Below, in pieces: positions 1 through 64,000 of a stretch of 64,000 nt of DNA (position 1 is its first letter; every line of letters begins with the position of its first letter). Position numbers and translations under genes: made by a program. The DNA comes from a virus (lineage: Duplodnaviria; Caudoviricetes), in IMG/VR virus record IMGVR_UViG_3300017913_002030, positions 1 through 64,000 of that record, one strand, 5' to 3'. The notes beneath the pieces are model-generated. The model was not told where the DNA came from. It saw nothing but the letters and a program-made list of their open reading frames with translations, and searched no databases.

Positions 1-3000
1 ACCAGCAAATACTCGACTGTAGTTACCAGTGTAATTACCTGCGAATGCACGTGAGTAATTACCAGTGTATTCACCAGCGAAGTCACGTGAGTAATTACCA
101 GTGTAGTTACCTGCAAATCCAGGAGTTGCTAGAGTTGCTGTAACAGTGTTACCAGTTAGGTTGTCTGCAACAGCACCAGTTCTTACTTCAGTAACGTTAT
201 CGTTTGCGTCGGTGATTCTATATCCATCGAATGACTTATATGTGCCATCCGCCTTCCACGTAAACTGCGTAGACTGATCATGTACTGAAGGAGCGCCACT
301 ACTTGTATTGTCAGTAACATGACCACTACTGATGTCAGTACTATCTTGCCTAAATTGTAATTGCTTTTCGTGCTCGCCCAGATTGTAGGTTTCAACAACA
401 CTATTAAGTCCTGGACGATTAATATCAATAAGAGAAATATCGCCCGATAGAATTTCAACTCTCTTAACTGATCCGGCAGAATCCACCGCTGCGTAGAAAT
501 CGTTCCTCAATTGTGCTCTTATAGAACTAGCTTGAAAAGTGAATCGAACTTTCCATCCAGAGACTAGTGTGACACCATAACTTGATTCAGGCACCAACCC
601 AGTAGTTGGACCAGTATATGTGCCAGTGTACTCACCTGCGAATCCGCGCGTGAAGTTACCGACATATTGCCCAGAGAAGTCACGTGAGTAAGTACCAGTA
701 TAGTTACCTACAAAGTCACGTGAATATGTGCCAGCATATTGACCAGAGAATGAACGCGAATATGTTCCAGTGTACTCACCAGCAAAGCCACGTGAGTAGT
801 TACCGACATATTGTCCAGAGAAGTCACGTGAGTAAGTACCAGTATAGTTACCTACAAAGTCACGTGAATATGTGCCAGCATATTGACCAGAGAAGTCGCG
901 TGTATAGTTACCGACATAGTTACCACCAAAGTCACGTGTATATGCACCAGTGTATTCGCCTACAAAATTACGCGAGTAAGTTCCAGCATATTCGCCTGCG
1001 AATCCTCGAGAGTAAGTTCCTGCATATTCACCGGCGAAATCACGTGAGTAGTTGCCTACGTAATTCCCAGCGAAGTCACGACTGTAGTTACCGACATAGT
1101 TACCACCAAAGTCACGTGTATATGCACCAGTGTATTCGCCAGCGAAATCACGTGAGTAGTTGCCCACATAGTTACCACCAAAGTCACGGCTGTAGTTGCC
1201 TACGTAATTCCCAGCGAAGCCACGAGTGTACGCACCGGTGTATTCGCCAGCGAAGTCGCGTGAATATGTGCCAGCATATTGACCAGAGAATCCTCTAGCA
1301 TAGTTTCCTACATACTGACCAGAGAAGGCACGTGAGTAGTTACCGACATAGTTATCGACGATCTGGCGTGTATATGCACCAGTGTATTCACCAACGAAGT
1401 CGCGAGTGAAGTTACGAGCATAATTGCCGACGAAGTCATTTGAGTAAGTACCAGTATATTGACCAGAGAAACCTCGTGTATAGTTGCCAGTATAGTTGCC
1501 AGCAAAGTCACGAGAGTAAGTTCCAGTGTATTCACCTGCAAATCCACGAGAATAGTTACCCGCAAAGTTGCCGACGAAATCACGTGTATATGTACCAGTG
1601 TATTCACCCGCAAATGTTCTTGAGTAATTTCCTACGAAGTTACCTGCAAAGTCACGAGAGTAGTTACCTGTGAAGTCACGAGAGTAGTTACCTGTGAACG
1701 TACGGTTATACGCACCAGTGTAATTCCCCGCAAAGTTGCGCGAGAAGTTACCTACGTACTGACCAGAGAATGCACGAGTATATGCACCAGAATATGCGCC
1801 TGTGTACTGACCAGAGAATGCTCTTGTGTAAGTACCTGTGTACTGACCAGAGAATGCCCTAGCATAATTACCTGCATAGTTGCCGGCGAAACCACGTGAG
1901 TAGTTACCGACATAGTTGCCTGCAAAGTTGCCTACGAAATCGCCTACAAAGTTGCCAGCGAAGTTACGGCTGTACTGACCAGAGAAGTTACGCGAGTAGT
2001 TTCCAACAAATCCACGTGAATAGTTACCAGTGTAGTTACCAGTGAATACACGTGAGTATGATGGAGTTGCATAACGCAATTGGTCGATTGTAGGTGCCGA
2101 TGGATGAGACATATCGTCTACACGAGGATCATACCATTGCTGACTTACAGATGGGTTTGTTGAGTAATACAAGTATGAACGCATAAATGTATCGTTCTGA
2201 GTATCACCCCAAATAAAGTCAGATACAACGTTCGCTACCATCTCACCTGAAGTATTATAGACACCAGATGTTGAATCTTTAGTCCCTACAGTTGTTCCTG
2301 CTGGGTGTACGTGACCAACAATTAAGAACCATTCGTTCGAAGTATCTGCGGTAGTGCCTGTCATAGTGGCCCAATCGTGACTTACGAAATATGGGTTGAT
2401 GGTTTGAGCACCATTAGAGGCGTGCTTGATGATGTCAGATCCAGTTGCTGCAGGTGTATTGTGAACATCCCATCGAGAGCCTGGACCTAGATAAGTGTAA
2501 CCGTCTCCAGAAAGAACGCCGGTAACAGGACGACGAATCCACATAGAGTATCGATATTTCTTAGTTCTATCGATGCTAAACGTGCTTGAAGTTGGACCGC
2601 CTTCGTAGTCACTCGCCGCATCATTACCTGGCTGATCAAGAACTAATCCAGGACCGAACGGTGTGTCTGTGATTGACTTGACTTCACCCTGAACTGTTTG
2701 ATCAGACCAAGCTTGCTGACCCGCAACCCAAGAGTTTGCCAACCAACCGCTCTGCCACAACTTATTAGAGTAATCATAATATGTTCCGCTAGCAGTACCA
2801 GTCGTTGCATTCCTAGAGTAAGACTGAATTCTTGTTCGAGAATAGCTGTTCGCATACTGTCCTACGAATGTCGATAGACGTGTACGTGCGTAAGCAGAGT
2901 AACGTGTACGTGTTGATGTACGAGCGTACTCGCCAGTATAGTTACCAGTATACTCGCCAACAAATCCACGAGAGTAGTTTCCGACAAAATCGCCAGCGAA

Positions 3001-6000
3001 GTTACGGCTGTAGTTTCCGATAAAGTTGCCCGCGAAGTTAGTTACGCGATCACGAGTATACGCTGAACCACGTGTACGAGTCGATGTACGTGCGTAAGCA
3101 GAACCACGATTACGTGTAGAGTTACGTGTAGAAACGCGTGTAAAGTTACCTACGTAGTCTGTGATACGTGTTCTTGAGTATGCACTGTAACGTGTACGAG
3201 TAGACGTACGAGTCGAAACACGTGTGAAGTTACCTACGTAATTTGTGATACGTGTACGAGCATACGCTGAATTACGTGTGCGTGTGTAGTTCGTTGCGCG
3301 AGTACGAGCATATGCTGAGTAACGTGTGCGAGTCGATGTACGAGTTGAAGTACGTGCGTAGTTACCAGTGTATGTTACCGCACTAGTTCTTGCATATGCG
3401 CTGTTACGTGTGCGAGTATAATCAGTTGCACGTGTGCGAGCGTATGAAGAGTAACGTGTACGAGTAGAAGTACGAGTTGATGTACGTGAGAAATCACCAA
3501 CATAGTTAGTAACACGTGTACGAGCGTATGCTGAGTAACGTGTACGAGTCGATGTACGTGTAGAAGTACGAGCATACTCACCAACGAAGTTGCCTGCATA
3601 GTAACCAGTACGCGTATAATTGCCTACAAAGTTACCCGCATAATAACCTGTGCGAGTATAATTTCCTACGAAATCACCTGCATAGTAACCAGTACGTGTA
3701 TAGTTATCTGTACGCGTCGATGTACGTGTGCTAGTGCGAGTAAATGCGCGAGCGTAGTTACCAGTGTAACTTAATGTACGCGTATAGTAACCAGTATTTG
3801 TTGACGTACGAGTAGAAGTACGTGAATAATTACCTACATATGAGAAAGGACGGTTACGTGAGTAAGCAGCCACTCTGTTACGTGCATAAGCACGAGAGTA
3901 GTTACCAACATAACTACCTGCACGAGTGCGCGAGTAGTTGCCAGTATATGTTACGTTGCGAGAGTAGTTGCCCACAAAGTTACCAGTGTATGTTGCAGTA
4001 CCTGAGAAATTACCACCGAAGTTGCCTGCGAAATCACCTGTGTAACTAATTGATGATACTCCTCGAATCGTCAATGCATACCATGCCACTCCACCTGACG
4101 TGTATTGATAAGTGCCTCTTTCAATCCATCTTGTGCCAGCAGAAACAGTTGTACCGCCACTAAACCAACCAGAATTTGTGTTAAGGAACCCTGTCACACC
4201 GGAACTATGTGTTTCAATGACGTTCTGTGGGTGTTTATAAATGGTAATAGCACCCGTGGATGCGTTTTCGGCCCAAGCAACCGGATCACCTTTACCACCT
4301 GCGGTAAACGCGTTATTTAGATAGTATGTCGAGTTAGGACCGGATCCTGTTGACACACGAGTAGAGGTTCTTGTTGATGTACGAGTTGAAGAAGTATTTC
4401 TTGTATACCCTGTAGCCCTAGTTCTGCTGTAACTTGCTGTTCCTGCTCTATTACGTGAATAATTGCCTGCATATGAGAATGCGCGACTACGAGTAAATGC
4501 ACGAGAGTAGTTACCAACAAATGTTCGGCTATAGTTGCCTGTATAGTTACCTGCACGAGTACGCGAGTAATTGCCTACGAAATTGCCTGCATAGTACAAT
4601 GTACGAGTATAGGCAGGTGTGCGTGTATAGTTTGCAGAATAATTACGTGCATAATTACCTACGAAGTTGCCAGCGAAACTCAATGGGCGTGAATAGACAA
4701 GAGTACGTGTTGATGTACGCGTTGATGTACGAGTGTAATCTAGAACACGAGTAGAGGTTCTTGTTGATGTGCGAGTGTAATCTAGAACACGAGTAGAAGT
4801 GCGAGTTGAAGTTCTTGCATAGTTACCTACGAAATCACCTGCAAAGTTGCCCGCATAACCACGTGCATAGTTACCAACAAAGTCGCCAGTAAATGTTGTC
4901 GCATAATTGCCAACGTAGTTACCAACATAGTTGCCAGCGAAACCACGTGCATAATTGCCTACGAAGTTGCCTACGTAATTTCCAACGAAACCACGTGCGT
5001 AGTTACCAACGAAACTTGATGGTCGTGCACGAGTATATTCGCCTACGAAATTACCGGCATAGTTGCCAGCAAATGCGCGTGAATAATTGCCTACGAAGTT
5101 GCCTGTATAATCGCCAACAAAGTTACGAGCATAGTTACCAACGAAGTCGCCAGTAAATGTTGTTGTGTAGTTACCAGTATAGTTGCCACCATAATTACCA
5201 GCAAATGCGCGTGAATAATTACCTACGAAGTTGCCAGTAAATGTTGTTGTGTAGTTACCAGTATAGTTGCCTGTATAGTCGCCTACGAATGTGCGAGCAT
5301 AGTTACCGACAAAGTCTCCCGCAAAGTTGCGGGAATAATTACCGATGAAGTTACCTGCAAAGTTTGTTACGCGGTCACGAGTGTATGCAGATGCACGAGT
5401 ACGTGTTGAAGTACGTGCATATGCTGAGTAACGAGTACGTGCAGATACGCGAGTAGAAACTCGGGCGTAGTTACCGACATAGTTACCAGCGAAACCACGC
5501 GAGTAGTTTCCTACAAAGTTACGCGAGTAGTTTCCTGCAAAGTTACGGCTGTAGTTGCCTACGAAGTTTCCTGTATAGTTTGCAGTACGTGTTGCTCGGA
5601 CATACGAAGAAACGCGATCACGTGCATAGACGGCAGAGTATACAGAAGTGCGTGTACGGGCATATGTCGAAACACGTGCACGTGAGAAGACGCCTGTAAA
5701 GTTAGTAACTCGTGTACGAGTATAGTTTGTCACTCGTGTACGAGTATAATCTGCTGAATATGCTGAGTTACGTGTTCTTGTTGATGTGCGAGTGTAAACA
5801 GAGTTACGTGAACGAGAATATGTGCCAGCGTATGCAGAGACACGGTTACGAGAATAAGTTCCTGCGTAAGTGCCTGTATAAGATGATACACGAGTACGTG
5901 AGAAAGTTGCTGCATAAGTCGAAGTACGTGCACGTGCATATGTTCCTGAGTAAGTAGAAACACGGCCACGAGTGTATGCCGAAGTACGAGTACGTGCAAA

Positions 6001-8262
6001 GATACCAGCAAAGTTTGTTACACGGTCGCGTGTGTATACTGAAACACGTGCACGACTGTAAGTGCCTGAATAACTGTTAGTAAATGCAGTTAGACGTGTA
6101 CGTGTGTACGCAGATGCACGAACTCTTGAGTATGTACCACCATACGCTGAAGTACGTGTTCGAGTATATGCTGCAGCAAATGCAGATGTACGTAGACGTG
6201 AGTAAGTACCGTCATAAGTTGAAGTACGAGTACGTGCGAAAGTGCCTACGTAAATCGAAGTACGTGAACGCGCATATGTTCCTGAGTATGCAGATGTACG
6301 GTTACGTGTATAGTTACCTGCGTATGTAGAAATACGTGCACGTGAGTAAGTGTCTATGTACGATGAAACACGATTGCGTGAGTATGTACCGTTGTACGTA
6401 GAAGTTCGAGTACGTGAGTAAGTACCTGTGTAAGAAGATACCCGAGTACGGCTGTAGTCAAACGAATATACTGAAGTACGTGTGCGAGTGTAATCGGCAG
6501 AATATACTGAATTACGTGTACGTGAGTAAGTACCTGAGTAAGAAGAAACGCGTGTACGAGTATAGTCGGCAGAGTATGTCGAAGTACGTGTACGAGCATA
6601 ATCAAACGAGTACGATGATGTACGAGTGCGTGAATAAGTTCCTGCGTATGATGAAACACGGTTACGTGCATATGTACCATCGTAAGTAGATGTACGTGTA
6701 CGGGAATATGCACCTGAATATGCTGAAGTACGTGTTCGAGCGTAATCGAATGAATATGCTGAAGTGCGTGTACGTGAATATGTTCCATCAAATGTTGAAG
6801 TACGAGCACGTGAGTAAGTGCCTGAGTAAGACGACGGACGTGTACGCGAGTACGTAGCGGCATAAGCAGAATTACGTGTGCGTGAGTATGTTCCATCAAA
6901 CGTAGAAACACGAGAACGCGAGTAAGTACCTGAATATGCTGAGTTTCTTGTGCGCGAATATGTGCCATCGTAAGTAGATGTGCGCTCGCGTGAGAATGTT
7001 GTTACATATGAAGAAATACGGTTACGCGCATATGTACCATCAAATGTTGAGGTACGAGCACGAGTGTAGTCTTCAATATATGCGCTGGCACGGGTACGTG
7101 CATACGTACCGGCATATGCCGAGTTACGTGCACGAGTTGATTCACGAGCATATGAAGAAACACGTGCACGTGAGTATGTGCCATCAAAAGTTGAGGTACG
7201 AGTACGCGAGTAATCTGCCGAATAATGCTGAATACGACCACGTGTGTATGTCCCGTCAAACGTAGAGATACGAGTGCGAGCATAGTTACCTGTGAAGTCA
7301 CGAGAGTAATTACCTGTAAATCCACGTGAGTATGCACCAGTGTAGTTGCCTGTAAACGCACGACTAAATGTATTTACGCTATTACGTGAGAATGTAGAAA
7401 TACGATCACGAGTATACGCAGAAACACGAGAACGAACGTAAGATGAGTTACGAGTACGTGTGTATGCTGTGTCAACTAGAGTACGACGTGTGTTAGTCGC
7501 AGTACCAGCAGACATCCAAGTTCCTGGCATAATCGGTGCGCCCTGTGCAGAAGAACGCAACTGGTAAGAACCAATCGCACCTGCAGTCGCACGTAGAGAC
7601 TTGACTCGTTGACCAAGTGAATACTTGATCTGTGCGTCGGTCATCTCTTTGAAACCGTCGAACGCGGTTGGGTCGTTTTCGTCATAACAAATTGTAACTG
7701 GGCGATGTGCATCAACTGCAGGCATCGTAACGCGCTGATATATGCTATAGTTCTCAACGGTGCCATCACCGTGAGTATCAGAGAATGCGTTTTCAATAAA
7801 AAGTGCGTAGTCATCACCAGGCGAAGTTTTCGCTAACTGAAATGATCCTACGTAATTGTTTGAAGCCATGTTGCCTAGAACACGACCTGCGAGATTATCC
7901 AAATCTGCGTCTACCATTTCGTAGAATCCTGGATTTGGTCCGTTTTCGTAATAACCGACAGGACGGGCAAAGTCAGCACCAGATTCATCAGCAGGACCAG
8001 CAACTTGCTTCAACGTAGTTGTAGTTGTGGTACTTGTGATGTTAGACAGAGGGTGAGTTCCTGCTGGTTCATTATAGTACGCGTCCGTAAATGAACCAAT
8101 AGAGTTACCGTCTGTCAAACTGATATCACCGACATCACCAGCAGAGGCCTCTGCTAGTGCTTGACCCACTGCGTACGCAAGATAGTTTTCCTGCGCCGGA
8201 GTGAATTCCTGTAGGTCACCATTCGAATTTTTAATTTTTAGTGGTATGCTCGATGCTGACAC
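1..8262 (-). CDS. Giant (>2,754 aa, 3'-truncated by window) low-complexity repeat protein with embedded globular domains; probable virion fibre/surface protein
   Basis: Manual translation from GTG at 8262 gives MSASSIPLKIKNSNGDLQEFTPAQENYLAYAVGQ... Blocks checked at 7.3-8.2, 6.8-6.9, 5.6, 4.0-4.4, 2.0-3.0 and 0-0.7 kb are all open in the same frame; not every codon was checked. Repeats include YSRTRNSAYSGT, STRTSTRV and GNYTGNYSRDFA. Purine-rich RBS-like AAGAGAG and a TATAAATA late promoter lie upstream. Probably absent from the ORF track because its stop lies outside the window. Confidence 0.9.
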   Translation of the reverse strand, partial: MSASSIPLKIKNSNGDLQEFTPAQENYLAYAVGQALAEASAGDVGDISLTDGNSIGSFTDAYYNEPAGTHPLSNITSTTTTTTLKQVAGPADESGADFARPVGYYENGPNPGFYEMVDADLDNLAGRVLGNMASNNYVGSFQLAKTSPGDDYALFIENAFSDTHGDGTVENYSIYQRVTMPAVDAHRPVTICYDENDPTAFDGFKEMTDAQIKYSLGQRVKSLRATAGAIGSYQLRSSAQGAPIMPGTWMSAGTATNTRRTLVDTAYTRTRNSSYVRSRVSAYTRDRISTFSRNSVNTFSRAFTGNYTGAYSRGFTGNYSRDFTGNYARTRISTFDGTYTRGRIQHYSADYSRTRTSTFDGTYSRARVSSYARESTRARNSAYAGTYARTRASAYIEDYTRARTSTFDGTYARNRISSYVTTFSRERTSTYDGTYSRTRNSAYSGTYSRSRVSTFDGTYSRTRNSAYAATYSRTRPSSYSGTYSRARTSTFDGTYSRTRTSAYSFDYARTRTSAYSGAYSRTRTSTYDGTYARNRVSSYAGTYSRTRTSSYSFDYARTRTSTYSADYTRTRVSSYSGTYSRTRNSVYSADYTRTRTSVYSFDYSRTRVSSYTGTYSRTRTSTYNGTYSRNRVSSYIDTYSRARISTYAGNYTRNRTSAYSGTYARSRTSIYVGTFARTRTSTYDGTYSRLRTSAFAAAYTRTRTSAYGGTYSRVRASAYTRTRLTAFTNSYSGTYSRARVSVYTRDRVTNFAGIFARTRTSAYTRGRVSTYSGTYARARTSTYAATFSRTRVSSYTGTYAGTYSRNRVSAYAGTYSRSRNSVYTRTSTRTRNSAYSADYTRTRVTNYTRTRVTNFTGVFSRARVSTYARTRTSVYSAVYARDRVSSYVRATRTANYTGNFVGNYSRNFAGNYSRNFVGNYSRGFAGNYVGNYARVSTRVSARTRYSAYARTSTRTRASAYTRDRVTNFAGNFIGNYSRNFAGDFVGNYARTFVGDYTGNYTGNYTTTFTGNFVGNYSRAFAGNYGGNYTGNYTTTFTGDFVGNYARNFVGDYTGNFVGNYSRAFAGNYAGNFVGEYTRARPSSFVGNYARGFVGNYVGNFVGNYARGFAGNYVGNYVGNYATTFTGDFVGNYARGYAGNFAGDFVGNYARTSTRTSTRVLDYTRTSTRTSTRVLDYTRTSTRTSTRTLVYSRPLSFAGNFVGNYARNYSANYTRTPAYTRTLYYAGNFVGNYSRTRAGNYTGNYSRTFVGNYSRAFTRSRAFSYAGNYSRNRAGTASYSRTRATGYTRNTSSTRTSTRTSTRVSTGSGPNSTYYLNNAFTAGGKGDPVAWAENASTGAITIYKHPQNVIETHSSGVTGFLNTNSGWFSGGTTVSAGTRWIERGTYQYTSGGVAWYALTIRGVSSISYTGDFAGNFGGNFSGTATYTGNFVGNYSRNVTYTGNYSRTRAGSYVGNYSRAYARNRVAAYSRNRPFSYVGNYSRTSTRTSTNTGYYTRTLSYTGNYARAFTRTSTRTSTRTDNYTRTGYYAGDFVGNYTRTGYYAGNFVGNYTRTGYYAGNFVGEYARTSTRTSTRTRYSAYARTRVTNYVGDFSRTSTRTSTRTRYSSYARTRATDYTRTRNSAYARTSAVTYTGNYARTSTRTSTRTRYSAYARTRATNYTRTRNSAYARTRITNYVGNFTRVSTRTSTRTRYSAYSRTRITDYVGNFTRVSTRNSTRNRGSAYARTSTRTRGSAYTRDRVTNFAGNFIGNYSRNFAGDFVGNYSRGFVGEYTGNYTGEYARTSTRTRYSAYARTRLSTFVGQYANSYSRTRIQSYSRNATTGTASGTYYDYSNKLWQSGWLANSWVAGQQAWSDQTVQGEVKSITDTPFGPGLVLDQPGNDAASDYEGGPTSSTFSIDRTKKYRYSMWIRRPVTGVLSGDGYTYLGPGSRWDVHNTPAATGSDIIKHASNGAQTINPYFVSHDWATMTGTTADTSNEWFLIVGHVHPAGTTVGTKDSTSGVYNTSGEMVANVVSDFIWGDTQNDTFMRSYLYYSTNPSVSQQWYDPRVDDMSHPSAPTIDQLRYATPSYSRVFTGNYTGNYSRGFVGNYSRNFSGQYSRNFAGNFVGDFVGNFAGNYVGNYSRGFAGNYAGNYARAFSGQYTGTYTRAFSGQYTGAYSGAYTRAFSGQYVGNFSRNFAGNYTGAYNRTFTGNYSRDFTGNYSRDFAGNFVGNYSRTFAGEYTGTYTRDFVGNFAGNYSRGFAGEYTGTYSRDFAGNYTGNYTRGFSGQYTGTYSNDFVGNYARNFTRDFVGEYTGAYTRQIVDNYVGNYSRAFSGQYVGNYARGFSGQYAGTYSRDFAGEYTGAYTRGFAGNYVGNYSRDFGGNYVGNYSRDFAGEYTGAYTRDFGGNYVGNYSRDFAGNYVGNYSRDFAGEYAGTYSRGFAGEYAGTYSRNFVGEYTGAYTRDFGGNYVGNYTRDFSGQYAGTYSRDFVGNYTGTYSRDFSGQYVGNYSRGFAGEYTGTYSRSFSGQYAGTYSRDFVGNYTGTYSRDFSGQYVGNFTRGFAGEYTGTYTGPTTGLVPESSYGVTLVSGWKVRFTFQASSIRAQLRNDFYAAVDSAGSVKRVEILSGDISLIDINRPGLNSVVETYNLGEHEKQLQFRQDSTDISSGHVTDNTSSGAPSVHDQSTQFTWKADGTYKSFDGYRITDANDNVTEVRTGAVADNLTGNTVTATLATPGFAGNYTGNYSRDFAGEYTGNYSRAFAGNYTGNYSRVFAG
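601..7480 (-). repeat. Coding 12-bp/36-bp periodic repeat arrays (tetrapeptide and dodecapeptide) inside the giant ORF
   Basis: Recurring plus-strand words gttacc, acgtgagta, tgtacg; near-exact 90-bp duplication 661-750 vs 805-894; interrupted by unique domains at ~2060-2790 and ~4040-4330. Confidence 0.9.
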
Positions 8263-8320
8263 AATAATCGCTCTCTTGTTAAGGGTTGATTTTATTGATG
8301 TTAAGTGTTATAACGTACTT

Positions 8321-8328
8321 TATTTATA
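8321..8328 (-). promoter_or_regulatory. T4-type late promoter TATAAATA
   Basis: tatttata on + strand, ~60 bp upstream of the giant ORF and just past a terminator. Confidence 0.8.
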
Positions 8329-8330
8329 AT

Positions 8331-8368
8331 AAAAAAAATGTGCGGACACCGAAGTAACCGCACATTTG
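8331..8368 (-). terminator. Intrinsic terminator
   Basis: Stem aaatgtgcgg/ccgcacattt followed by a U-run on the minus strand, downstream of 8392..8862. Confidence 0.85.
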
Positions 8369-8391
8369 TAAAATTTATTTAGAAATATTTA

Positions 8392-8862
8392 TTACTGTGG
8401 TGGAGTTGGCCAGTTTACATCCTCTAAACTTTCAACTCCGTCTAAAGAATCTGTGATATCACGCAGTTCTTGGCGATAAGTTGCCCACGACTCTTTCATC
8501 TCTGGAGATAGTGGTGCATCTTCAACTGTCTGAGTCCAATCAGACTCGGATAAAAGGTCATTACGAATTCTTCTAATCTCCCCCTCAAACCGTACTCGAT
8601 CTAAGGTCCATGCTTTATTAACCCAGATGTGGTATGGTGAAGGATGCGGTTCTCTAGTTTCCCATGAGGAAGTATCATTATCCCAATAATAGTTCTGAGA
8701 AGCCTCGAGCGGATTAGACACATTCAAATTCTCATTCCATGAATGTACTGTATGTCCATTTACGTCCACTGATCCTTCGACATAATCAGTCGAAAAGACT
8801 TCTAATATGTTGACAATCTGACCGTGGTCGTTGACAAAACACTTTGCATTTGATTTTAACAT
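8392..8862 (-). CDS. Tail fibre assembly chaperone (Phage_tail_APC/Tfa-like)
   Basis: C-terminal IRRIRNDLLSESDWTQ...WATYRQELRDIT...VNWPTPP signature. Confidence 0.85.
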   Translation of the reverse strand: MLKSNAKCFVNDHGQIVNILEVFSTDYVEGSVDVNGHTVHSWNENLNVSNPLEASQNYYWDNDTSSWETREPHPSPYHIWVNKAWTLDRVRFEGEIRRIRNDLLSESDWTQTVEDAPLSPEMKESWATYRQELRDITDSLDGVESLEDVNWPTPPQ

Positions 8863-9771
8863 TTAATTGCCTTCTTTTACTGTCAAATAATCATGTGGTA
8901 CACTTGTACCGCCAAAAAAGTTAATTGCGTAACTAGTGGTGTACCCAGATTCTAATAAATGAAATCCAGTACTTGCAGTCCAAGACCCTGATATAGTCCA
9001 AACCACAGAGTTTGCAAAATGTCCACCACTTTGTGAAAAGGGATCTCCTGATCGACTACCAGATGGATTAACGCTATACCCACCACCAATTGACCCATAC
9101 CAACCCGTATTTGAAATAAGTGCGTATGGAGCGTCATCTGTTGACCATGATGATCCTGTTGTTATAGTGCCAGTTAATTCTACGTAGGTTCTATTAAAAG
9201 AGTATGAATTCAACGTGGTCGAATACGCATTAACTGTCCCTGCCTCTTGAAGTTGCAACAGAGGAAACCTACTGCTGAATATAATATTTGAATCCGCAGT
9301 GCCGCTCCCGTCATAAACTTCTAAACCATAGTCAACATTCTCTGGAGTAGCATCACCTGGCTTTACGGCAACCAAAATATCTATGGGGTACTGATCTCCG
9401 CGAAGATTACTGTATATCCCCACCCTTCTAGGAACGTTACTACTTGGAGTAGTACCAAACATAGCTATAGAATGCCTACCACTATCCTTTTGAATTGAAT
9501 AAGTGTTTGATGAACTAGGTTTAGCAAAAATAAAAACTTTACTATTATCTAAACCAACAGGTAAGTCGAAGAAAAATGTCCAATAAGGGCTTGGATTGTT
9601 TGGGCCATCCCATCCATATAAAATATATCCGTCGCTGGTGGTCACAGTGCTTCCGCCAATAAACGAATGAAGGTTGGTTGGAGTAAATTCTTTCACCTTT
9701 ACTAAAGTGCTGGTATTAGTGCTAAACTGACATACACCGTTACCATTAAAACTTTCTAATCCATATGTCAT
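8863..9771 (-). CDS. Tail-tip/fibre-associated protein with two YG(L)E(V/S) modules
   Basis: MTYGLESFNGNG...QFS and an internal DYGLEVYDGSG...IFSSRFPLL, like small proteins encoded downstream of J-like fibres. Confidence 0.55.
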   Translation of the reverse strand: MTYGLESFNGNGVCQFSTNTSTLVKVKEFTPTNLHSFIGGSTVTTSDGYILYGWDGPNNPSPYWTFFFDLPVGLDNSKVFIFAKPSSSNTYSIQKDSGRHSIAMFGTTPSSNVPRRVGIYSNLRGDQYPIDILVAVKPGDATPENVDYGLEVYDGSGTADSNIIFSSRFPLLQLQEAGTVNAYSTTLNSYSFNRTYVELTGTITTGSSWSTDDAPYALISNTGWYGSIGGGYSVNPSGSRSGDPFSQSGGHFANSVVWTISGSWTASTGFHLLESGYTTSYAINFFGGTSVPHDYLTVKEGN

Positions 9772-9776
9772 TTAAT

Positions 9777-10073
9777 TCACCTATGATATACTGCATAAAC
9801 TATAAAGTCGCTAGATGATGCACCTGCCCACCAATCTATCTTTAATGATGTTTGTGTCGGCATGGTAATTGTAGCGTATTCGCTATAACTAGTAGATTTA
9901 AAACTAGCCATCCCATAAGATGTACCAGACCCATTGACCGCTGGAATTGATATGATCGTCGATGAATTTCCAGAATAAAATACAGTACCTATGGCAACTA
10001 AAAGTGCCGTTGAAGTAGATGCGTCTAACCTAGTTTGGTTGAATTCATTGAAAATCTCTACGCCATAACTCAT
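9777..10073 (-). CDS. Small tail-tip-associated protein
   Basis: MSYGVEIFNEFNQTRLDAS N-terminus; start overlaps the stop of 10070..14047. Confidence 0.55.
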   Translation of the reverse strand: MSYGVEIFNEFNQTRLDASTSTALLVAIGTVFYSGNSSTIISIPAVNGSGTSYGMASFKSTSYSEYATITMPTQTSLKIDWWAGASSSDFIVYAVYHR

Positions 10074-13000
10074 TCTGATAACTTCCCTAGTTTAACGCGA
10101 AGACCTGTGGTATCATTTTGACTGTTTGAATCATAAATTTTAATACTGTCTGCTTTGATAACCATCCTTTCTCCACTACCACCTGCAGATGCGCTAGTAT
10201 CTATTTCACCCCAGTTTGGTGTAATCGAAAGAGTTGATGTATTAATTTGATCGGCCGTAATTGAATTGGTTTTAATTTTACCACCGTCAATTACAGTTTG
10301 TCCGCCTTCCTCAGTGAAGATGTTATTAGTGTTTTCAAATGTAACCAACCCATCAAAACTATACGACTGGAAAGGAGCACTGAACATTAAATCAGAACCT
10401 TCTGAGTATCCAGTTGGCGCGCCAGTAGAAGTAAGAGTTTCGTTTGCAATAAACTTAACTGCCCACCTATCACCAGTCAAATCTGTTCCGTCTGGAGAAA
10501 GAGTCCATTTACCCGATGGTGAAAGTCCGGTAAAGGTTCCATCGACTACGGTATCATTATTTACATATCTAGTAAATGTGAATCTAGTTGCTGATATTGA
10601 TGGAGCGGAGACAGACGCTTCAGTATAATACAGATATCCGGTTTCTGTTCTAGGAATAGTTACATTTATTTCGCCTGGATCTGGTTGTTCAACAACTACT
10701 GGTACAGTTTCTTCGTCAACTTTGACGCCGTCTGTATTTGGTACCCATAACTCGAACGCCACTTCAGTAGTGGCATCCGTAACAGTCCAAGTCATAGATC
10801 CATCGTTTTGAGTCTCATAATTGGAGTTACTGTTACGTCGTCTCCTAATCTGAACTTCACCTGTCGTGGTTACTGTTTGTGGTGCCTGGCCGCCCGTATA
10901 CTTGATGGCGGTTGCAGTAATACTTGATGGTGTGTGCGTCGTGTTAGTCGAGTCTGCCTTAATTACACTGGCGCTCAGTGATAGTCGGTAAACTGTTGGT
11001 GGCGTACCATCGATTCCTGCTTTAACTTTTGTAAGAGTAAATACTGTAGATTTGTTTATAGATGGTACAGTAAATTTCAGAGAAAACTCATCTACATTTT
11101 TACCTACATGAGTAATAGTAGTCTTCAATCCAGACTCAGACCAATTTACTTGATTGACTCCTGTACCTTTAGTTGCGGAGTTACCGACAATAGTAATGTC
11201 TACTTGAGATGCCGTTAATGGTATCGCAGTGTCGCCTAAGAATGCCTGAACTGTTGTCTCAGCACCCACTAAAGAATTTTGATATAACGTCCCATCATTC
11301 TGTGCTGTGATAGAATGATTTTCATTAGTAAGATCTAAAACGATTGCTGAACTGCCGTCTGTCGATATCTTAACAGGATCAGTCCATGTCAAGTCTACGT
11401 CTGTTCCATCAAGATCTTTACTTGTGGCAGTAGTGCGTGACATCCATAGAGGATCACCGTTTGAATTAGATGCTGGTGTATCTTCAGTCCATGCACCTAA
11501 ATCAACAACGTTGCTGCCTGAAGTATAGGTTCCGTCTGGAAGGCTTGTCATAGCATCATCCTCGAAACTGTAGACACCACCCGTAGGAGTATCTGGTTTC
11601 TCAGGCGATCGTATATAAATCTGACCACTGAAGGATGAGTATCCATCTTCGCCGTTATTATGATCTTCATATGGAGCACACCAACCAGTGCCACCATAGT
11701 CTACGCCAGTATCACCATTAATTGCGAAAGTCATTTCACTCTCGAATATAGTGGTGCCTACATCGCTTCCGTCAAATTCGCTTACGTGATCTTTCCATCC
11801 AGGCGGTGGAACAACTGAGTTGCCTGGGATCATTCCGTTGCTATCTAAGTAATCCTGGTTTAAATTTGCTAGATCAATTCCCCAAACTGCTGGATCAGCA
11901 GGATTCTGACCGAAGTTTACAGCACCACCTATTGGTGCAGCCGGTGTTGAATTAGATTTCTTAACGACTCTTACAAGGTAAGTTGATCGACCGTCACGTC
12001 CAGCACCACCCGCAGTTGTTATATCTGGTTCAGACCAATTGATATCATTGTCTACTGCGACAGGATCATCACTTTCTGAACCAGCAGGTGGTTGAGTCGA
12101 AGCAATACCCGTTGTTACAAACAGTTTATAATTTTCATTGTTTGGATCTGGATTGTCTGGTATTACTTTTTTCCATTCTGTATTGCCAGTAGGTACAGTT
12201 AAAGATTTATTTGTAAAATCAAATGATGCATAGTTATTCGCAGGTTTAGTTAATGATTCTGCCGTTGACCACTTATACAAATTTAACTGTAAGAAACTAT
12301 ATCCATCGTTCGCATCGATTGCGTAGTTAATAGACAGTTTAGGTTGTGTAAAAGTTAGACTCTGATCGACGCCATACCATCCTGTCAAGGATGCCACTGT
12401 CGAAACTTCCCATAGATCTTTAGGGTCATTCAGATCTAATGCAGGTGGTTCTTCATACCAAAGATCTGTGAGGCTTGCGCCTGCAACGTTTCCGCTCTGT
12501 GTCTTTACAAATTCATTGTTTGTAAAACTATATGCAACACTGTTACCCGAGTCAATTGCTGCAGGTGGTTCGATGTTGCCGTTAGAGTCATATGTACGAG
12601 ACTTACGAGTATAGAGAGATGCTCTATACGTTGATACCGATTGAACAATTTCAGGAACCGGATCGCTCCAGCCAGGTGGATCTTGAACACTTGCAGACCC
12701 AGTATCGCCTTCGATACGGAAACTATATGTTGACGACCAAACATCTCCATTCACTTTTGGATTTTGACTTTCTGCCCAAGCATAGACTGCATTCAGTGAA
12801 GAGAACCATAAGTCACTATCGTCACGTGTAAATGTATTATTGCCGAAGTTTATAGTGCCTGTTGGTAGAGGTTTATCAGGCGCGTGTGCCGAGAAACCAT
12901 CTGAAGGTGTCCATCCGTCTGGCCTCTCTACCATTTTATAGAGCGCTATCTCTGCGACAGATGTTCCGTTAAGACCTGTTGTCGCAATCTCTGGATCAGA

Positions 13001-14047
13001 CCAAAGAATCGTTGTGTCTATGCGACCATCAGCGTCAGAAGCGATACCGCCTATCACATATAGTTGACCGTCATTAACTGATCCATATGGCGTTTCTTTC
13101 CACCCTGTAGGGGCAGAATACTCGCGAGTATCAAAGTTGAAAGAGCCTACGTCTTCACCATCGTCTGCCGAAGGTTGATCACCCGCATTCAACGGCGTCG
13201 ATGATCTCTTGTATGCCAACAATTGGGCATACTGATCTTGACCATTGTTATCTACTGGGGTTCCGCCAATCAGATAAGGAATAGACCACTGACCACCAAC
13301 GATCAGATCTGTGTCTGATTGTATATCTACAAACTTATAGTTACATGCCCATATTTTAGTAGGGTCACCTTCTACAGCTGCAGGAAGATTTTCGTACCAA
13401 GTAACATCACTTGCTGTAGGTGGGGTCAGTAGACCTTGATTATTATTTGCGGAAAAGTCATATGACCCGCCAGTAGGTTGATTAGGATTTGTCTCTGATC
13501 TTGTATAGATAGTTGCATGAAAAGTAGATGATCCTGGCGTGCCGCCACCACCAACACTGTCTGTTTTATTAGTCCATCTGACGCCGTCCCACTTCAAGAC
13601 TTCGCCCGTGTTCAAGGTCGTCAATTCTACATCCGAAAGCTCATCTAAAGATGTAGCGCCACCGCCACCTAATTCACCAGAGTTTGCAAGTTTTACCCAC
13701 TGACCTGCGTGAGAGTAGTATGCACCGGTATCTGGTGCATTGTGCACATGTGCGAACATACCGTGATAGACAGAGGCATCGATTGCGTCTTCTAATTCTT
13801 GCTTAGTGTTAAACGCGTTGCTGTATAGAATCTTATTACTACCGAGATCTAATGTAGCAGAGGCAAGAAATGCACGAATTTCTTCTTCAGTAAACCCGGT
13901 GTCGTCAACTAGTTTTGCCAATTCCGCGGCAATAAGCGCTAATACATCATCTTCAGTTAGAGTCGATGCTGAATTAAAATTTTCATTAATTTTATCGATC
14001 GCAGCATTGATCTGATCTGCCATATCGATAGTTTGAAAGTCACTCAT
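10070..14047 (-). CDS. Large fibre protein: KINENF N-terminus, ~100-aa beta-rich repeats, J-like C-terminus
   Basis: Repeats of type (F/Y)xxxxYxRS..P..PTGGxYxF...W...WS.P; ends ERMVIKADSIKIYD...LRVKLGKL. Confidence 0.75.
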   Translation of the reverse strand: MSDFQTIDMADQINAAIDKINENFNSASTLTEDDVLALIAAELAKLVDDTGFTEEEIRAFLASATLDLGSNKILYSNAFNTKQELEDAIDASVYHGMFAHVHNAPDTGAYYSHAGQWVKLANSGELGGGGATSLDELSDVELTTLNTGEVLKWDGVRWTNKTDSVGGGGTPGSSTFHATIYTRSETNPNQPTGGSYDFSANNNQGLLTPPTASDVTWYENLPAAVEGDPTKIWACNYKFVDIQSDTDLIVGGQWSIPYLIGGTPVDNNGQDQYAQLLAYKRSSTPLNAGDQPSADDGEDVGSFNFDTREYSAPTGWKETPYGSVNDGQLYVIGGIASDADGRIDTTILWSDPEIATTGLNGTSVAEIALYKMVERPDGWTPSDGFSAHAPDKPLPTGTINFGNNTFTRDDSDLWFSSLNAVYAWAESQNPKVNGDVWSSTYSFRIEGDTGSASVQDPPGWSDPVPEIVQSVSTYRASLYTRKSRTYDSNGNIEPPAAIDSGNSVAYSFTNNEFVKTQSGNVAGASLTDLWYEEPPALDLNDPKDLWEVSTVASLTGWYGVDQSLTFTQPKLSINYAIDANDGYSFLQLNLYKWSTAESLTKPANNYASFDFTNKSLTVPTGNTEWKKVIPDNPDPNNENYKLFVTTGIASTQPPAGSESDDPVAVDNDINWSEPDITTAGGAGRDGRSTYLVRVVKKSNSTPAAPIGGAVNFGQNPADPAVWGIDLANLNQDYLDSNGMIPGNSVVPPPGWKDHVSEFDGSDVGTTIFESEMTFAINGDTGVDYGGTGWCAPYEDHNNGEDGYSSFSGQIYIRSPEKPDTPTGGVYSFEDDAMTSLPDGTYTSGSNVVDLGAWTEDTPASNSNGDPLWMSRTTATSKDLDGTDVDLTWTDPVKISTDGSSAIVLDLTNENHSITAQNDGTLYQNSLVGAETTVQAFLGDTAIPLTASQVDITIVGNSATKGTGVNQVNWSESGLKTTITHVGKNVDEFSLKFTVPSINKSTVFTLTKVKAGIDGTPPTVYRLSLSASVIKADSTNTTHTPSSITATAIKYTGGQAPQTVTTTGEVQIRRRRNSNSNYETQNDGSMTWTVTDATTEVAFELWVPNTDGVKVDEETVPVVVEQPDPGEINVTIPRTETGYLYYTEASVSAPSISATRFTFTRYVNNDTVVDGTFTGLSPSGKWTLSPDGTDLTGDRWAVKFIANETLTSTGAPTGYSEGSDLMFSAPFQSYSFDGLVTFENTNNIFTEEGGQTVIDGGKIKTNSITADQINTSTLSITPNWGEIDTSASAGGSGERMVIKADSIKIYDSNSQNDTTGLRVKLGKLSE

Positions 14048-14273
14048 TATTATCTCCTGATAAACTCATAAGTAATTCTTTGATCTGTCGCATATCATCT
14101 TTTAGTCCTCTCACTTCTTCTGTAAGAGAGTTAATGTGCTCCTGTCTTTCTTCACTTATTCGTCTTTGATTCCTTGCGCTTTCTATTTCGGATTTGTTTG
14201 TATTTAGTATGGCACCGGTGCGAGTATCTCGCACCAGATTGTTATGCCCTTCTACTTTTAAATGTCTGCTCAT
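14040..14273 (-). CDS. Conserved small coiled-coil protein of T4-like phages
   Basis: KVEGHNNLVRDTRTGAILNTN motif followed by a heptad tail; sits next to the VrlC-like gene. Confidence 0.7.
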   Translation of the reverse strand: MSRHLKVEGHNNLVRDTRTGAILNTNKSEIESARNQRRISEERQEHINSLTEEVRGLKDDMRQIKELLMSLSGDNNE

Positions 14274-14278
14274 ATTGT

Positions 14279-17200
14279 TTAGTTCTGTTGAACATCAGTT
14301 CCTGAGTTAGAATCGCCACCTGTACTATCTCCGCTACCACCCGCGCCACTAGAATCGTTACCTGATTCTGACGTTTCAGGAGTAAGTTCTCTAGAGATAC
14401 TATAGTAGTTTACAATCGCCCCAAGAATTACATTTGTATCTCTTAGAGTACCTTTGCTATAAGTGTACCCATCATTCGCGTCAATTGAAAGAACGCTGTC
14501 ATCAGACAACCCCTCTATTTGATTCGATGGGTATGGTACAGTTTCTCCGTTCCACCAAAGATTCGCAATCGTGATCGGTCCTGGAGTTGATGGGCCCAAC
14601 GTCACGAATGTTGAGAGAATATCTTGTTCTTGTGAATATCTCTCACCATTGAAGTCTATACAACCTAATGCATAGTATTCAACCGATTGATTGAATTGTG
14701 ATGTCTCTTGATAGTCACCTTTATGGTAAGTAATTTCTGCAACCTCATGAGTTGTTTCTTCGCCATAGAATGTTGCCAAAGTTTTGTTTTCGACAATTAT
14801 TTCATTCCAAAGACCGTTAGTCTTCCACATTGTTGCCGGATAATCATAGACGTAAGTTAGTGGTTCTGGCTCAGGTTCTGGTTGTGGCTCCGGTTCAGGT
14901 TCTGGCTCCGGTTCTGGCTCAGGTTCCGGTTGTGGTTCCGGCTGTGGTTCCGGTTGTGGTTCAGGACCTGGCTCCGGTTGTGGTTCCGGCTGTGGTTCTG
15001 GTTCAGGTAAAGGCTCCTGAGGGTTCAGATCAAGATCAACTGGAGTGCCGTACTTATTTAATCCACTTGGAGTGATCAAAGAAATTGCCCTGAGATCAGT
15101 AATCATAGGTGATTTTGATGAATTGTTAGATGTCATCACAATCATCACTTGGAACACAGTAAAAGGTTCTGCGTCTAAAGTGTACTCATAGTCACGGAAG
15201 ATGTCTGGATTTTCATCTGTAGGCATCTCTGTGTCGATGTCAATCTCAGTCCACCATGCATCAGAAAATTCATTCTCATCTAAAGAAGTACGTGCGTATA
15301 CTTTAAAGTTAGATCCTCTTGCTCTGTTTGCGGCAAATATAATCTTAAGACCTTCTGACAGTTCATCAATAATAACAGGGGTCGTAATGTGCTGTGTGGC
15401 AAAAGAACGATCCTGAGCATTGTCACTATTAAGATCTGGTGTGTTAATTACGTTTTCTAGTGTAATGACAGAAACTCGCTGAAGATCAATAACTGGAGAT
15501 ACTTTACTATCACCTGTTGACATATTGAGTGTAAACTCTAATGACTTTGATACTACGTTAGGTGTAACACCAATAACATTAGGAGCATTATTGACATTCA
15601 AGTCATTTAGTGATACACTCTCAGTTCTAGGTAACTGAGGATCATCAACATAAGAAATTGATGAAGTTGTGCGTCCAGATCCATACGATGAACCTAGTGT
15701 TTTTCTAACAGTAGAATTAATGCCTGTTGCATTAGGAGTGAATGATTGTATCTGAGGAATGTATTGATCATACATCACTTGCTCAGACGCAGTGACATCG
15801 TCACCACCACCTAACGCAGATTCGGTTGCATTAGTAGATACAGTAATTCTATATCCTTCCCATGTAGGATTCGATACAGTAAACAGTCCATTAAGAGTTA
15901 CACCAGCGAAGCCCACTGTATCGCTCAAAGAGACTTTATCACCGTGAGTAAAACCATGTCCTCGATGATATACAAAGACGCTGTTAGATCCAGAGACTGT
16001 TTCAAATGGATCTGGTGGTAGTGTAACTTTTGGCAAGTCTGCGTTTTCTAGTATAAGTTTACCAGAAGACTGGAACTCTGCACGATCTAGTTCGAACATA
16101 AGATCTTTTGTTTGATCCGGCGTCCATGTCGAACCATTTTGTGACATGAATAGAGAACCTAAAGTTGGTTGACGCGTGACACGTGCTTCTTTGCTAGGTC
16201 CTAATACAAACTCATATGTTTGTGCAGTGTATACATTATAGTCGATAGACTCCGCGAGTAGTACTATAGCATACTCCTCGCCTGCTGTCAAGTAAACTGG
16301 TTCATCGAATACAACTTCTGTCGCGTTTCTTCTTACTTCAGTGATATCAGTCTGCTCAGTTAGAGGCGTCACTGGAATATCAGAAGGATTAACAAACTTA
16401 ACTGAACCAGGAACGACACGATTAGTAGGTACACCGTTTTCTACAGAACGAATTTGTATCTGTAGAGGGATGACTGAGTCTTTACTCTCAACAAACACAC
16501 GAGCCTTAGTTAAGAAGAGACCATTAGGATTTTCTATTTGATCGACGAAGAAAGTTTGTGCCAGAGGGTCACGCCAATATGTTGTTTCAACAACACGTGT
16601 AGTTCGCATAGTACGCTGAACTGTTTCAATAGTACCCACTGACGTATAACCAGCGCGACTAATTGACGTTGAACCTTCTTCGTTATCAATGTTGATATCG
16701 AGTAGTTTAAACTCTTGGCGACCTGTTCTGAAACTAATGTTAGGTGTATTAGGTAGGAAGAAACTACCAATCAGTTCGCCCTTTTCGTCTGTAACTAGAT
16801 CGCCTTTACCACCCAGTGCAGAAGGATACTCAGATGCATTCGCGTATTGGTTTCCGTACTCAGTAGGATCATCTGAGAAGTTAGTGTACGTAGATTCAGG
16901 TCGAACCCAGTTACTTACATTTTTGCTACCAAAGTAAGCAAACATGCGAGTGTTAGGTCGTAGACCTTGAACTCGGAAACTAATCTTACGAGAACGCATG
17001 AAAGGTATAATTTCAATATCAAGTATGCGTTCACCGATGAATTCTTGAATTGTCTTCGACGTGGTGCGAGAACGAATTCTTGCAGTAGGTCGATTGAAGA
17101 AAGACGGCAAATATGTCGAGATTCTTCGCACAACATTCTGCATGATGTCTGGTAGACGTTTCGTCTCTACCCATTCATCTGACGCAGGCGATAGAGTCAT

Positions 17201-19969
17201 GAAACCATTTTGCGTAATAACAGCAAATGGGTTGACATTGTCCGTTCCCGTCGCCAACAATTGTGAAATCATATTCACATCTGTATGTGGTAATGTGATC
17301 AGATCACCTTTCTTGGTGACGTTGTTTTCTGTATTCGATGAATTGTATCTTAAACGAACAGAATTTTCAATAAACGGTGGTCGTAACAGACCTTCAGGAT
17401 CAACTGAAGCACGATACGCAGGATTGTGTACGTCAGAGAAATTCAATGTACTGAAGTTATCTGCAATAAAGCCTGCTTTAGTTCTATTGACGCCATTAGC
17501 ATCTAGTACCTGTAAGACGTTCGTGTTTGTCTCTAGGAAACTCAATGCGGTTAGCTCATACAAGTTTTCTACGCGATCTGACAATCGAGAGATGTCTTTC
17601 ATCGTAAATCGACGATTAGGTATAAATGTACTTGTTACATCCGATCGATCGATTGTATACGCATTCAAAGTAAACTTATATAAAGCAAGAGATCCTGCAG
17701 GAATTTCTGGTTCACGAGGATTAATTGATGGCTGACCCTGTATGACTTGTAACTCACCGTAACCAACATCACCACGACTATCAGTCGCATTTACAACCAA
17801 AATGTCTGTACGCGGTAGATAGTATTCTAATTCATCGATTGTAATAGATGATGCATTTTGTGGTAGAGGAATTACGTTGTAGTCACCACCAAGAATTCTA
17901 TCTGGTCTAAAGTCTAAGACATCACGTAGAGATATTGATTCACCAGTGCTCAATGTTGTATGAGTAGGGATATCTTTGTAGTCTAATTCTGGGTATGAAC
18001 TTGCCGCAAAGAAAGTGCCGTTACCCGAACGAGCAAAGAAAGTATATGTTATTTCTACTTGTTGAGCGGAAGAAGGAAGTTCATAACCTTCTTTTAGATG
18101 TGCAATAGAGATGCCGTAGTAGTTATCTCTCTGACCATTATCCAGAGTCCACTGATAAGTGATATCTTCGCCACTAGGCAGAAGTTTTACTTTATCGATA
18201 GAGACTACATCAACAACGTCTAATGATACGGTCCCATCGGTAAGAGGTAGTGCTGTAGTTTTAACACCCTCTTGACTTGTTTTAGTTTTAGGTGTTGTAG
18301 TGACTTCTTCGAAATACGCAACAGAGTATGACTTCGATGTGTCGAGACCGCTGTAAACAGATGTGCCGTCAGAGTTATCTTGTGCTACTGCAAGATCACC
18401 TGTCAGAATAGGTCCGTTTGTTTCAGAGATGACCCAAGAAGATGATTCAACACCAGCCAGAGTAATTGTGCCGTCTGATTGAGGTGTAATGTTTCCGATA
18501 TATCGTTGCGCAGTATAATCAATCTTCTGAATACTGTCTTGTTTAGGCGAACGATATGGCAGTGAGAATAAAAGATCATTATTAGATGTGCCGTACAAGA
18601 ATGGCTTAGTTACAGGAATAACATTCCCACCATCATGTAGTGCAACAACAGCAGAGAAAGGTTGGCGCTGATTTGTGCCTGCGACAATTAGATCCATCTT
18701 CACGTCGAAGATGTATAGTCGAGTTCCTACAGCATCACGAGAAATGCCTCGAACGTTTGCAGTACCAATCTTGCCGTTTGCGCCATGAAGTTCTACGCCG
18801 CCGAAAACATTCAGTCGGCCAAATCCTTCAGTAGTTGCTTCGTCAATATAAACCCAATTACCATAAACAGCAGGCACTGCCTCTGATTCTTGCGTTCTAG
18901 TTTCACGTGCCTTAGGTACTGTGATATCTGTTGTGTTTACTTCTAGACGATAACCATCTACGTACGCAACACCTTCCGTGACATCTAGATTTAGATTGTC
19001 ATCATCTAAATTTTCAAAGATCGCCTTAAATTCTTCTACAACATAATCGCCAGATTCTTCTTTTGTGCGTAACGCCAACAAATCATTGATACGATTATAT
19101 GCGTTAAATGTACTGACTTCTCTTGTAATAACACCATCTACAATACGTGCAACAAAAACAAAGTTAACATCAATAGGATCATTTTGAGGACGTACGGCAG
19201 GAATTAATTTAATTTGATATCGATGTGCGCCAGGAGAAGTAAGATTAGGAACCTCACCTTGATTGTCATATAGCTTTTCATCGTCACTCTCAGTGACAAT
19301 GTTCTGCTCGACGATAAAACCAAAGTCTACTGTTGGCTTGTCACTATACTTATCGACAAAGAAACTACCACCAGACAGATAAACAAAGTGACCTTGTACG
19401 AAGAAATCACCAGATGCAAAATTTGCTTTAGTTGCTTTACCCGCTGGTTGAATGACGATCGGTTCTACTGTACCATCTTTAAATTCAACATCGACATCAC
19501 GAACTTTCATATATGGCGAAGTGAACCCATCACTCAACGTGATTGTATCACCTGCCGAAACTCTAGGTGCAGTCTGTGCGTTTATCACTGCACTTGTATC
19601 TGTGTATTGAACATACAGAGTAATTGGATCATTATCCATAACTCCATACACTTCTAATACTTTAAACTTAACTGTGCCGTTAGTTAGTGATGCACCAACA
19701 AGAGACTCATCGTATACACTGTCGTCTGTTAGTCGAATATATTCAAGTGTGTTGTTGACAGTCGCACCACCTGGATTGACCATCGCACCTTCTTTAAAGA
19801 TGTTCTGACCAAATCGTGCGATTTCTTCATGAATAATTCTTTGAGATTCTGTTAGTTCTCGCGCTTGAAGTGCTCGTCCTGCATTATACAATACACGATG
19901 ATACCCATCTTCTTTGTCGTAAAAGTCTCGATAGGTTTCGCGAAACGTTTTATTTGTAAAATCAGTCAT
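14279..19969 (-). CDS. VrlC-like/DUF4815 large baseplate structural protein with C-terminal extension
   Basis: [46 protein letters not shown] and [11 protein letters not shown] motifs. Confidence 0.85.
14861..15019 (-). repeat. Pro-Glu/Pro-Gln linker repeat (PEPEPQ)n
   Basis: 6/12-bp periodic ggttctggctca/ggttgtggttcc tract. Confidence 0.9.
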
Positions 19970-19977
19970 CGTATATC

Positions 19978-21336
19978 CTATATTGTAATAACGACCTTAA
20001 TGTCTTCTTGTTGTTCTGCGTCTCTTCGAATGCGAGAACGATTCTCGACATAAAGAACTTGACCACTGTGTCTATCTATTTCGACTTTATCTGTTAATCC
20101 GTCAATGTCATGACTCTTACCAGTACCTACTTGATTGACATTATCATCAATCTTAAATTCTTTATAACCAGTACTGTCATTTTGATGATAGTAAACAATA
20201 TTACCAACACATTCATTAACGTATGCTTCTGCACCGTCCTCGCCTACTCGAATTCTACTACCTTGATCAAATGTGGCGTCGGCGTCTAAATGAAGAGCAG
20301 GCAGAACCTTAGCAGACACCTCAGTGAATGCTTCTCCGTCTGGTGTCAATGGGTCTTCAATAACACCAATTTGACGGAATTCATTTTCAACAATGAATGT
20401 ATTGCCTTCAGTGCCGTCTGGTTTAATATTCAACATGACAGAGCTTGTTTTTAAATCAACTACAGGATCGTTACCTAAGTGAGGAACTATTACTGGTCTC
20501 AGAACGCATGGAGTATCAGTTGTTGCGCCACTAAGAACAAACTCTGCGCGAGTGTAACCCGAACCGTAATTTGTCATAGTGACTTTTGTTACCTTACCAT
20601 CAACAACAGTTGCGATTGCTGCGGCATTTTCACCATCACCTTGAACTTCTACAGTAACATCACCTGCATACGCAGCGCCAGCATCAACAACTTCACATCT
20701 AATGATTTGACCTTTAGTTGCAGAGTTGATAACATTCATTTGCAGATCTTCGATCGCTGAGTTATCACAGTTAGATACAGGACCCGTCATGGCTACAGGG
20801 ACGTGATTACTCGAAAGAAATTGATAGATCTGTTGAGGTGTTAACTTGAATAGAAACTTCCAAACATAACCATCACTTGTTCTAAATGGTTTAGTGTAGT
20901 CAACATTGAGTTCGCAGTAACTAGGTTTTACAGTAGACGGCAAAAGAACGCCTTGCGCGTCTCTACCTGTCTCTAAACACACATAAACTTCTTTCGCGTT
21001 ATTCATAACATAAAAGAACGTATCGTGTACAGTCTCTTTCGTATCAGACCACTCTGAATAGATTGTATCCTTTACCCAGTTATTACGCTTGATAGCGAAT
21101 ACAGCACCTTCTACTTTCTTAATAGATTGTAGACTGTTTCTAAATTCGCTCTCTTCTAAATTAGAGTCTGCTGGCAGATAAGGATAATCAATTTTTTCTT
21201 CACCGTCAACGACAGCTGTCGGAAAAATATCTGATTTTCCAATTCCAATATAGTGTTGTTTTTCTGAACCGAGAACGTCTGCAAGAAACTGTCTTGCGAG
21301 ATTTATATTTAACGATTGTCTTACTGTAGCCGGCAT
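19978..21336 (-). CDS. gp8: Baseplate wedge subunit gp8
   Basis: RNNW...Y..W, FYVMN...VYVCL, PSTVKP and DGYVWKFLF motifs; ends [11 protein letters not shown]. Confidence 0.85.
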
Positions 21337-21349
21337 TTCATTTTCCTGT

Positions 21350-21380
21350 AAAAAACCCTTAACTTATATATAGGGCTTTT
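21350..21380 (-). terminator. Probable intrinsic terminator
   Basis: Minus strand AAAAGCCCU...AGGGUUUUUU between 21394..26772 and gp8. Confidence 0.55.
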
Positions 21381-21393
21381 GTTAAAATATTAA

Positions 21394-24300
21394 TTATAAT
21401 AAACCTAATTTTACTCGAAGTGCAGATCCATCATAGATCTTAATACCATCGTCTGTGATTTCTGTTCTTGCGCCTGTTTGCCCGACACCAACGTTTAGGT
21501 TTCCTGTTACTTGTGTATTAGTTAATGTTACTGTATTTCCTGATACAGCAAATGGTGTCTTGGTTCCACCTGTAGTCTTGATCTTAAAGTCGTCTGACTG
21601 AACAATGAATGAGTTTCTGTCAGTACCGTTGACAATATTGAATCCAGTGAACGTACCATTATTGTCTAGACCGACTGTGTATTCTTGTTCGATCGTTGAT
21701 AATCCACCTTCAACGTTAGTGACGCGTTGTGACAATGTATTGGTCGCAGTCGCAACCTTTCCATCTACTTCACTCTCTAGAACGTAACCAGCATTCTGAA
21801 TAGTAGAGATGCTACCTTCCGTCGCATCAATTCTTCCTGATAACGTATTTGTTGTAGATATCGTCGCGTAAGTATTGCCTAAGTCTAACTCGGACTCAAA
21901 TGTTGTTATCTCAGAATTAACGATCGTTGTGATTTCTGCATCGGTACGAATTTCGCCACGCAACTCTGACTTAGCACTGTTAACTGCACTAGTCAATTGA
22001 CTACCCGTAACTCTATCTAAGTTCTGGTCGAATGTGGTGATCTTGGCATCTACTAGACTATTGATTTCACCGTCAGTGCGTATCTCAGAACGTAACTCAT
22101 CTTTGGCATCACTTACTAAGGTCGCAGCGACCCCAGCAGTCTCGTAATTAAGACTATTTGAGAACTCCTCAATTTTCGTATTGATGATCGCAGTTGCTTC
22201 AGAGTCATTTAATAGTTCACCACGAAGCTCAGATTTAACCGAGTTTGTTGCTGATGTTAACTGGGAAGCAGTAACTCTATCAAGGTTCTGATCAAACGTT
22301 GTGATCTTGGCATCTACTAGAGTATTGATCTCGCCATCTGTTCTGATCTCTGATCTTAGTTCATCTTTGGCATCACTAACCAGTGTGGCTGCAACACCAG
22401 CAGTCTCGTAATTAAGACTATTCGAGAACTCCTCAATCTTCGTGTTAATAATAGCAGTTGCTTCGGAATCATTTAGCAATTCACCACGGAGTTCAGACTT
22501 AACTGAGTTTGTGGCAGAAGTTAACTGGGCGGCAGTAACTCGATCTAGATTCTGATCAAACGCTGTGACCTTAGTATCAATAAGACTATTGATCTCACCA
22601 TCGGTTCTAATCTCAGATCGTAATTCGTCCTTCGCGTCACTAACCAAAGTTGCTGCAACGCCTGCAGTCTCATAATTAAGACTATTCGAGAACTCATCAA
22701 TCTTTGTGTTTATGATTGCAGTTGCTTCAGAGTCATTTAATAGTTCGCCTCGCAACTCGGACTTAACTGAGTTTGTGGCAGAAGTTAACTCGGCCGATGT
22801 AACCCTATCTAAGCTCTGGTCGAATGCTGTGACCTTAGTATCAATTAAAGAATTAATTTCACCGTCAGTGCGTATCTCTGACCTTAGTTCATCTTTAGCA
22901 TCACTAACCAAAGTTGCAGCGACCCCAGCAGTTTCATAATTGAGGCTGTTGGAGAACTCATCGATCTTTGTGTTGATGATTGCTGTCGCCTCAGAGTCAT
23001 TTAATAATTCACCACGGAGTTCAGACTTAACTGAGTTTGTTGCGCTGGTCAACTCACTCGCTGTAACTCGATCTAGAGATTGATCAAACGTTGTGATCTT
23101 AGTGTCAATAAGACTATTGATCTCACCATCGGTTCTAATCTCTGATCTTAACTCTTCTTTGGCGTCACTAACTAAAGTTGCGGCAACACCAGCAGTTTCA
23201 TAATTGAGGTCGCCAGAGAACTCTGTAATCTTGGCATTAATTAGTGCGGTTGTTTCAGAGTCATCTAGCAGTTCGGCTCTCATTTCATCTTTGGCACTAT
23301 TAACTGCTGTTGTTAACTCACCCGCTGTAACTCGATCAAGACTCTGATCGAACGATGTGATCTTAGTATCGATAAGCGCATTGACTTCGGAATCAGTACG
23401 TATCTCTGATCTTAACTCATCCTTAGCATCACTAACTAAAGTTGCTGCAACGCCTGCAGTCTCATAATTAAGACTATTCGAGAACTCTGTAATCTTTGTA
23501 TTAACAATGGTTGTCGCTTCGTCTGAATTAAGAAGTTCACCCCTCAACTCATCTCTAACTGAGTTTGTTGCGCTGGTTAACTCACCTGCTGTAACCCGAT
23601 CAAGACTCTGGTCGAACGTCGTTATCTTAGTATCGATAAGACTATTGATCTCGCCATCTGTTCTGATCTCTGATCGAAGTTCTTCTTTTGCATCGCTCAC
23701 TAATGTCGCGGCAACACCGGCAGTCTCGTAGTTAAGATCGCCAGAGAATTCGGTGATCTTTGCGTTAATCAGCGCTGTTGTCTCCGAGTCATCCAATAAC
23801 TCAGATCTCATTTCATCTTTGGCACTATTAACTGCTGTTGTTAATTGTGCTGCAGTAACTCGATCTAGAGATTGATCAAACGTTGTGATCTTTGTATCGA
23901 TAAGGGCGTTTACTTCGGAGTCTGTTCTAATTTCAGATCGCAGTTCTTCTTTAGCGTCACTAACTAATGTCGCAGCGACACCAGCAGTTTCATAGTTAAG
24001 CGTGCCGGAGAATTCTGTAATCTTAGTATTAACAATCGTAGTTGCTTCGCCAGAATCTAATAGCTCTGAACGTAATGCATCTGACGCAGAGTTTACCGCA
24101 CTCGTGATATCTGAATCTGTAACTAAATCTAGAGATTGATTAAATGTCGTAATCTTACTGTCGATTAGAGCATTGACTTCGGAGTCTGTTCGAATTTCAG
24201 ATCGAAGTTCGTCTTTGGCATCACTGACCAAAGTTGCAGCGACCCCAGCAGTTTCATAATTGAGGGTCCCAGAAAATTCTGTGATCTTAGTGTTAACAAT

Positions 24301-26772
24301 CGTAGTTGCTTCATCTGAATTTAGCAGTTCTGCCCTTAATTCATCTTTAGCACTATTGATCGCATTTGTGATGCCCGATTCAGAAACAGTGCCTAAAGAT
24401 TGATCAAACTCAGTAATTTTAACATCAATCAATGCATTGACTTCTGAATCAGTCCTTATCTCAGATCTTAACTCATCTTTCGCATCGCTTACTAATGTCG
24501 CAGCAACACCTTGCTGTTCATAAGTGAGTGTTCCTGAAAACTCAGTGATCTTAGTGTTGACTATTGTGGTTGCTTCGGCGGAATCAATTAACTGGGCAAG
24601 TAACTCATCTCTAACGGAGTTTGTTGCGCTTGTGATATCTGAATCTGTGATAAGATCTAGTGACTGATCGAATGCTGTGATTTTACTGTCGATTAGAGCA
24701 TTGACTTCTGAGTCTGTTCGAATCTCAGAACGTAACTCATCTTTAGCATCACTTACTAGCGTAGCGGCAACCCCTGCTGTTTCGTAATTAAGCGTTCCTG
24801 AGAATTCTGTAATCTTTGTATTAACGATAGTTGTTGCTTCGTCTGAATTCAATAACTCAGATCGTAGTGTATCTGAAGCACTATTAACGGCAGATGTTAT
24901 GTCCGAATCTGTAACTAAATCTAATGACTGATTAAATGCTGTGATCTTAGTATCAATCAGTGCATTAACTTCTGAATCCGTACGTATCTCAGAACGTAAC
25001 TCATCTTTAGCATCACTAACCAATGTTGCGGCAACGCCAGCAGTTTCATAGTTAAGTGTGCCAGAGAATTCAGTAATCTTTGTGTTGACTATTGTGGTTG
25101 CTTCATCTGAATTAAGAAGTTCGGATCGCAGTGTGTCTGACGCAGAGTTTACTGCGTTTGTAATATCGGAGTCTGTAACTAGATTCAATGACTGATCGAA
25201 TGCAGTGATCTTAGTGTCAATAAGTGCGTTTATCTGACCATCTGTTCTAATCTCAGATCGCAACTCATCCTTCGCATCACTTACTAAAGTGGCTGCGACA
25301 CCAGCAGTCTCGTAATTCAGAGTACCTGAGAATTCAGTGATTTTAGTATTTACAATTGTAGTAATATCTGAATCAGATCGAATCTCTGCACGTAATGCAT
25401 CTTCAACGCTGTTTGTTGCTGTGATTAAAGTCGCAGAGTCAACCTTATTTGTTAGATCTTGTTCTACTGTAGTGATGCGTCCACCGAGAGAGTATATTTC
25501 ATCGCTGTTTTGACCAACCAAAGAATACAGTTCGTCAGTAGTGGTAGAAAGAATCGCAACTACTAAATCAGAATCAATACCTTCTTGTAATGCCGCGTCT
25601 AGTTCTTGAACTCTAGACGAAATAACTTGTAAGTCACTATCGGTCGAAATGATTTGCGCCGACATGCTATCAAGTGCGGATGCGTTAGCCTGAATACCTG
25701 CACGTAAATCACTATCGTTGATCAGATCAAGATCAACTCTCAATTCTGTTACGTCTGACGATAGTAATGCTAATGCCGCACTATCTTGATCGATGCGAGT
25801 AACCAGATCATTTCGCGCAACTGTCTCTGCGTCAATACGTGCACCTAAATCTGAATCTACTTGATTGAGTGTTGTTGTCAGATCGGTGACAGACTGCGAG
25901 ACGATAGAAAGCGAATCGCTATCTTGATCGATTCTTGCTAATAAGTCGTTACGCGCAGCCGCTTCGGCGGATAATTGACTTGCAGTGTCCGATTCAAGTG
26001 CATTTAAATTGGCAGTTAGATCCGTAACTGATTGTGTTACAATAGATAATCCCGATTCGTTTGCCTGAGCAAGTGTTGTCAATGCTTGTATTGCTTGGGC
26101 ATTTGCCGATATAACGGCACCATTATCTAGAATATCTTGTAATAGATCACTATCAACACCTTCTAGAGACGATGTTAGATTGGTAACTGATTCTGTAAGT
26201 GATACAAGCTCGCCATCAGACGAATCGACTCGCAGAATTAAAGCACTTAGGGCGGCTGCTTCGGCGTCAATACGGCCGTTTAAATCATTATTGACAACAG
26301 ATAGAGCGGAGACATCAACATAGTTTCTTGAGTTAATCTCTTGTATCGATAGAGAAAGTGCTGAAATATCTGAATCTACATAGGCGGCGATATCAGATGA
26401 ATCCAACAACTGTAGTGCATCGATTACTGCCTGAGTAATATATCCTTGAGATGTGACAAAGTCAGAATCGACACCGCCTAATCCATCCAAGAAATTAGAA
26501 TCAACATAACCATCAATAATTGCTCGAATCTCTGAAGAATCTAAACCCGCATTCTCAAAGTCAGTAATAGACTTTACGAAATCTGAATCGATTATCTCAA
26601 GTAATAGGCTCTCAATAAAATCAGAGTCAATTGCATCTCCGTCAGAGTCTCCTGTAATGACAAGATTATATAACTCTTCGAAGTTTTCATTGATCTTCTG
26701 TCCGGCGCTTCGTAGAGTATCACCTGTGCCGTCATTCGCACCAGCGCCGATATTTAATTTTTGTTGAGTCAT
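21394..26772 (-). CDS. 1,792-aa fibre: T4 gp9/gp10-type N-terminus, ~13 x 88-aa helical repeats, DUF1983 (J-like) C-terminus
   Basis: N-term LNIGAGANDGTGDTLRSAGQKINENF; repeat NYETAGVAATLVSDAKDELRSEIRTD; C-term GLDNNG.FTGF...SFIVQSDDF...TPFAVSG...RVKLGLL. Confidence 0.8.
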   Translation of the reverse strand: MTQQKLNIGAGANDGTGDTLRSAGQKINENFEELYNLVITGDSDGDAIDSDFIESLLLEIIDSDFVKSITDFENAGLDSSEIRAIIDGYVDSNFLDGLGGVDSDFVTSQGYITQAVIDALQLLDSSDIAAYVDSDISALSLSIQEINSRNYVDVSALSVVNNDLNGRIDAEAAALSALILRVDSSDGELVSLTESVTNLTSSLEGVDSDLLQDILDNGAVISANAQAIQALTTLAQANESGLSIVTQSVTDLTANLNALESDTASQLSAEAAARNDLLARIDQDSDSLSIVSQSVTDLTTTLNQVDSDLGARIDAETVARNDLVTRIDQDSAALALLSSDVTELRVDLDLINDSDLRAGIQANASALDSMSAQIISTDSDLQVISSRVQELDAALQEGIDSDLVVAILSTTTDELYSLVGQNSDEIYSLGGRITTVEQDLTNKVDSATLITATNSVEDALRAEIRSDSDITTIVNTKITEFSGTLNYETAGVAATLVSDAKDELRSEIRTDGQINALIDTKITAFDQSLNLVTDSDITNAVNSASDTLRSELLNSDEATTIVNTKITEFSGTLNYETAGVAATLVSDAKDELRSEIRTDSEVNALIDTKITAFNQSLDLVTDSDITSAVNSASDTLRSELLNSDEATTIVNTKITEFSGTLNYETAGVAATLVSDAKDELRSEIRTDSEVNALIDSKITAFDQSLDLITDSDITSATNSVRDELLAQLIDSAEATTIVNTKITEFSGTLTYEQQGVAATLVSDAKDELRSEIRTDSEVNALIDVKITEFDQSLGTVSESGITNAINSAKDELRAELLNSDEATTIVNTKITEFSGTLNYETAGVAATLVSDAKDELRSEIRTDSEVNALIDSKITTFNQSLDLVTDSDITSAVNSASDALRSELLDSGEATTIVNTKITEFSGTLNYETAGVAATLVSDAKEELRSEIRTDSEVNALIDTKITTFDQSLDRVTAAQLTTAVNSAKDEMRSELLDDSETTALINAKITEFSGDLNYETAGVAATLVSDAKEELRSEIRTDGEINSLIDTKITTFDQSLDRVTAGELTSATNSVRDELRGELLNSDEATTIVNTKITEFSNSLNYETAGVAATLVSDAKDELRSEIRTDSEVNALIDTKITSFDQSLDRVTAGELTTAVNSAKDEMRAELLDDSETTALINAKITEFSGDLNYETAGVAATLVSDAKEELRSEIRTDGEINSLIDTKITTFDQSLDRVTASELTSATNSVKSELRGELLNDSEATAIINTKIDEFSNSLNYETAGVAATLVSDAKDELRSEIRTDGEINSLIDTKVTAFDQSLDRVTSAELTSATNSVKSELRGELLNDSEATAIINTKIDEFSNSLNYETAGVAATLVSDAKDELRSEIRTDGEINSLIDTKVTAFDQNLDRVTAAQLTSATNSVKSELRGELLNDSEATAIINTKIEEFSNSLNYETAGVAATLVSDAKDELRSEIRTDGEINTLVDAKITTFDQNLDRVTASQLTSATNSVKSELRGELLNDSEATAIINTKIEEFSNSLNYETAGVAATLVSDAKDELRSEIRTDGEINSLVDAKITTFDQNLDRVTGSQLTSAVNSAKSELRGEIRTDAEITTIVNSEITTFESELDLGNTYATISTTNTLSGRIDATEGSISTIQNAGYVLESEVDGKVATATNTLSQRVTNVEGGLSTIEQEYTVGLDNNGTFTGFNIVNGTDRNSFIVQSDDFKIKTTGGTKTPFAVSGNTVTLTNTQVTGNLNVGVGQTGARTEITDDGIKIYDGSALRVKLGLL
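21960..25380 (-). repeat. ~264-bp tandem coding repeat (88 aa = ~46 + ~42 aa sub-repeats)
   Basis: About 13 copies of (N/T)YE(T/Q)(A/Q)GVAATLVSDAK counted in the translation. Confidence 0.9.
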
Positions 26773-26786
26773 TGATATGCCCTAAC

Positions 26787-27917
26787 TTATTCTGTTGTTG
26801 GATCTGCGACGATTAATCTATCCATATTTGATGGATGCCATGACTTATCTGAAACATAAGGAAAACTATCAATTGTATTAGGATCATTTAAATCAGAAAT
26901 TCTGAAATTATACCCATATAACTTTTGATCGTATATCTTTCCGTTGTGTTCTAAATTCACGTATGCTGGGCGAGCAGACCACCCAGTAGGATCTTGATAA
27001 TCCCAAATCTCTGATTTAATACCATCGGTAACAATAATCATATCATCACCCACACTCAGCATTGGTCGCCATCTGTCAGACGAACTCGTGATTGATTTAT
27101 GGTGTCTAAATGTTTCAGGTTTTGTATCTGGAGCTCCATGATCTAAATTAAATATGACGTCATTGCCCTGACCATAGAACTGAGATCCTTCTTCATATTG
27201 ATCAAATGTTTTTGTTGAGCCATCGCCCACGAATACAAGAAGTTCTTCCATTGTATATTCAATAAATGCTGTACCTGCAGTAACGCCAGCCTGAATCATA
27301 TCATCAACATCGATAACGTACACCGCAGGTTCAAATCTATCTACACCAGAGCCCGAGTCAATGTCGCTTGCCCAAACGCAAGTGGCAATCTTCTTTTTAT
27401 TACCTGCAGTAAACAATTGAGGATATCGAACTCTATCACCATTGTCATCGCGACCATCAGCAGATAACCTGCAGACGAAAGACCAATCGACCATATCATA
27501 ATCTGTGTCGTTGTATGTAAATGTATACTTTAAAGAATTTAAGTTCTGTAAATCAACAACTCCATAAGCAGGAATACGTGTAGAACCTTCTCGAATATTA
27601 TTCGTTCGCATTACCAGCCATCGATTATCGTGTATGAAAAATTCACCAGAGCTCTGACCACGATCACCATAATACGCATCACCACCTGACAGCCCGTTGA
27701 ACTTACCATCGGACTGTGTATTAGGCTTAACGTAGATAATCTCGACAAGCTTTAAATTTGCGTCATAGATTGCGAATTTAGATGCCCAATTGTGTCCTGC
27801 CGAAACTAATGCGTCGTTATCAAAATACCCATCATAACCATATGAAACAATGACATAGTCTTTTGACGTGGCAATGTCATTTGCAAAACTTACCTGTGCG
27901 TATTGTCCTGTAGGCAT
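26787..27917 (-). CDS. Hypothetical virion-region protein (possibly beta-propeller-like)
   Basis: 376-aa ORF rich in aromatic residues, Asp and Gly, co-oriented in the late operon. Confidence 0.6.
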   Translation of the reverse strand: MPTGQYAQVSFANDIATSKDYVIVSYGYDGYFDNDALVSAGHNWASKFAIYDANLKLVEIIYVKPNTQSDGKFNGLSGGDAYYGDRGQSSGEFFIHDNRWLVMRTNNIREGSTRIPAYGVVDLQNLNSLKYTFTYNDTDYDMVDWSFVCRLSADGRDDNGDRVRYPQLFTAGNKKKIATCVWASDIDSGSGVDRFEPAVYVIDVDDMIQAGVTAGTAFIEYTMEELLVFVGDGSTKTFDQYEEGSQFYGQGNDVIFNLDHGAPDTKPETFRHHKSITSSSDRWRPMLSVGDDMIIVTDGIKSEIWDYQDPTGWSARPAYVNLEHNGKIYDQKLYGYNFRISDLNDPNTIDSFPYVSDKSWHPSNMDRLIVADPTTE

Positions 27918-27919
27918 TT

Positions 27920-28903
27920 TTATTCTCCATCCCTAATTATGGCATAGTATTTAGAATCATTTGCGTAAGATCCTACTTCTGAACCTCTTGTATATGATCT
28001 CTGATCTGTGAGCCCTAGTACGGTTATAGGAATTGTAGACCCAATTGGAATTGACAGACTTCTAACTATTTCATTATTCCATACAAGCAATACAGACACG
28101 ACTCCTGCATCTGCGTCTACGTATTCAGACCACTCATATCTAGGCTCTGCACCAGACCAATGTTCTTGATCATCAGGTAAATCTTCATAAGTAATTACTT
28201 CTACATCAGTGCGGAAAGAACCGACCGATAGGCGTTCAGGCGCTAACAGAAGATTTGCCGTTAGAGTTCTTTTATTGCCGATATACATCCCTTGAATCAA
28301 ACCATCCCAAGGGCCCGGATTATAAAATCCCTCTGACTTCAAAAGGTCATTCAATTCAGTGTGATTCATCTGATAAACATTCAGATCTCGAACTCTTTGA
28401 ATGTTTTCCCAAGAGTACACATAGAGAGCACCATACTGCCCATTTGTTTGCTCGACAGGAGAGGATATTAATAAAAACTTATCTGTGTATTCAATTGTCT
28501 GACCAAATTCTCTTTTTATGAATCTATATGTACTACTTCCGAAGTTAACATCACCTGTCGCAAGTGCAGTTTCAAATACTTTGGGATTAGTGATTACTAA
28601 GTTTTCTGAGAATGAATCATCTCCTGCTGTATCAAACGAAAGAGTGTCGCCAGAAATAAGAGTTCGTGCATCTAAAAGTGAATTAGGCGTAGGTATTGGC
28701 TGAGGTGGGTCGACATCATCAACTACAGTGCCATCAGAATCTGGCTCAGGTTCTGGATCTGGGTCCGGACTTATGATTGTACCATCAGGTTGTCTGACAA
28801 AGTAAAGAGTATTCGCATCTTTAGACGCTAATGCCTCGTGTTCTGTCTGACTACCAATCCATATTAAGATAGTCTCGCCTGAGTTTTGATTTATAATACT
28901 CAT
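27920..28903 (-). CDS. Hypothetical structural protein with N-terminal WxGxxxE..AL..D..TLYF motif and Pro-rich linker
   Basis: IWIGSQTEHEALASKDANTLYFV, then PDPDPEPEPD. Confidence 0.7.
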   Translation of the reverse strand: MSIINQNSGETILIWIGSQTEHEALASKDANTLYFVRQPDGTIISPDPDPEPEPDSDGTVVDDVDPPQPIPTPNSLLDARTLISGDTLSFDTAGDDSFSENLVITNPKVFETALATGDVNFGSSTYRFIKREFGQTIEYTDKFLLISSPVEQTNGQYGALYVYSWENIQRVRDLNVYQMNHTELNDLLKSEGFYNPGPWDGLIQGMYIGNKRTLTANLLLAPERLSVGSFRTDVEVITYEDLPDDQEHWSGAEPRYEWSEYVDADAGVVSVLLVWNNEIVRSLSIPIGSTIPITVLGLTDQRSYTRGSEVGSYANDSKYYAIIRDGE

Positions 28904-28904
28904 T

Positions 28905-29996
28905 TTAATTTCCTACGATTACGTTATCGTCGCCTATATTAATTTCTATTATATCTGAATTACCAAAAAAGACATCGTATGTTGATTCAGTAATTTCTTT
29001 CTGTTCTATTACATCTGGTTGCGGTAATGGTTGATATCTATATTCTGTACGAAACAATTCGACCATTTCCATGTCAACTGTTTTTTCGCTAAAGTCTGCG
29101 TCTAGTGTCTCAAAATCATCATTTACGTATACATCTACATCACTCAATAGAATAGAGCCCACTGCTTGCCAGTCCGCCAATGTGCCGTAGATTTCTAAGA
29201 TACGATTAAGAGACATTGTATTGTAATGTTTTAGTTTTCCTTCTGAACTCAGAATAAACGTCTGATCTACTAAATCAGTCTCTCTCATCGTCATCAAAGA
29301 GAACTGAGACGTGACCGACGCGTGAGTCTCTTCTTCTAAAAACACATATGGCGTCTCTAAAGGATCTGTTCCTTCTCCTTGAGACTCGATGCTACCCACA
29401 CCTTTAGTCGCAACTTCTGACGCTAGGTAAAAGCCCGCAGGATGTACAAATTTCTTATAGAGAGCATCATAGTCAATAGAAGACAAACCTGTTTTCAAAA
29501 GAACTGAAAAGATTTGAAATCTTCGATCATCTGTGATAAACTTAACCGATTCAGGACCGATTAATGAGTTGCCCGGTTTATCATTCAGATAGAATATGTT
29601 ATTTTTTGGATAAAGAACCTCAACGTCTTCGTTGAAGAACATCTTGAAGAATTGTTCTGCTGAGTTTTGAGTACCTTTCTTTCTATAGAAGTTTGCAAGA
29701 AGTCTTGCAGAAAGTTTTGCACGTTCTTCTTGACCTTCTTCTGGAAATATTGTAGTATCTACACCATTACCTATCTCTCTTAAAAGATAGTTTAGTGCGT
29801 CTAGTTCTATCGACGTTATCTCTCGAATATCAAACAGTTCTTTAATCTTTGCCTCATACGAAATCGTATCATCTTCTTTCGTATATGCATAATATCTCTC
29901 AAGGAATTTGACCAAGAGAGGATAATCAGACACAAAGAATTCAGGCAGTAACTCTTCTACCTGACTAGTATACAGATTGAGATTCGATCTACTCAT
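28905..29996 (-). CDS. gp7: Baseplate wedge initiator gp7-like (short form)
   Basis: LPEFFVSDYPLLVKFLERYY, FYRKKGT...FFKMFFNEDVEVLYPK and VHPAGF motifs; follows gp6. Confidence 0.7.
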   Translation of the reverse strand: MSRSNLNLYTSQVEELLPEFFVSDYPLLVKFLERYYAYTKEDDTISYEAKIKELFDIREITSIELDALNYLLREIGNGVDTTIFPEEGQEERAKLSARLLANFYRKKGTQNSAEQFFKMFFNEDVEVLYPKNNIFYLNDKPGNSLIGPESVKFITDDRRFQIFSVLLKTGLSSIDYDALYKKFVHPAGFYLASEVATKGVGSIESQGEGTDPLETPYVFLEEETHASVTSQFSLMTMRETDLVDQTFILSSEGKLKHYNTMSLNRILEIYGTLADWQAVGSILLSDVDVYVNDDFETLDADFSEKTVDMEMVELFRTEYRYQPLPQPDVIEQKEITESTYDVFFGNSDIIEINIGDDNVIVGN

Positions 29997-31831
29997 TACA
30001 ATAGAACCTTAGTTCCGTCTGCTTCGACATTGACCAATACGATAGAATCTGAATCAAGTTCAAACAGGTAGTTTCTTAGTGGTTTGATCGTGCTCTGATT
30101 TGCAGGCATAACATTTACTTTAACTGTAGATCCGCTAGATCGATCAAATGGAAAGCCTTTAAAGTTGACAGTTCCTTGTGCAGGGTTGTAATCACCTATG
30201 TTTGCGACCAAGACATTACCCACAGCGTCAACGATCTGTAGTGTATACGAGCCTAACTTATTTCTAACTAATGCAGTTTTGTTAAAGTACTTGAACGCCG
30301 AAGTAGAGACAACATAATCATCATTGTCTGGTGTCGCCATCAAGAACGGGAAGTTAACACTCACATCTCGCTCGATGACTTCTGGCGATTCTCTTAGATT
30401 AATCGCATTGTATTGATCTACTTCATCGAACAACGCATCCACATTAATCTCTCTTTGAGCCATTACACTCATCTTAGAGTTTAGAATTGCCGGACTATAA
30501 TCATCTACTTTAGCAAGTAAATTAGATCTACGGAACGTAGAATTGAATGTAGACATATTCTCTCGAAAATGTCTTGAGATAAGATCGCGTATCTGTTGGC
30601 GATAAGACTCAGAGCTTGTGGTTGCGAGAGTTGCGTCTAAATTGAATGATGTAACTAATTTCAATTTCACAACTTCAGGATCAACAAATTCTGTATCAAT
30701 TGACATGATAGATCTGTAGTCAGTCAGATTTTCTTTGATCAGTTTCTTAATTTCATTCTTGACTGAATCTGTATACCCATCTAGGAAGTTGATTGAAACA
30801 AAGACAGAACCGAACTTTGGTGGAACGTTATCATTACCACCCCAAGATGTTACATCTTTTAGATATTGCCCGTACAGACTTTTAATTGTCGATGTATAGT
30901 CTTCTGCTGTAACCAGTCGCTGTTGAGTCGCAAATGCGCGTGGTGCGTTAACTTTAATCTCTTCGACTGATTCTTTTTCTGATCCGCCAGATGCTGGTGA
31001 TACAGTTACGACTCTCTTATCATATCCATCAAACGCATCTACTGCGAACTTGGCAGCGCCATTCGCATCTGCGCCAGACGTTGCAATGTAACTTACTTGA
31101 ATAACATTACCTGCAGAAGGGCGAATCCCCAGCAACTCACCGTCGCCGAAATACATTTCATACTCACCAGCCGGAGTTTCTCTCAACATATAGACACGAG
31201 AATCGTTTGTGATTGCAGGAGCAGTCAGAATGTTTTTATAACGTATTGATACATTCGACGTGGAGTTTTCATATACGTCAACGATCATTGTTGTTGTATC
31301 GATATCACTGTCAGGAATAACAAAGACAGTTTCGATATCAGCATCAGCAAAGAATGTCTTTGTACGCTCTTTACCTTCGTAGACATCGACGCCAGAAAAA
31401 ACAAACTCATCGTCACTATTTCTACTTGCAACATACTCTTGATTCGTGTAAAATACAAATGCCGCGTCATCTACAGAGGCAGGGAATCGTGTACGAGCTG
31501 GGATGAGTTCTTCGTTAGATGAACCTAGAGGATCTGATACTACAATATCGACTGTTGCCGTTGCAGATGATTTTGATCTAGGTGTGTAACCTAAAGACTC
31601 TGCGTGACCTAACACAGAGGATCTTAACTGAGATGTAGATAGGAATGATTCATTGATAGCCATATTTGCGATCAATGCATTTACGTGTGTGTTGTATGCT
31701 AACACGTCCAAGATGCTTGACAAACCACTTGCGTCAAAATCATAATCTTTAAACTCCGAAGAGTTTTTAAAATAAGTCTTTAACTTACTTTTAATATTAA
31801 CAAAATCTAGATCACTTGTATTGACCGTCAT
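29996..31831 (-). CDS. gp6: Baseplate wedge subunit gp6
   Basis: LDFVNIKSKLKTYF...DYDFDASGLSSILDVLAYNTH; QQRLVTAEDY. Confidence 0.92.
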   Translation of the reverse strand: MTVNTSDLDFVNIKSKLKTYFKNSSEFKDYDFDASGLSSILDVLAYNTHVNALIANMAINESFLSTSQLRSSVLGHAESLGYTPRSKSSATATVDIVVSDPLGSSNEELIPARTRFPASVDDAAFVFYTNQEYVASRNSDDEFVFSGVDVYEGKERTKTFFADADIETVFVIPDSDIDTTTMIVDVYENSTSNVSIRYKNILTAPAITNDSRVYMLRETPAGEYEMYFGDGELLGIRPSAGNVIQVSYIATSGADANGAAKFAVDAFDGYDKRVVTVSPASGGSEKESVEEIKVNAPRAFATQQRLVTAEDYTSTIKSLYGQYLKDVTSWGGNDNVPPKFGSVFVSINFLDGYTDSVKNEIKKLIKENLTDYRSIMSIDTEFVDPEVVKLKLVTSFNLDATLATTSSESYRQQIRDLISRHFRENMSTFNSTFRRSNLLAKVDDYSPAILNSKMSVMAQREINVDALFDEVDQYNAINLRESPEVIERDVSVNFPFLMATPDNDDYVVSTSAFKYFNKTALVRNKLGSYTLQIVDAVGNVLVANIGDYNPAQGTVNFKGFPFDRSSGSTVKVNVMPANQSTIKPLRNYLFELDSDSIVLVNVEADGTKVLL

Positions 31832-32275
31832 TTATCTCACCCTTGATATTGCCAGTTCCATTGTTACGACTTCACGTGTGTTCACAACTCTGAAGATAAT
31901 AGTAATAGATACTGAATTGTAGTCTGGTTTAACCTTGCAACGTACCTGTTTTAATATTGCTCTAGGTTCGAATAATCTTATTTGAGTCTTTATGGCCTCT
32001 TCGACATCGTAAGAATCTATCTCTGTGTCCAGTTTAAACAAAAATGATTCTAAGTCACCGCCATAGGCTGGTTTAAACGGAACTGATCCCTTCTTGGTCA
32101 ACAATAGATTCTTAATAGCTTGACGAACTGCTTGAGCCTCTGTCTTTTTATAGACATCGTTCGTATATGTATTTCTTTCGAATGCACAATCTATATCAGA
32201 ATTCGTGCGCTTGACCGAAGTGATCAAGGGCGCTTTACCTAGATTACCATCCTGTATCGAAAATGCCTTGGCCAT
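31832..32275 (-). CDS. gp25: Baseplate wedge subunit gp25
   Basis: AVRQAIKNLLLT.KG.VPF.P.YG; IRLFEPR. Confidence 0.9.
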   Translation of the reverse strand: MAKAFSIQDGNLGKAPLITSVKRTNSDIDCAFERNTYTNDVYKKTEAQAVRQAIKNLLLTKKGSVPFKPAYGGDLESFLFKLDTEIDSYDVEEAIKTQIRLFEPRAILKQVRCKVKPDYNSVSITIIFRVVNTREVVTMELAISRVR

Positions 32276-32296
32276 ACCATGAAACTCTTTTCTTTG

Positions 32297-32304
32297 TATT
32301 TATA
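32297..32304 (-). promoter_or_regulatory. T4-type late promoter TATAAATA
   Basis: tatttata just upstream of gp25. Confidence 0.75.
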
Positions 32305-32319
32305 CGTGTATCGGTATAT

Positions 32320-34134
32320 TTATGCGACTTCAAATGATGTAGGTATGCCAATCAATGGTAAAACGTCACATAATGTTAGCGTCAATAGGTCTAAAAGTTT
32401 TCCTAGGCCAATTGCGTCTAGGAATGCTTTAATTTTTTTGATCCATATATTGAGTAATTCTTTTTCCCAGTTCGCAGCAAAGTCACGTGCAGCCTTGATC
32501 AGATTGTCGATGTCTTTCTCCGCCATCTTGACATTCTCTTCGATCTCACCACCGATAACATCAAGCAAAGACATACCGAACAACTGAACTCCTTCGAGTT
32601 TCTTAATCAGATAGTTGAACACCTCCTCTTCGACATCAAACTCTTCGATCTTCTTTTGTATCTCTTCTGCTTTTGCTTCTAGATCTTTCTTGACTTTTTC
32701 GATCTCTTCGTCTATCCTATCGGGTGCGTTTTCTATATCTTCTTTTATTCGATCTATTTCTTCTGCCAACTTTTCTGGGGCATTCTCTATATCTTTTTTA
32801 ACTTGATCGATTTCACCTACTATCTTTTCGCCTTCGGCAATAAGTTCTTCTTTGTATTCTTCTGCCTTCTGTTTTGCTTCGTCAATAAGTGACTTAATGA
32901 ATGCCTCGACATCAAAATTCAAAGGGATAGGTAGATCAGGTAGACCAAGTGCATCCCAAATCTCTTTGAACTTACCGATCAACGCATCGAAAGCAGCGAA
33001 CAATGCGTTTGTACACCACTTAACAATCTCTGTCTTGATGTATTGCCACGTGAGTTTTGCTTTCCATTCGTTACACGTAATACCCCATTGACCATTGTAT
33101 TGCTGATACTCTGGTGGCATAAGAGAGAAAAACTTATCGATGATCGCCGTCTTCTCTTCATCTAACATACCCATTGCAGAGTCGTACGCGTCTTGTTCTA
33201 ACTTACCACTCTCAAAGTCTGCCTGTAACTGTTCTGCCTTGGCGATGTACTCTTCTGTCATACCCGACAGTTCAGCAACAATGCGCTCTTGTTCTTCGGC
33301 TTCAAGAACCTTGAGAACATTAATTTGTATGCCAAGAATAGGCACTTCGAAGTTTATTGGTATGATCTTCGAGATCATCTCTAACATCTTGGTTGGAATG
33401 AATATATGATACTCTTGAATTAATTCGTTCCATGCGTCGTCTGCCTCTTTCTGCCAGTTGCGCACCTTACCCTTTTTCCAGTAAGGTGAGAGTATCTCTG
33501 CGATTAGATCCATCACCTCTTCTATCTGATCGATGATGCCCTGTATCTGTTCGATTACATCTCCAAACTCAGATTCTATCTCAGAGAGTATCGCATCTTC
33601 TATCTCACCCTCTATGTTTTCAGCACGTGCTTGAAGTTCTTCACCCTTTGCCTTGGCCTCTACCTCTAGTCGTGTTTTTTCTGCCTTCAGTTTTTCCTCA
33701 ACGTCAGGCAGACTATCAATCCATACCTGCAACTTGCTTGGCATTTGTGCAAGTTTATTGAATTCGTTTACAATATCAGCACGTGTAGGCAGAGTATTCC
33801 CATCACATGGTATCTCTATACCTGAAAGTAAAGGCAGTGCCGGAAGAGCGAGTGCAGGTAACGCAAAGTCATCTAATGCGTCGAATGAAAGACCGCCCGA
33901 GTTAATCTTATCTAACAGGGCAAGATCTTTCTTTTTGAATGCTGGTAAAGTTGTAGTAGGGCTAGGTCGCAGACTTAAATTCGGTAATGCGATTTCTACA
34001 ATTTCACCCGCAGGTGTACCCGCAGGTGGTTCTGCGACCAGCGGCCACAATAACTGATCACCAAGACGTACTTCCGTGACAGCAGTGCTGCCTAGAAATA
34101 ACGTTTGATTACCTGAGTCGTTGATAATAGGCAT
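32320..34134 (-). CDS. Acidic helical/coiled-coil protein of unknown function between gp5 and gp25
   Basis: 604-aa ORF; N-term LFLGSTAVTEVRLGDQLLWP; E/K-rich heptads. Confidence 0.75.
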   Translation of the reverse strand: MPIINDSGNQTLFLGSTAVTEVRLGDQLLWPLVAEPPAGTPAGEIVEIALPNLSLRPSPTTTLPAFKKKDLALLDKINSGGLSFDALDDFALPALALPALPLLSGIEIPCDGNTLPTRADIVNEFNKLAQMPSKLQVWIDSLPDVEEKLKAEKTRLEVEAKAKGEELQARAENIEGEIEDAILSEIESEFGDVIEQIQGIIDQIEEVMDLIAEILSPYWKKGKVRNWQKEADDAWNELIQEYHIFIPTKMLEMISKIIPINFEVPILGIQINVLKVLEAEEQERIVAELSGMTEEYIAKAEQLQADFESGKLEQDAYDSAMGMLDEEKTAIIDKFFSLMPPEYQQYNGQWGITCNEWKAKLTWQYIKTEIVKWCTNALFAAFDALIGKFKEIWDALGLPDLPIPLNFDVEAFIKSLIDEAKQKAEEYKEELIAEGEKIVGEIDQVKKDIENAPEKLAEEIDRIKEDIENAPDRIDEEIEKVKKDLEAKAEEIQKKIEEFDVEEEVFNYLIKKLEGVQLFGMSLLDVIGGEIEENVKMAEKDIDNLIKAARDFAANWEKELLNIWIKKIKAFLDAIGLGKLLDLLTLTLCDVLPLIGIPTSFEVA

Positions 34135-34143
34135 GACTACCTA

Positions 34144-34374
34144 TCACCCCGTAATAAAGTACAGCGTATCTGGATCTGGTGTGAGTGCGTCGTATTCTGT
34201 ACGTGTACCCGTCCATATCTTAACGGGTTGACCCGAACCATTTTGATTCATCAATGCGGCGAAGTTTTGATTAATCTTACTGAATGCCGAGTCCATAGGC
34301 TCTAACACAGTACCATCGATGCGAGTGACGTTTAATCCATCATCTGAATCAAGCTGTTGCATTATGTCTGTCAT
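34144..34374 (-). CDS. Small protein with WTGTRTEYDAL.PDPDTLYFI motif
   Basis: 76 aa; the motif is shared with 27920..28903. Confidence 0.7.
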   Translation of the reverse strand: MTDIMQQLDSDDGLNVTRIDGTVLEPMDSAFSKINQNFAALMNQNGSGQPVKIWTGTRTEYDALTPDPDTLYFITG

Positions 34375-34381
34375 ACTTTAC

Positions 34382-35071
34382 CTATGAGTTCAGTTTAATT
34401 TCGCCGTTTAATTTAATTGATGGTGCCGATAGATCAATAGAGGTTGCTGATTTTATCTTAGCCTCTTGCGTGACTTCGACTGAGGCATTGCCAGAGACAA
34501 CGATCTTAACATCTCCTGTTACATTCAATGTGTCATTACCGGTGACTACTGTGTACTTGTCTCTGGCCACTACTAGAGTCTCGTCCTTCGTTACGAATGT
34601 AGTTCGAGTACCGTCGTTCTGAATCTCGTAGTTAGTTCCTGTTCTGTGTTGTTCTTTAATACGACCTTCTTCGGAATCATCATACTCTCGATAGTGGCCC
34701 GTCTCTGTCTTGTATACCTTGTTTTTTGGATACTCACCGACGCCTTCGACACGATTATTTTGATCTTCTTCTTTCGGAATTGCACCCATAATCAAAGGCA
34801 ACTGCGAACTAGGACCATCTAGAAACATACCGAATACGTGAGTACCCACTAACAAACCAAGATACTGTCCATTACCTTCGTGTACCCCTTGTGTAACAGG
34901 TACTATAATCTGGGCCCAAGGGAGATCTTCGGGTGCGATATCGTCATATACACCAAAAATGCGCACTTGTGCTCGACCTAATCTAAGAGGATCATCTTTT
35001 ACATTGATCACTTCACCAAGAAACCATCTTGTCTGGTCGCCATAGAAGTCAATAAAACTTTTAGGTATCAT
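34382..35071 (-). CDS. gp5: Baseplate hub/spike gp5 (OB-fold + beta-helix, no lysozyme domain)
   Basis: WFLGEV...DPLRLGRAQVRIFG...LPWA; YPKNKVYKTETGH..EYDD; only 229 aa. Confidence 0.88.
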   Translation of the reverse strand: MIPKSFIDFYGDQTRWFLGEVINVKDDPLRLGRAQVRIFGVYDDIAPEDLPWAQIIVPVTQGVHEGNGQYLGLLVGTHVFGMFLDGPSSQLPLIMGAIPKEEDQNNRVEGVGEYPKNKVYKTETGHYREYDDSEEGRIKEQHRTGTNYEIQNDGTRTTFVTKDETLVVARDKYTVVTGNDTLNVTGDVKIVVSGNASVEVTQEAKIKSATSIDLSAPSIKLNGEIKLNS

Positions 35072-36426
35072 TGTGCTTCGATCTCCGGCATATCATGATT
35101 TACTTTTACTGCCGACATTGATATAGTATATGATTCTTGACTGAAAGAGTGTTTACATCCTAGTATTAGAAAATCGCCTGATTTCTTTTTATCAAACGCA
35201 GTGTCAGAAGCAGCATCTGCCTTTTCTTCAGGCGTTTGGTTTGTTAGAAAGAAAATTCTTAATTTACATCCTATAGATGTGTTTTCTATACCGTCAAGAA
35301 AGTCATAACCATTCACAGTAATATCAATAGAATTTTTAGTGATGATATTAGCCATCGCATTCGAAACAACTCTTTGTTTATACTGTGCCTTATCATCACA
35401 CTCCGAGTATGATTTATAACCAACATAAGGACTTGTACCACCTACTTGAGTTATCTTTTTTGAAACAACTCCTTCAGCATTATACCAATCATATTTGAAC
35501 ATCTCAAGTGTTGGTGTCTTATCGATCAATTTAGATTTTTTGAACGCACTAATAACGTCATCGTCAGCATTCAGTTCAATGTGCTGACGCTGTTCATCTT
35601 TTTTCTTGGTGACATCAATATACTCGTATGCCGAACCAATCACCCCGTCGTCTAACAATTTAAACACATTGTCTGTATTTCTACCTTTGTAGGATAGTAT
35701 AACACGCCTTTGAATCGAACCCATAGGTCGAGAATGTGATACTGAACTATCGGCAAATATATAAGGCACGTCAGCGTTTAAAACTGGTTGTGTTAAAAGA
35801 TGTTGAAGATCAGATAGATGTAGACTGTCTTCTACTAGAGAAGAGAACAGATAGTATGGATATCCATCGTCTGTAACTAATCGATTTTTAATCCAACACA
35901 TGGCATCGATAGGATTCATATTAGGCACAATGACTTTCATCTTTGTACTTTCAGTAGCGATACCTTCTACACTAATTTCTTTTTCATCGAGATACTCTTT
36001 TGAAATATTAGAGATGATATCTGATCCAGATCCACTATATGATTTGTTAATGTTTTTAGTTACACCAAGAAAACCTATATCTTCGATCAAGTGAAACACA
36101 TAGAACTCTTGATCGCTCTGTATCTTTTCGCTACTAACTATTCGATCGATGTAGAATACCTTGTTCACTTCTTCGGCAAGAGGATGTGTACTCTTAATCT
36201 TAACAATGACTTTCTCACCACCTGAGATCTGCATAACTTCAAACACATTATCATAATCTGCAAATCCCGCCATCGCAGTTAGATATGGTTTGTCGATGTG
36301 TTCGAACACATCTAGATCTATAATCGCAGGCGCGATCTCGAACTGCGCACCCCAACTCTCGATAGCAAACGATTCTATAGTCGCGGCGGTTTTATGCTCA
36401 TTAGTTGTAGTGGTGATATCAGACAT
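35068..36426 (-). CDS. Baseplate hub protein (gp27-like)
   Basis: Position between gp53 and gp5; C-term G.F.I.G.KH.F motif typical of hub proteins. Confidence 0.6.
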   Translation of the reverse strand: MSDITTTTNEHKTAATIESFAIESWGAQFEIAPAIIDLDVFEHIDKPYLTAMAGFADYDNVFEVMQISGGEKVIVKIKSTHPLAEEVNKVFYIDRIVSSEKIQSDQEFYVFHLIEDIGFLGVTKNINKSYSGSGSDIISNISKEYLDEKEISVEGIATESTKMKVIVPNMNPIDAMCWIKNRLVTDDGYPYYLFSSLVEDSLHLSDLQHLLTQPVLNADVPYIFADSSVSHSRPMGSIQRRVILSYKGRNTDNVFKLLDDGVIGSAYEYIDVTKKKDEQRQHIELNADDDVISAFKKSKLIDKTPTLEMFKYDWYNAEGVVSKKITQVGGTSPYVGYKSYSECDDKAQYKQRVVSNAMANIITKNSIDITVNGYDFLDGIENTSIGCKLRIFFLTNQTPEEKADAASDTAFDKKKSGDFLILGCKHSFSQESYTISMSAVKVNHDMPEIEAQ

Positions 36427-37130
36427 TATGATTGAATCGCTTTATTAAACATACCAACAACTGCTGTAATAGACCTTGGTTGAATTACTCTGATTTGTCT
36501 TAAAGATTCATTTTCTTTTGTGTAATGATCTATATGAGTAACAGGATATCCTGTCGTATTCCAACCATCTTTAGTTCGATAGTCGATTTTTTCTCCATCC
36601 GAGTTCTTATAAAAACGCGTAGACAAATATTCAGCTTCGACTGATAACACAGTTACATTTTGAGATCCATTGCTTACAGTATCATCTGTTGAAAATTTAC
36701 CTTCTAGTACGTCAATGACGATTTGACCCAGACCAGTGTCGATTCTCACTACACGACCTTTTGCACCCGAAGAACTCTCTACAATAGAATCTTTTAAAAA
36801 CGTGTCGATGTCGTCACGCGTATTCAAAGTTGTATTGGGATGATCCTCTATAGCCTTCTTTACGATAGACTCTCGCGTCAACGGCCAACCCTTTTCTCGA
36901 ATCGAATCGTTCATGATAAAGAACGTCCAGTGTAACTGTGGATTCTCGTAAAGAGCGTATGCCACGTTATCTGGTCGATCTCCGTCGCGAATATAATAGT
37001 CAATGTAGAATGCTGAGTTTTCCTTGACTTGATCGATGATGTCAACGTACGCTGATAGATTTTGCATGACGGCACGATTGCCGTTCGCAAACTGATAAAG
37101 TTGTGTTGGAAATTTTCTAAAATATGACAT
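36426..37130 (-). CDS. gp53: Baseplate wedge subunit gp53
   Basis: MSYFRKFP; YYIRDGDRPD.VAY.LY.NPQLHWTFFIMN...WPL; ENE..RQI.VI. Confidence 0.9.
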   Translation of the reverse strand: MSYFRKFPTQLYQFANGNRAVMQNLSAYVDIIDQVKENSAFYIDYYIRDGDRPDNVAYALYENPQLHWTFFIMNDSIREKGWPLTRESIVKKAIEDHPNTTLNTRDDIDTFLKDSIVESSSGAKGRVVRIDTGLGQIVIDVLEGKFSTDDTVSNGSQNVTVLSVEAEYLSTRFYKNSDGEKIDYRTKDGWNTTGYPVTHIDHYTKENESLRQIRVIQPRSITAVVGMFNKAIQS

Positions 37131-38332
37131 TAGTATCCAGCCTCTACATCCTGTCGATCGATCGTAACTTCTTCAACGAAACTAAGTGTTAGGTCAATCT
37201 CAACAGGCTGACCATCAGTATGAAACGCCATAACACTTGGATTGTATGTTGTGTTCACGCTTCTAAGATAACAGTGTTTTAGTTTATTACCGATACGTTT
37301 TCTCTTTGTGAATTTTTCGACTTTTTCATTACCCTCTTCATCGAATGTTAAAATTTCATCATCTTGCTCATAGTACACAGAAATGTCAAATAGATTAGGG
37401 AATTTATAACCGGCAGATACAGGACCTACAGGTATTGATTCAGGATAAGCGGCGAGTCTAAATGTTTTGATGATCTTTTCAACTTCTCGGGCTTCTTTAC
37501 TTGACGATGCGATGAATTTAAATGAGAATGAATACTCTCTTAGATTAGTTCCCTTGAATGTACTTCTCAAGTTAGGATTGACGGTGACTGCCGTAGCGAT
37601 CTTAAACGCTTCATTTGCCTCGGATGGAAGAATTTTAGCAGTAAATCTTTGTGACGCCAGAGTTGCCTGCGCCCCAGTAAGATTGCCAGTTACTAGATCG
37701 AATACACTTTTAGCGCCTTGACTAAAGGCATCTATGAATCCACTTGCGAGACCTTTACCGCTAGACATAGTTTCAAACGCAGCGGCACCTAATGGGCCCA
37801 GTTCCGTGCCTGATATAGTAAGTGCGTCTGCCTGATTGAATGCCACAGGTAGATAGAGTTTGACAGCCTTTTCGGTCCACTCGACTGTTCTGTCAGAATA
37901 TTCGGCGTCTTTAAAGAACTCTTTCACTGCCTGATCGTTTTCTTCATTTCTCTTATTAAGGGCAACCTGATAGGCCTCTTCGTTTTCGGCCATTGCTTCA
38001 TCGCCACCCTCTTTCTTATATTGTTCTGGATCATTTCTTTTTAAGTTATTTAAATAACGCGCATTCTGTTGTCGTGCCTTCATTTCACCTGAGGCCGAGA
38101 ACTGAAAAGATGCCTTTGTCTCACCACCCTTCGCAGTCGGAGGAATGATCTTCATGACTTTAAAATCGATGTACGCCCCGTAACGATTGTTATCGTCGAT
38201 AGGATAAACCAATCTTTTTATTTCGGCATTTCTTTCTTGGAAAGACTTTTCTTCTTCGTCTTCTGCCCCAGGCTTATACTTATCTTCTTCTGCTATCTCG
38301 ATAGTCTCACTGAATTCGTATTTTATAGGCAT
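37130..38332 (-). CDS. gp48: Baseplate tail-tube cap gp48
   Basis: LYLP; VNPN....F.G..LREYSFSFKF...S..EA..V..II..FR..AYP; C.L.SVNT.YNP. Confidence 0.88.
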   Translation of the reverse strand: MPIKYEFSETIEIAEEDKYKPGAEDEEEKSFQERNAEIKRLVYPIDDNNRYGAYIDFKVMKIIPPTAKGGETKASFQFSASGEMKARQQNARYLNNLKRNDPEQYKKEGGDEAMAENEEAYQVALNKRNEENDQAVKEFFKDAEYSDRTVEWTEKAVKLYLPVAFNQADALTISGTELGPLGAAAFETMSSGKGLASGFIDAFSQGAKSVFDLVTGNLTGAQATLASQRFTAKILPSEANEAFKIATAVTVNPNLRSTFKGTNLREYSFSFKFIASSSKEAREVEKIIKTFRLAAYPESIPVGPVSAGYKFPNLFDISVYYEQDDEILTFDEEGNEKVEKFTKRKRIGNKLKHCYLRSVNTTYNPSVMAFHTDGQPVEIDLTLSFVEEVTIDRQDVEAGY

Positions 38333-38352
38333 GAGAATAATTGTCCATGTTT

Positions 38353-38377
38353 TATAAATATGATGGAACTATTTATA
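38353..38377. promoter_or_regulatory. Pair of T4 late promoters on opposite strands (TATAAATA + at 38353-38360; - at 38370-38377)
   Basis: Both consensus octamers sit in the 57-bp gap between gp48 and gp4. Confidence 0.8.
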
Positions 38378-38389
38378 CGTGATATTAGA

Positions 38390-38899
38390 ATGAAGACTTA
38401 CAAAGGTCGATACAAACCAAGCAACCCTAAAAAGTATGTGGGTGATGTCGATAACGTCGTGTATCGTTCTATGTGGGAGCGTCACGTCATGAAATGGTGT
38501 GATACAAGTTCAGATGTTGTGCAGTGGATGTCTGAAGAGTTGGTTGTACCTTATATCTGTGAAACTGATAACAAACCACACCGATACTTTGTTGACTTTG
38601 TTATACAGTATAAATCAGGTCGCGTATTACTTATAGAAGTAAAACCATACAAAGAAACACAACGTCCAGAACGCAGACAAGGGAAATCCCGTCAGACGTT
38701 GTTGAATGAAGGTATGACGTATATTAAAAATCAGTCTAAGTGGAAGGCAGCAAAGAAATATGCCGACGACCGTGGGTATCACTTTGAGATCTGGACTGAA
38801 AAAGAACTTACCGCTATGGGTATCATGCCCAAACCTCTACGCACTAAAAAACCAATCAAGAAGTTGCCTCCGTTTAGAAAGAAGAAAAAACGCGTATAA
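38390..38899 (+). CDS. gp4: Head completion nuclease gp4 (start revised to ATG 38390)
   Basis: MKTYKGRYKPSNPKKY.GD...YRSMWE; HRYFVDF; LIEVKP; NQSKWKAA. Confidence 0.9.
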   Translation: MKTYKGRYKPSNPKKYVGDVDNVVYRSMWERHVMKWCDTSSDVVQWMSEELVVPYICETDNKPHRYFVDFVIQYKSGRVLLIEVKPYKETQRPERRQGKSRQTLLNEGMTYIKNQSKWKAAKKYADDRGYHFEIWTEKELTAMGIMPKPLRTKKPIKKLPPFRKKKKRV

Positions 38900-38902
38900 A
38901 TA
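38895..38902 (+). promoter_or_regulatory. T4-type late promoter TATAAATA
   Basis: Overlaps the gp4 stop, upstream of gp2. Confidence 0.75.
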
Positions 38903-38930
38903 GAGATACGAATTTTTTACGGAAGCGCAC

Positions 38931-39521
38931 ATGTCTAACATATTTCAGAATCTAGAACTGCAAGCGTTTCGTGCTGGGGTCACTCCTCGTACTAAGGAGT
39001 CACGTGAATGGTTCAGAAAAAAGATCAAGAATCTTCGTAGCATAAAACGCGAAGAGTTGATGAAAGAAGATCCGCTCAAACAGACCAGTCAAGAAGTTGT
39101 AGGTAGCATGTACATGTTTTTCTACGATCCTAAACACAAGAAGACGCTGCCATATTACGATGCGTTCCCTCTTGTTGTTGTAGTGGGTCCTGCTGAAGGT
39201 GGATTCTATGGGTTGAATCTTCATTATTTGCCACCTATTCTACGTGCGAAAATGTTAGACGCATTGATGGACATTACGACAAATAAAAAGTTCAATGACT
39301 CGACTCGATTCAAAATGTCATATGAACTTCTAACTCGTACTGCAAAACTGAAATACTTCAAGCCGTGTTTTAAACATTACTTGACTGAACATGTACAGAG
39401 TAGACTAGCAATGGTACCTGCACCAGAATGGGAAATTGCAACGTTCTTACCGACGGCAGACTTCCGTAAGGCGAACTCTAAGAAAGTCTATGCAGACTCA
39501 CAGAAAATGATAGGCGACTAA
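38931..39521 (+). CDS. gp2: DNA end protector gp2
   Basis: S..WF; GSMYMFFYDPKHKKTLPYYD.FPL; GLNLHYLPP; KPCFKHYL. Confidence 0.9.
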   Translation: MSNIFQNLELQAFRAGVTPRTKESREWFRKKIKNLRSIKREELMKEDPLKQTSQEVVGSMYMFFYDPKHKKTLPYYDAFPLVVVVGPAEGGFYGLNLHYLPPILRAKMLDALMDITTNKKFNDSTRFKMSYELLTRTAKLKYFKPCFKHYLTEHVQSRLAMVPAPEWEIATFLPTADFRKANSKKVYADSQKMIGD

Positions 39522-40156
39522 TGGCTGATATCGAAGATTTAAAAAGCAGACTCACAAAGAAGAACGGTATTGCGTCTACTAACCAGTACAAAGTAGTACT
39601 CCCTGGCTTCAAAGGTGCGTCGTCGAAAAAGGATCTAGACCTTCTCTGTAAAGAAGTAAACATGCCTGGTAAACAAATTCTCACGGCAGACAGACAAATT
39701 GGCATTTACAGTGAAAAGATGGTGAATGGATTTGCAGTAGAAGATGTGTCAATGACATTCTATGTCTTAAATGACTATGGTGTCAAGAAGTGGTTTGACA
39801 CTTGGCGCGGCCGAATGGTCGGCGATTCAAGATCTGACGCAGGTCGCGGTACTGTCGGATACAAAAAAGATTACGTCGAACAGATTGAGATCCACCAACT
39901 GAGAAAGCCAGTCGCACGATTTGGGTTCGATCTTGGTCCACTCGATATTGACTTTGATGTACTTGGTGCATCAATATACAGCGTAAAACTAATCGATGCA
40001 TTTCCAACAACATTGTCTTCGATACAATTATCGAATGATGCTGATGGTTTAGTCGAAGTGAATATACAGTTCTCTTATACGAACTGGGAAGTTATGAAAG
40101 ATGAAAGAAGTCTACTTGACTTAGATATAAATCTAAATCTAGGTGGTTTAATTTAA
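39521..40156 (+). CDS. gp54: Tail-tube-fold baseplate protein (gp54-like)
   Basis: LLCKEVNMPG; DVSMTFYV...WFD.W; L.DAFPTT...IQLS; VQF.Y..W; precedes gp26. Confidence 0.65.
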   Translation: MADIEDLKSRLTKKNGIASTNQYKVVLPGFKGASSKKDLDLLCKEVNMPGKQILTADRQIGIYSEKMVNGFAVEDVSMTFYVLNDYGVKKWFDTWRGRMVGDSRSDAGRGTVGYKKDYVEQIEIHQLRKPVARFGFDLGPLDIDFDVLGASIYSVKLIDAFPTTLSSIQLSNDADGLVEVNIQFSYTNWEVMKDERSLLDLDINLNLGGLI

Positions 40157-40172
40157 ATTATTAGGATACATT

Positions 40173-40880
40173 ATGGCATTACCAAAACTTAATTCTGCAC
40201 CTGTTTATGAAATGACTGTACCGTCTACTGGTCAGAGCGTTACATACAGACCATTTCTGGTGAAAGAACAGAAGAATCTTCTAATCGCATTCGAGGCACA
40301 AAACAGACGCGACCTTGTTCGTGCGGTTCAACGTACGATCGAGGCGTGTGTAGAAGATCGCATAGACAATAGACTGACAACGTTTGATGTAGACTATATG
40401 TTTACCAAGATTCGTGCAAAGTCTGTTGGTGAGACTGCTGACGTACTCATACCGTGCTCTGAATGCGAGACACAAAACGAAGTAAAGGTCGATCTAGACG
40501 ATATTTCAGTAGACGCAGAAATGCCTGAGATGACGGTAGATGTCACCGATAGTGTCTCTGTTCAAATGAAGTTTCCGACGTACGATGACTTTCTATCGAA
40601 CGATATGTTATTAGATAGTACGACTGTAACAGAGGCTCTATTACAATTGATTATCACATGTATGGACTCTGTGCTCACAGAAGAAGAGAGATACTCGCTA
40701 CGTGATGAGTCGCACGAAGAAGTGGTCAACTTTTTAGAGTCAATGACAGCAGAACAGTTTGAAAAGATCTCGCAATTTGCGAATAATATTCCAAACGTTA
40801 CTAAAAATATTTCTTTCTCTTGCACGTCATGTGGTCATGAGAATGAAAAGACATTGAAAGGACTTGATGATTTTTTTTAA
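40173..40880 (+). CDS. gp26: Baseplate hub assembly protein gp26
   Basis: MALPKL..PVYEMTVPSTG...YRPFLVKEQK.LL; CSEC...C.SCGHEN; ends DDFF*. Confidence 0.9.
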   Translation: MALPKLNSAPVYEMTVPSTGQSVTYRPFLVKEQKNLLIAFEAQNRRDLVRAVQRTIEACVEDRIDNRLTTFDVDYMFTKIRAKSVGETADVLIPCSECETQNEVKVDLDDISVDAEMPEMTVDVTDSVSVQMKFPTYDDFLSNDMLLDSTTVTEALLQLIITCMDSVLTEEERYSLRDESHEEVVNFLESMTAEQFEKISQFANNIPNVTKNISFSCTSCGHENEKTLKGLDDFF

Positions 40881-41059
40881 TAAATCTCTCTCATGATAGT
40901 TTGACCAATTATTATCAAGTCAATTTTCAACTAATGAATAACTTTAATTACTCATTAGATGAGGTCGAAGGGATGATGCCTTGGGAGAGAGAAATCTACT
41001 TAACACTATTAGTTGATGATATAAAAGAAAAGAATCAACGGGCGAAACAACAAGGATAA
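40871..41059 (+). CDS. gp51: gp51-like hub assembly catalyst frame (not in ORF track), probably entered by -1 frameshift from gp26
   Basis: -1 frame reads FFLINLSHDSLTNYYQVNFQLMNNFNYSLDEVEGMMPWEREIYLTLL...QG*; MMPWEREIY is the gp51-type motif; first ATG (40934) lies inside the conserved part. Confidence 0.75.
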   Translation, partial: FFLINLSHDSLTNYYQVNFQLMNNFNYSLDEVEGMMPWEREIYLTLLVDDIKEKNQRAKQQG

Positions 41060-41062
41060 AAA

Positions 41063-42751
41063 ATGAGCCTTAGAGCCGTATCAGAAAAACTAGGTCAACA
41101 GACTGATCTTCTAGTGGAGATCGGTAATGATATCTATGATTACTTAGATACGGTAATCGAACGTAGTGTGTTGACTGGCGCAAGTCTAGACAGTCTAAAC
41201 TCGACCAACATGCAAATACTGCAAACGATCGAGGCAGCGCAACAACCAACAGGTGACGAATTAGAAGAGAAACGTGATCGTCAAGCATTCGATAATAGAA
41301 TGTTGACCCTAATGCAAGAGATCGCAACTAACACCAAAGGCGGCAAAGAAAAGAGTGGCGGTGGTTCTAATATAGGATTTTTTGCTGGTGCCTTAGCAGG
41401 AGCGGCAAGGGGTGTGGGTGCTGGTGCTGGTTTCGCCGCATTAGGTTTGGGCATCGGCGCATTCTTTGCAGGTCTTGTTGCTGCGGATGCTGCAGGCAGT
41501 TATCTCAGAGTAGATGGTTCAGCACTTAAAAATCAAATAATCAATCTAAGTGAAGCCCTATCTGCCGCACCTAAAGATGGACTTTTAATACTCGGCGGTC
41601 TCATTGCGGGTGGCGGTATCTTAGGTGCGCTTGCCGGAACTCGTGCGTCTGGTAGAGGCGCAGGTGGTATGGCTGCTCTAGGTCTTGGGCTAGGTGGGTT
41701 CTTTGCAGGTCTTGCTGTAGGCGATAAGGCAATGTCTTGGATGAATGTTGACGGATCTAAACTAAAAGCAATGATGGTGAATCTTGCCGAAGGTTTGAGT
41801 GCATTCAGTGGTGGTCAGTTAGCAGGTATTGGTGCACTTCTGGCAGTGGGCGGAATATTTGGCGCATTACCGGGAGGCGCAGGTCTCAAAGCGTTAGGTA
41901 AGGCCGCTGTTGGCATGACTGCAATTGGTGCAGGTATAGGTGGATTCTTTGCGGGTCTTGCACTGGGTGACAAGGCGATGGACTGGATGAACGTCGATGG
42001 ATCCAATCTACGCGATATGATGATTAACTTAGGTGATGGTCTGACAGGACTCACTCAACCTGACTACGGAAAACTTTTACTATTTCCAGGCGCTGCTGCG
42101 GCCGCAGCATTAGGTATTGCCGTATTAACAGGCGCTAAGGCAGTAGATGGGGTTTCAAATTTTATAGGTTCTATAGGCGATTTTATCACTGGCGATTCAT
42201 CAACAATGTATGATCGTATCACCGAAGGTCTTAAAAAGCTTGAGACCGTAGACACAGAAAAATTGAAGCAATTTGATCCAGCAGCGATTGCGATAGGTAA
42301 TATGGCGTCAGCATTGAATGCCATGGGCGATGTCAATATGGGAGATGTTCAAAAATCTGTAGAAGGTCTTGCTGACACGCTTGCATTCACTATACCTATG
42401 CTGCATGAAGCGTCTATTGGTGGAACATTTAAATATGACGGTGGTATATTTAAAGGCGATGTCGAACGAGATTTCTCGCCTGGACTAAACAGTATACCTA
42501 AATCAACTTTCGATAAAATCAATTCGATCGTTTCTGTGAACACGGCGTCTCAACAAAACGCGCCAACATCTTCTAATAACATGTCTACACTGATTCGTGA
42601 GAGTAATGAGACTAAGAATAATGCGCCTGTAGTCGTAATGGATAACAGCACATCTAACGTCAACGGAGGCGGAGGTGGCGGCGGACCTATCATAGAGTCG
42701 AGCGTTTCTTATAACGATACATTAGACCCATACATCGTTACCCGCAAATAA
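41063..42751 (+). CDS. Tape-measure-like protein
   Basis: Follows gp26/gp51; Gly/Ala hydrophobic repeats (GLGIGAFFAGL..DK.M.WM.VDGS.L). Confidence 0.6.
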   Translation: MSLRAVSEKLGQQTDLLVEIGNDIYDYLDTVIERSVLTGASLDSLNSTNMQILQTIEAAQQPTGDELEEKRDRQAFDNRMLTLMQEIATNTKGGKEKSGGGSNIGFFAGALAGAARGVGAGAGFAALGLGIGAFFAGLVAADAAGSYLRVDGSALKNQIINLSEALSAAPKDGLLILGGLIAGGGILGALAGTRASGRGAGGMAALGLGLGGFFAGLAVGDKAMSWMNVDGSKLKAMMVNLAEGLSAFSGGQLAGIGALLAVGGIFGALPGGAGLKALGKAAVGMTAIGAGIGGFFAGLALGDKAMDWMNVDGSNLRDMMINLGDGLTGLTQPDYGKLLLFPGAAAAAALGIAVLTGAKAVDGVSNFIGSIGDFITGDSSTMYDRITEGLKKLETVDTEKLKQFDPAAIAIGNMASALNAMGDVNMGDVQKSVEGLADTLAFTIPMLHEASIGGTFKYDGGIFKGDVERDFSPGLNSIPKSTFDKINSIVSVNTASQQNAPTSSNNMSTLIRESNETKNNAPVVVMDNSTSNVNGGGGGGGPIIESSVSYNDTLDPYIVTRK

Positions 42752-42782
42752 AAAAAAGAGGACTTAATGTCCTCTTACTTTT
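42750..42782. terminator. Bidirectional intrinsic terminator
   Basis: aagaggac-ttaat-gtcctctt with A/T runs on both sides, between convergent genes. Confidence 0.8.
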
Positions 42783-43044
42783 AGTGATTGAGAATTGCTT
42801 CAATCATTCGTGCTTTAGTCCAAGATGGTCTGAGTTCTGGTCTCACTCCGATAGTATTACCAATAGTGATTAACTCCGCCTTAGTCAACGCATTTAGTTC
42901 TTCCTCAGTATAAGAAGGCGTTGGTTGTTCAGGCTCGACAACATCTTTTACAGGTTTGGTGGGTTTGCTAGAAGCAGTTCTCCACATTACCGCAAAAACA
43001 ACTACCGCTAAGATAATTGCTAGTACTGCATACTCCTGTGACAT
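42781..43044 (-). CDS. Small membrane-anchored protein with Rho-N/HeH-like helical domain
   Basis: MSQEYAVLAIILAVVVFAVMW TM segment; EELNALTKAELITIG...KARMIEAIL. Confidence 0.65.
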   Translation of the reverse strand: MSQEYAVLAIILAVVVFAVMWRTASSKPTKPVKDVVEPEQPTPSYTEEELNALTKAELITIGNTIGVRPELRPSWTKARMIEAILNH

Positions 43045-43048
43045 TTGA

Positions 43049-43996
43049 TTAGTCCTCCGCTGCCATCTGTGCAAAGTACGACAGAGTGTCGTCCTCTTCG
43101 GTCGCGACCGCTGCAGTGGCAGGAACAGGAGCGGCTACGATTGTTGGTTCAGATGCTTCTGCGATAGGCGCAGAGTCAGCGGTTTGAGCGAGAGCTTCGT
43201 TTTTCAACGTCGCACCAGCACCTGTGGCCAAACCTAGTACAGTCTCTAACTTAGCCTTGAGGTCGTCATACGACTTGAACCAGTTCGAATCGTGTGCGTT
43301 AGGGTAGTTAGGGACTACAAACTCATTTAGATCATACAGAGTATTGTAGATCGCCTCGAGTTGTGTCTCATCAGCACCAGCAAGTGGGGCAGGAGTCTTG
43401 AAGTCAGACTTGTCATAGTTGCGATAACCCGCGACATTGCGGATCTTCAACTCAAAGTCGGCACCTGTCCAAAAGTCAAACGGATTGACTGGCTCCTCGC
43501 CTGGAAATTCTGGTTGCATCATATCCATGATCTTATCAAAGATCTTCTTACCGAACTCATAGATGAACACTTTGCCGTTGTTCGCTGGATTCGCAGGATC
43601 GTTAATAACTTGGATGTTTGTGACATAGTGTAGACGACGCTTCTGGCGACGTGCTGTCTCTTTGTCTTCTTCGATGCCTGAGTTCCACAGACGTGAGTTC
43701 AACTCACCCACAGGGTCATTCTGACCTAGTGTAGTCAATGAGCGTTCGATATACCACTGTCCGGTTGGACCTTTGAACGCGTGATCCCAGTAGCGAACCC
43801 AAGGGAGATCTTGACCTTCGGTCGCAGGAAGAAAACGAATAACAGCGTAGCCGTTGCCCTGTTCATCAACAGTTGGCTTCCACTTTCGGTCGTCTTGATA
43901 CTTGTTGGTGTTGGTGGTCTGACCCGCCGCTTCTGTCGCAGCGCTGACCAACTTAGAGATGTCCATAGATCTGGACTTAAGATTTGCAAAAGACAT
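43049..43996 (-). CDS. gp32: Single-stranded DNA-binding protein gp32
   Basis: DDRKWKP...GNGYAVIRFLP; YGKKIFDKI-like YEFGKKIFDKI; PFDFWTGADF.LKIR; acidic tail. Confidence 0.95.
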   Translation of the reverse strand: MSFANLKSRSMDISKLVSAATEAAGQTTNTNKYQDDRKWKPTVDEQGNGYAVIRFLPATEGQDLPWVRYWDHAFKGPTGQWYIERSLTTLGQNDPVGELNSRLWNSGIEEDKETARRQKRRLHYVTNIQVINDPANPANNGKVFIYEFGKKIFDKIMDMMQPEFPGEEPVNPFDFWTGADFELKIRNVAGYRNYDKSDFKTPAPLAGADETQLEAIYNTLYDLNEFVVPNYPNAHDSNWFKSYDDLKAKLETVLGLATGAGATLKNEALAQTADSAPIAEASEPTIVAAPVPATAAVATEEDDTLSYFAQMAAED

Positions 43997-44058
43997 AATA
44001 TGTACCTTGTATAAACTTAAATATAAACTAAAATATGAAATCGCCTCAAGGGCATAGC

Positions 44059-44066
44059 TATTTATA
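44059..44066 (-). promoter_or_regulatory. T4-type late promoter TATAAATA upstream of gp32
   Basis: tatttata on + strand. Confidence 0.7.
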
Positions 44067-44307
44067 CGTCTAACGTGTTCTGCTTGGGTAAGAAATGTAA
44101 CTGTCTCGCCTCGGCCTCAAGATGCTCAACTATAGTCGGTGATAGATATTTTTTGATATCTTCCAACTCTAGTCCGTTCTCTTCACATAGGTGTACAATA
44201 GTATCCATGTACGACATTTTGTTGTGGTATACGAAATTCTCAATCATTTGAGAAAATGACTTCTTTGTCAAGAAGTTTTCTTCTACCACCTTGCTATCTT
44301 CAAGCAT
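44062..44307 (-). CDS. gp33: Late transcription co-activator gp33
   Basis: FLTKKSFSQMIE...MSYMDTIVHLCEENGLE...LS..I...LEAEA..LHFLPK. Confidence 0.85.
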   Translation of the reverse strand: MLEDSKVVEENFLTKKSFSQMIENFVYHNKMSYMDTIVHLCEENGLELEDIKKYLSPTIVEHLEAEARQLHFLPKQNTLDV

Positions 44308-44563
44308 TGATAATCTCAAAGTTTGTGACATTTTCCACGCGAAACGATCTCCACGCTTGTTTGTCAATAGCATATGCACGTACAACAGATTTATTAACAG
44401 AATGCTTATCGATATCTGTTACTGACTCAGGAGTTTGAGAAGGCATATACTCAGTCAACAGCGTACATGGCATGACCCGTGTATCGCCGTTGACTTTGGT
44501 AAATGTAACTTCGCAAACATTAGACCGGAGCTCTTTAACGATAGTATCATACAATTCTATCAT
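44300..44563 (-). CDS. WYL/SH3-like small protein (DUF2693-like)
   Basis: EVTFTKVNG.TRVM.CTL...AYAIDKQAWRSFRVENV. Confidence 0.75.
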   Translation of the reverse strand: MIELYDTIVKELRSNVCEVTFTKVNGDTRVMPCTLLTEYMPSQTPESVTDIDKHSVNKSVVRAYAIDKQAWRSFRVENVTNFEIINA

Positions 44564-44573
44564 TTCAGTCTCC

Positions 44574-44867
44574 TTAGAATCGCTCAAATTCTTCGTCCTG
44601 AGATTCTTCCCCGCTATCCGCATGTACGGCTTCGAGAAACTCTTCACTCTGATCGAGTACTGCAATAGTATGCTCGAAGGCTTCGAGTGTTGTGATGACG
44701 TTCTTACGCGTTTCATCATCTTCAGACAAATCAGCGTACTCTTTTACGAATACGTCGAGAGTGTCCAAGTATGCAATGCGCATGTACTCACGTGCGATGA
44801 GTTCAACGTCATTGCGTGGATATTGACCGAGGTCAATAAGATTATCTGGTAGGGACATTAATTCCAC
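44574..44867 (-). CDS. Hypothetical acidic protein
   Basis: 97-aa ORF packed between neighbours. Confidence 0.65.
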   Translation of the reverse strand: MELMSLPDNLIDLGQYPRNDVELIAREYMRIAYLDTLDVFVKEYADLSEDDETRKNVITTLEAFEHTIAVLDQSEEFLEAVHADSGEESQDEEFERF

Positions 44868-45094
44868 TCCTCACTTTTGTTTGCTTGATATACATCTGAA
44901 AAATGCGAATCGACGAATCGAGACTCATCACCCCAGCGTACATCTGACTTGTAGTCTTGACGATCAAGACGTTCCACTTCAACAGCGAGACGCTTGGACG
45001 CCTCACTGATTTTGTTACGTTTTTGAATCTTAAGTGCTGCCGCACGAATCATAGCGTAACGTTCTTCTTTTGAAACAGGCATATTATAACTCAT
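44858..45094 (-). CDS. Hypothetical protein (start uncertain; may be 45052)
   Basis: The upstream ATGs overlap a candidate sigma70 -10 box. Confidence 0.55.
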   Translation of the reverse strand: MSYNMPVSKEERYAMIRAAALKIQKRNKISEASKRLAVEVERLDRQDYKSDVRWGDESRFVDSHFSDVYQANKSEEWN

Positions 45095-45111
45095 ATATAG
45101 TCGTTTGTCAA
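45083..45111 (-). promoter_or_regulatory. Candidate sigma70 promoter TTGACA-17-TATAAT
   Basis: Perfect hexamers, but it lies within coding sequence. Confidence 0.55.
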
Positions 45112-45115
45112 GTGG

Positions 45116-45268
45116 TTAAAAACCGTTCTTAGGATACAACAGGTCTTCGGGATAACCTTTCTTCTTGGTCTCCTTCTTCCTATCGATGTGGGTAGAGGCG
45201 CGATTGAATCGCCCCGCATACTTTGCGACCGGATTTGATCGCTTCGTAGACTTCTTTTTCGTACTCAT
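45116..45268 (-). CDS. Small basic protein
   Basis: MSTKKKSTKRSNPVAKYAGRFNRAS.H.DRKKE.KKKGY. Confidence 0.55.
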   Translation of the reverse strand: MSTKKKSTKRSNPVAKYAGRFNRASTHIDRKKETKKKGYPEDLLYPKNGF

Positions 45269-45668
45269 AAGCTTCATTCTCCCATGGCTGGTCGCTGTAA
45301 ATGAGATTTTGGTATTCTTTACCATCAAAGATCCACTTGTAAGACATGATGCCGTCTTGCAAGCAAAGACCCGAATGGATCAGTCTACCCGTTAAAATTT
45401 GCACTGCGTGAATCATCTCGTGTGCAATGTTGATTTTGATCTGCATGTCATCGATACGCTCACCGTTGAAAGTCTCTGCGATCGAGATATCCACTTGATC
45501 TTCATCACCATCAACTAGTCCTGCAAATCGACCTAGATCTTCAACAATCTCTATTTCGACATAACCAGGAAGACTAGAGATTCCTAAAAATCTGCCCACC
45601 TTATGAATGTACTTGTACAGCTCAGGCGGACAATTTTCTGATATCTCTATGTTTTCAGCGTATTGCAT
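45180..45668 (-). CDS. HExxH metallopeptidase-like protein
   Basis: NIAHEMIHAVQ...Y.DQPWENEAYEYE. Confidence 0.75.
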   Translation of the reverse strand: MQYAENIEISENCPPELYKYIHKVGRFLGISSLPGYVEIEIVEDLGRFAGLVDGDEDQVDISIAETFNGERIDDMQIKINIAHEMIHAVQILTGRLIHSGLCLQDGIMSYKWIFDGKEYQNLIYSDQPWENEAYEYEKEVYEAIKSGRKVCGAIQSRLYPHR

Positions 45669-45892
45669 TACTTAGGCTCAACAACTTTGTTGTTACTGAA
45701 TTCAACACCCTCGGGCCCTTTCAACTTACCGAGCAACCACCAGTCTTCTGCCTGCAATTTAGCAACAGAGTTCTCACCCTCGTACTCGGAACCAAGTTCG
45801 TTATATTGATTCAGGTACTTGACTGCATCCATAAGGTTGTCAAAAGTCTGGGTGTCTTGATGATTATTTAACTTAGGCTTTGCGGTAAACAT
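45668..45892 (-). CDS. Hypothetical protein
   Basis: 74 aa, GAGAGAG upstream, abuts next gene. Confidence 0.6.
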   Translation of the reverse strand: MFTAKPKLNNHQDTQTFDNLMDAVKYLNQYNELGSEYEGENSVAKLQAEDWWLLGKLKGPEGVEFSNNKVVEPK

Positions 45893-46030
45893 TTTGATAC
45901 TCTCTCTTTAACCAATACTTGTAAATTGAAAAATACATCTGTGAAGTATATTTGGGACGAGAACCCGTGTACTGCTCGATCTCGTCACAATGTTCATACC
46001 ACTTCTGACAACACCAATGACGGAAACTCA

Positions 46031-46579
46031 TTACGCGTACCAACTTCGGTAGAATTCTTTGCCTTCTTCGGCAGGACCAGCACTTCGAACATCGTCGATG
46101 TTGATGTACTTACCAGTGATTCGCTTCTTGAACTCTTCACCGATGAAGGCATCTTTGACTGGAACAACGCGGTCACTCATGAAACCCTCAGAACCCTCGA
46201 CAGAGGCAACCGCGATCTCACGCAGAGTAACAGTCGCACCCTTCTTGGCGACAACTTGGTAGGCATCAATGTTGGTCTGTTCCCAACCCCAAGAAGCAAC
46301 GTAGATGTCACCCTCTTTGACACCCTCAAGAGCGGCAGCCTTCGCAGCGGCACGAGCGATCTTTCGCTCCTCTTTCCACTTGTCGGCACGTTCGAGACCC
46401 GCAAGGAACTCTTCAACGTGTTCGATCATGCGAGCGACACTACCGTAACGGTAGTTGAACTCAATCTTGTAACCAAGACGAGCACGCTTACTAGGGCGTA
46501 CACACTTGGCAACGATTCGTGCTTCATCGATCTCCAACTGGAGACCACGCGCTTCGTACTTCTCAATCAAACTCAACAT
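46031..46579 (-). CDS. Hypothetical early protein
   Basis: 182 aa; GDIYVASWGWEQTNIDAYQVV; first gene after a sigma70 promoter. Confidence 0.75.
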   Translation of the reverse strand: MLSLIEKYEARGLQLEIDEARIVAKCVRPSKRARLGYKIEFNYRYGSVARMIEHVEEFLAGLERADKWKEERKIARAAAKAAALEGVKEGDIYVASWGWEQTNIDAYQVVAKKGATVTLREIAVASVEGSEGFMSDRVVPVKDAFIGEEFKKRITGKYINIDDVRSAGPAEEGKEFYRSWYA

Positions 46580-46614
46580 AACAATCTCTCTCTATCAACT
46601 CAACTTACATAGTA

Positions 46615-46679
46615 ATTGTATCAAATCCACATGGATTGTCAACACTTTTCGAAAACTTTTTTATGTTAATTTTTCACAA
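46615..46679 (-). promoter_or_regulatory. Early sigma70 promoter TTGACA-16-(TG)TACAAT with 29-bp upstream element
   Basis: -10 at 46615-20, -35 at 46637-42; 46651-46679 is identical to 49850-49878. Confidence 0.8.
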
Positions 46680-46897
46680 TAAATGGGTTGCACTTTTCTC
46701 TCAACAATTTCCATTGCGCAGGGTTCACTAGCGAAAACTTTCCAAGTGCCATCGTACTGACTGGCGATAGTGATCTCAAACTCTTCTCCGTAAATATCGT
46801 ACGCTTCAAACTTGAACTCGTAGAAGATGTTGGGTTCACCCAATCGTTCTACTAATCGTTCATAAGACGCGTCGATGTATCCTTGTAACTCACTCAT
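46661..46897 (-). CDS. Hypothetical protein
   Basis: 78-aa ORF abutting 46900..47124. Confidence 0.6.
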   Translation of the reverse strand: MSELQGYIDASYERLVERLGEPNIFYEFKFEAYDIYGEEFEITIASQYDGTWKVFASEPCAMEIVERKVQPIYCEKLT

Positions 46898-46899
46898 CG

Positions 46900-47124
46900 C
46901 TAACTGGCTCGCAGGTTGGCTTGTTCACGGGCCCAGACATAACGACGGCCGCGGTTCGCGACAGTCTCAGTGCCGCCGACAAGACCGGCAACCATGTTAC
47001 GAACGAGACGTGACTCACGGCCGGGAGGACAAACGTGAACACGATTCGCAGCGAGATAGGCAGCGACATCGGCATCAAGAGCTACACGACGATCATCAGC
47101 AGAAAGGTTGGCAAAACGAGACAT
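46900..47124 (-). CDS. Small Arg-rich hypothetical protein (start 47124)
   Basis: AAGGAG RBS before MSRFANLSADDRR; GC-richer than neighbours. Confidence 0.7.
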   Translation of the reverse strand: MSRFANLSADDRRVALDADVAAYLAANRVHVCPPGRESRLVRNMVAGLVGGTETVANRGRRYVWAREQANLRAS

Positions 47125-47152
47125 AACTAACTCCTTAAAAGAAAAGAAACGA

Positions 47153-47209
47153 GGCGAGAAGCAGTGGACCCCTGAGGTCCCTAGCGAATCAATCGCGCCA
47201 GATCTCACC
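47153..47209 (-). ncRNA. Candidate structured 5' leader (three-way junction)
   Basis: P1 GGUGAGA/UCUCGCC encloses hairpins GCGA/UCGC and GGACC/GGUCC; lies between promoter and RBS. Confidence 0.4.
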
Positions 47210-47223
47210 AACTCACAATACAT

Positions 47224-47251
47224 ATTATACTCGTTTTGAAAATAAAGTCAA
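47224..47251 (-). promoter_or_regulatory. Early sigma70 promoter TTGACT-16-TATAAT
   Basis: Hexamers read directly, with A-rich sequence upstream. Confidence 0.75.
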
Positions 47252-47264
47252 TAGTTTTTTTAGA

Positions 47265-47864
47265 TTAATTTGCTATATGCATATTACTTAATGGGGCACG
47301 ACTCGCGGCGTTCAACCATGATTGAGGATCTTTAGGTTTTGCGGGGGTCACTCGCAACCCCTGCTCTTTGAAGTTCGCTTTGAGAATCGACGCGGTCTCT
47401 CGACCAAGGAATCTCGACACCAACTTCAATAGAGTCTCTCGAAAAGTCACGTGGTGATGACTGAATCCTGCACTGTGTGCCAGTTCGTGTAGGACGATGT
47501 ACTTGTTGAAGTCAAACGCGGGCGAGATCTCGATCCACGATCCGTGTGACCTACCCATGTAGGCGGCGCGACTCCCCATGTTACGTGACTGGACGACGCG
47601 TACCTTACCGTGATAGCGAGACACCTTTTCCCACGTCTTGGACTTTGTCACTTGTTTTACAAATCTTTCTACCTCTTCGAAGTCATTGAGAGGACCAATC
47701 AGTTCAGGATGTTCAGTTTCAAGTTTCCACTCTGCACTGTACGTTCTACTCTTTTCGCTATCGCGTTTCGGTAAGACTGTCTTGCGACGATAGTACTCTG
47801 AATACTTGCGGGCCTGAGACGTGCTCAGACCAGCATCTAATGCCTTGCGATATGCAGTCTTCAT
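47265..47864 (-). CDS. SprT-like HExxH protein
   Basis: YIVLHELAHSAGFSHHH..FR..LLKLV. Confidence 0.75.
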   Translation of the reverse strand: MKTAYRKALDAGLSTSQARKYSEYYRRKTVLPKRDSEKSRTYSAEWKLETEHPELIGPLNDFEEVERFVKQVTKSKTWEKVSRYHGKVRVVQSRNMGSRAAYMGRSHGSWIEISPAFDFNKYIVLHELAHSAGFSHHHVTFRETLLKLVSRFLGRETASILKANFKEQGLRVTPAKPKDPQSWLNAASRAPLSNMHIAN

Positions 47865-48178
47865 TACTTTTTCTTCCTGGCAGTTTTCTTAACGGGAGAC
47901 TTCTTCGCGGCCACTTTCTTTTTTGCAGTGACCTTTCTTTTTGTCGGGGCCTTCTTCTTAGGCGGGACCCACTTCTCAGATAAGAACTCTTCTACTGTCA
48001 AACCACACTCTCGAAGAGCCTTGTGGAAGCGTTTTACGTCTGCCATCTCCCACGTGTTATTAATGAACGACCCGAAATGGTTGGTCACTTTTTCACCCAA
48101 CTGAATATTTTCTTCAGTCTCTTTGTCGAAGATGTAGCGCACCTTCTTGGTGAAATTTAACTTGATGACTTTAGGCAT
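47864..48178 (-). CDS. Hypothetical protein with Lys/Ala-rich histone-like tail
   Basis: C-term PPKKKAPTKRKVTAKKKVAAKKSPVKKTARKKK. Confidence 0.7.
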   Translation of the reverse strand: MPKVIKLNFTKKVRYIFDKETEENIQLGEKVTNHFGSFINNTWEMADVKRFHKALRECGLTVEEFLSEKWVPPKKKAPTKRKVTAKKKVAAKKSPVKKTARKKK

Positions 48179-48186
48179 AGGACTCC

Positions 48187-48372
48187 TTACGCAATACCGT
48201 GAATGATACCGATTCGTTTCTGTTTGTTGACGATGACCGTCACAGTCGAACCAACAGGACGTTCGGGTTCACCGACCACATCCAGATAGGTCAGCTCTTC
48301 GAACACTCGCTTACCGTACTTGGTGAACTCGACCAAGTAGGTACGCCAGATGTACTCTGGAAGTTTAAACAT
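48187..48372 (-). CDS. Hypothetical protein
   Basis: MFKLPEYIWRTYLVEFTK; start overlaps the upstream stop. Confidence 0.6.
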   Translation of the reverse strand: MFKLPEYIWRTYLVEFTKYGKRVFEELTYLDVVGEPERPVGSTVTVIVNKQKRIGIIHGIA

Positions 48373-48617
48373 TACGCACACTCCTCTATAATTGGTTTCG
48401 CGATCAGATAGACACCGACCGCACTAGGAACATCGCAGAAGGCATACTCACTGCAAAGCAGTCGATACTTGGCGAAGTATTTCACCCCAGCATCAGCAGG
48501 ACTATCAATAGGCGGGAAGTAAACAGCGACCTGTTCACCGCGGTCATCAATGACCTCACCAAGACTCTGCATCGCGCCAGAATTGATCTGGACCACACGA
48601 CCTTTCAGATTTTCCAT
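48372..48617 (-). CDS. Hypothetical protein
   Basis: GGAGAGAG RBS before MENLKG; first gene after a promoter. Confidence 0.65.
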   Translation of the reverse strand: MENLKGRVVQINSGAMQSLGEVIDDRGEQVAVYFPPIDSPADAGVKYFAKYRLLCSEYAFCDVPSAVGVYLIAKPIIEECA

Positions 48618-48644
48618 AACTCTCTCCACTCATTCAACACAGAC

Positions 48645-48673
48645 ATTATAGTACATGTTTCAAAAATATGCAA
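48645..48673 (-). promoter_or_regulatory. Early sigma70 promoter TTGCAT-17-TATAAT
   Basis: Intergenic hexamers. Confidence 0.7.
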
Positions 48674-48702
48674 GAATTATTTTTGTGAAATAGTTACAAT
48701 TG

Positions 48703-48763
48703 TAAAAATAGGGGAGCGATCCACATACCTGTCAGTCGGAATCTTCGCAAGACCGACTCCCCT
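48703..48763 (-). terminator. Structured 3' element/terminator with large internal hairpin
   Basis: GGGGAG...CUCCCC-UAUUUUU enclosing AGUCGG-UCUU-GCGA-AGAU-UCCGACU. Confidence 0.45.
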
Positions 48764-48769
48764 CTTAAC

Positions 48770-48844
48770 TCAATCATCGAGGTCGATGCACAACCAGACA
48801 CCGCCGATGATCAGAAACGCTAGAACAAGTCCAAGCTCGCTCAT
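48770..48844 (-). CDS. 24-aa membrane peptide (not in ORF track)
   Basis: MSELGLVLAFLIIGGVWLCIDLDD*; ATGA overlap with the upstream stop. Confidence 0.5.
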   Translation of the reverse strand: MSELGLVLAFLIIGGVWLCIDLDD

Positions 48845-49338
48845 TGGATGATGTATCCTCGACCACCACAGATATCACAGTCGTCGTCATACTCATCGTC
48901 AGTGCCCCAATCGTAGGTGACGACACCCGACCCTTCGCACTCACCACACTCCAACTCCTCGTTGTCCCAATCGAAGGGATCTTCGTAGTCGAACATGTCT
49001 TCGGTGTTCTCCATCGTCATCAACTGAGGGTTATAGGTGACCATCTTGGTGGTCATCTCGACAATGCGATCGATCGCAATGTGAAACAGATCGTTCTCGT
49101 ATTTGCCTTGATAGACTCGACCCGTGGTGTAGGGTAGGACGTACTCGAATAATTCACGATCGATCGCGCTCTTCTCGCGTAGGAACTTTAGTGCACCAGA
49201 GGTGTTGTTGCCCATACCGTTGTTGTAGAAGTCGTGACGCAGACGACCTGCGGCGCGAACCATCTCACCTGCAACAGTTTCACACTTACCGGAGGGCGGT
49301 ACCAACTCCGCAAAGATTCGTTCAAATGTAGCACTCAT
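48841..49338 (-). CDS. Hypothetical protein with C-terminal DnaJ-like zinc finger
   Basis: AAGGAG RBS; LVPPSGKCETVAGEMVRA..RL.HDFYNNG; CGECEGSG...CDICGGRG. Confidence 0.8.
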   Translation of the reverse strand: MSATFERIFAELVPPSGKCETVAGEMVRAAGRLRHDFYNNGMGNNTSGALKFLREKSAIDRELFEYVLPYTTGRVYQGKYENDLFHIAIDRIVEMTTKMVTYNPQLMTMENTEDMFDYEDPFDWDNEELECGECEGSGVVTYDWGTDDEYDDDCDICGGRGYIIQ

Positions 49339-49348
49339 AATAATCTCC

Positions 49349-49471
49349 TTAGTAGACGTAAGGTTCGACTGGGTGACCAGCGGCGAGTTGCAATGCAGTG
49401 TAAACGAACATCCAAAGAACTGCTTGACCGAAGACCACTTCGGCAATTCGCTGGGGATTTGCAGGCTTCAC
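49349..49471 (-). CDS. 40-aa probable membrane peptide (GTG start, not in ORF track)
   Basis: GAGGTG RBS; MKPANPQRIAEVVFGQAVLWMFVYTALQLAAGHPVEPYVY*. Confidence 0.5.
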   Translation of the reverse strand: MKPANPQRIAEVVFGQAVLWMFVYTALQLAAGHPVEPYVY

Positions 49472-49481
49472 TTTAATCACC

Positions 49482-49784
49482 TCAGATTACCTCCACACGG
49501 TTATCAAATTCACTCGGTCCACTAATCTCAAAGGGAACATACAGAATACAGCCAAGACGCTCTACATCATGTTCGAACGAACCTGTCTGAGACTCAGTAA
49601 CACGAACAGTATACCCGTCGCACATATAGATCTCGCGATCGGCATCAGGATGGGGTTTTGCGAAAATTGAACCTTTGTCAATTACCTCACCGATAAGATA
49701 TGAATCGGGACGATCAGGTGCAGGTCGAAAGTCATACGCACGAATAGTGTCGCCGACGTTCGCAGTGTTTTCAAATTTCATCAT
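49482..49784 (-). CDS. Hypothetical early protein
   Basis: MMKFENTANVGDTIRAYDF; first gene after a promoter. Confidence 0.7.
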   Translation of the reverse strand: MMKFENTANVGDTIRAYDFRPAPDRPDSYLIGEVIDKGSIFAKPHPDADREIYMCDGYTVRVTESQTGSFEHDVERLGCILYVPFEISGPSEFDNRVEVI

Positions 49785-49813
49785 AATCAACTCTCTCATC
49801 ACTTTATGTAGCC

Positions 49814-49878
49814 ATTATATCAAAGCTGACACAGATGTCAACATATTTTGAAAACTTTTTTATGTTAATTTTTCACAA
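49814..49878 (-). promoter_or_regulatory. Early sigma70 promoter TTGACA-16-(TG)TATAAT with the same 29-bp upstream element
   Basis: -10 at 49814-19, -35 at 49836-41; element at 49850-49878. Confidence 0.82.
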
Positions 49879-49879
49879 A

Positions 49880-50041
49880 TTATTCTTTTGGTCTATAGAT
49901 TTCATAAAGACGTTCGTACATTTCTTTATCGAACTCCATATTTTTAAGTCGATACTTGAGATCTTCAATGTAAAACCAAATCGCTAGAAATACAAACCCT
50001 AGTCCTAGAATACCAAAAAACCCAATTAATTCAATCGACAT
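49880..50041 (-). CDS. Small membrane protein
   Basis: MSIELIGFFGILGLGFVFLAIWFYIE. Confidence 0.6.
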   Translation of the reverse strand: MSIELIGFFGILGLGFVFLAIWFYIEDLKYRLKNMEFDKEMYERLYEIYRPKE

Positions 50042-50042
50042 G

Positions 50043-50336
50043 TCATCTCCGCATAGACGCAAGGTCTTTCATCTGTTGTTCGTCGATTACCGGAACGGCG
50101 TTCGACTTGTGCATTGTGCCGATACCCTTTACGAGAGTCCCAGTGTAAGACAGTTTATCAGGCTTGGCAGTTGCACACCCGCCGCTGTCAGCAGAAGGAT
50201 AGTGAACGTCATCACCGCGATAACTAAATGTATTCCTAAGTGGTTTAAACTCCACTGGTTTGCTCTTCTTAGTAGTCCATGCATTGTAAGTCTTTCTCCT
50301 CCCCGATGGGGTGTGTCTCATTGAACCGTGTATCAT
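50043..50336 (-). CDS. Conserved hypothetical protein of T4-like phages
   Basis: YTGTLVKGIGTMHKSNAVPV motif. Confidence 0.75.
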   Translation of the reverse strand: MIHGSMRHTPSGRRKTYNAWTTKKSKPVEFKPLRNTFSYRGDDVHYPSADSGGCATAKPDKLSYTGTLVKGIGTMHKSNAVPVIDEQQMKDLASMRR

Positions 50337-50635
50337 GAGTCTCTCTCTATAAAAACTTTAAGGGTATGACCGTCGTCTTGAACCGATAGATTGACGGACT
50401 GATCTTCTTTCAGATAGTTGGTGTAACTTCTGCCATTTTCATCAATCACCTCTACGCGATTAATGTCGGACAACTCCTTCTCCATACGACGTAGTATCTG
50501 TTGCATCGCACCCAACTCCGCAGTTAGGAAATGCAACTTAGTATTAGGCTCGGTGTTGTTGATGGGCAGACTTCGAATCTGACTCATCTTATCATCGATC
50601 TCTTCCTTGACAATCTTAAGCACTTGCTCTTTCAT
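50333..50635 (-). CDS. Hypothetical protein
   Basis: 100-aa ORF overlapping both neighbours. Confidence 0.6.
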   Translation of the reverse strand: MKEQVLKIVKEEIDDKMSQIRSLPINNTEPNTKLHFLTAELGAMQQILRRMEKELSDINRVEVIDENGRSYTNYLKEDQSVNLSVQDDGHTLKVFIERDS

Positions 50636-51182
50636 TCTTTACCTTAAACCATTCTGGTACAGGACGATTAGTCCATGACATAACAAACCGATCTTGTTTG
50701 GTCTGATAGAATGCACGATAAGACTCTACTGGACATTCTAACATACACTCAGGATTAGAACCCATAGCCAACTTGAACGGCGTACGCTCGACACGTGGTA
50801 TACGCGCCGGCGGAGTGAGTAATATATCACGTAGAAGAGTGTCTGTCAAGTGCCTCTTACCATATCGATACATATACTCATCACATAGGGCAATGAAATG
50901 TTTGTAGTGCCAGATGTAGTTACATATGGATTCCATCGTCCAGACCGTGCATGGATGATAATGATGTACTGCCTTGTATAGGGTATCATCTAAAGTAGGA
51001 TGATCATAATATTTGATCATAGTTTTGCCGGACTTTGACGGTCTACGGTATACTTCACCGTCTAACATACGATGTGCAGTTGATAACATCTGTGCAGATT
51101 CGACAATCATTTTAACAACATGTTTGTCACACTGCTCTTGTGCAGCAATTATTGGATCTTCACTGAGTACAAAAATGTTCAT
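50616..51182 (-). CDS. Pyrimidine-dimer DNA glycosylase (DenV/Pyr_excise)-like protein
   Basis: MNIF.L..DP..AAQ..CDKHVVKM.VESAQMLSTAHR; H..HPCTVW; V..YR.FY. Confidence 0.75.
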   Translation of the reverse strand: MNIFVLSEDPIIAAQEQCDKHVVKMIVESAQMLSTAHRMLDGEVYRRPSKSGKTMIKYYDHPTLDDTLYKAVHHYHPCTVWTMESICNYIWHYKHFIALCDEYMYRYGKRHLTDTLLRDILLTPPARIPRVERTPFKLAMGSNPECMLECPVESYRAFYQTKQDRFVMSWTNRPVPEWFKVKNERASA

Positions 51183-51210
51183 ATACTATTATCCCCCATT
51201 AGTTGAACAT

Positions 51211-51239
51211 ATTGTATCACGACTTTTTTAATCTGTCAA
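51211..51239 (-). promoter_or_regulatory. Early sigma70 promoter TTGACA-17-TACAAT
   Basis: Hexamers upstream of the DenV-like gene. Confidence 0.75.
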
Positions 51240-51650
51240 ATTTTTTTTCAGCAAAGATACTGTCATTTTATATACGACTTCTATAGGTATGTAATGCCAG
51301 TAGAATTTTTTATGACCAATCTCTTCCATCTTAGACCACGGTACAAACTCACGAGTCCAGTTGTCAGCATATAGATCACCTATTTTCAAAATAACGTGGC
51401 CATTCCCGTTCTTCGTGATAACTCTCTGTATCTTGGCCCTACCCAAGAAAAGATTTTTCCAGAAGTTCCACATAGATTTTTCGCTTAGAAGCCAAAGTAG
51501 TGTTAGTGCATAGTCTTCACAGTCACCCAGATAAGGTTCTTCTTTCATTATGCGCCACTTATCGAAACCGTATACTTTAGTGTCATATACATACATGTAA
51601 GTGCTGTTTAATCTTTTTATATGTTTTTCTTTGTTTTCGAGGTCTAACAT
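51228..51650 (-). CDS. Transglutaminase-like cysteine peptidase (BTLCP-type)
   Basis: AGGAG RBS; GDCEDYALT...GHVIL...YADN gives a Cys-His-Asp triad. Confidence 0.75.
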   Translation of the reverse strand: MLDLENKEKHIKRLNSTYMYVYDTKVYGFDKWRIMKEEPYLGDCEDYALTLLWLLSEKSMWNFWKNLFLGRAKIQRVITKNGNGHVILKIGDLYADNWTREFVPWSKMEEIGHKKFYWHYIPIEVVYKMTVSLLKKNLTD

Positions 51651-51690
51651 AAATTTCTCCTGTCTAAACGTATTTAGAATCCTCAACTGG

Positions 51691-51698
51691 TATAAATA
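51691..51698 (+). promoter_or_regulatory. T4-type late promoter TATAAATA
   Basis: 5 bp before ATG 51704. Confidence 0.7.
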
Positions 51699-51703
51699 AA
51701 ACT

Positions 51704-51958
51704 ATGTCTAACGAATTATTTGATTTTGGTTTCACTGCTGTAGATGAGTCTGAACTAGAGGCTTTTCAACAACTTGAAGCGACGACTGAGATTGCAGATG
51801 ATGCTCAAGAGCGTCTAGATAATCTATACAATGCAATTCAACCTTTGTTGACCAATCTAAAGATGAATCCTGAAAAAGAATACATCTTATGGCCTAATCG
51901 TCTTGAGAAAATCGAACAATTCGAGACATTCATTCAAAACATCTATAAGGGATCCTAA
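51704..51958 (+). CDS. Hypothetical acidic protein
   Basis: FDFGFTAVDE; LLTNLKMNPEKEYILWPNR. Confidence 0.75.
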   Translation: MSNELFDFGFTAVDESELEAFQQLEATTEIADDAQERLDNLYNAIQPLLTNLKMNPEKEYILWPNRLEKIEQFETFIQNIYKGS

Positions 51959-51961
51959 CCA

Positions 51962-52813
51962 ATGTTTTTTAACGATAAAGATGAAACTATTCTAAAGGGC
52001 GCCGGCACAGAATTTTTTATTTCTGGTGAAGAAAAAATAGGCCTGTCTAGACATTTAAATTCTGTAGCTAAAGGCGCTACTGTCAAAAAAGGTAAGTATC
52101 TACGTTACAAGAGTGAAGAACTAAACGTTATTGAGGAGGCATTAAATCGTGCTCCTATGTTCTGCAATGCACTTGTGTCTCGTGGATATAAAAACATTCT
52201 ATTTGTTGGTCACTACAATGATCATCAAACACATTGGATGTTAGACAAGTTTGCTGGTCGTATGATTGATGTTCTGCCAGAAGAACGTGAAGATATGCAA
52301 ACCTTTCCTGATCTAAACATTGTATCTCAGTTCATTCCGCTTGTTTTAAGAATGATGCGATATGATGTATCTTTTGTCATTCCACGACCACCAGAATCAA
52401 AGCATAAGGGTGCCATGCATACTTTGTATGAGTCGGTAGGAATGATTGAGAACTCAATCGCTTGTTCTCAGCAGTATAAGCACGGTCAAGATTCATGGTC
52501 ACTAAACGGTGATCACGAACTATTTGATGCTGTGGTTTTCTTAGGCGTGCCTATGGTAGACAAGGGCGTAGGTTTCGAGGAAGATCAAGTACGTGAAATC
52601 TTTGCGCCTATGTGTACAGAAGATTTTGAGATGGTTGACATTTACTATGGTCTACCATCTTCAGTGAAGTGGTTTAATGGAGAAGAAAAAGACTCTACAA
52701 CTATGGTAGATGTTGCGTTCTCTATTCGTTCAGAATGGGATGATGATGTTAAAACCGGCGGTGGCCGTCCAGAAGAATACGAGATCATGAAAAAGATGAT
52801 CAAAGTATTCTAG
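51962..52813 (+). CDS. Hypothetical protein (alpha/beta, late-expressed)
   Basis: 283-aa ORF in a two-gene operon with a terminator. Confidence 0.75.
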   Translation: MFFNDKDETILKGAGTEFFISGEEKIGLSRHLNSVAKGATVKKGKYLRYKSEELNVIEEALNRAPMFCNALVSRGYKNILFVGHYNDHQTHWMLDKFAGRMIDVLPEEREDMQTFPDLNIVSQFIPLVLRMMRYDVSFVIPRPPESKHKGAMHTLYESVGMIENSIACSQQYKHGQDSWSLNGDHELFDAVVFLGVPMVDKGVGFEEDQVREIFAPMCTEDFEMVDIYYGLPSSVKWFNGEEKDSTTMVDVAFSIRSEWDDDVKTGGGRPEEYEIMKKMIKVF

Positions 52814-52839
52814 GAACTTACCCGACAGTAAGAAACACG

Positions 52840-52863
52840 AAGGGGGCGTAAGCCCCCTTTTTT
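52840..52863 (+). terminator. Intrinsic terminator
   Basis: agggggc-gtaa-gccccct followed by a T-run. Confidence 0.88.
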
Positions 52864-52977
52864 ATATCCACAATAAAACTGTACCTGCAAGTGCACACCA
52901 TATTAAAACATTTGGTCGCATTTGCCACACGTACTTAAAATCATCCCATGTGTACTTGATAAATTTCTTTAGATATT

Positions 52978-53631
52978 TTATTCGATCCATTCTTTTGGTG
53001 TCCCCAACTCGATGCGAACATTCTCTGGAAGTTTGATTTTGATGTCAGAGTGTTCGTGATGTATTATAAATTGTACGTTACTAAACTCTTTAAAAAAGTA
53101 TCCCCAGATAGGTCTCCAGTTTGACGCCATACGATGAACGTTTAGTGGCGATCTATCGCTTTTCAGAAAGGTGTCACTAAAACTATCTAGATTCATATCA
53201 AACATTGCATCGAATCCGTATAGATGTACTTCAGTTGCGTTCATACCTCGACACGCATAGTCTACTGCCATATGACCACACGAATAATTTGATGCGGCCT
53301 CTTCTAGTTTCTGGCCAGGAAGTTGTGCGTATGGTGGCACGTATGTGTGAAACTTTTTGATGTTTTGAGAATACTTTAGATAAAATGATGCCCGTTTTTC
53401 CATCCAACGTCTAGGTCTTTTGCCTAGAACCCAGTCGTACATACCTAATTCAACTTCACCTTTATCAAGTGCAATCATCATTTTAAAGTCAACCATACAA
53501 GATGCAAACACTTCGTTTGGCATGAACTTGTATGGTGGCATGTTACAGACAAGAAGATCGCCTGGCGTTCCTCTTTCAAATAAATTGTACCCAGGCCCAT
53601 TGCCTAATACATTGACTCTTCTAGTTTTCAT
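52978..53631 (-). CDS. GT29/Maf(DUF115)-like glycosyltransferase-fold protein
   Basis: VNVLGNGPG; SCGHMAVDYAC...EVHLYGFD. Confidence 0.6.
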   Translation of the reverse strand: MKTRRVNVLGNGPGYNLFERGTPGDLLVCNMPPYKFMPNEVFASCMVDFKMMIALDKGEVELGMYDWVLGKRPRRWMEKRASFYLKYSQNIKKFHTYVPPYAQLPGQKLEEAASNYSCGHMAVDYACRGMNATEVHLYGFDAMFDMNLDSFSDTFLKSDRSPLNVHRMASNWRPIWGYFFKEFSNVQFIIHHEHSDIKIKLPENVRIELGTPKEWIE

Positions 53632-53999
53632 CTCTCACCTTCTTTATGATATGACCCATAAATGCAATGCGCCAGTTCATGTCCCCATGTAGAGAGATCG
53701 CTAGTGTCTCTTACGCCACTTGGTTCTACTACGTATATATCACAACGACTAACAACAGTAAGATCATCTTTGGGGTGGGCCCATCTCGCTAGTCCTTCAA
53801 CCTCAGGTCCGTTATTATACTTCTTTTCTCTTAGAAACTTATTCAACTCAGACTGAGTTTTGAATGTTGTCACTTTGATATCGATGTACTGACCAGTAAC
53901 GTCATGCGTTTTAGTGATGGTTTTTTCAGATATGTCGCACGACATAAGACCAAACAGAATTAAGACTGCTAATATTTTATTTTTCATATCTTCGAGCAT
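53628..53999 (-). CDS. Lipoprotein with HExxH motif
   Basis: Lipobox-like FGLMSC; WGHELAHC.YG.YH. Confidence 0.65.
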   Translation of the reverse strand: MLEDMKNKILAVLILFGLMSCDISEKTITKTHDVTGQYIDIKVTTFKTQSELNKFLREKKYNNGPEVEGLARWAHPKDDLTVVSRCDIYVVEPSGVRDTSDLSTWGHELAHCIYGSYHKEGER

Positions 54000-54312
54000 G
54001 ACCTTCGTGTGTCAACCAAGAATTGAGATTTTTACCGTCAATAAAAATTTCGCCTAGCATTCGTCCGTACTTATCGTCTTTATACGTTTTCAGAATAATT
54101 TTATCACCAACAGGTGCGACACTTTCCACAAACTCTTTTGCAGCGAAACCTTTTGCCTTCTCTTCAAGATCTCTTGTTCGCGTTTCGTACGCATCAATAC
54201 CATACAAACGAATTCTTTGTTTTTTGTAGATAAGACCAAAACCAAGATCGATATCTACGTCTACTGTATCGCCGTCTACCCAGCGAATAATTGTTGCTTT
54301 ATATTCGTACAT
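53977..54312 (-). CDS. Thermonuclease (SNase-like)
   Basis: VDGDTVDV.IDLGF...RIRLYGIDA.E; KYGRMLGEI. Confidence 0.88.
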   Translation of the reverse strand: MYEYKATIIRWVDGDTVDVDIDLGFGLIYKKQRIRLYGIDAYETRTRDLEEKAKGFAAKEFVESVAPVGDKIILKTYKDDKYGRMLGEIFIDGKNLNSWLTHEGHARRYEK

Positions 54313-54528
54313 TTACTCCGAATCAGGAACGATCGAGTAAGCGACCTCCAAAATATCTGTATATTCGGCGACCTGTTTTAACTCGTGTTCCAATGCCTCC
54401 ATTACATCCGAGTGTTCCCCGATGCCCGAAGGATTCGTAAGATACACTTCTACGTTAGCTTTATGCAATGCAATCTTGCCTTTCATATGCTCGATTGTTG
54501 CGTTGATCATTCTATTTCTCAAACTCAT
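54313..54528 (-). CDS. Conserved hypothetical protein
   Basis: HKANVEVYL.NP.GIGEHSD..EA motif. Confidence 0.75.
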   Translation of the reverse strand: MSLRNRMINATIEHMKGKIALHKANVEVYLTNPSGIGEHSDVMEALEHELKQVAEYTDILEVAYSIVPDSE

Positions 54529-54989
54529 AAGTTACCTCTTGCTTTCTCAATTGCACGAGAACCAAACCAAAACGAAATGATTGCAGCAAAAATTGCCTTG
54601 GTGTCATCATCCCATAAAATGTTTAACGCTTGCGTTAAAGACATTCCGCTGGTTATCGCTTCTTGTAATAGTGTAATTTCAATTGCAGCGAACAGTATGA
54701 AAAATGCATACGTGATCACCGGTCTTACTGATTTCTGTAAAGCAGACATAAATCCTGTGCCAGACGAAATCGCAGTATCGTGTTCAAGTAGGGCTTTCTG
54801 TTCTTCATGAAGACCCATCTCTTGAAATTTTTTAATTTCATGGTCGTACCCCTTCATCTGAAGTTCGGCCATCTTTTCCATCTTCTTTAGTTCGAACTCC
54901 ATTGATCTCTTGGATTTATAGTGTTCTGTAATCGCAGGTACAACTGAACTGCCAAAACCAAGTATCGAACCAATTAAACCACTTAACAT
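54525..54989 (-). CDS. Holin-like membrane protein (3TM GTA-holin-like)
   Basis: SVRPVITY.FF...IISFWFGSR. Confidence 0.6.
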   Translation of the reverse strand: MLSGLIGSILGFGSSVVPAITEHYKSKRSMEFELKKMEKMAELQMKGYDHEIKKFQEMGLHEEQKALLEHDTAISSGTGFMSALQKSVRPVITYAFFILFAAIEITLLQEAITSGMSLTQALNILWDDDTKAIFAAIISFWFGSRAIEKARGNL

Positions 54990-54990
54990 A

Positions 54991-55671
54991 TCATTTCCTC
55001 CAATACTTATTCAACCACTCTTGTGGTTCATAAGTTGCCATGGGTGTTTTCACTGTTTCAGTCGTTGCTTGATAAACACTTGGTCGACCGTGAAAACAAA
55101 TAATAGAAGTACCCTTATATTTATCTGGGTATACATCATACTTATATGATTTTATCTGTTGCGGAAACACTCGTTGTAACAACACGCGTTTATGTGTGGG
55201 CACGACTGTCTCTAGATATTCACCGTCGCCTCGAAATGCAGATACCGCAAGACCCAGTCTAAAATTAAAATCACCCCAGATCCAATCTGCCTCTGTCGAT
55301 TCCCATGCCATTACTCCACTTTGCAGTTTACCCTTGAGATGTGGTTGATGTGAGTTAACACATCCCAGATCCTCGATACCAGCAAACGGCCCGTCGTATT
55401 GGAGTAACCAATCTATATTTCCTACTATCACAGTATCTAGATCTAAATACACGATGCGCCCCTCTATTCGACCATCGAACAGTTGCATTTTGTTCCACCA
55501 CCCCTCTAGACCGGGACGAAGAATCAAAGTGTCTACATCGTCTAGTACTTGATCAGTCAGACATACAAATTTATGTGGTACGGTTGTATTACGTTCAACT
55601 GAAGCTTTCAGATTATAGACGTAATCTTTTGAAAACTTGTTACCCCAGTACACGCAGGCGACAGTAACCAT
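54991..55671 (-). CDS. GT-A fold glycosyltransferase (GT8-like)
   Basis: CVYWGNKF...FVCLTD; GWWNKMQLF; YLDLDTVIVGNID (DxD); SIICFHGRP. Confidence 0.8.
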   Translation of the reverse strand: MVTVACVYWGNKFSKDYVYNLKASVERNTTVPHKFVCLTDQVLDDVDTLILRPGLEGWWNKMQLFDGRIEGRIVYLDLDTVIVGNIDWLLQYDGPFAGIEDLGCVNSHQPHLKGKLQSGVMAWESTEADWIWGDFNFRLGLAVSAFRGDGEYLETVVPTHKRVLLQRVFPQQIKSYKYDVYPDKYKGTSIICFHGRPSVYQATTETVKTPMATYEPQEWLNKYWRK

Positions 55672-55686
55672 GATAAAACCTCAGAT

Positions 55687-55721
55687 AAAAAAAAGACGGG
55701 TAGGTTTCCCATCCCGTCTTT
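55687..55721 (-). terminator. Intrinsic terminator
   Basis: aaagacggg...cccgtcttt stem with a U-run on the minus strand. Confidence 0.75.
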
Positions 55722-55741
55722 ATATAGTTAGTGTTTAAATC

Positions 55742-56443
55742 TTACAGAGACGCGACAAACTCATCAATTTCTTCGATCTGAGAACGATTCAAGAAGTGCT
55801 TGTATACGCCTACTGCGTCTAGCAAACCTTTTTCGACAGCGCCTTCACGTAGATCACGTGCCTTACTTTCTTGCACAACAAGATCAATTTGATCTAGAGA
55901 AATTTCTCTTTTAGCCTGACCGAACGAGCCAAGTTGAGGATTGTCTTGTCGTGGCAACATAAGATCTACCAACTTAGTCAAGAACACCTGAGGCTCTTTC
56001 GCCATCTCTTCATAAGAGAATGTATGTGCAAAAGACATATCGGCAATATCATTTTCAAATTCTTCGATTAGACTAAATCCCATAGTGCTTGACTTAAATT
56101 CATCCCATGTTAGTTCAGGTGCAAATGTTTGCCAAGTTTGAACCAGAGAATCACGATGATCGCGAGTCATACGAATGAAGTTAGATGAAGGAACACCAGA
56201 TAGCGTTTCTGTTGTCAATGACCAGTCATCTGCTGGGGAATGACCTAAAGACGTTGCAATCAATGGCTTCCAAATATAATTATAGGCCTGAGATGCAATG
56301 ACAAGATTAGAATCATCTGTCTTTAGATCTTGTGCAATACGAACATACATGCCGTACATATTTTGTGCAAACTCAGCACCTGAACATGACTGACCTACAA
56401 TGAAATTATCATCTAAAGATACAAGTGAGTGAATCTCTTCCAT
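55742..56443 (-). CDS. Sulfotransferase-fold protein with degenerate PAPS motifs
   Basis: IVGQSCSG (cf. PKSGT), RDHRDSLV (cf. RDPRD), SYEEM..EP, G.YK..L...QIEEID. Confidence 0.55.
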   Translation of the reverse strand: MEEIHSLVSLDDNFIVGQSCSGAEFAQNMYGMYVRIAQDLKTDDSNLVIASQAYNYIWKPLIATSLGHSPADDWSLTTETLSGVPSSNFIRMTRDHRDSLVQTWQTFAPELTWDEFKSSTMGFSLIEEFENDIADMSFAHTFSYEEMAKEPQVFLTKLVDLMLPRQDNPQLGSFGQAKREISLDQIDLVVQESKARDLREGAVEKGLLDAVGVYKHFLNRSQIEEIDEFVASL

Positions 56444-56494
56444 TTGTTGTTATTCCTCTATTTTAGACCGCGGTCCAATTTGATTTGATGAAAC

Positions 56495-56502
56495 TATTTA
56501 TA
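56495..56502 (-). promoter_or_regulatory. T4-type late promoter TATAAATA
   Basis: tatttata upstream of 55742..56443. Confidence 0.75.
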
Positions 56503-56520
56503 CTATTTTTTGTTTCAGAA

Positions 56521-57429
56521 TTAACTAACCGACCAAAAACTTTTATCAATTTTTTCAGTAAAAGATTTTAACCATAGATCTATATCACCCGCGAACTCTT
56601 CGAACGTATTAAGTCTAGAATTTTGCTCGAACCAGTAAACCTTCAAATCTTTTGTAATGCCGCCCCCTATAGTTCCCTCATAGTTACCACCAAGAGTTAC
56701 GATATAGTCTAGCCAAGACTCAGATTTCTCTTTGAATACTTCATATTGATCTGAAGTCAAATCTTCTATCCAAGTGCCTTTTCTCCAATCTTGAAGCACT
56801 TTGCTATCAATTTCTTTATAAGAATCCACTTCCCCGTGAAGTCCATGTATCCCAGTAATAGTATAAGAGTTATTGGAGATTCTAAATTTTGTGTATGCTT
56901 GAACTTCAAAATCCATTCCTTTCTCGACATATGCGGGAAAAGATCTTCCTTCGTTTAACGCAATAAACGTTCTATTCTGTTCATCGACATCTCTTTCTGG
57001 AGTCACTTTCCACGCCTGACACCAAATATCTTGATATTTAGACTTTAAAAATGTCGTGTAAGGAAATTTAGGCATTTCATGCATATTACATTCAGCAACT
57101 ACTTCTGGTAATTCGAACCCACACTCCCACGCTCTTTGTCGAGTCTCCCACTTACAAAGTTCTAGATTCGCGCTTTCACGTGTGTTCCCAAAATAAGTGT
57201 AATTGTCAGAGGAAGGTAATATCAGAGGTGGCATGTTATTCACAACAACATCGGGTGAAAACTTGCGTATCTCTTCTACCGACCAATCTATCGCATCCGG
57301 ACTTCCTTGATATATGTTTTTACCTTTTCGGGATCTATTCGTGATTAACTTATATGCGTAACCTTTTTCTTCTAACTCAGGTATAAGAGATTCGTAAGTA
57401 TCTACTAACGAAAACAATAATATTCTCAA
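56521..57429 (-). CDS. ATP-grasp-fold (PurD-like) protein
   Basis: SANLELCKWETRQ...GFELP; YVEK...E; WFEQNSR (cf. ExNxR). Confidence 0.6.
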   Translation of the reverse strand: MRILLFSLVDTYESLIPELEEKGYAYKLITNRSRKGKNIYQGSPDAIDWSVEEIRKFSPDVVVNNMPPLILPSSDNYTYFGNTRESANLELCKWETRQRAWECGFELPEVVAECNMHEMPKFPYTTFLKSKYQDIWCQAWKVTPERDVDEQNRTFIALNEGRSFPAYVEKGMDFEVQAYTKFRISNNSYTITGIHGLHGEVDSYKEIDSKVLQDWRKGTWIEDLTSDQYEVFKEKSESWLDYIVTLGGNYEGTIGGGITKDLKVYWFEQNSRLNTFEEFAGDIDLWLKSFTEKIDKSFWSVS

Positions 57430-57432
57430 AAC

Positions 57433-58419
57433 TCAATCTCTATAATCATTGAGTGTAAAGTTTGTTCCATGCATTTTCATCAAATCACGTTCATGATTAG
57501 TATAGACCAACACTTCTGGATCATCAATTAGGAAGTCACAGTTCTTACAGAAATCTGGATAATCTCCGGTACGATGTTGTTCACGTAGTTTCTCGTATTC
57601 TTCACCAAAGAAGATGTCAAGAATATTATCTTCGGAACAATGTCCCAGTACGGCTTCTTCGTCACGACCAAGCACTTGACAGCAAGGGTGTACTGCACCT
57701 GTTTCGCCTTCTAATCCGCCAGCACGAATCACTACGTCTGGTGAGAATGGTCGACCACACGTCTTTACTTTGCCCTCACGCGCATTATCACCAATCTCAT
57801 AAACACCTGACCAGTTGTGCATCTTCCAGATCTCTGTCTTGACACCCAACTCATCAACGAGCGATTTGTACTTCTCTAGTTCTTCATCAATGTTGTCATT
57901 GTCTGTGATCAAGTGGTACGTCGATACAACACAGTCGGAACCAGACTCGTTTACATAGTCAACCATCTCTTGAATGTTGCGTTTGATCTGCGCGTAGTGC
58001 CCACCCACGGCGTTGTACATCCATTTGGTGTAGTCTTGTTCGTCTGCGCCAATGAATGAAAAACGATAGAAGTCTAGTCCCGCATCGACACAGTCGCGCA
58101 TGTACTGACCTTCCATCTTAAATCCGTTAGAGAAAATAAATGCCTTCGCGCCATACTTCTTCACTACCTTAATGTACTCAGGTAGGTTCTTCGCCATCGT
58201 CGCTTCACCAGAACCGTCTAAGTTGACAACGTTCAAGCCATACTGTGCACAGTCAGCGACGTACTTTTCAAACTCATCCAGTTTCATGATACGACGAAAC
58301 CCTTTGTGGCGGCCGCCTTCTCGTAAATCTTGTGGGCACATACTGCACGAGTAGTTACATCCACCCGCGACTTCGATCACTGCACGATCAATTTGAAATG
58401 TATCTCTAGTCATTTCCAT
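57433..58419 (-). CDS. Radical SAM enzyme with SPASM/twitch domain
   Basis: CNYSCSMC; GSGEA; C-term CGRPF...PCC...C.NC. Confidence 0.9.
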   Translation of the reverse strand: MEMTRDTFQIDRAVIEVAGGCNYSCSMCPQDLREGGRHKGFRRIMKLDEFEKYVADCAQYGLNVVNLDGSGEATMAKNLPEYIKVVKKYGAKAFIFSNGFKMEGQYMRDCVDAGLDFYRFSFIGADEQDYTKWMYNAVGGHYAQIKRNIQEMVDYVNESGSDCVVSTYHLITDNDNIDEELEKYKSLVDELGVKTEIWKMHNWSGVYEIGDNAREGKVKTCGRPFSPDVVIRAGGLEGETGAVHPCCQVLGRDEEAVLGHCSEDNILDIFFGEEYEKLREQHRTGDYPDFCKNCDFLIDDPEVLVYTNHERDLMKMHGTNFTLNDYRD

Positions 58420-59281
58420 AATACTGCTTCATCCTATTCTCATAGTCAACTGCTTTATTTTTTGTGTGACCCAACAGATCACTTACGTTATCTAACCACC
58501 ACCAGACGTTTCGATCGTCATAGCCAGACTCAGGATTTAACCTAAGCGCATTCGGTGTATGGTATTTAGTCACTCCCTCACCAGAGATTACAGCGAGAGG
58601 TCGGGCAAAGTTCTTTGCGACGTAGTGCCAAATGCCATCGTAGCATATTACGAGACGCGCAGTAGAAATAAGGTACATTGCTTCAGACGCTGGTGTTCGG
58701 TACGACAGTTCGTGCATTTCGAATCCTAACGTCTTGAAGTATAATATCAGTTCTTCCCAGTGATCATTCTCGAATAGTCTCTTCCAAGTGCGTGGCTTTT
58801 CTGCGTTCCATGTAGGTCGCCAAAATACGATACGATTAGGGTTGTAATCCTGAAATGCGTTTTCGCGAAAGATCCAATCGTTATTTGGAACAGGCCCGCC
58901 TGGATTGTCATTGTAAGTTCCACTTTCAAACCAGAAACGATTCTTGTTTATGTTCTTTGCGGCAACACGATTCACTCCGTTTTCATGCACAACATCGTCC
59001 GAATATTTCCAATCACGGTAACGACCGTTCGCATTGAAGACATGATGTATCTCTACGCGGTCTTGCTGGTGGTAGAAATTGTGAATGTAGTTGCATCGCT
59101 CGATGATCGTCTCAGGATCTTCGAAATGGTGAAGGTAATCTTCGTCGTGTTCCCAGTGAAACTCTAGATTGATCTTTCTGACGTTATGGTCGGCCGCATA
59201 TCGATGACACGAATTTAGCGCCCACATAAAATCACCGACGCCAGGCGTACCGCGCCAAGTTACGAGTTCAGATGGTTTCAT
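58406..59281 (-). CDS. GT-B (GT9/heptosyltransferase-like) protein
   Basis: GTPGVGDFMWAL; ARLVICYDGIWHYVA...P. Confidence 0.6.
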   Translation of the reverse strand: MKPSELVTWRGTPGVGDFMWALNSCHRYAADHNVRKINLEFHWEHDEDYLHHFEDPETIIERCNYIHNFYHQQDRVEIHHVFNANGRYRDWKYSDDVVHENGVNRVAAKNINKNRFWFESGTYNDNPGGPVPNNDWIFRENAFQDYNPNRIVFWRPTWNAEKPRTWKRLFENDHWEELILYFKTLGFEMHELSYRTPASEAMYLISTARLVICYDGIWHYVAKNFARPLAVISGEGVTKYHTPNALRLNPESGYDDRNVWWWLDNVSDLLGHTKNKAVDYENRMKQYYGND

Positions 59282-59616
59282 TAGTTCGTCTTAATGCTCT
59301 TTACTTTACGCGCAGAACCTGTAGATGTGTACAGACCAAACCATGCAGCGCCAGCACCAACCACGACAGAGATAAGACCTGCCTGTGCCGTATTGGGGTC
59401 TGATAGTGACATAAACCAATGAGTTGTTTGAATAAGTAGATAAAGATATGTTGCAATGAATGCACGAGGGAAAATACGATAGGCATCGATCACATCTGCA
59501 AATTGTAAAAAACCTTCGAATCTATTATATTCTGGTGTTTTCTGAGTCGTATCTAATTCGATCTCTACTTGCAGTTTCTTTTTCTCTACTACTGGTGCTG
59601 CTGCTTCTTCTGTCAT
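59281..59616 (-). CDS. Two-TM membrane protein
   Basis: RIFPRAFI.TYLYLL...WFM...QAGLISVVVGAGAAWFGLY. Confidence 0.75.
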   Translation of the reverse strand: MTEEAAAPVVEKKKLQVEIELDTTQKTPEYNRFEGFLQFADVIDAYRIFPRAFIATYLYLLIQTTHWFMSLSDPNTAQAGLISVVVGAGAAWFGLYTSTGSARKVKSIKTN

Positions 59617-59892
59617 TTAACTAAACCTTTTTTGTATCCATTTAAACACTGCGTATATGGACAAACCATAAAACGCTAAAACACTCATTGGGAGACCGAT
59701 ATAGGCTAGTTCCCAAGGTGCGAGAAACAACAGATCCCATGTGAGATCTGCGATCGCTTGCACGTCACTTGTACTTTCTAATGCGACCATCTCAGTCTCA
59801 TCCCAAGACAGGTCGTATTCTTCTACCATCAAGTCCCACGTCTCTTCGTCTATACAGACCAACTCTTCAGGACAGATAAACTCTTCGTTCAT
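59617..59892 (-). CDS. Small acidic membrane protein
   Basis: Acidic N-terminus, C-terminal TM segment. Confidence 0.6.
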   Translation of the reverse strand: MNEEFICPEELVCIDEETWDLMVEEYDLSWDETEMVALESTSDVQAIADLTWDLLFLAPWELAYIGLPMSVLAFYGLSIYAVFKWIQKRFS

Positions 59893-60053
59893 TGTTTTAC
59901 CTTGAAGTCTTTGGGATCACCGTTGATGAGTTCTTTCGCCTTGGTCTCCCAAATCCATGGGCACAGTCCGTGAACAAAGGACACGAAAGAGATTGTCCAA
60001 GCCCTTCTTAGATGTTCGAAGTAACTTAACTCAATCTCTTTCAGGTGTTTCAT
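59889..60053 (-). CDS. 54-aa hypothetical protein (not in ORF track)
   Basis: MKHLKEIELSYFEHLRRAWTISFVSFVHGLCPWIW...; overlaps both neighbours. Confidence 0.65.
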   Translation of the reverse strand: MKHLKEIELSYFEHLRRAWTISFVSFVHGLCPWIWETKAKELINGDPKDFKVKQ

Positions 60054-61573
60054 TAGAAGACCTTAACGTCGTATTTTTGTTCCCACAGTTCACGGTCGTG
60101 TTCATCGTTGACCATCGGTCTGCCGCGAATGTTTAAACTAGTATTTAGTAACATAGGCACTCCAGTACGCTCATAATATTCTTCGATGACCTTACGGAAC
60201 ACCGACTCGCAATCCTTGCGCACAATCTGCACACGCGCGGAACCATCCACGTGTGTAACAGGTGCGTAGTCATGCTTCGCCCACGAGGTGAACTGCATGT
60301 ACTCGTTCATCGGTCCGTCGAAGTATTCGTCTGCAAACTCTTCGAGAATCGCAGGAGCGAATGGACGGTACTTCTGTCTGCGCTTGATCGTATTGACAGT
60401 ATCCTGAATGTCGTATCTTACATCAGCAATAAGTGAGCGGTTGCCAAGAGCTCTAGGGCCGAATTCAGCCCTTCCATTAGCAATACCGCAATAGCGATGT
60501 TCGAGCAGATGATCAACGACAGCGCTGGGATTAATAGGAGTTGTAATATCGTATCCCGCATATGGACTCCAAATAAGTTTATCCTTACCTGTTGCTTTTG
60601 CCCATGAGCGTGCCGCAGCACCTAGACCTGAACCAGCGTCCGTTGGTGATACTGCAATGTGCACTTCGTCGAACAACTCAAATAGACGCGAGTTGATTAC
60701 GACGTTCTGTGCGCACCCCCCAGAGTAACACAACTTCTTACCATATTTAGCAGCTTCGCGCATTATACTCATAATTGCATAGTCAGCAAAGTCCTGTACC
60801 GCACGTGCGGCGACTGCATCGTCTACTGCTGTAATTTTTAAACGTAGTTCTTCACGAAATAATCGGCGATCTTTTTCTCTCTGAGATGTCTCAACATCGC
60901 CAACTGCAATGCCTTCTGCGAGTTCCGGTGCAATGTCTTCTAAGTCTTCCCACCATGCGATTAACCAATCAGTGATTGCTTTCGACTCAGGTGATGTTTC
61001 GTGATATGCGGATAGACCCATGACCACGTACTCATCTTCAAGTGGACGCAGACCCAAGAACTTGGTTACCGTAGTATACACTAACCCAACCGACTTAGGA
61101 TACTGCCACTCTTTGATTAGATTGAAATTGTGATCCATAATGGTCGCACACTGCAACTCACCAACACCGTCGATCGATACTAATACAGTATCTTCAGATG
61201 AATTCCATGGGCGAGTGTAGAATGCTGATGCACAGTGTGACTCGTGGTGCATATGATTCACGTCATATGTCATTGAATCGGGAATGACCATACGTGAGAA
61301 TGTCTCTTTTGCGGTATCTGGTCTATTCTTTAAGTGTTTTGTATCACCCTTCACGCCATGACCACCTCGCATATCAAACTTGACTGTGTGATCTTCATAA
61401 AAAGAAACATGATCATCATTACTAACCATATCCCATAGTTCTTCGGGAATTAATGGATCATTCTTTTTCTTAGAGTAGCGTTCGCCGTGAGTCGCGAACT
61501 CAACAACACCTTCTTCGTTTATGACTGCAAAACCTGAATCGTGATAATGTTCACTAAAACCTACGTACTTCAT
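60053..61573 (-). CDS. Carbamoyltransferase (NodU/CmcH family)
   Basis: GFSEHYHDSG; HHESHCASAF; DGVGE; GRAEFGPRALGNRS; RQKYRPFAP; LLNTSLN. Confidence 0.92.
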   Translation of the reverse strand: MKYVGFSEHYHDSGFAVINEEGVVEFATHGERYSKKKNDPLIPEELWDMVSNDDHVSFYEDHTVKFDMRGGHGVKGDTKHLKNRPDTAKETFSRMVIPDSMTYDVNHMHHESHCASAFYTRPWNSSEDTVLVSIDGVGELQCATIMDHNFNLIKEWQYPKSVGLVYTTVTKFLGLRPLEDEYVVMGLSAYHETSPESKAITDWLIAWWEDLEDIAPELAEGIAVGDVETSQREKDRRLFREELRLKITAVDDAVAARAVQDFADYAIMSIMREAAKYGKKLCYSGGCAQNVVINSRLFELFDEVHIAVSPTDAGSGLGAAARSWAKATGKDKLIWSPYAGYDITTPINPSAVVDHLLEHRYCGIANGRAEFGPRALGNRSLIADVRYDIQDTVNTIKRRQKYRPFAPAILEEFADEYFDGPMNEYMQFTSWAKHDYAPVTHVDGSARVQIVRKDCESVFRKVIEEYYERTGVPMLLNTSLNIRGRPMVNDEHDRELWEQKYDVKVF

Positions 61574-61600
61574 TGTTCATCCATCGTGAAGTTAAATCTT

Positions 61601-61608
61601 TATTTATA
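61601..61608 (-). promoter_or_regulatory. T4-type late promoter TATAAATA heading the tailoring operon
   Basis: tatttata 28 bp upstream of the carbamoyltransferase, right after a terminator. Confidence 0.8.
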
Positions 61609-61612
61609 GAAT

Positions 61613-61637
61613 AAAAAAAGGGGGTCATAAAGACCCC
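61613..61637 (-). terminator. Intrinsic terminator
   Basis: GGGGGUC-UUAU-GACCCCC followed by a U-run. Confidence 0.88.
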
Positions 61638-61661
61638 CGACATGCTACCTTGAGCGGGAAC

Positions 61662-62234
61662 TTAGTATCCGTTAATATACTCGTATATATCTTTCCAATT
61701 ACGCATGAGAGGAAATTCACTGTCTTGGTTGTAACCGTGTGACATTACTACAGACTCAAGACCTACCTTCGCACCAGCGATGGCATTCTCTACCTTGTCT
61801 TCTACCCATAAACACCCAGTACCTCGATAAGCTTCGAGTTCTTCGTCTTTGTCCGCACCCGTGTCGAGATAGACATACTTCTCGAAGACGGTAGGGCCGA
61901 ACAGTTCTTGGAGATTCTTTGTGCGCAGGTGTTGCGCGTATTCGTCGTTACTCAAAGAGGTGATTGCGTGAAATACGTAACCGTGTTCTTCGTGCAACTT
62001 CCGAACGTACTTGATTGCGTCACGGAGTGGTGGGATCTTTCGAACCGTCGCACTCTCGTTGAACATGCGACAGAGTCGTCGCTTCTCGTTGCGTTCCAGA
62101 CCGTACATGAAACCTACGTCGTACACTTCTGGATTCTTTATGATGTAACCGTGTCGTTTCATCCACTGTTGGAATGCATACATCCAATCGAGCAATACTC
62201 CGTCACAGTCTACTAATATAACCTTATCTCGCAT
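61662..62234 (-). CDS. HAD-family 5'(3')-deoxyribonucleotidase-like protein
   Basis: LVDCDGVLLDW; AITS; WVEDK..NA..G. Confidence 0.82.
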   Translation of the reverse strand: MRDKVILVDCDGVLLDWMYAFQQWMKRHGYIIKNPEVYDVGFMYGLERNEKRRLCRMFNESATVRKIPPLRDAIKYVRKLHEEHGYVFHAITSLSNDEYAQHLRTKNLQELFGPTVFEKYVYLDTGADKDEELEAYRGTGCLWVEDKVENAIAGAKVGLESVVMSHGYNQDSEFPLMRNWKDIYEYINGY

Positions 62235-62404
62235 TAAAACGCACCATCCCGAACATCTCGCAGAATATTATAAACCTCACCCATTGTGTAACCGTAATCA
62301 TATAGGGCCACTTGAAGCTCTGCCCAGTTAGGGTTTTGCTCTTTGTAAATATAATGATTAACTAAATCTTCAATCAAATCACGATTTTTTACTGTGTATT
62401 CCAT
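62234..62404 (-). CDS. 56-aa hypothetical protein (not in ORF track)
   Basis: MEYTVKNRDLIEDLVNHYIYKEQNP...GAF* fills the gap exactly. Confidence 0.55.
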   Translation of the reverse strand: MEYTVKNRDLIEDLVNHYIYKEQNPNWAELQVALYDYGYTMGEVYNILRDVRDGAF

Positions 62405-62405
62405 A

Positions 62406-62633
62406 TTATTGTCCTCTCACATATTGAATTGCGCGATCAACAAATCGATCATAGTTGTCACCGAATGCAATTGAAACAGCTGCACTTGCATCATCATCCA
62501 TAAACATAAGGCGATATTTGTATTTTGGATTAGGTGACTCGACAACGTTGGCAGAAATGCCATACATTTCGTTTCTTACTTCAAACAACTTATCAGTATT
62601 GGGTACTTCAAAGAACATGTGTGATCTCCTCAC
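62406..62633 (-). CDS. Hypothetical early protein
   Basis: ORF after a sigma70 promoter; real start probably MFFEVP. Confidence 0.6.
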   Translation of the reverse strand: MRRSHMFFEVPNTDKLFEVRNEMYGISANVVESPNPKYKYRLMFMDDDASAAVSIAFGDNYDRFVDRAIQYVRGQ

Positions 62634-62643
62634 TTAGAAAACA

Positions 62644-62672
62644 ATTCTAACACAGGGAGCCTAGTCTGTCAA
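62644..62672 (-). promoter_or_regulatory. Early sigma70 promoter TTGACA-17-TAGAAT
   Basis: Hexamers plus an A/T-rich upstream tract resembling those at 46.6 and 49.8 kb. Confidence 0.75.
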
Positions 62673-62691
62673 CACTTATTTTGAAAAAAAG

Positions 62692-63249
62692 TTAAATTAT
62701 TTTTACAAGGGTCATTTTAAGACTGTCGTGCCTACCCTTGAACTCGCTCAAATAATTGTAGTCTTTTATGTGTTGAGCATGACCATTCGCTTCTAGAAAC
62801 TGAATTAGTTCGCGAATTCCTGCCCATTCTGCATTGTCAAATAAAACGTACGGTATGTTGAGTCTGGCGCATAAAAGAAAGTCTGTTAGCGCCCGCTCAG
62901 TTTCGTGTGACCCGTCGATAAATGCCAAGTCAAACTCTTTATGCCCCACCTCTCGATAAACCATAGGTGAAGGTTTAAGATGCACCTGAACATTAGGGTA
63001 TTTGTTGCAGATTACGCTAGAGTATTTAATCCCTCTAGGGTGCGCAGGACAGCAACTAGTTATCTCGCTGCCCTCAGGCATGAGTTCTGCCCAGTACGTC
63101 GTAGAGTGTCCGGCATAGAAACCGATCTCGAATAAACGTGTTGCCCCAGAGATTTCAAGCGCATCGCGCATGATGTCGAAGACTTCTTTTGTGGGAGGTA
63201 GGTAACCCCACCCGTCTTCTTCCCACATTAAATGATCAAGATCCATCAC
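62692..63249 (-). CDS. Class I SAM-dependent methyltransferase (Methyltransf_24-like)
   Basis: LFEIGFYAGHS; FDLAFIDGSHE...DF. Confidence 0.82.
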   Translation of the reverse strand: MMDLDHLMWEEDGWGYLPPTKEVFDIMRDALEISGATRLFEIGFYAGHSTTYWAELMPEGSEITSCCPAHPRGIKYSSVICNKYPNVQVHLKPSPMVYREVGHKEFDLAFIDGSHETERALTDFLLCARLNIPYVLFDNAEWAGIRELIQFLEANGHAQHIKDYNYLSEFKGRHDSLKMTLVKII

Positions 63250-64000
63250 GGAAATAGTGCTCGTTTAAATTTTTGTGTCTTGTACTTTTTTTCTTTCCAG
63301 TGACGAATCATATCTAACTTCCATTCACCACCAGTGTAATGACAGAATTTTGCATTCTCGAAGAACTCTTCTTCAGTTGCATAATGAGGACTGTCATTCC
63401 AAGTAGTATCTATCGTTTCTACATCAAAGTCATATTTCATTAACTGTGCCGATATGTACGGCTGATCATTCATGATTGACATGTGGAAGTTTCCAGTATA
63501 ACACCAATCTTCCCAACTGTCAAACATTTCACGTGCGCGTAGACGCGCCTCTTTCGTCCATAGCACAACGCCAGTATTCATGATCATGATCTTAGATGGT
63601 TTATTTGGCGGCATAACAGGGACAATAGGGCAGTCGTGTAACATAAACTTACGACAGAAATCATGATAAGTGGAATCTTTATAGTCCCATGAATTGTATC
63701 CGCCGCCGGATGCAGTAACAAAGTCTGATTCTAAGACACCGTAAACGTCGGCACCAGACTCCATTATATCGAATATGTTTTCTTCTGTATTGACTACAAT
63801 ATCTGTGTCCACAAACAGGACATTATCATAGTCGTCGAAGATAGGATCTAACCAAACACGAGCGCATTCGTGTAATAGGGAAGTGGAACAACCATGTCCT
63901 TTTGTGATGACACGTTCGTCTGAGTAAAAGTGCTTTGCACTTATCTTTTTTGCGTAGTCTTGAAATGACTCTCGCGAAATGTTAGCAACTTCTTTATATA
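63246..64000 (-). CDS. GT-A glycosyltransferase (GT34/GT8-like), 5'-truncated by window
   Basis: Frame stays open to the window edge (...DYDNVLFVDTDIV, DxD); MNTGVVLW; NDQPY.S; FCHYTG. Confidence 0.75.
   Translation of the reverse strand, partial: YKEVANISRESFQDYAKKISAKHFYSDERVITKGHGCSTSLLHECARVWLDPIFDDYDNVLFVDTDIVVNTEENIFDIMESGADVYGVLESDFVTASGGGYNSWDYKDSTYHDFCRKFMLHDCPIVPVMPPNKPSKIMIMNTGVVLWTKEARLRAREMFDSWEDWCYTGNFHMSIMNDQPYISAQLMKYDFDVETIDTTWNDSPHYATEEEFFENAKFCHYTGGEWKLDMIRHWKEKKYKTQKFKRALFP

What the first reader, a model, noticed from the sequence alone, without database searches (positions are those of the whole stretch)
1..8262. Unannotated >2,750-aa tetrapeptide-repeat protein hidden under shadow ORFs
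Seen: one minus-strand frame open from GTG 8262 past base 1, with its own late promoter and an upstream terminator. Most of it has strict 4-residue periodicity with Tyr/Phe at a fixed position (G-N-Y-T, R-D-F-A, Y-S-R-T-R-x-S-x-Y-x-G-T). Codons appear strongly biased (CGT, GGT, TAC, AAC), consistent with high expression. Inference: a long beta-solenoid or cross-beta filament, i.e. a virion appendage unlike T4 gp34-37. I do not recognise it as any characterised family.
Basis: partly seen in the sequence, partly recalled or inferred. Interest (0 to 1): 0.88.

Follow-up and report, generated by a model that had tools for sequence, protein, structure and literature searches.

The report
Giant fold-back phage fibre protein
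This is a real gene, cut off by the contig end, for a roughly 3,000-residue fibre protein of an uncultured marine T4-like phage whose chain seems to run out about 1,000 residues, turn at a small tip domain and pair with itself all the way back, a fibre design I could not find described.

Summary
Window 1-8262 (minus strand) is one open frame of 2,754 codons from a conserved GTG. A conserved terminator hairpin and a TATAAATA late promoter precede it, and the frame runs off the contig end. It is under purifying selection (dN/dS 0.09-0.18 against Phage C48C1).

It belongs to a large unnamed family: 356 clusters in metagenomes, no Pfam, PHROG or PDB match, and one deposited phage. Members share a ~260-aa base domain, x-x-x-[Y/F/R] tetrads with a 12-residue superperiod, and a C-terminal ...ETYTLYVRxA motif.

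The outward arm (aa 261-1283) matches the return arm read backwards, without gaps: 892-1283 with 1821-1430, and 412-891 with 2546-2067. Arg faces Gly or an aromatic, and Gly faces an aromatic. Arm insertions and deletions between close relatives occur in equal-length mirror pairs (14/14, 28/28, 36/36, 40/40, 44/44). Globular domains sit at the turn (aa 1284-1429) and as bulges on the return arm only. These domains diverge fastest.

AlphaFold on a short relative confidently returns the C-terminus to the base domain. The fibre shaft itself could not be modelled. Virion location and oligomeric state are inferred.

The scan had already found this fold-back family on other DNA. This is its giant, beaded form.

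The parts
1..8262 (-). Open frame of 2,754 codons for the giant fibre protein. The C-terminal part (about 250 aa by comparison with C48C1) lies beyond the contig end.
7483..8262 (-). Base domain, aa 1-260, made of three internal ~90-aa repeats. It is the family's conserved N-terminal module (97% identical to C48C1).
4414..7482 (-). Outward (N) arm, aa 261-1283: an uninterrupted run of x-x-x-[Y/F/R] tetrads, mostly in 12-aa units (S-R-T-R / T-S-x-Y / x-G-T-Y, then G-N-Y / R-x-F types).
3976..4413 (-). Tip domain, aa 1284-1429: unique sequence at the turn of the hairpin, only 29-34% identical to close relatives.
2800..3975 (-). Return (C) arm, segment 1, aa 1430-1821. It pairs without gaps with aa 1283-892 (i+j = 2713).
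2065..2799 (-). Globular bulge on the return arm, aa 1822-2066. Its fold was not determined. Homologous domains occur next to LamG domains in other proteins.
625..2064 (-). Return arm, segment 2, aa 2067-2546: the strict tetrapeptide block of 117-120 tetrads. It pairs without gaps with aa 891-412 (i+j = 2958).
133..624 (-). Second globular bulge on the return arm, aa 2547-2710 (25-32% identical to relatives).
1..132 (-). Return arm, segment 3, aa 2711-2754, cut by the contig end. Its partners should lie within aa 261-411.
8321..8328 (-). T4-type late promoter box TATAAATA, 59 nt upstream of the GTG and conserved in relatives.
8331..8367 (-). Intrinsic terminator of the upstream chaperone gene: a 10+3 bp stem, a UUCG loop and a T8 run.

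Best explanation
The frame encodes a giant member of an undescribed family of fibre proteins from uncultured aquatic T4-like myoviruses. It is transcribed late, from its own TATAAATA promoter.

The proposed path of the chain is as follows. A ~260-aa base domain built of three internal repeats sits at the virion end. The hairpin loop of its third repeat is drawn out into the fibre. About 1,020 residues of four-residue units run outward (aa 261-1283). A 146-aa domain forms the distal tip. The chain then returns antiparallel to the outward arm.

On one face of the ribbon, every second residue is paired by a size and charge rule: Arg opposite Gly or Tyr/Phe, and Gly opposite Tyr/Phe. The C-terminal ...ETYTLYVRxA strand, which lies beyond this contig, re-enters the base domain. 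Globular domains are spliced only into the return arm and bulge out as beads.

If the ribbon is straight, it would be up to about 0.3 micrometre long. The fast-diverging tip and beads are the likely host-binding parts, and the arms are a length-setting scaffold.

Shown here: a real gene, the family, mirror complementarity, paired indels, and the module context. Inferred: physical pairing of the arms, virion attachment, host binding, and whether the fibre is a monomer or a trimer.
For: Real gene: dN/dS is 0.09-0.18 against C48C1 in all blocks. The start, promoter and terminator are conserved.

Family: the base domain finds 356 clusters (147 at E<=1e-30). Nearly all full-length hits end in ETYTLYVR and show lag-4 aromatic periodicity.

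Context: the order gp8, DUF4815 giant, fibre(s), this gene, a conserved 4-gene cassette including an LtfC-like assembly protein, then gp13-15 recurs on four independent contigs. In the window a Tfa-type chaperone gene lies upstream.

Fold-back, mirror complementarity: a class-based antiparallel alignment pairs aa 892-1283 with 1821-1430 and aa 385-891 with 2573-2067, both without gaps. The CBM-like domain is skipped exactly. On antidiagonal 2713 there are 130 complementary and 2 same-class pairs. The 96 same-register shifted controls give 9.6-28% same-class pairs. Arg-rich runs visibly face Gly/aromatic runs.

Fold-back, paired indels: compared with C48C1, P0002 and P0003, arm indels come as equal-length mirror pairs. 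These are 14/14, 40/40, 28/28, 44/44, 14/14 and 36/36.

Fold-back, full-length relatives: in P0002 (708-1700) and C48C1 (262-1297) the outward arm aligns with no gap to all return-arm repeat segments in reverse order. P0003 (721-1715) has one 8-residue gap. Every return-arm gap is a globular domain. Same-class pairs number 1, 2 and 4 out of about 345-380.

Fold-back, family level: antiparallel scoring beats parallel in 62 of 69 members. The first arm residue typically pairs with residue L-17. Anchored covariation peaks at one offset, with z about 3.

Structure model: AlphaFold2 of the 657-aa relative P0016 gives the base domain and the C-terminal 25 residues pLDDT 86-98. It predicts long strands 253-291 and 615-655, whose ends satisfy i+j = 908, the register found from sequence alone.

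No DNA palindrome explains the mirror pattern: all self-matches lie on the same strand.

The tip and beads are 25-45% identical to relatives, against 61-81% for the arms and 90-97% for the base.
Against: There is no confident structural model of the shaft. AlphaFold2 on the window's own hairpin-tip region gave pLDDT 30 with a 3-sequence alignment. In P0016, confidence falls below 50 about 40 residues from the base.

I could not read contacts from the model, so the pairing of strands 253-291 and 615-655 is inferred from their extents.

The complementarity of the very regular block (i+j = 2958) barely discriminates between registers that differ by 12 residues: 3 clashes against 5-6.

The window lacks the C-terminus, so closure at the base is taken from relatives.

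There is no proteomic, EM or expression evidence that the protein is in virions. A free two-stranded ribbon of this length has no precedent.
Confidence: 0.72

Rival explanations
1. One reading: a single-pass parallel beta-solenoid or cross-beta stack. Each 12-residue unit would form one triangular coil of three 4-residue sides, giving a rod much shorter than the chain.
For: There is a strong 12-residue superperiod, with autocorrelation 0.65-0.77 at lag 3 tetrads, persisting to lag 12. Gly and Asn sit at fixed positions, as at solenoid corners. The faces are Thr/Ser-rich, as in ice-binding solenoids (general knowledge; for the ice-nucleation precedent).
Against: A solenoid does not predict mirror complementarity between distant halves, a unique antiparallel register, or equal-length mirror-paired indels. 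Three aromatic side chains per 12-residue coil would have to share a very small core (my inference). In P0016, AlphaFold2 draws the first 40 residues of each arm as single long strands, not coils.
Confidence: 0.08
2. The same fold-back topology, but as a homotrimer. Three out-and-back chains would build a six-stranded shaft, as in the needle of T4 gp37, and arm pairing could be partly between chains.
For: Phage fibres are almost always trimers (established knowledge). In gp37 the collar domain D10 is built from residues 811-881 plus 1010-1026, flanking the needle D11 (882-1009). So that chain also goes out and returns (PMC6957217).
Against: The base domain is itself a three-repeat unit within one chain, and it is modelled confidently as a monomer. 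There are no His-x-His metal sites in the arms. Both ribbon faces are polar, with no hydrophobic core-forming face.
Confidence: 0.3
3. A structural protein, but not a host-binding tail fibre. It could be a whisker or collar filament, a tail-length or spacing device, or a decoration that senses the environment.
For: Its position between the baseplate wedge genes and gp13/gp14 is where T4 carries gp12 and fibritin. Both termini are conserved, unlike classical fibres, which have variable C-terminal tips.
Against: In the fold-back model the distal end is mid-chain, and the tip and bead domains there are the most divergent parts. The fibre gene is 82% identical in nucleotides to the C48C1 gene, and its base domain is 97% identical in protein. 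Yet gp6 of the same two phages is only 48% identical. That is the pattern of exchanged host-range modules.
Confidence: 0.15

Closest known systems
Needle (domains D10-D11) of the phage T4 long tail fibre protein gp37
   Same: It is a phage fibre whose chain runs to a distal tip and comes back, so the receptor-binding end is mid-sequence and both flanks meet in one proximal domain (PMC6957217). Gly/aromatic packing between strands is functionally critical there too (G921/F970, same paper).
   Different: The gp37 needle is about 130 residues long. It is an obligate trimer held by seven iron ions at His-x-His sites. Here each arm has about 1,000 residues of tetrad repeats with an Arg/Gly/aromatic pairing rule. 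There is no HxH in the arms and no sequence or fold match, and globular domains are inserted in the return arm.
Repeat beta-solenoids such as bacterial ice-nucleation proteins (16-residue coils) and pentapeptide-repeat proteins
   Same: Both are long arrays of short repeats with Tyr, Thr and Gly at fixed positions and Arg-rich subregions (PMC9418140 and PMC10727499 abstracts).
   Different: The period here is 4/12 rather than 16 or 5. There is no Pfam match. The mirror complementarity and paired indels point to a hairpin, not stacked coils.
Beta-prism domains of the MABP / MACPF C-terminal type (3tow, 2qp2, 8b6v)
   Same: These are the best structural matches to the P0016 model: Z 5.8-6.5, rmsd 3.6-3.9 A over 116-120 residues. 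A three-fold pseudo-symmetric prism would fit the three internal repeats of the base domain.
   Different: The Z values are below the tool's usual background of 7-8. There is no sequence relation and no functional link. This is a lead only.
Earlier notes of this scan on shorter relatives (about 500-1,800 aa) in other genomes
   Same: They share the base domain, tetrad arms, C-terminal YTLYVR and the mirror-complementarity reading.
   Different: These are AI notes, not publications. The window's protein is the giant form, with arms about 1.6 times longer than those noted and with several globular domains bulging from the return arm only.

Membership tests
T4 long tail fibre proteins gp34-gp37 (sequence families) | Detectable sequence similarity to the Pfam/PHROG fibre families or to solved gp34/gp37 chains | tested here: not met
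   Pfam gave 0 families at E<=0.1. PHROGs gave only one unknown-function hit at E 0.003. PDB sequence searches with the protein and with a family profile found nothing at E<=1.
gp37 needle-type fold-back fibre | The chain runs to the tip and returns, with both flanks meeting proximally | tested here: met
   Inferred from mirror complementarity, mirror-paired indels and the AlphaFold2 base model. This is sequence-level inference, not a structure.
gp37 needle-type fold-back fibre | His-x-His iron-binding sites along the shaft | tested here: not met
   His makes up 0.5% of residues, and none lie in the repeat arms.
gp37 needle-type fold-back fibre | Homotrimer | not testable with these tools
Pentapeptide-repeat / ice-nucleation-type beta-solenoids | A 5- or 16-residue repeat matching the family profile | tested here: not met
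   The period is 4 with a 12-residue superperiod. There is no Pfam hit.
New family defined here (base domain + tetrad arms + YTLYVR end) | N-terminal ~260-aa base domain with the invariant G..GxW motif | tested here: met
   Window aa 1-270 match 356 clusters. G231, G247 and W249 are invariant in 89 sequences.
New family defined here (base domain + tetrad arms + YTLYVR end) | C-terminal ...T-I-E-T-Y-T-L-Y-V-R-x-A strand | not testable with these tools
   The window's gene is cut before its end. The three closest full-length relatives all carry the motif.
MABP-like beta-prism (base domain) | Three-fold pseudo-symmetric beta-prism fold | tested here: inconclusive
   VIA-align gave Z 5.8-6.5 over about 118 residues. 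Foldseek against PDB and BFVD found nothing at E<=0.001.
LamG / concanavalin-like lectin (bulge domain aa 1822-2066) | A match to the Laminin_G_3 profile over the domain itself | tested here: not met
   Pfam found nothing even at E<=5. Homologues carry Laminin_G_3, but in a different part of the chain than the part that aligns to this domain.

The most novel reading that the evidence does not exclude
The shaft is a free-standing, single-chain, two-stranded antiparallel beta-ribbon of about 1,000 residue pairs, up to roughly 0.3 micrometre long. Its register would be written in a simple residue-pairing code (Arg opposite Gly or aromatic, Gly opposite aromatic). Evolution could then lengthen or shorten the fibre only by matched insertions on both arms. 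It could also hang binding domains at chosen heights by splicing them into the return strand. That would be a new class of protein fibre and probably the longest beta-hairpin known.
Probability: 0.4. Interest if true: 0.92.

Novelty: new variant of a known kind. Interest (0 to 1): 0.8.

Why it matters
If the fold-back reading is right, this family shows how a phage can build a very long, thin reach-out fibre from one polypeptide. Register and length would be set by a four-residue pairing code. The exchangeable tip and side domains would be the likely host-range determinants.

This bears on how uncultured marine and freshwater T4-like phages find scarce hosts. It could also give protein designers a programmable beta-ribbon scaffold.

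The family has hundreds of metagenomic clusters but is absent from Pfam, PHROGs and the PDB, and it occurs in only one of 50,697 deposited phage genomes. So it is a sizeable blind spot in phage annotation.

Tried and rejected
- AlphaFold2 on window aa 1150-1563 (both arm ends plus the tip, 3-sequence alignment) gave mean pLDDT 30, so no usable model.
- Complex prediction for a trimer of aa 2085-2330 was busy three times and then withdrawn. No oligomer test was run.
- Fold searches with the P0016 model: Foldseek against PDB and BFVD found nothing at E<=0.001. VIA-wide gave only Z<=6.5. The Atlas library was not installed.
- Pfam on the three globular domains alone found nothing at E<=5. The second Atlas look-up was busy. 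The first gave only a CBM_4_9 lead at rank 26.
- Literature searches for tetrapeptide-repeat or beta-ribbon phage fibres, cyanophage giant fibres and 'C48C1' found nothing relevant.
- Sequencing runs: no RNA holder was listed. The laid contigs are short and only confirm the sequence piecewise.
- The register of the last 44 residues (aa 2711-2754) against the outward arm could not be fixed, because the block is too short and too regular.
- A first antiparallel alignment of P0002 and P0003 used wrong arm boundaries. It was redone.
- I rejected the idea that the bulge domain is itself a LamG domain.
- I rejected a DNA palindrome as the source of the mirror pattern.
Full report
**1. What is there.**
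Window 1-8262 on the minus strand is one open frame of 2,754 codons with no stop. The window begins at base 1 of an 83,938-base IMG/VR fragment, so the gene is cut by the contig end. A Logan contig of the probable source run carries a further 465 bases beyond window base 1.

The GTG start lies 59 nt downstream of a TATAAATA box at 8321-8328. The window holds 9 such boxes against 3.6 expected. Immediately before the box is a terminator hairpin with a UUCG loop and a T8 run (-16.5 kcal/mol, z -5.2). The hairpin, the box and the GTG are conserved in Phage C48C1 and in an independent metagenome contig.

**2. It is a real gene.**
The only relative among 50,697 deposited phage genomes is Phage C48C1 (OQ984149). 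There the homologue is one CDS of 3,347 aa annotated 'hypothetical protein'. It starts with the same residues and ends ...ETYTLYVRVA. Against it, dN/dS is 0.09-0.18 in every block, with dS near 0.9 in the repeats. Twelve other ORFs of at least 80 aa overlap the frame.

The codon bias is real for CGT (69% against 27% of Arg codons) and AAC (71% against 37%). It is absent for GGT and mild for TAC. I cannot say whether it reflects expression level or repeat ancestry.

**3. The repeats.**
Y/F pairs at lag 4 number 274, against 74 +/- 7 in shuffles. In aa 2078-2545, 117 consecutive tetrads carry Y/F at the fixed position (99%) and G (65%) or R (33%) two residues later, with no register slip. So every second residue belongs to the set {Y, F, R, G}. 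The residues between are small and polar (S, T, A, V, N, D).

The true unit is three tetrads. At the protein level the autocorrelation at lag 3 tetrads is 0.65-0.77. At the DNA level the dominant period is 36 nt and its multiples. No other gene in the window has such repeats.

**4. The family.**
The first 270 residues find 356 clusters in 1.84 billion representatives, 147 of them at E<=1e-30. The hits are 500-3,900 aa long. Nearly all full-length ones show the same lag-4 aromatic periodicity and end in ...T-I-E-T-Y-T-L-Y-V-R-x-A. None carries a name, and the sources are marine, estuarine and other aquatic metagenomes.

Pfam, PHROGs and the PDB give nothing, by sequence or by family profile.

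On four independent contigs the gene sits in the same place:
- gp8, then a ~1,950-aa DUF4815 protein;
- one or more fibre genes, then this gene;
- a conserved cassette of ~150, ~245, ~225 and ~118 aa proteins, the last LtfC-like;
- more large proteins, then gp13, gp14 and gp15.

In the window, a Tfa-type fibre chaperone gene and baseplate wedge genes lie upstream.

gp6 of the window is only 48% identical to gp6 of C48C1, and about 33% identical to those of Methylophilales, Pelagibacter and cyanobacterial myoviruses. The fibre gene, by contrast, is 82% identical in nucleotides and its base domain is 97% identical in protein. The module has therefore moved between rather different phages.

**5. 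The fold-back reading.**
A look-up of earlier notes of this scan showed that follow-up agents had read shorter relatives in other genomes as fold-back fibres with mirror-complementary arms. I tested that reading on this protein.

I reduced residues to four classes (R/K, G, aromatic, other). I then aligned the region before the central unique domain against the reversed region after it.

*Gapless pairing.* Aa 892-1283 align without a gap to 1821-1430, and aa 385-891 to 2573-2067. The ~245-aa globular domain at 1822-2066 is skipped exactly.

*A unique register.* On the first antidiagonal (i+j = 2713) there are 130 complementary pairs and 2 same-class pairs. All 96 controls shifted within the same register give 9.6-28% same-class pairs. 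In the printed alignment, Arg-rich runs of T-S-T-R type on one arm face G-N-F/G-N-Y runs on the other, in both directions. The second antidiagonal runs through very regular 12-mers and hardly distinguishes shifts of 12 (3 clashes against 5-6).

*Mirror-paired indels.* This is independent of the class rule. Ordinary protein alignments to C48C1, P0002 and P0003 show that arm indels come in equal-length pairs at mirror positions:
- against C48C1: 14/14 and 40/40;
- against P0002: 28/28;
- against P0003: 44/44, 14/14 and 36/36.

*Full-length relatives.* In P0002 (708-1700) and C48C1 (262-1297) the whole outward arm aligns with no gap to all return-arm repeat segments in reverse order. P0003 (721-1715) has one 8-residue gap. 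Every gap on the return arm is a globular domain. Same-class pairs number 1, 2 and 4 out of about 345-380. So the outward-arm length equals the summed return-arm repeat length.

*Applied to the window.* By this rule about 106 repeat residues are still missing. C48C1 has 109 after the equivalent point, plus one more globular domain. That suggests a full length near 3,000 aa.

*Family level.* The antiparallel score exceeds the parallel control in 62 of 69 members. The first arm residue typically pairs with residue L-17, just before the C-terminal motif. Covariation anchored on the two conserved motifs peaks at one offset, with z about 3.

*No palindrome.* All DNA self-matches lie on the same strand, so a palindrome does not explain the pattern.

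**6. Structure prediction.**
AlphaFold2 on the window's own hairpin end failed (pLDDT 30).

On the 657-aa relative P0016, with a 60-sequence alignment, the base domain and the last 25 residues reach pLDDT 86-98. Two long strands are predicted, 253-291 and 615-655. Their ends satisfy i+j = 908, the register obtained from sequence alone. I could not inspect contacts, so their mutual pairing is inferred. Confidence fades about 40 residues from the base.

The family consensus shows three related segments in the base domain. Each carries a T-D-T element and, in consensus, a strand of T-L-Y-Q / N-I-Y-x-R / T-L-Y-V-R type. The third such strand is the C-terminus. The fibre therefore looks like an enormously extended hairpin loop of the third repeat.

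Fold searches found no convincing relative. The best were beta-prism domains at Z 5.8-6.5, which is below the tool's usual background.

**7. Tip and beads.**
Identity of each part to the three close relatives:

| Part | Identity |
|---|---|
| Base domain | 90-97% |
| Arms | 47-81% |
| Bulge, aa 1822-2066 | 44-45% |
| Tip, aa 1284-1429 | 29-34% |
| Bulge, aa 2547-2710 | 25-32% |

The first bulge has homologues in other proteins that also carry LamG domains, but in a different part of their chains. The domain itself is therefore not shown to be a lectin.

In all four giant proteins the globular domains lie at the turn or on the return arm, never on the outward arm. P0002, P0003 and P0004 additionally carry an FG-GAP insert of about 460 aa inside the base domain.

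**8. How it most likely works.**
The base domain anchors the protein in the baseplate or tail region. This is inferred from gene position and the late promoter.

The two arms zip into an antiparallel ribbon. One face is a ladder of Arg-aromatic, Arg-Gly and aromatic-Gly cross-strand pairs, and the other face is small and polar. The pairing is inferred from sequence, not shown by structure.

At about 0.33 nm per residue, the ribbon would be up to roughly 340 nm long if straight. That is my arithmetic and an upper bound.

The tip and side domains then sample the host surface.

**9. Verdict.**

I found no description of this family in the literature I could search. The scan itself had already met the family on other DNA. 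This window adds three things:
- the giant, beaded form;
- a clean set of mirror-paired indels;
- the rule that outward-arm length equals the summed return-arm repeat length.

Noticed in passing
window 29996-31831 compared with 1-8262; L001: gp6 of this phage is only 48% identical to gp6 of C48C1. The fibre gene is 82% identical in nucleotides and its base domain is 97% identical in protein. Within the fibre gene, dS is 0.15 for the base domain against about 0.9 for the arms. This points to recent exchange of the fibre's 5' end and its upstream region between divergent phages.
   Followed up: partly
L001 1429-5043; L010 13693-15924; L012 16859-19857; L013 21786-25403: A conserved cassette of four small genes (~150, ~245, ~225 and ~118 aa) lies downstream of the fibre gene in all relatives, directly after it on four contigs and after one intervening 1,065-aa gene in L014 (30-99% identity). 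Three have no PHROG or Pfam match. The 118-aa one is LtfC-like (phrog_3304). In L012 an extra glycosyltransferase-like gene (phrog_1962, E 2e-10) sits among them. They may be assembly or partner proteins of the fibre.
   Followed up: partly
window 1-8262 (-): There are 83 N-x-S/T sequons against 51 expected from composition, mostly G-N-Y-S/T tetrads. Another first-reader note raises glycosylation. I saw no direct evidence for it.
   Followed up: partly
P0002 aa ~200-655; P0003, P0004: An FG-GAP (PF14312) insert of about 460 aa is spliced into the third repeat of the base domain in three close relatives. It is absent from the window and from C48C1.
   Followed up: no
window 8392-8862 (-): A Tfa-type tail fibre assembly chaperone (phrog_4912, E 1.6e-14) lies directly upstream. 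It is separated from the giant gene by the terminator, so it probably serves the preceding 1,325-aa fibre.
   Followed up: partly
window 57433-58419 and 60053-61573 (-): A radical SAM/SPASM protein and a NodU/NolO-like carbamoyltransferase are present. The carbamoyltransferase is 85% identical to that of C48C1 and 26-38% identical to those of cyanophages and pelagiphages.
   Followed up: no
window, whole: TATAAATA occurs 9 times against 3.6 expected, at 8321, 32297, 38353, 38370, 38895, 44059, 51691, 56495 and 61601. These are candidate late promoters.
   Followed up: no
window 2065-2799 (-), aa 1822-2066: Homologues of this bulge domain occur in non-phage proteins, for example a Patescibacteria 'LamG domain-containing protein' (36% identity, E 1e-33 pairwise) and a protein with a subtilase domain. 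It is always a separate domain next to the LamG modules.
   Followed up: partly
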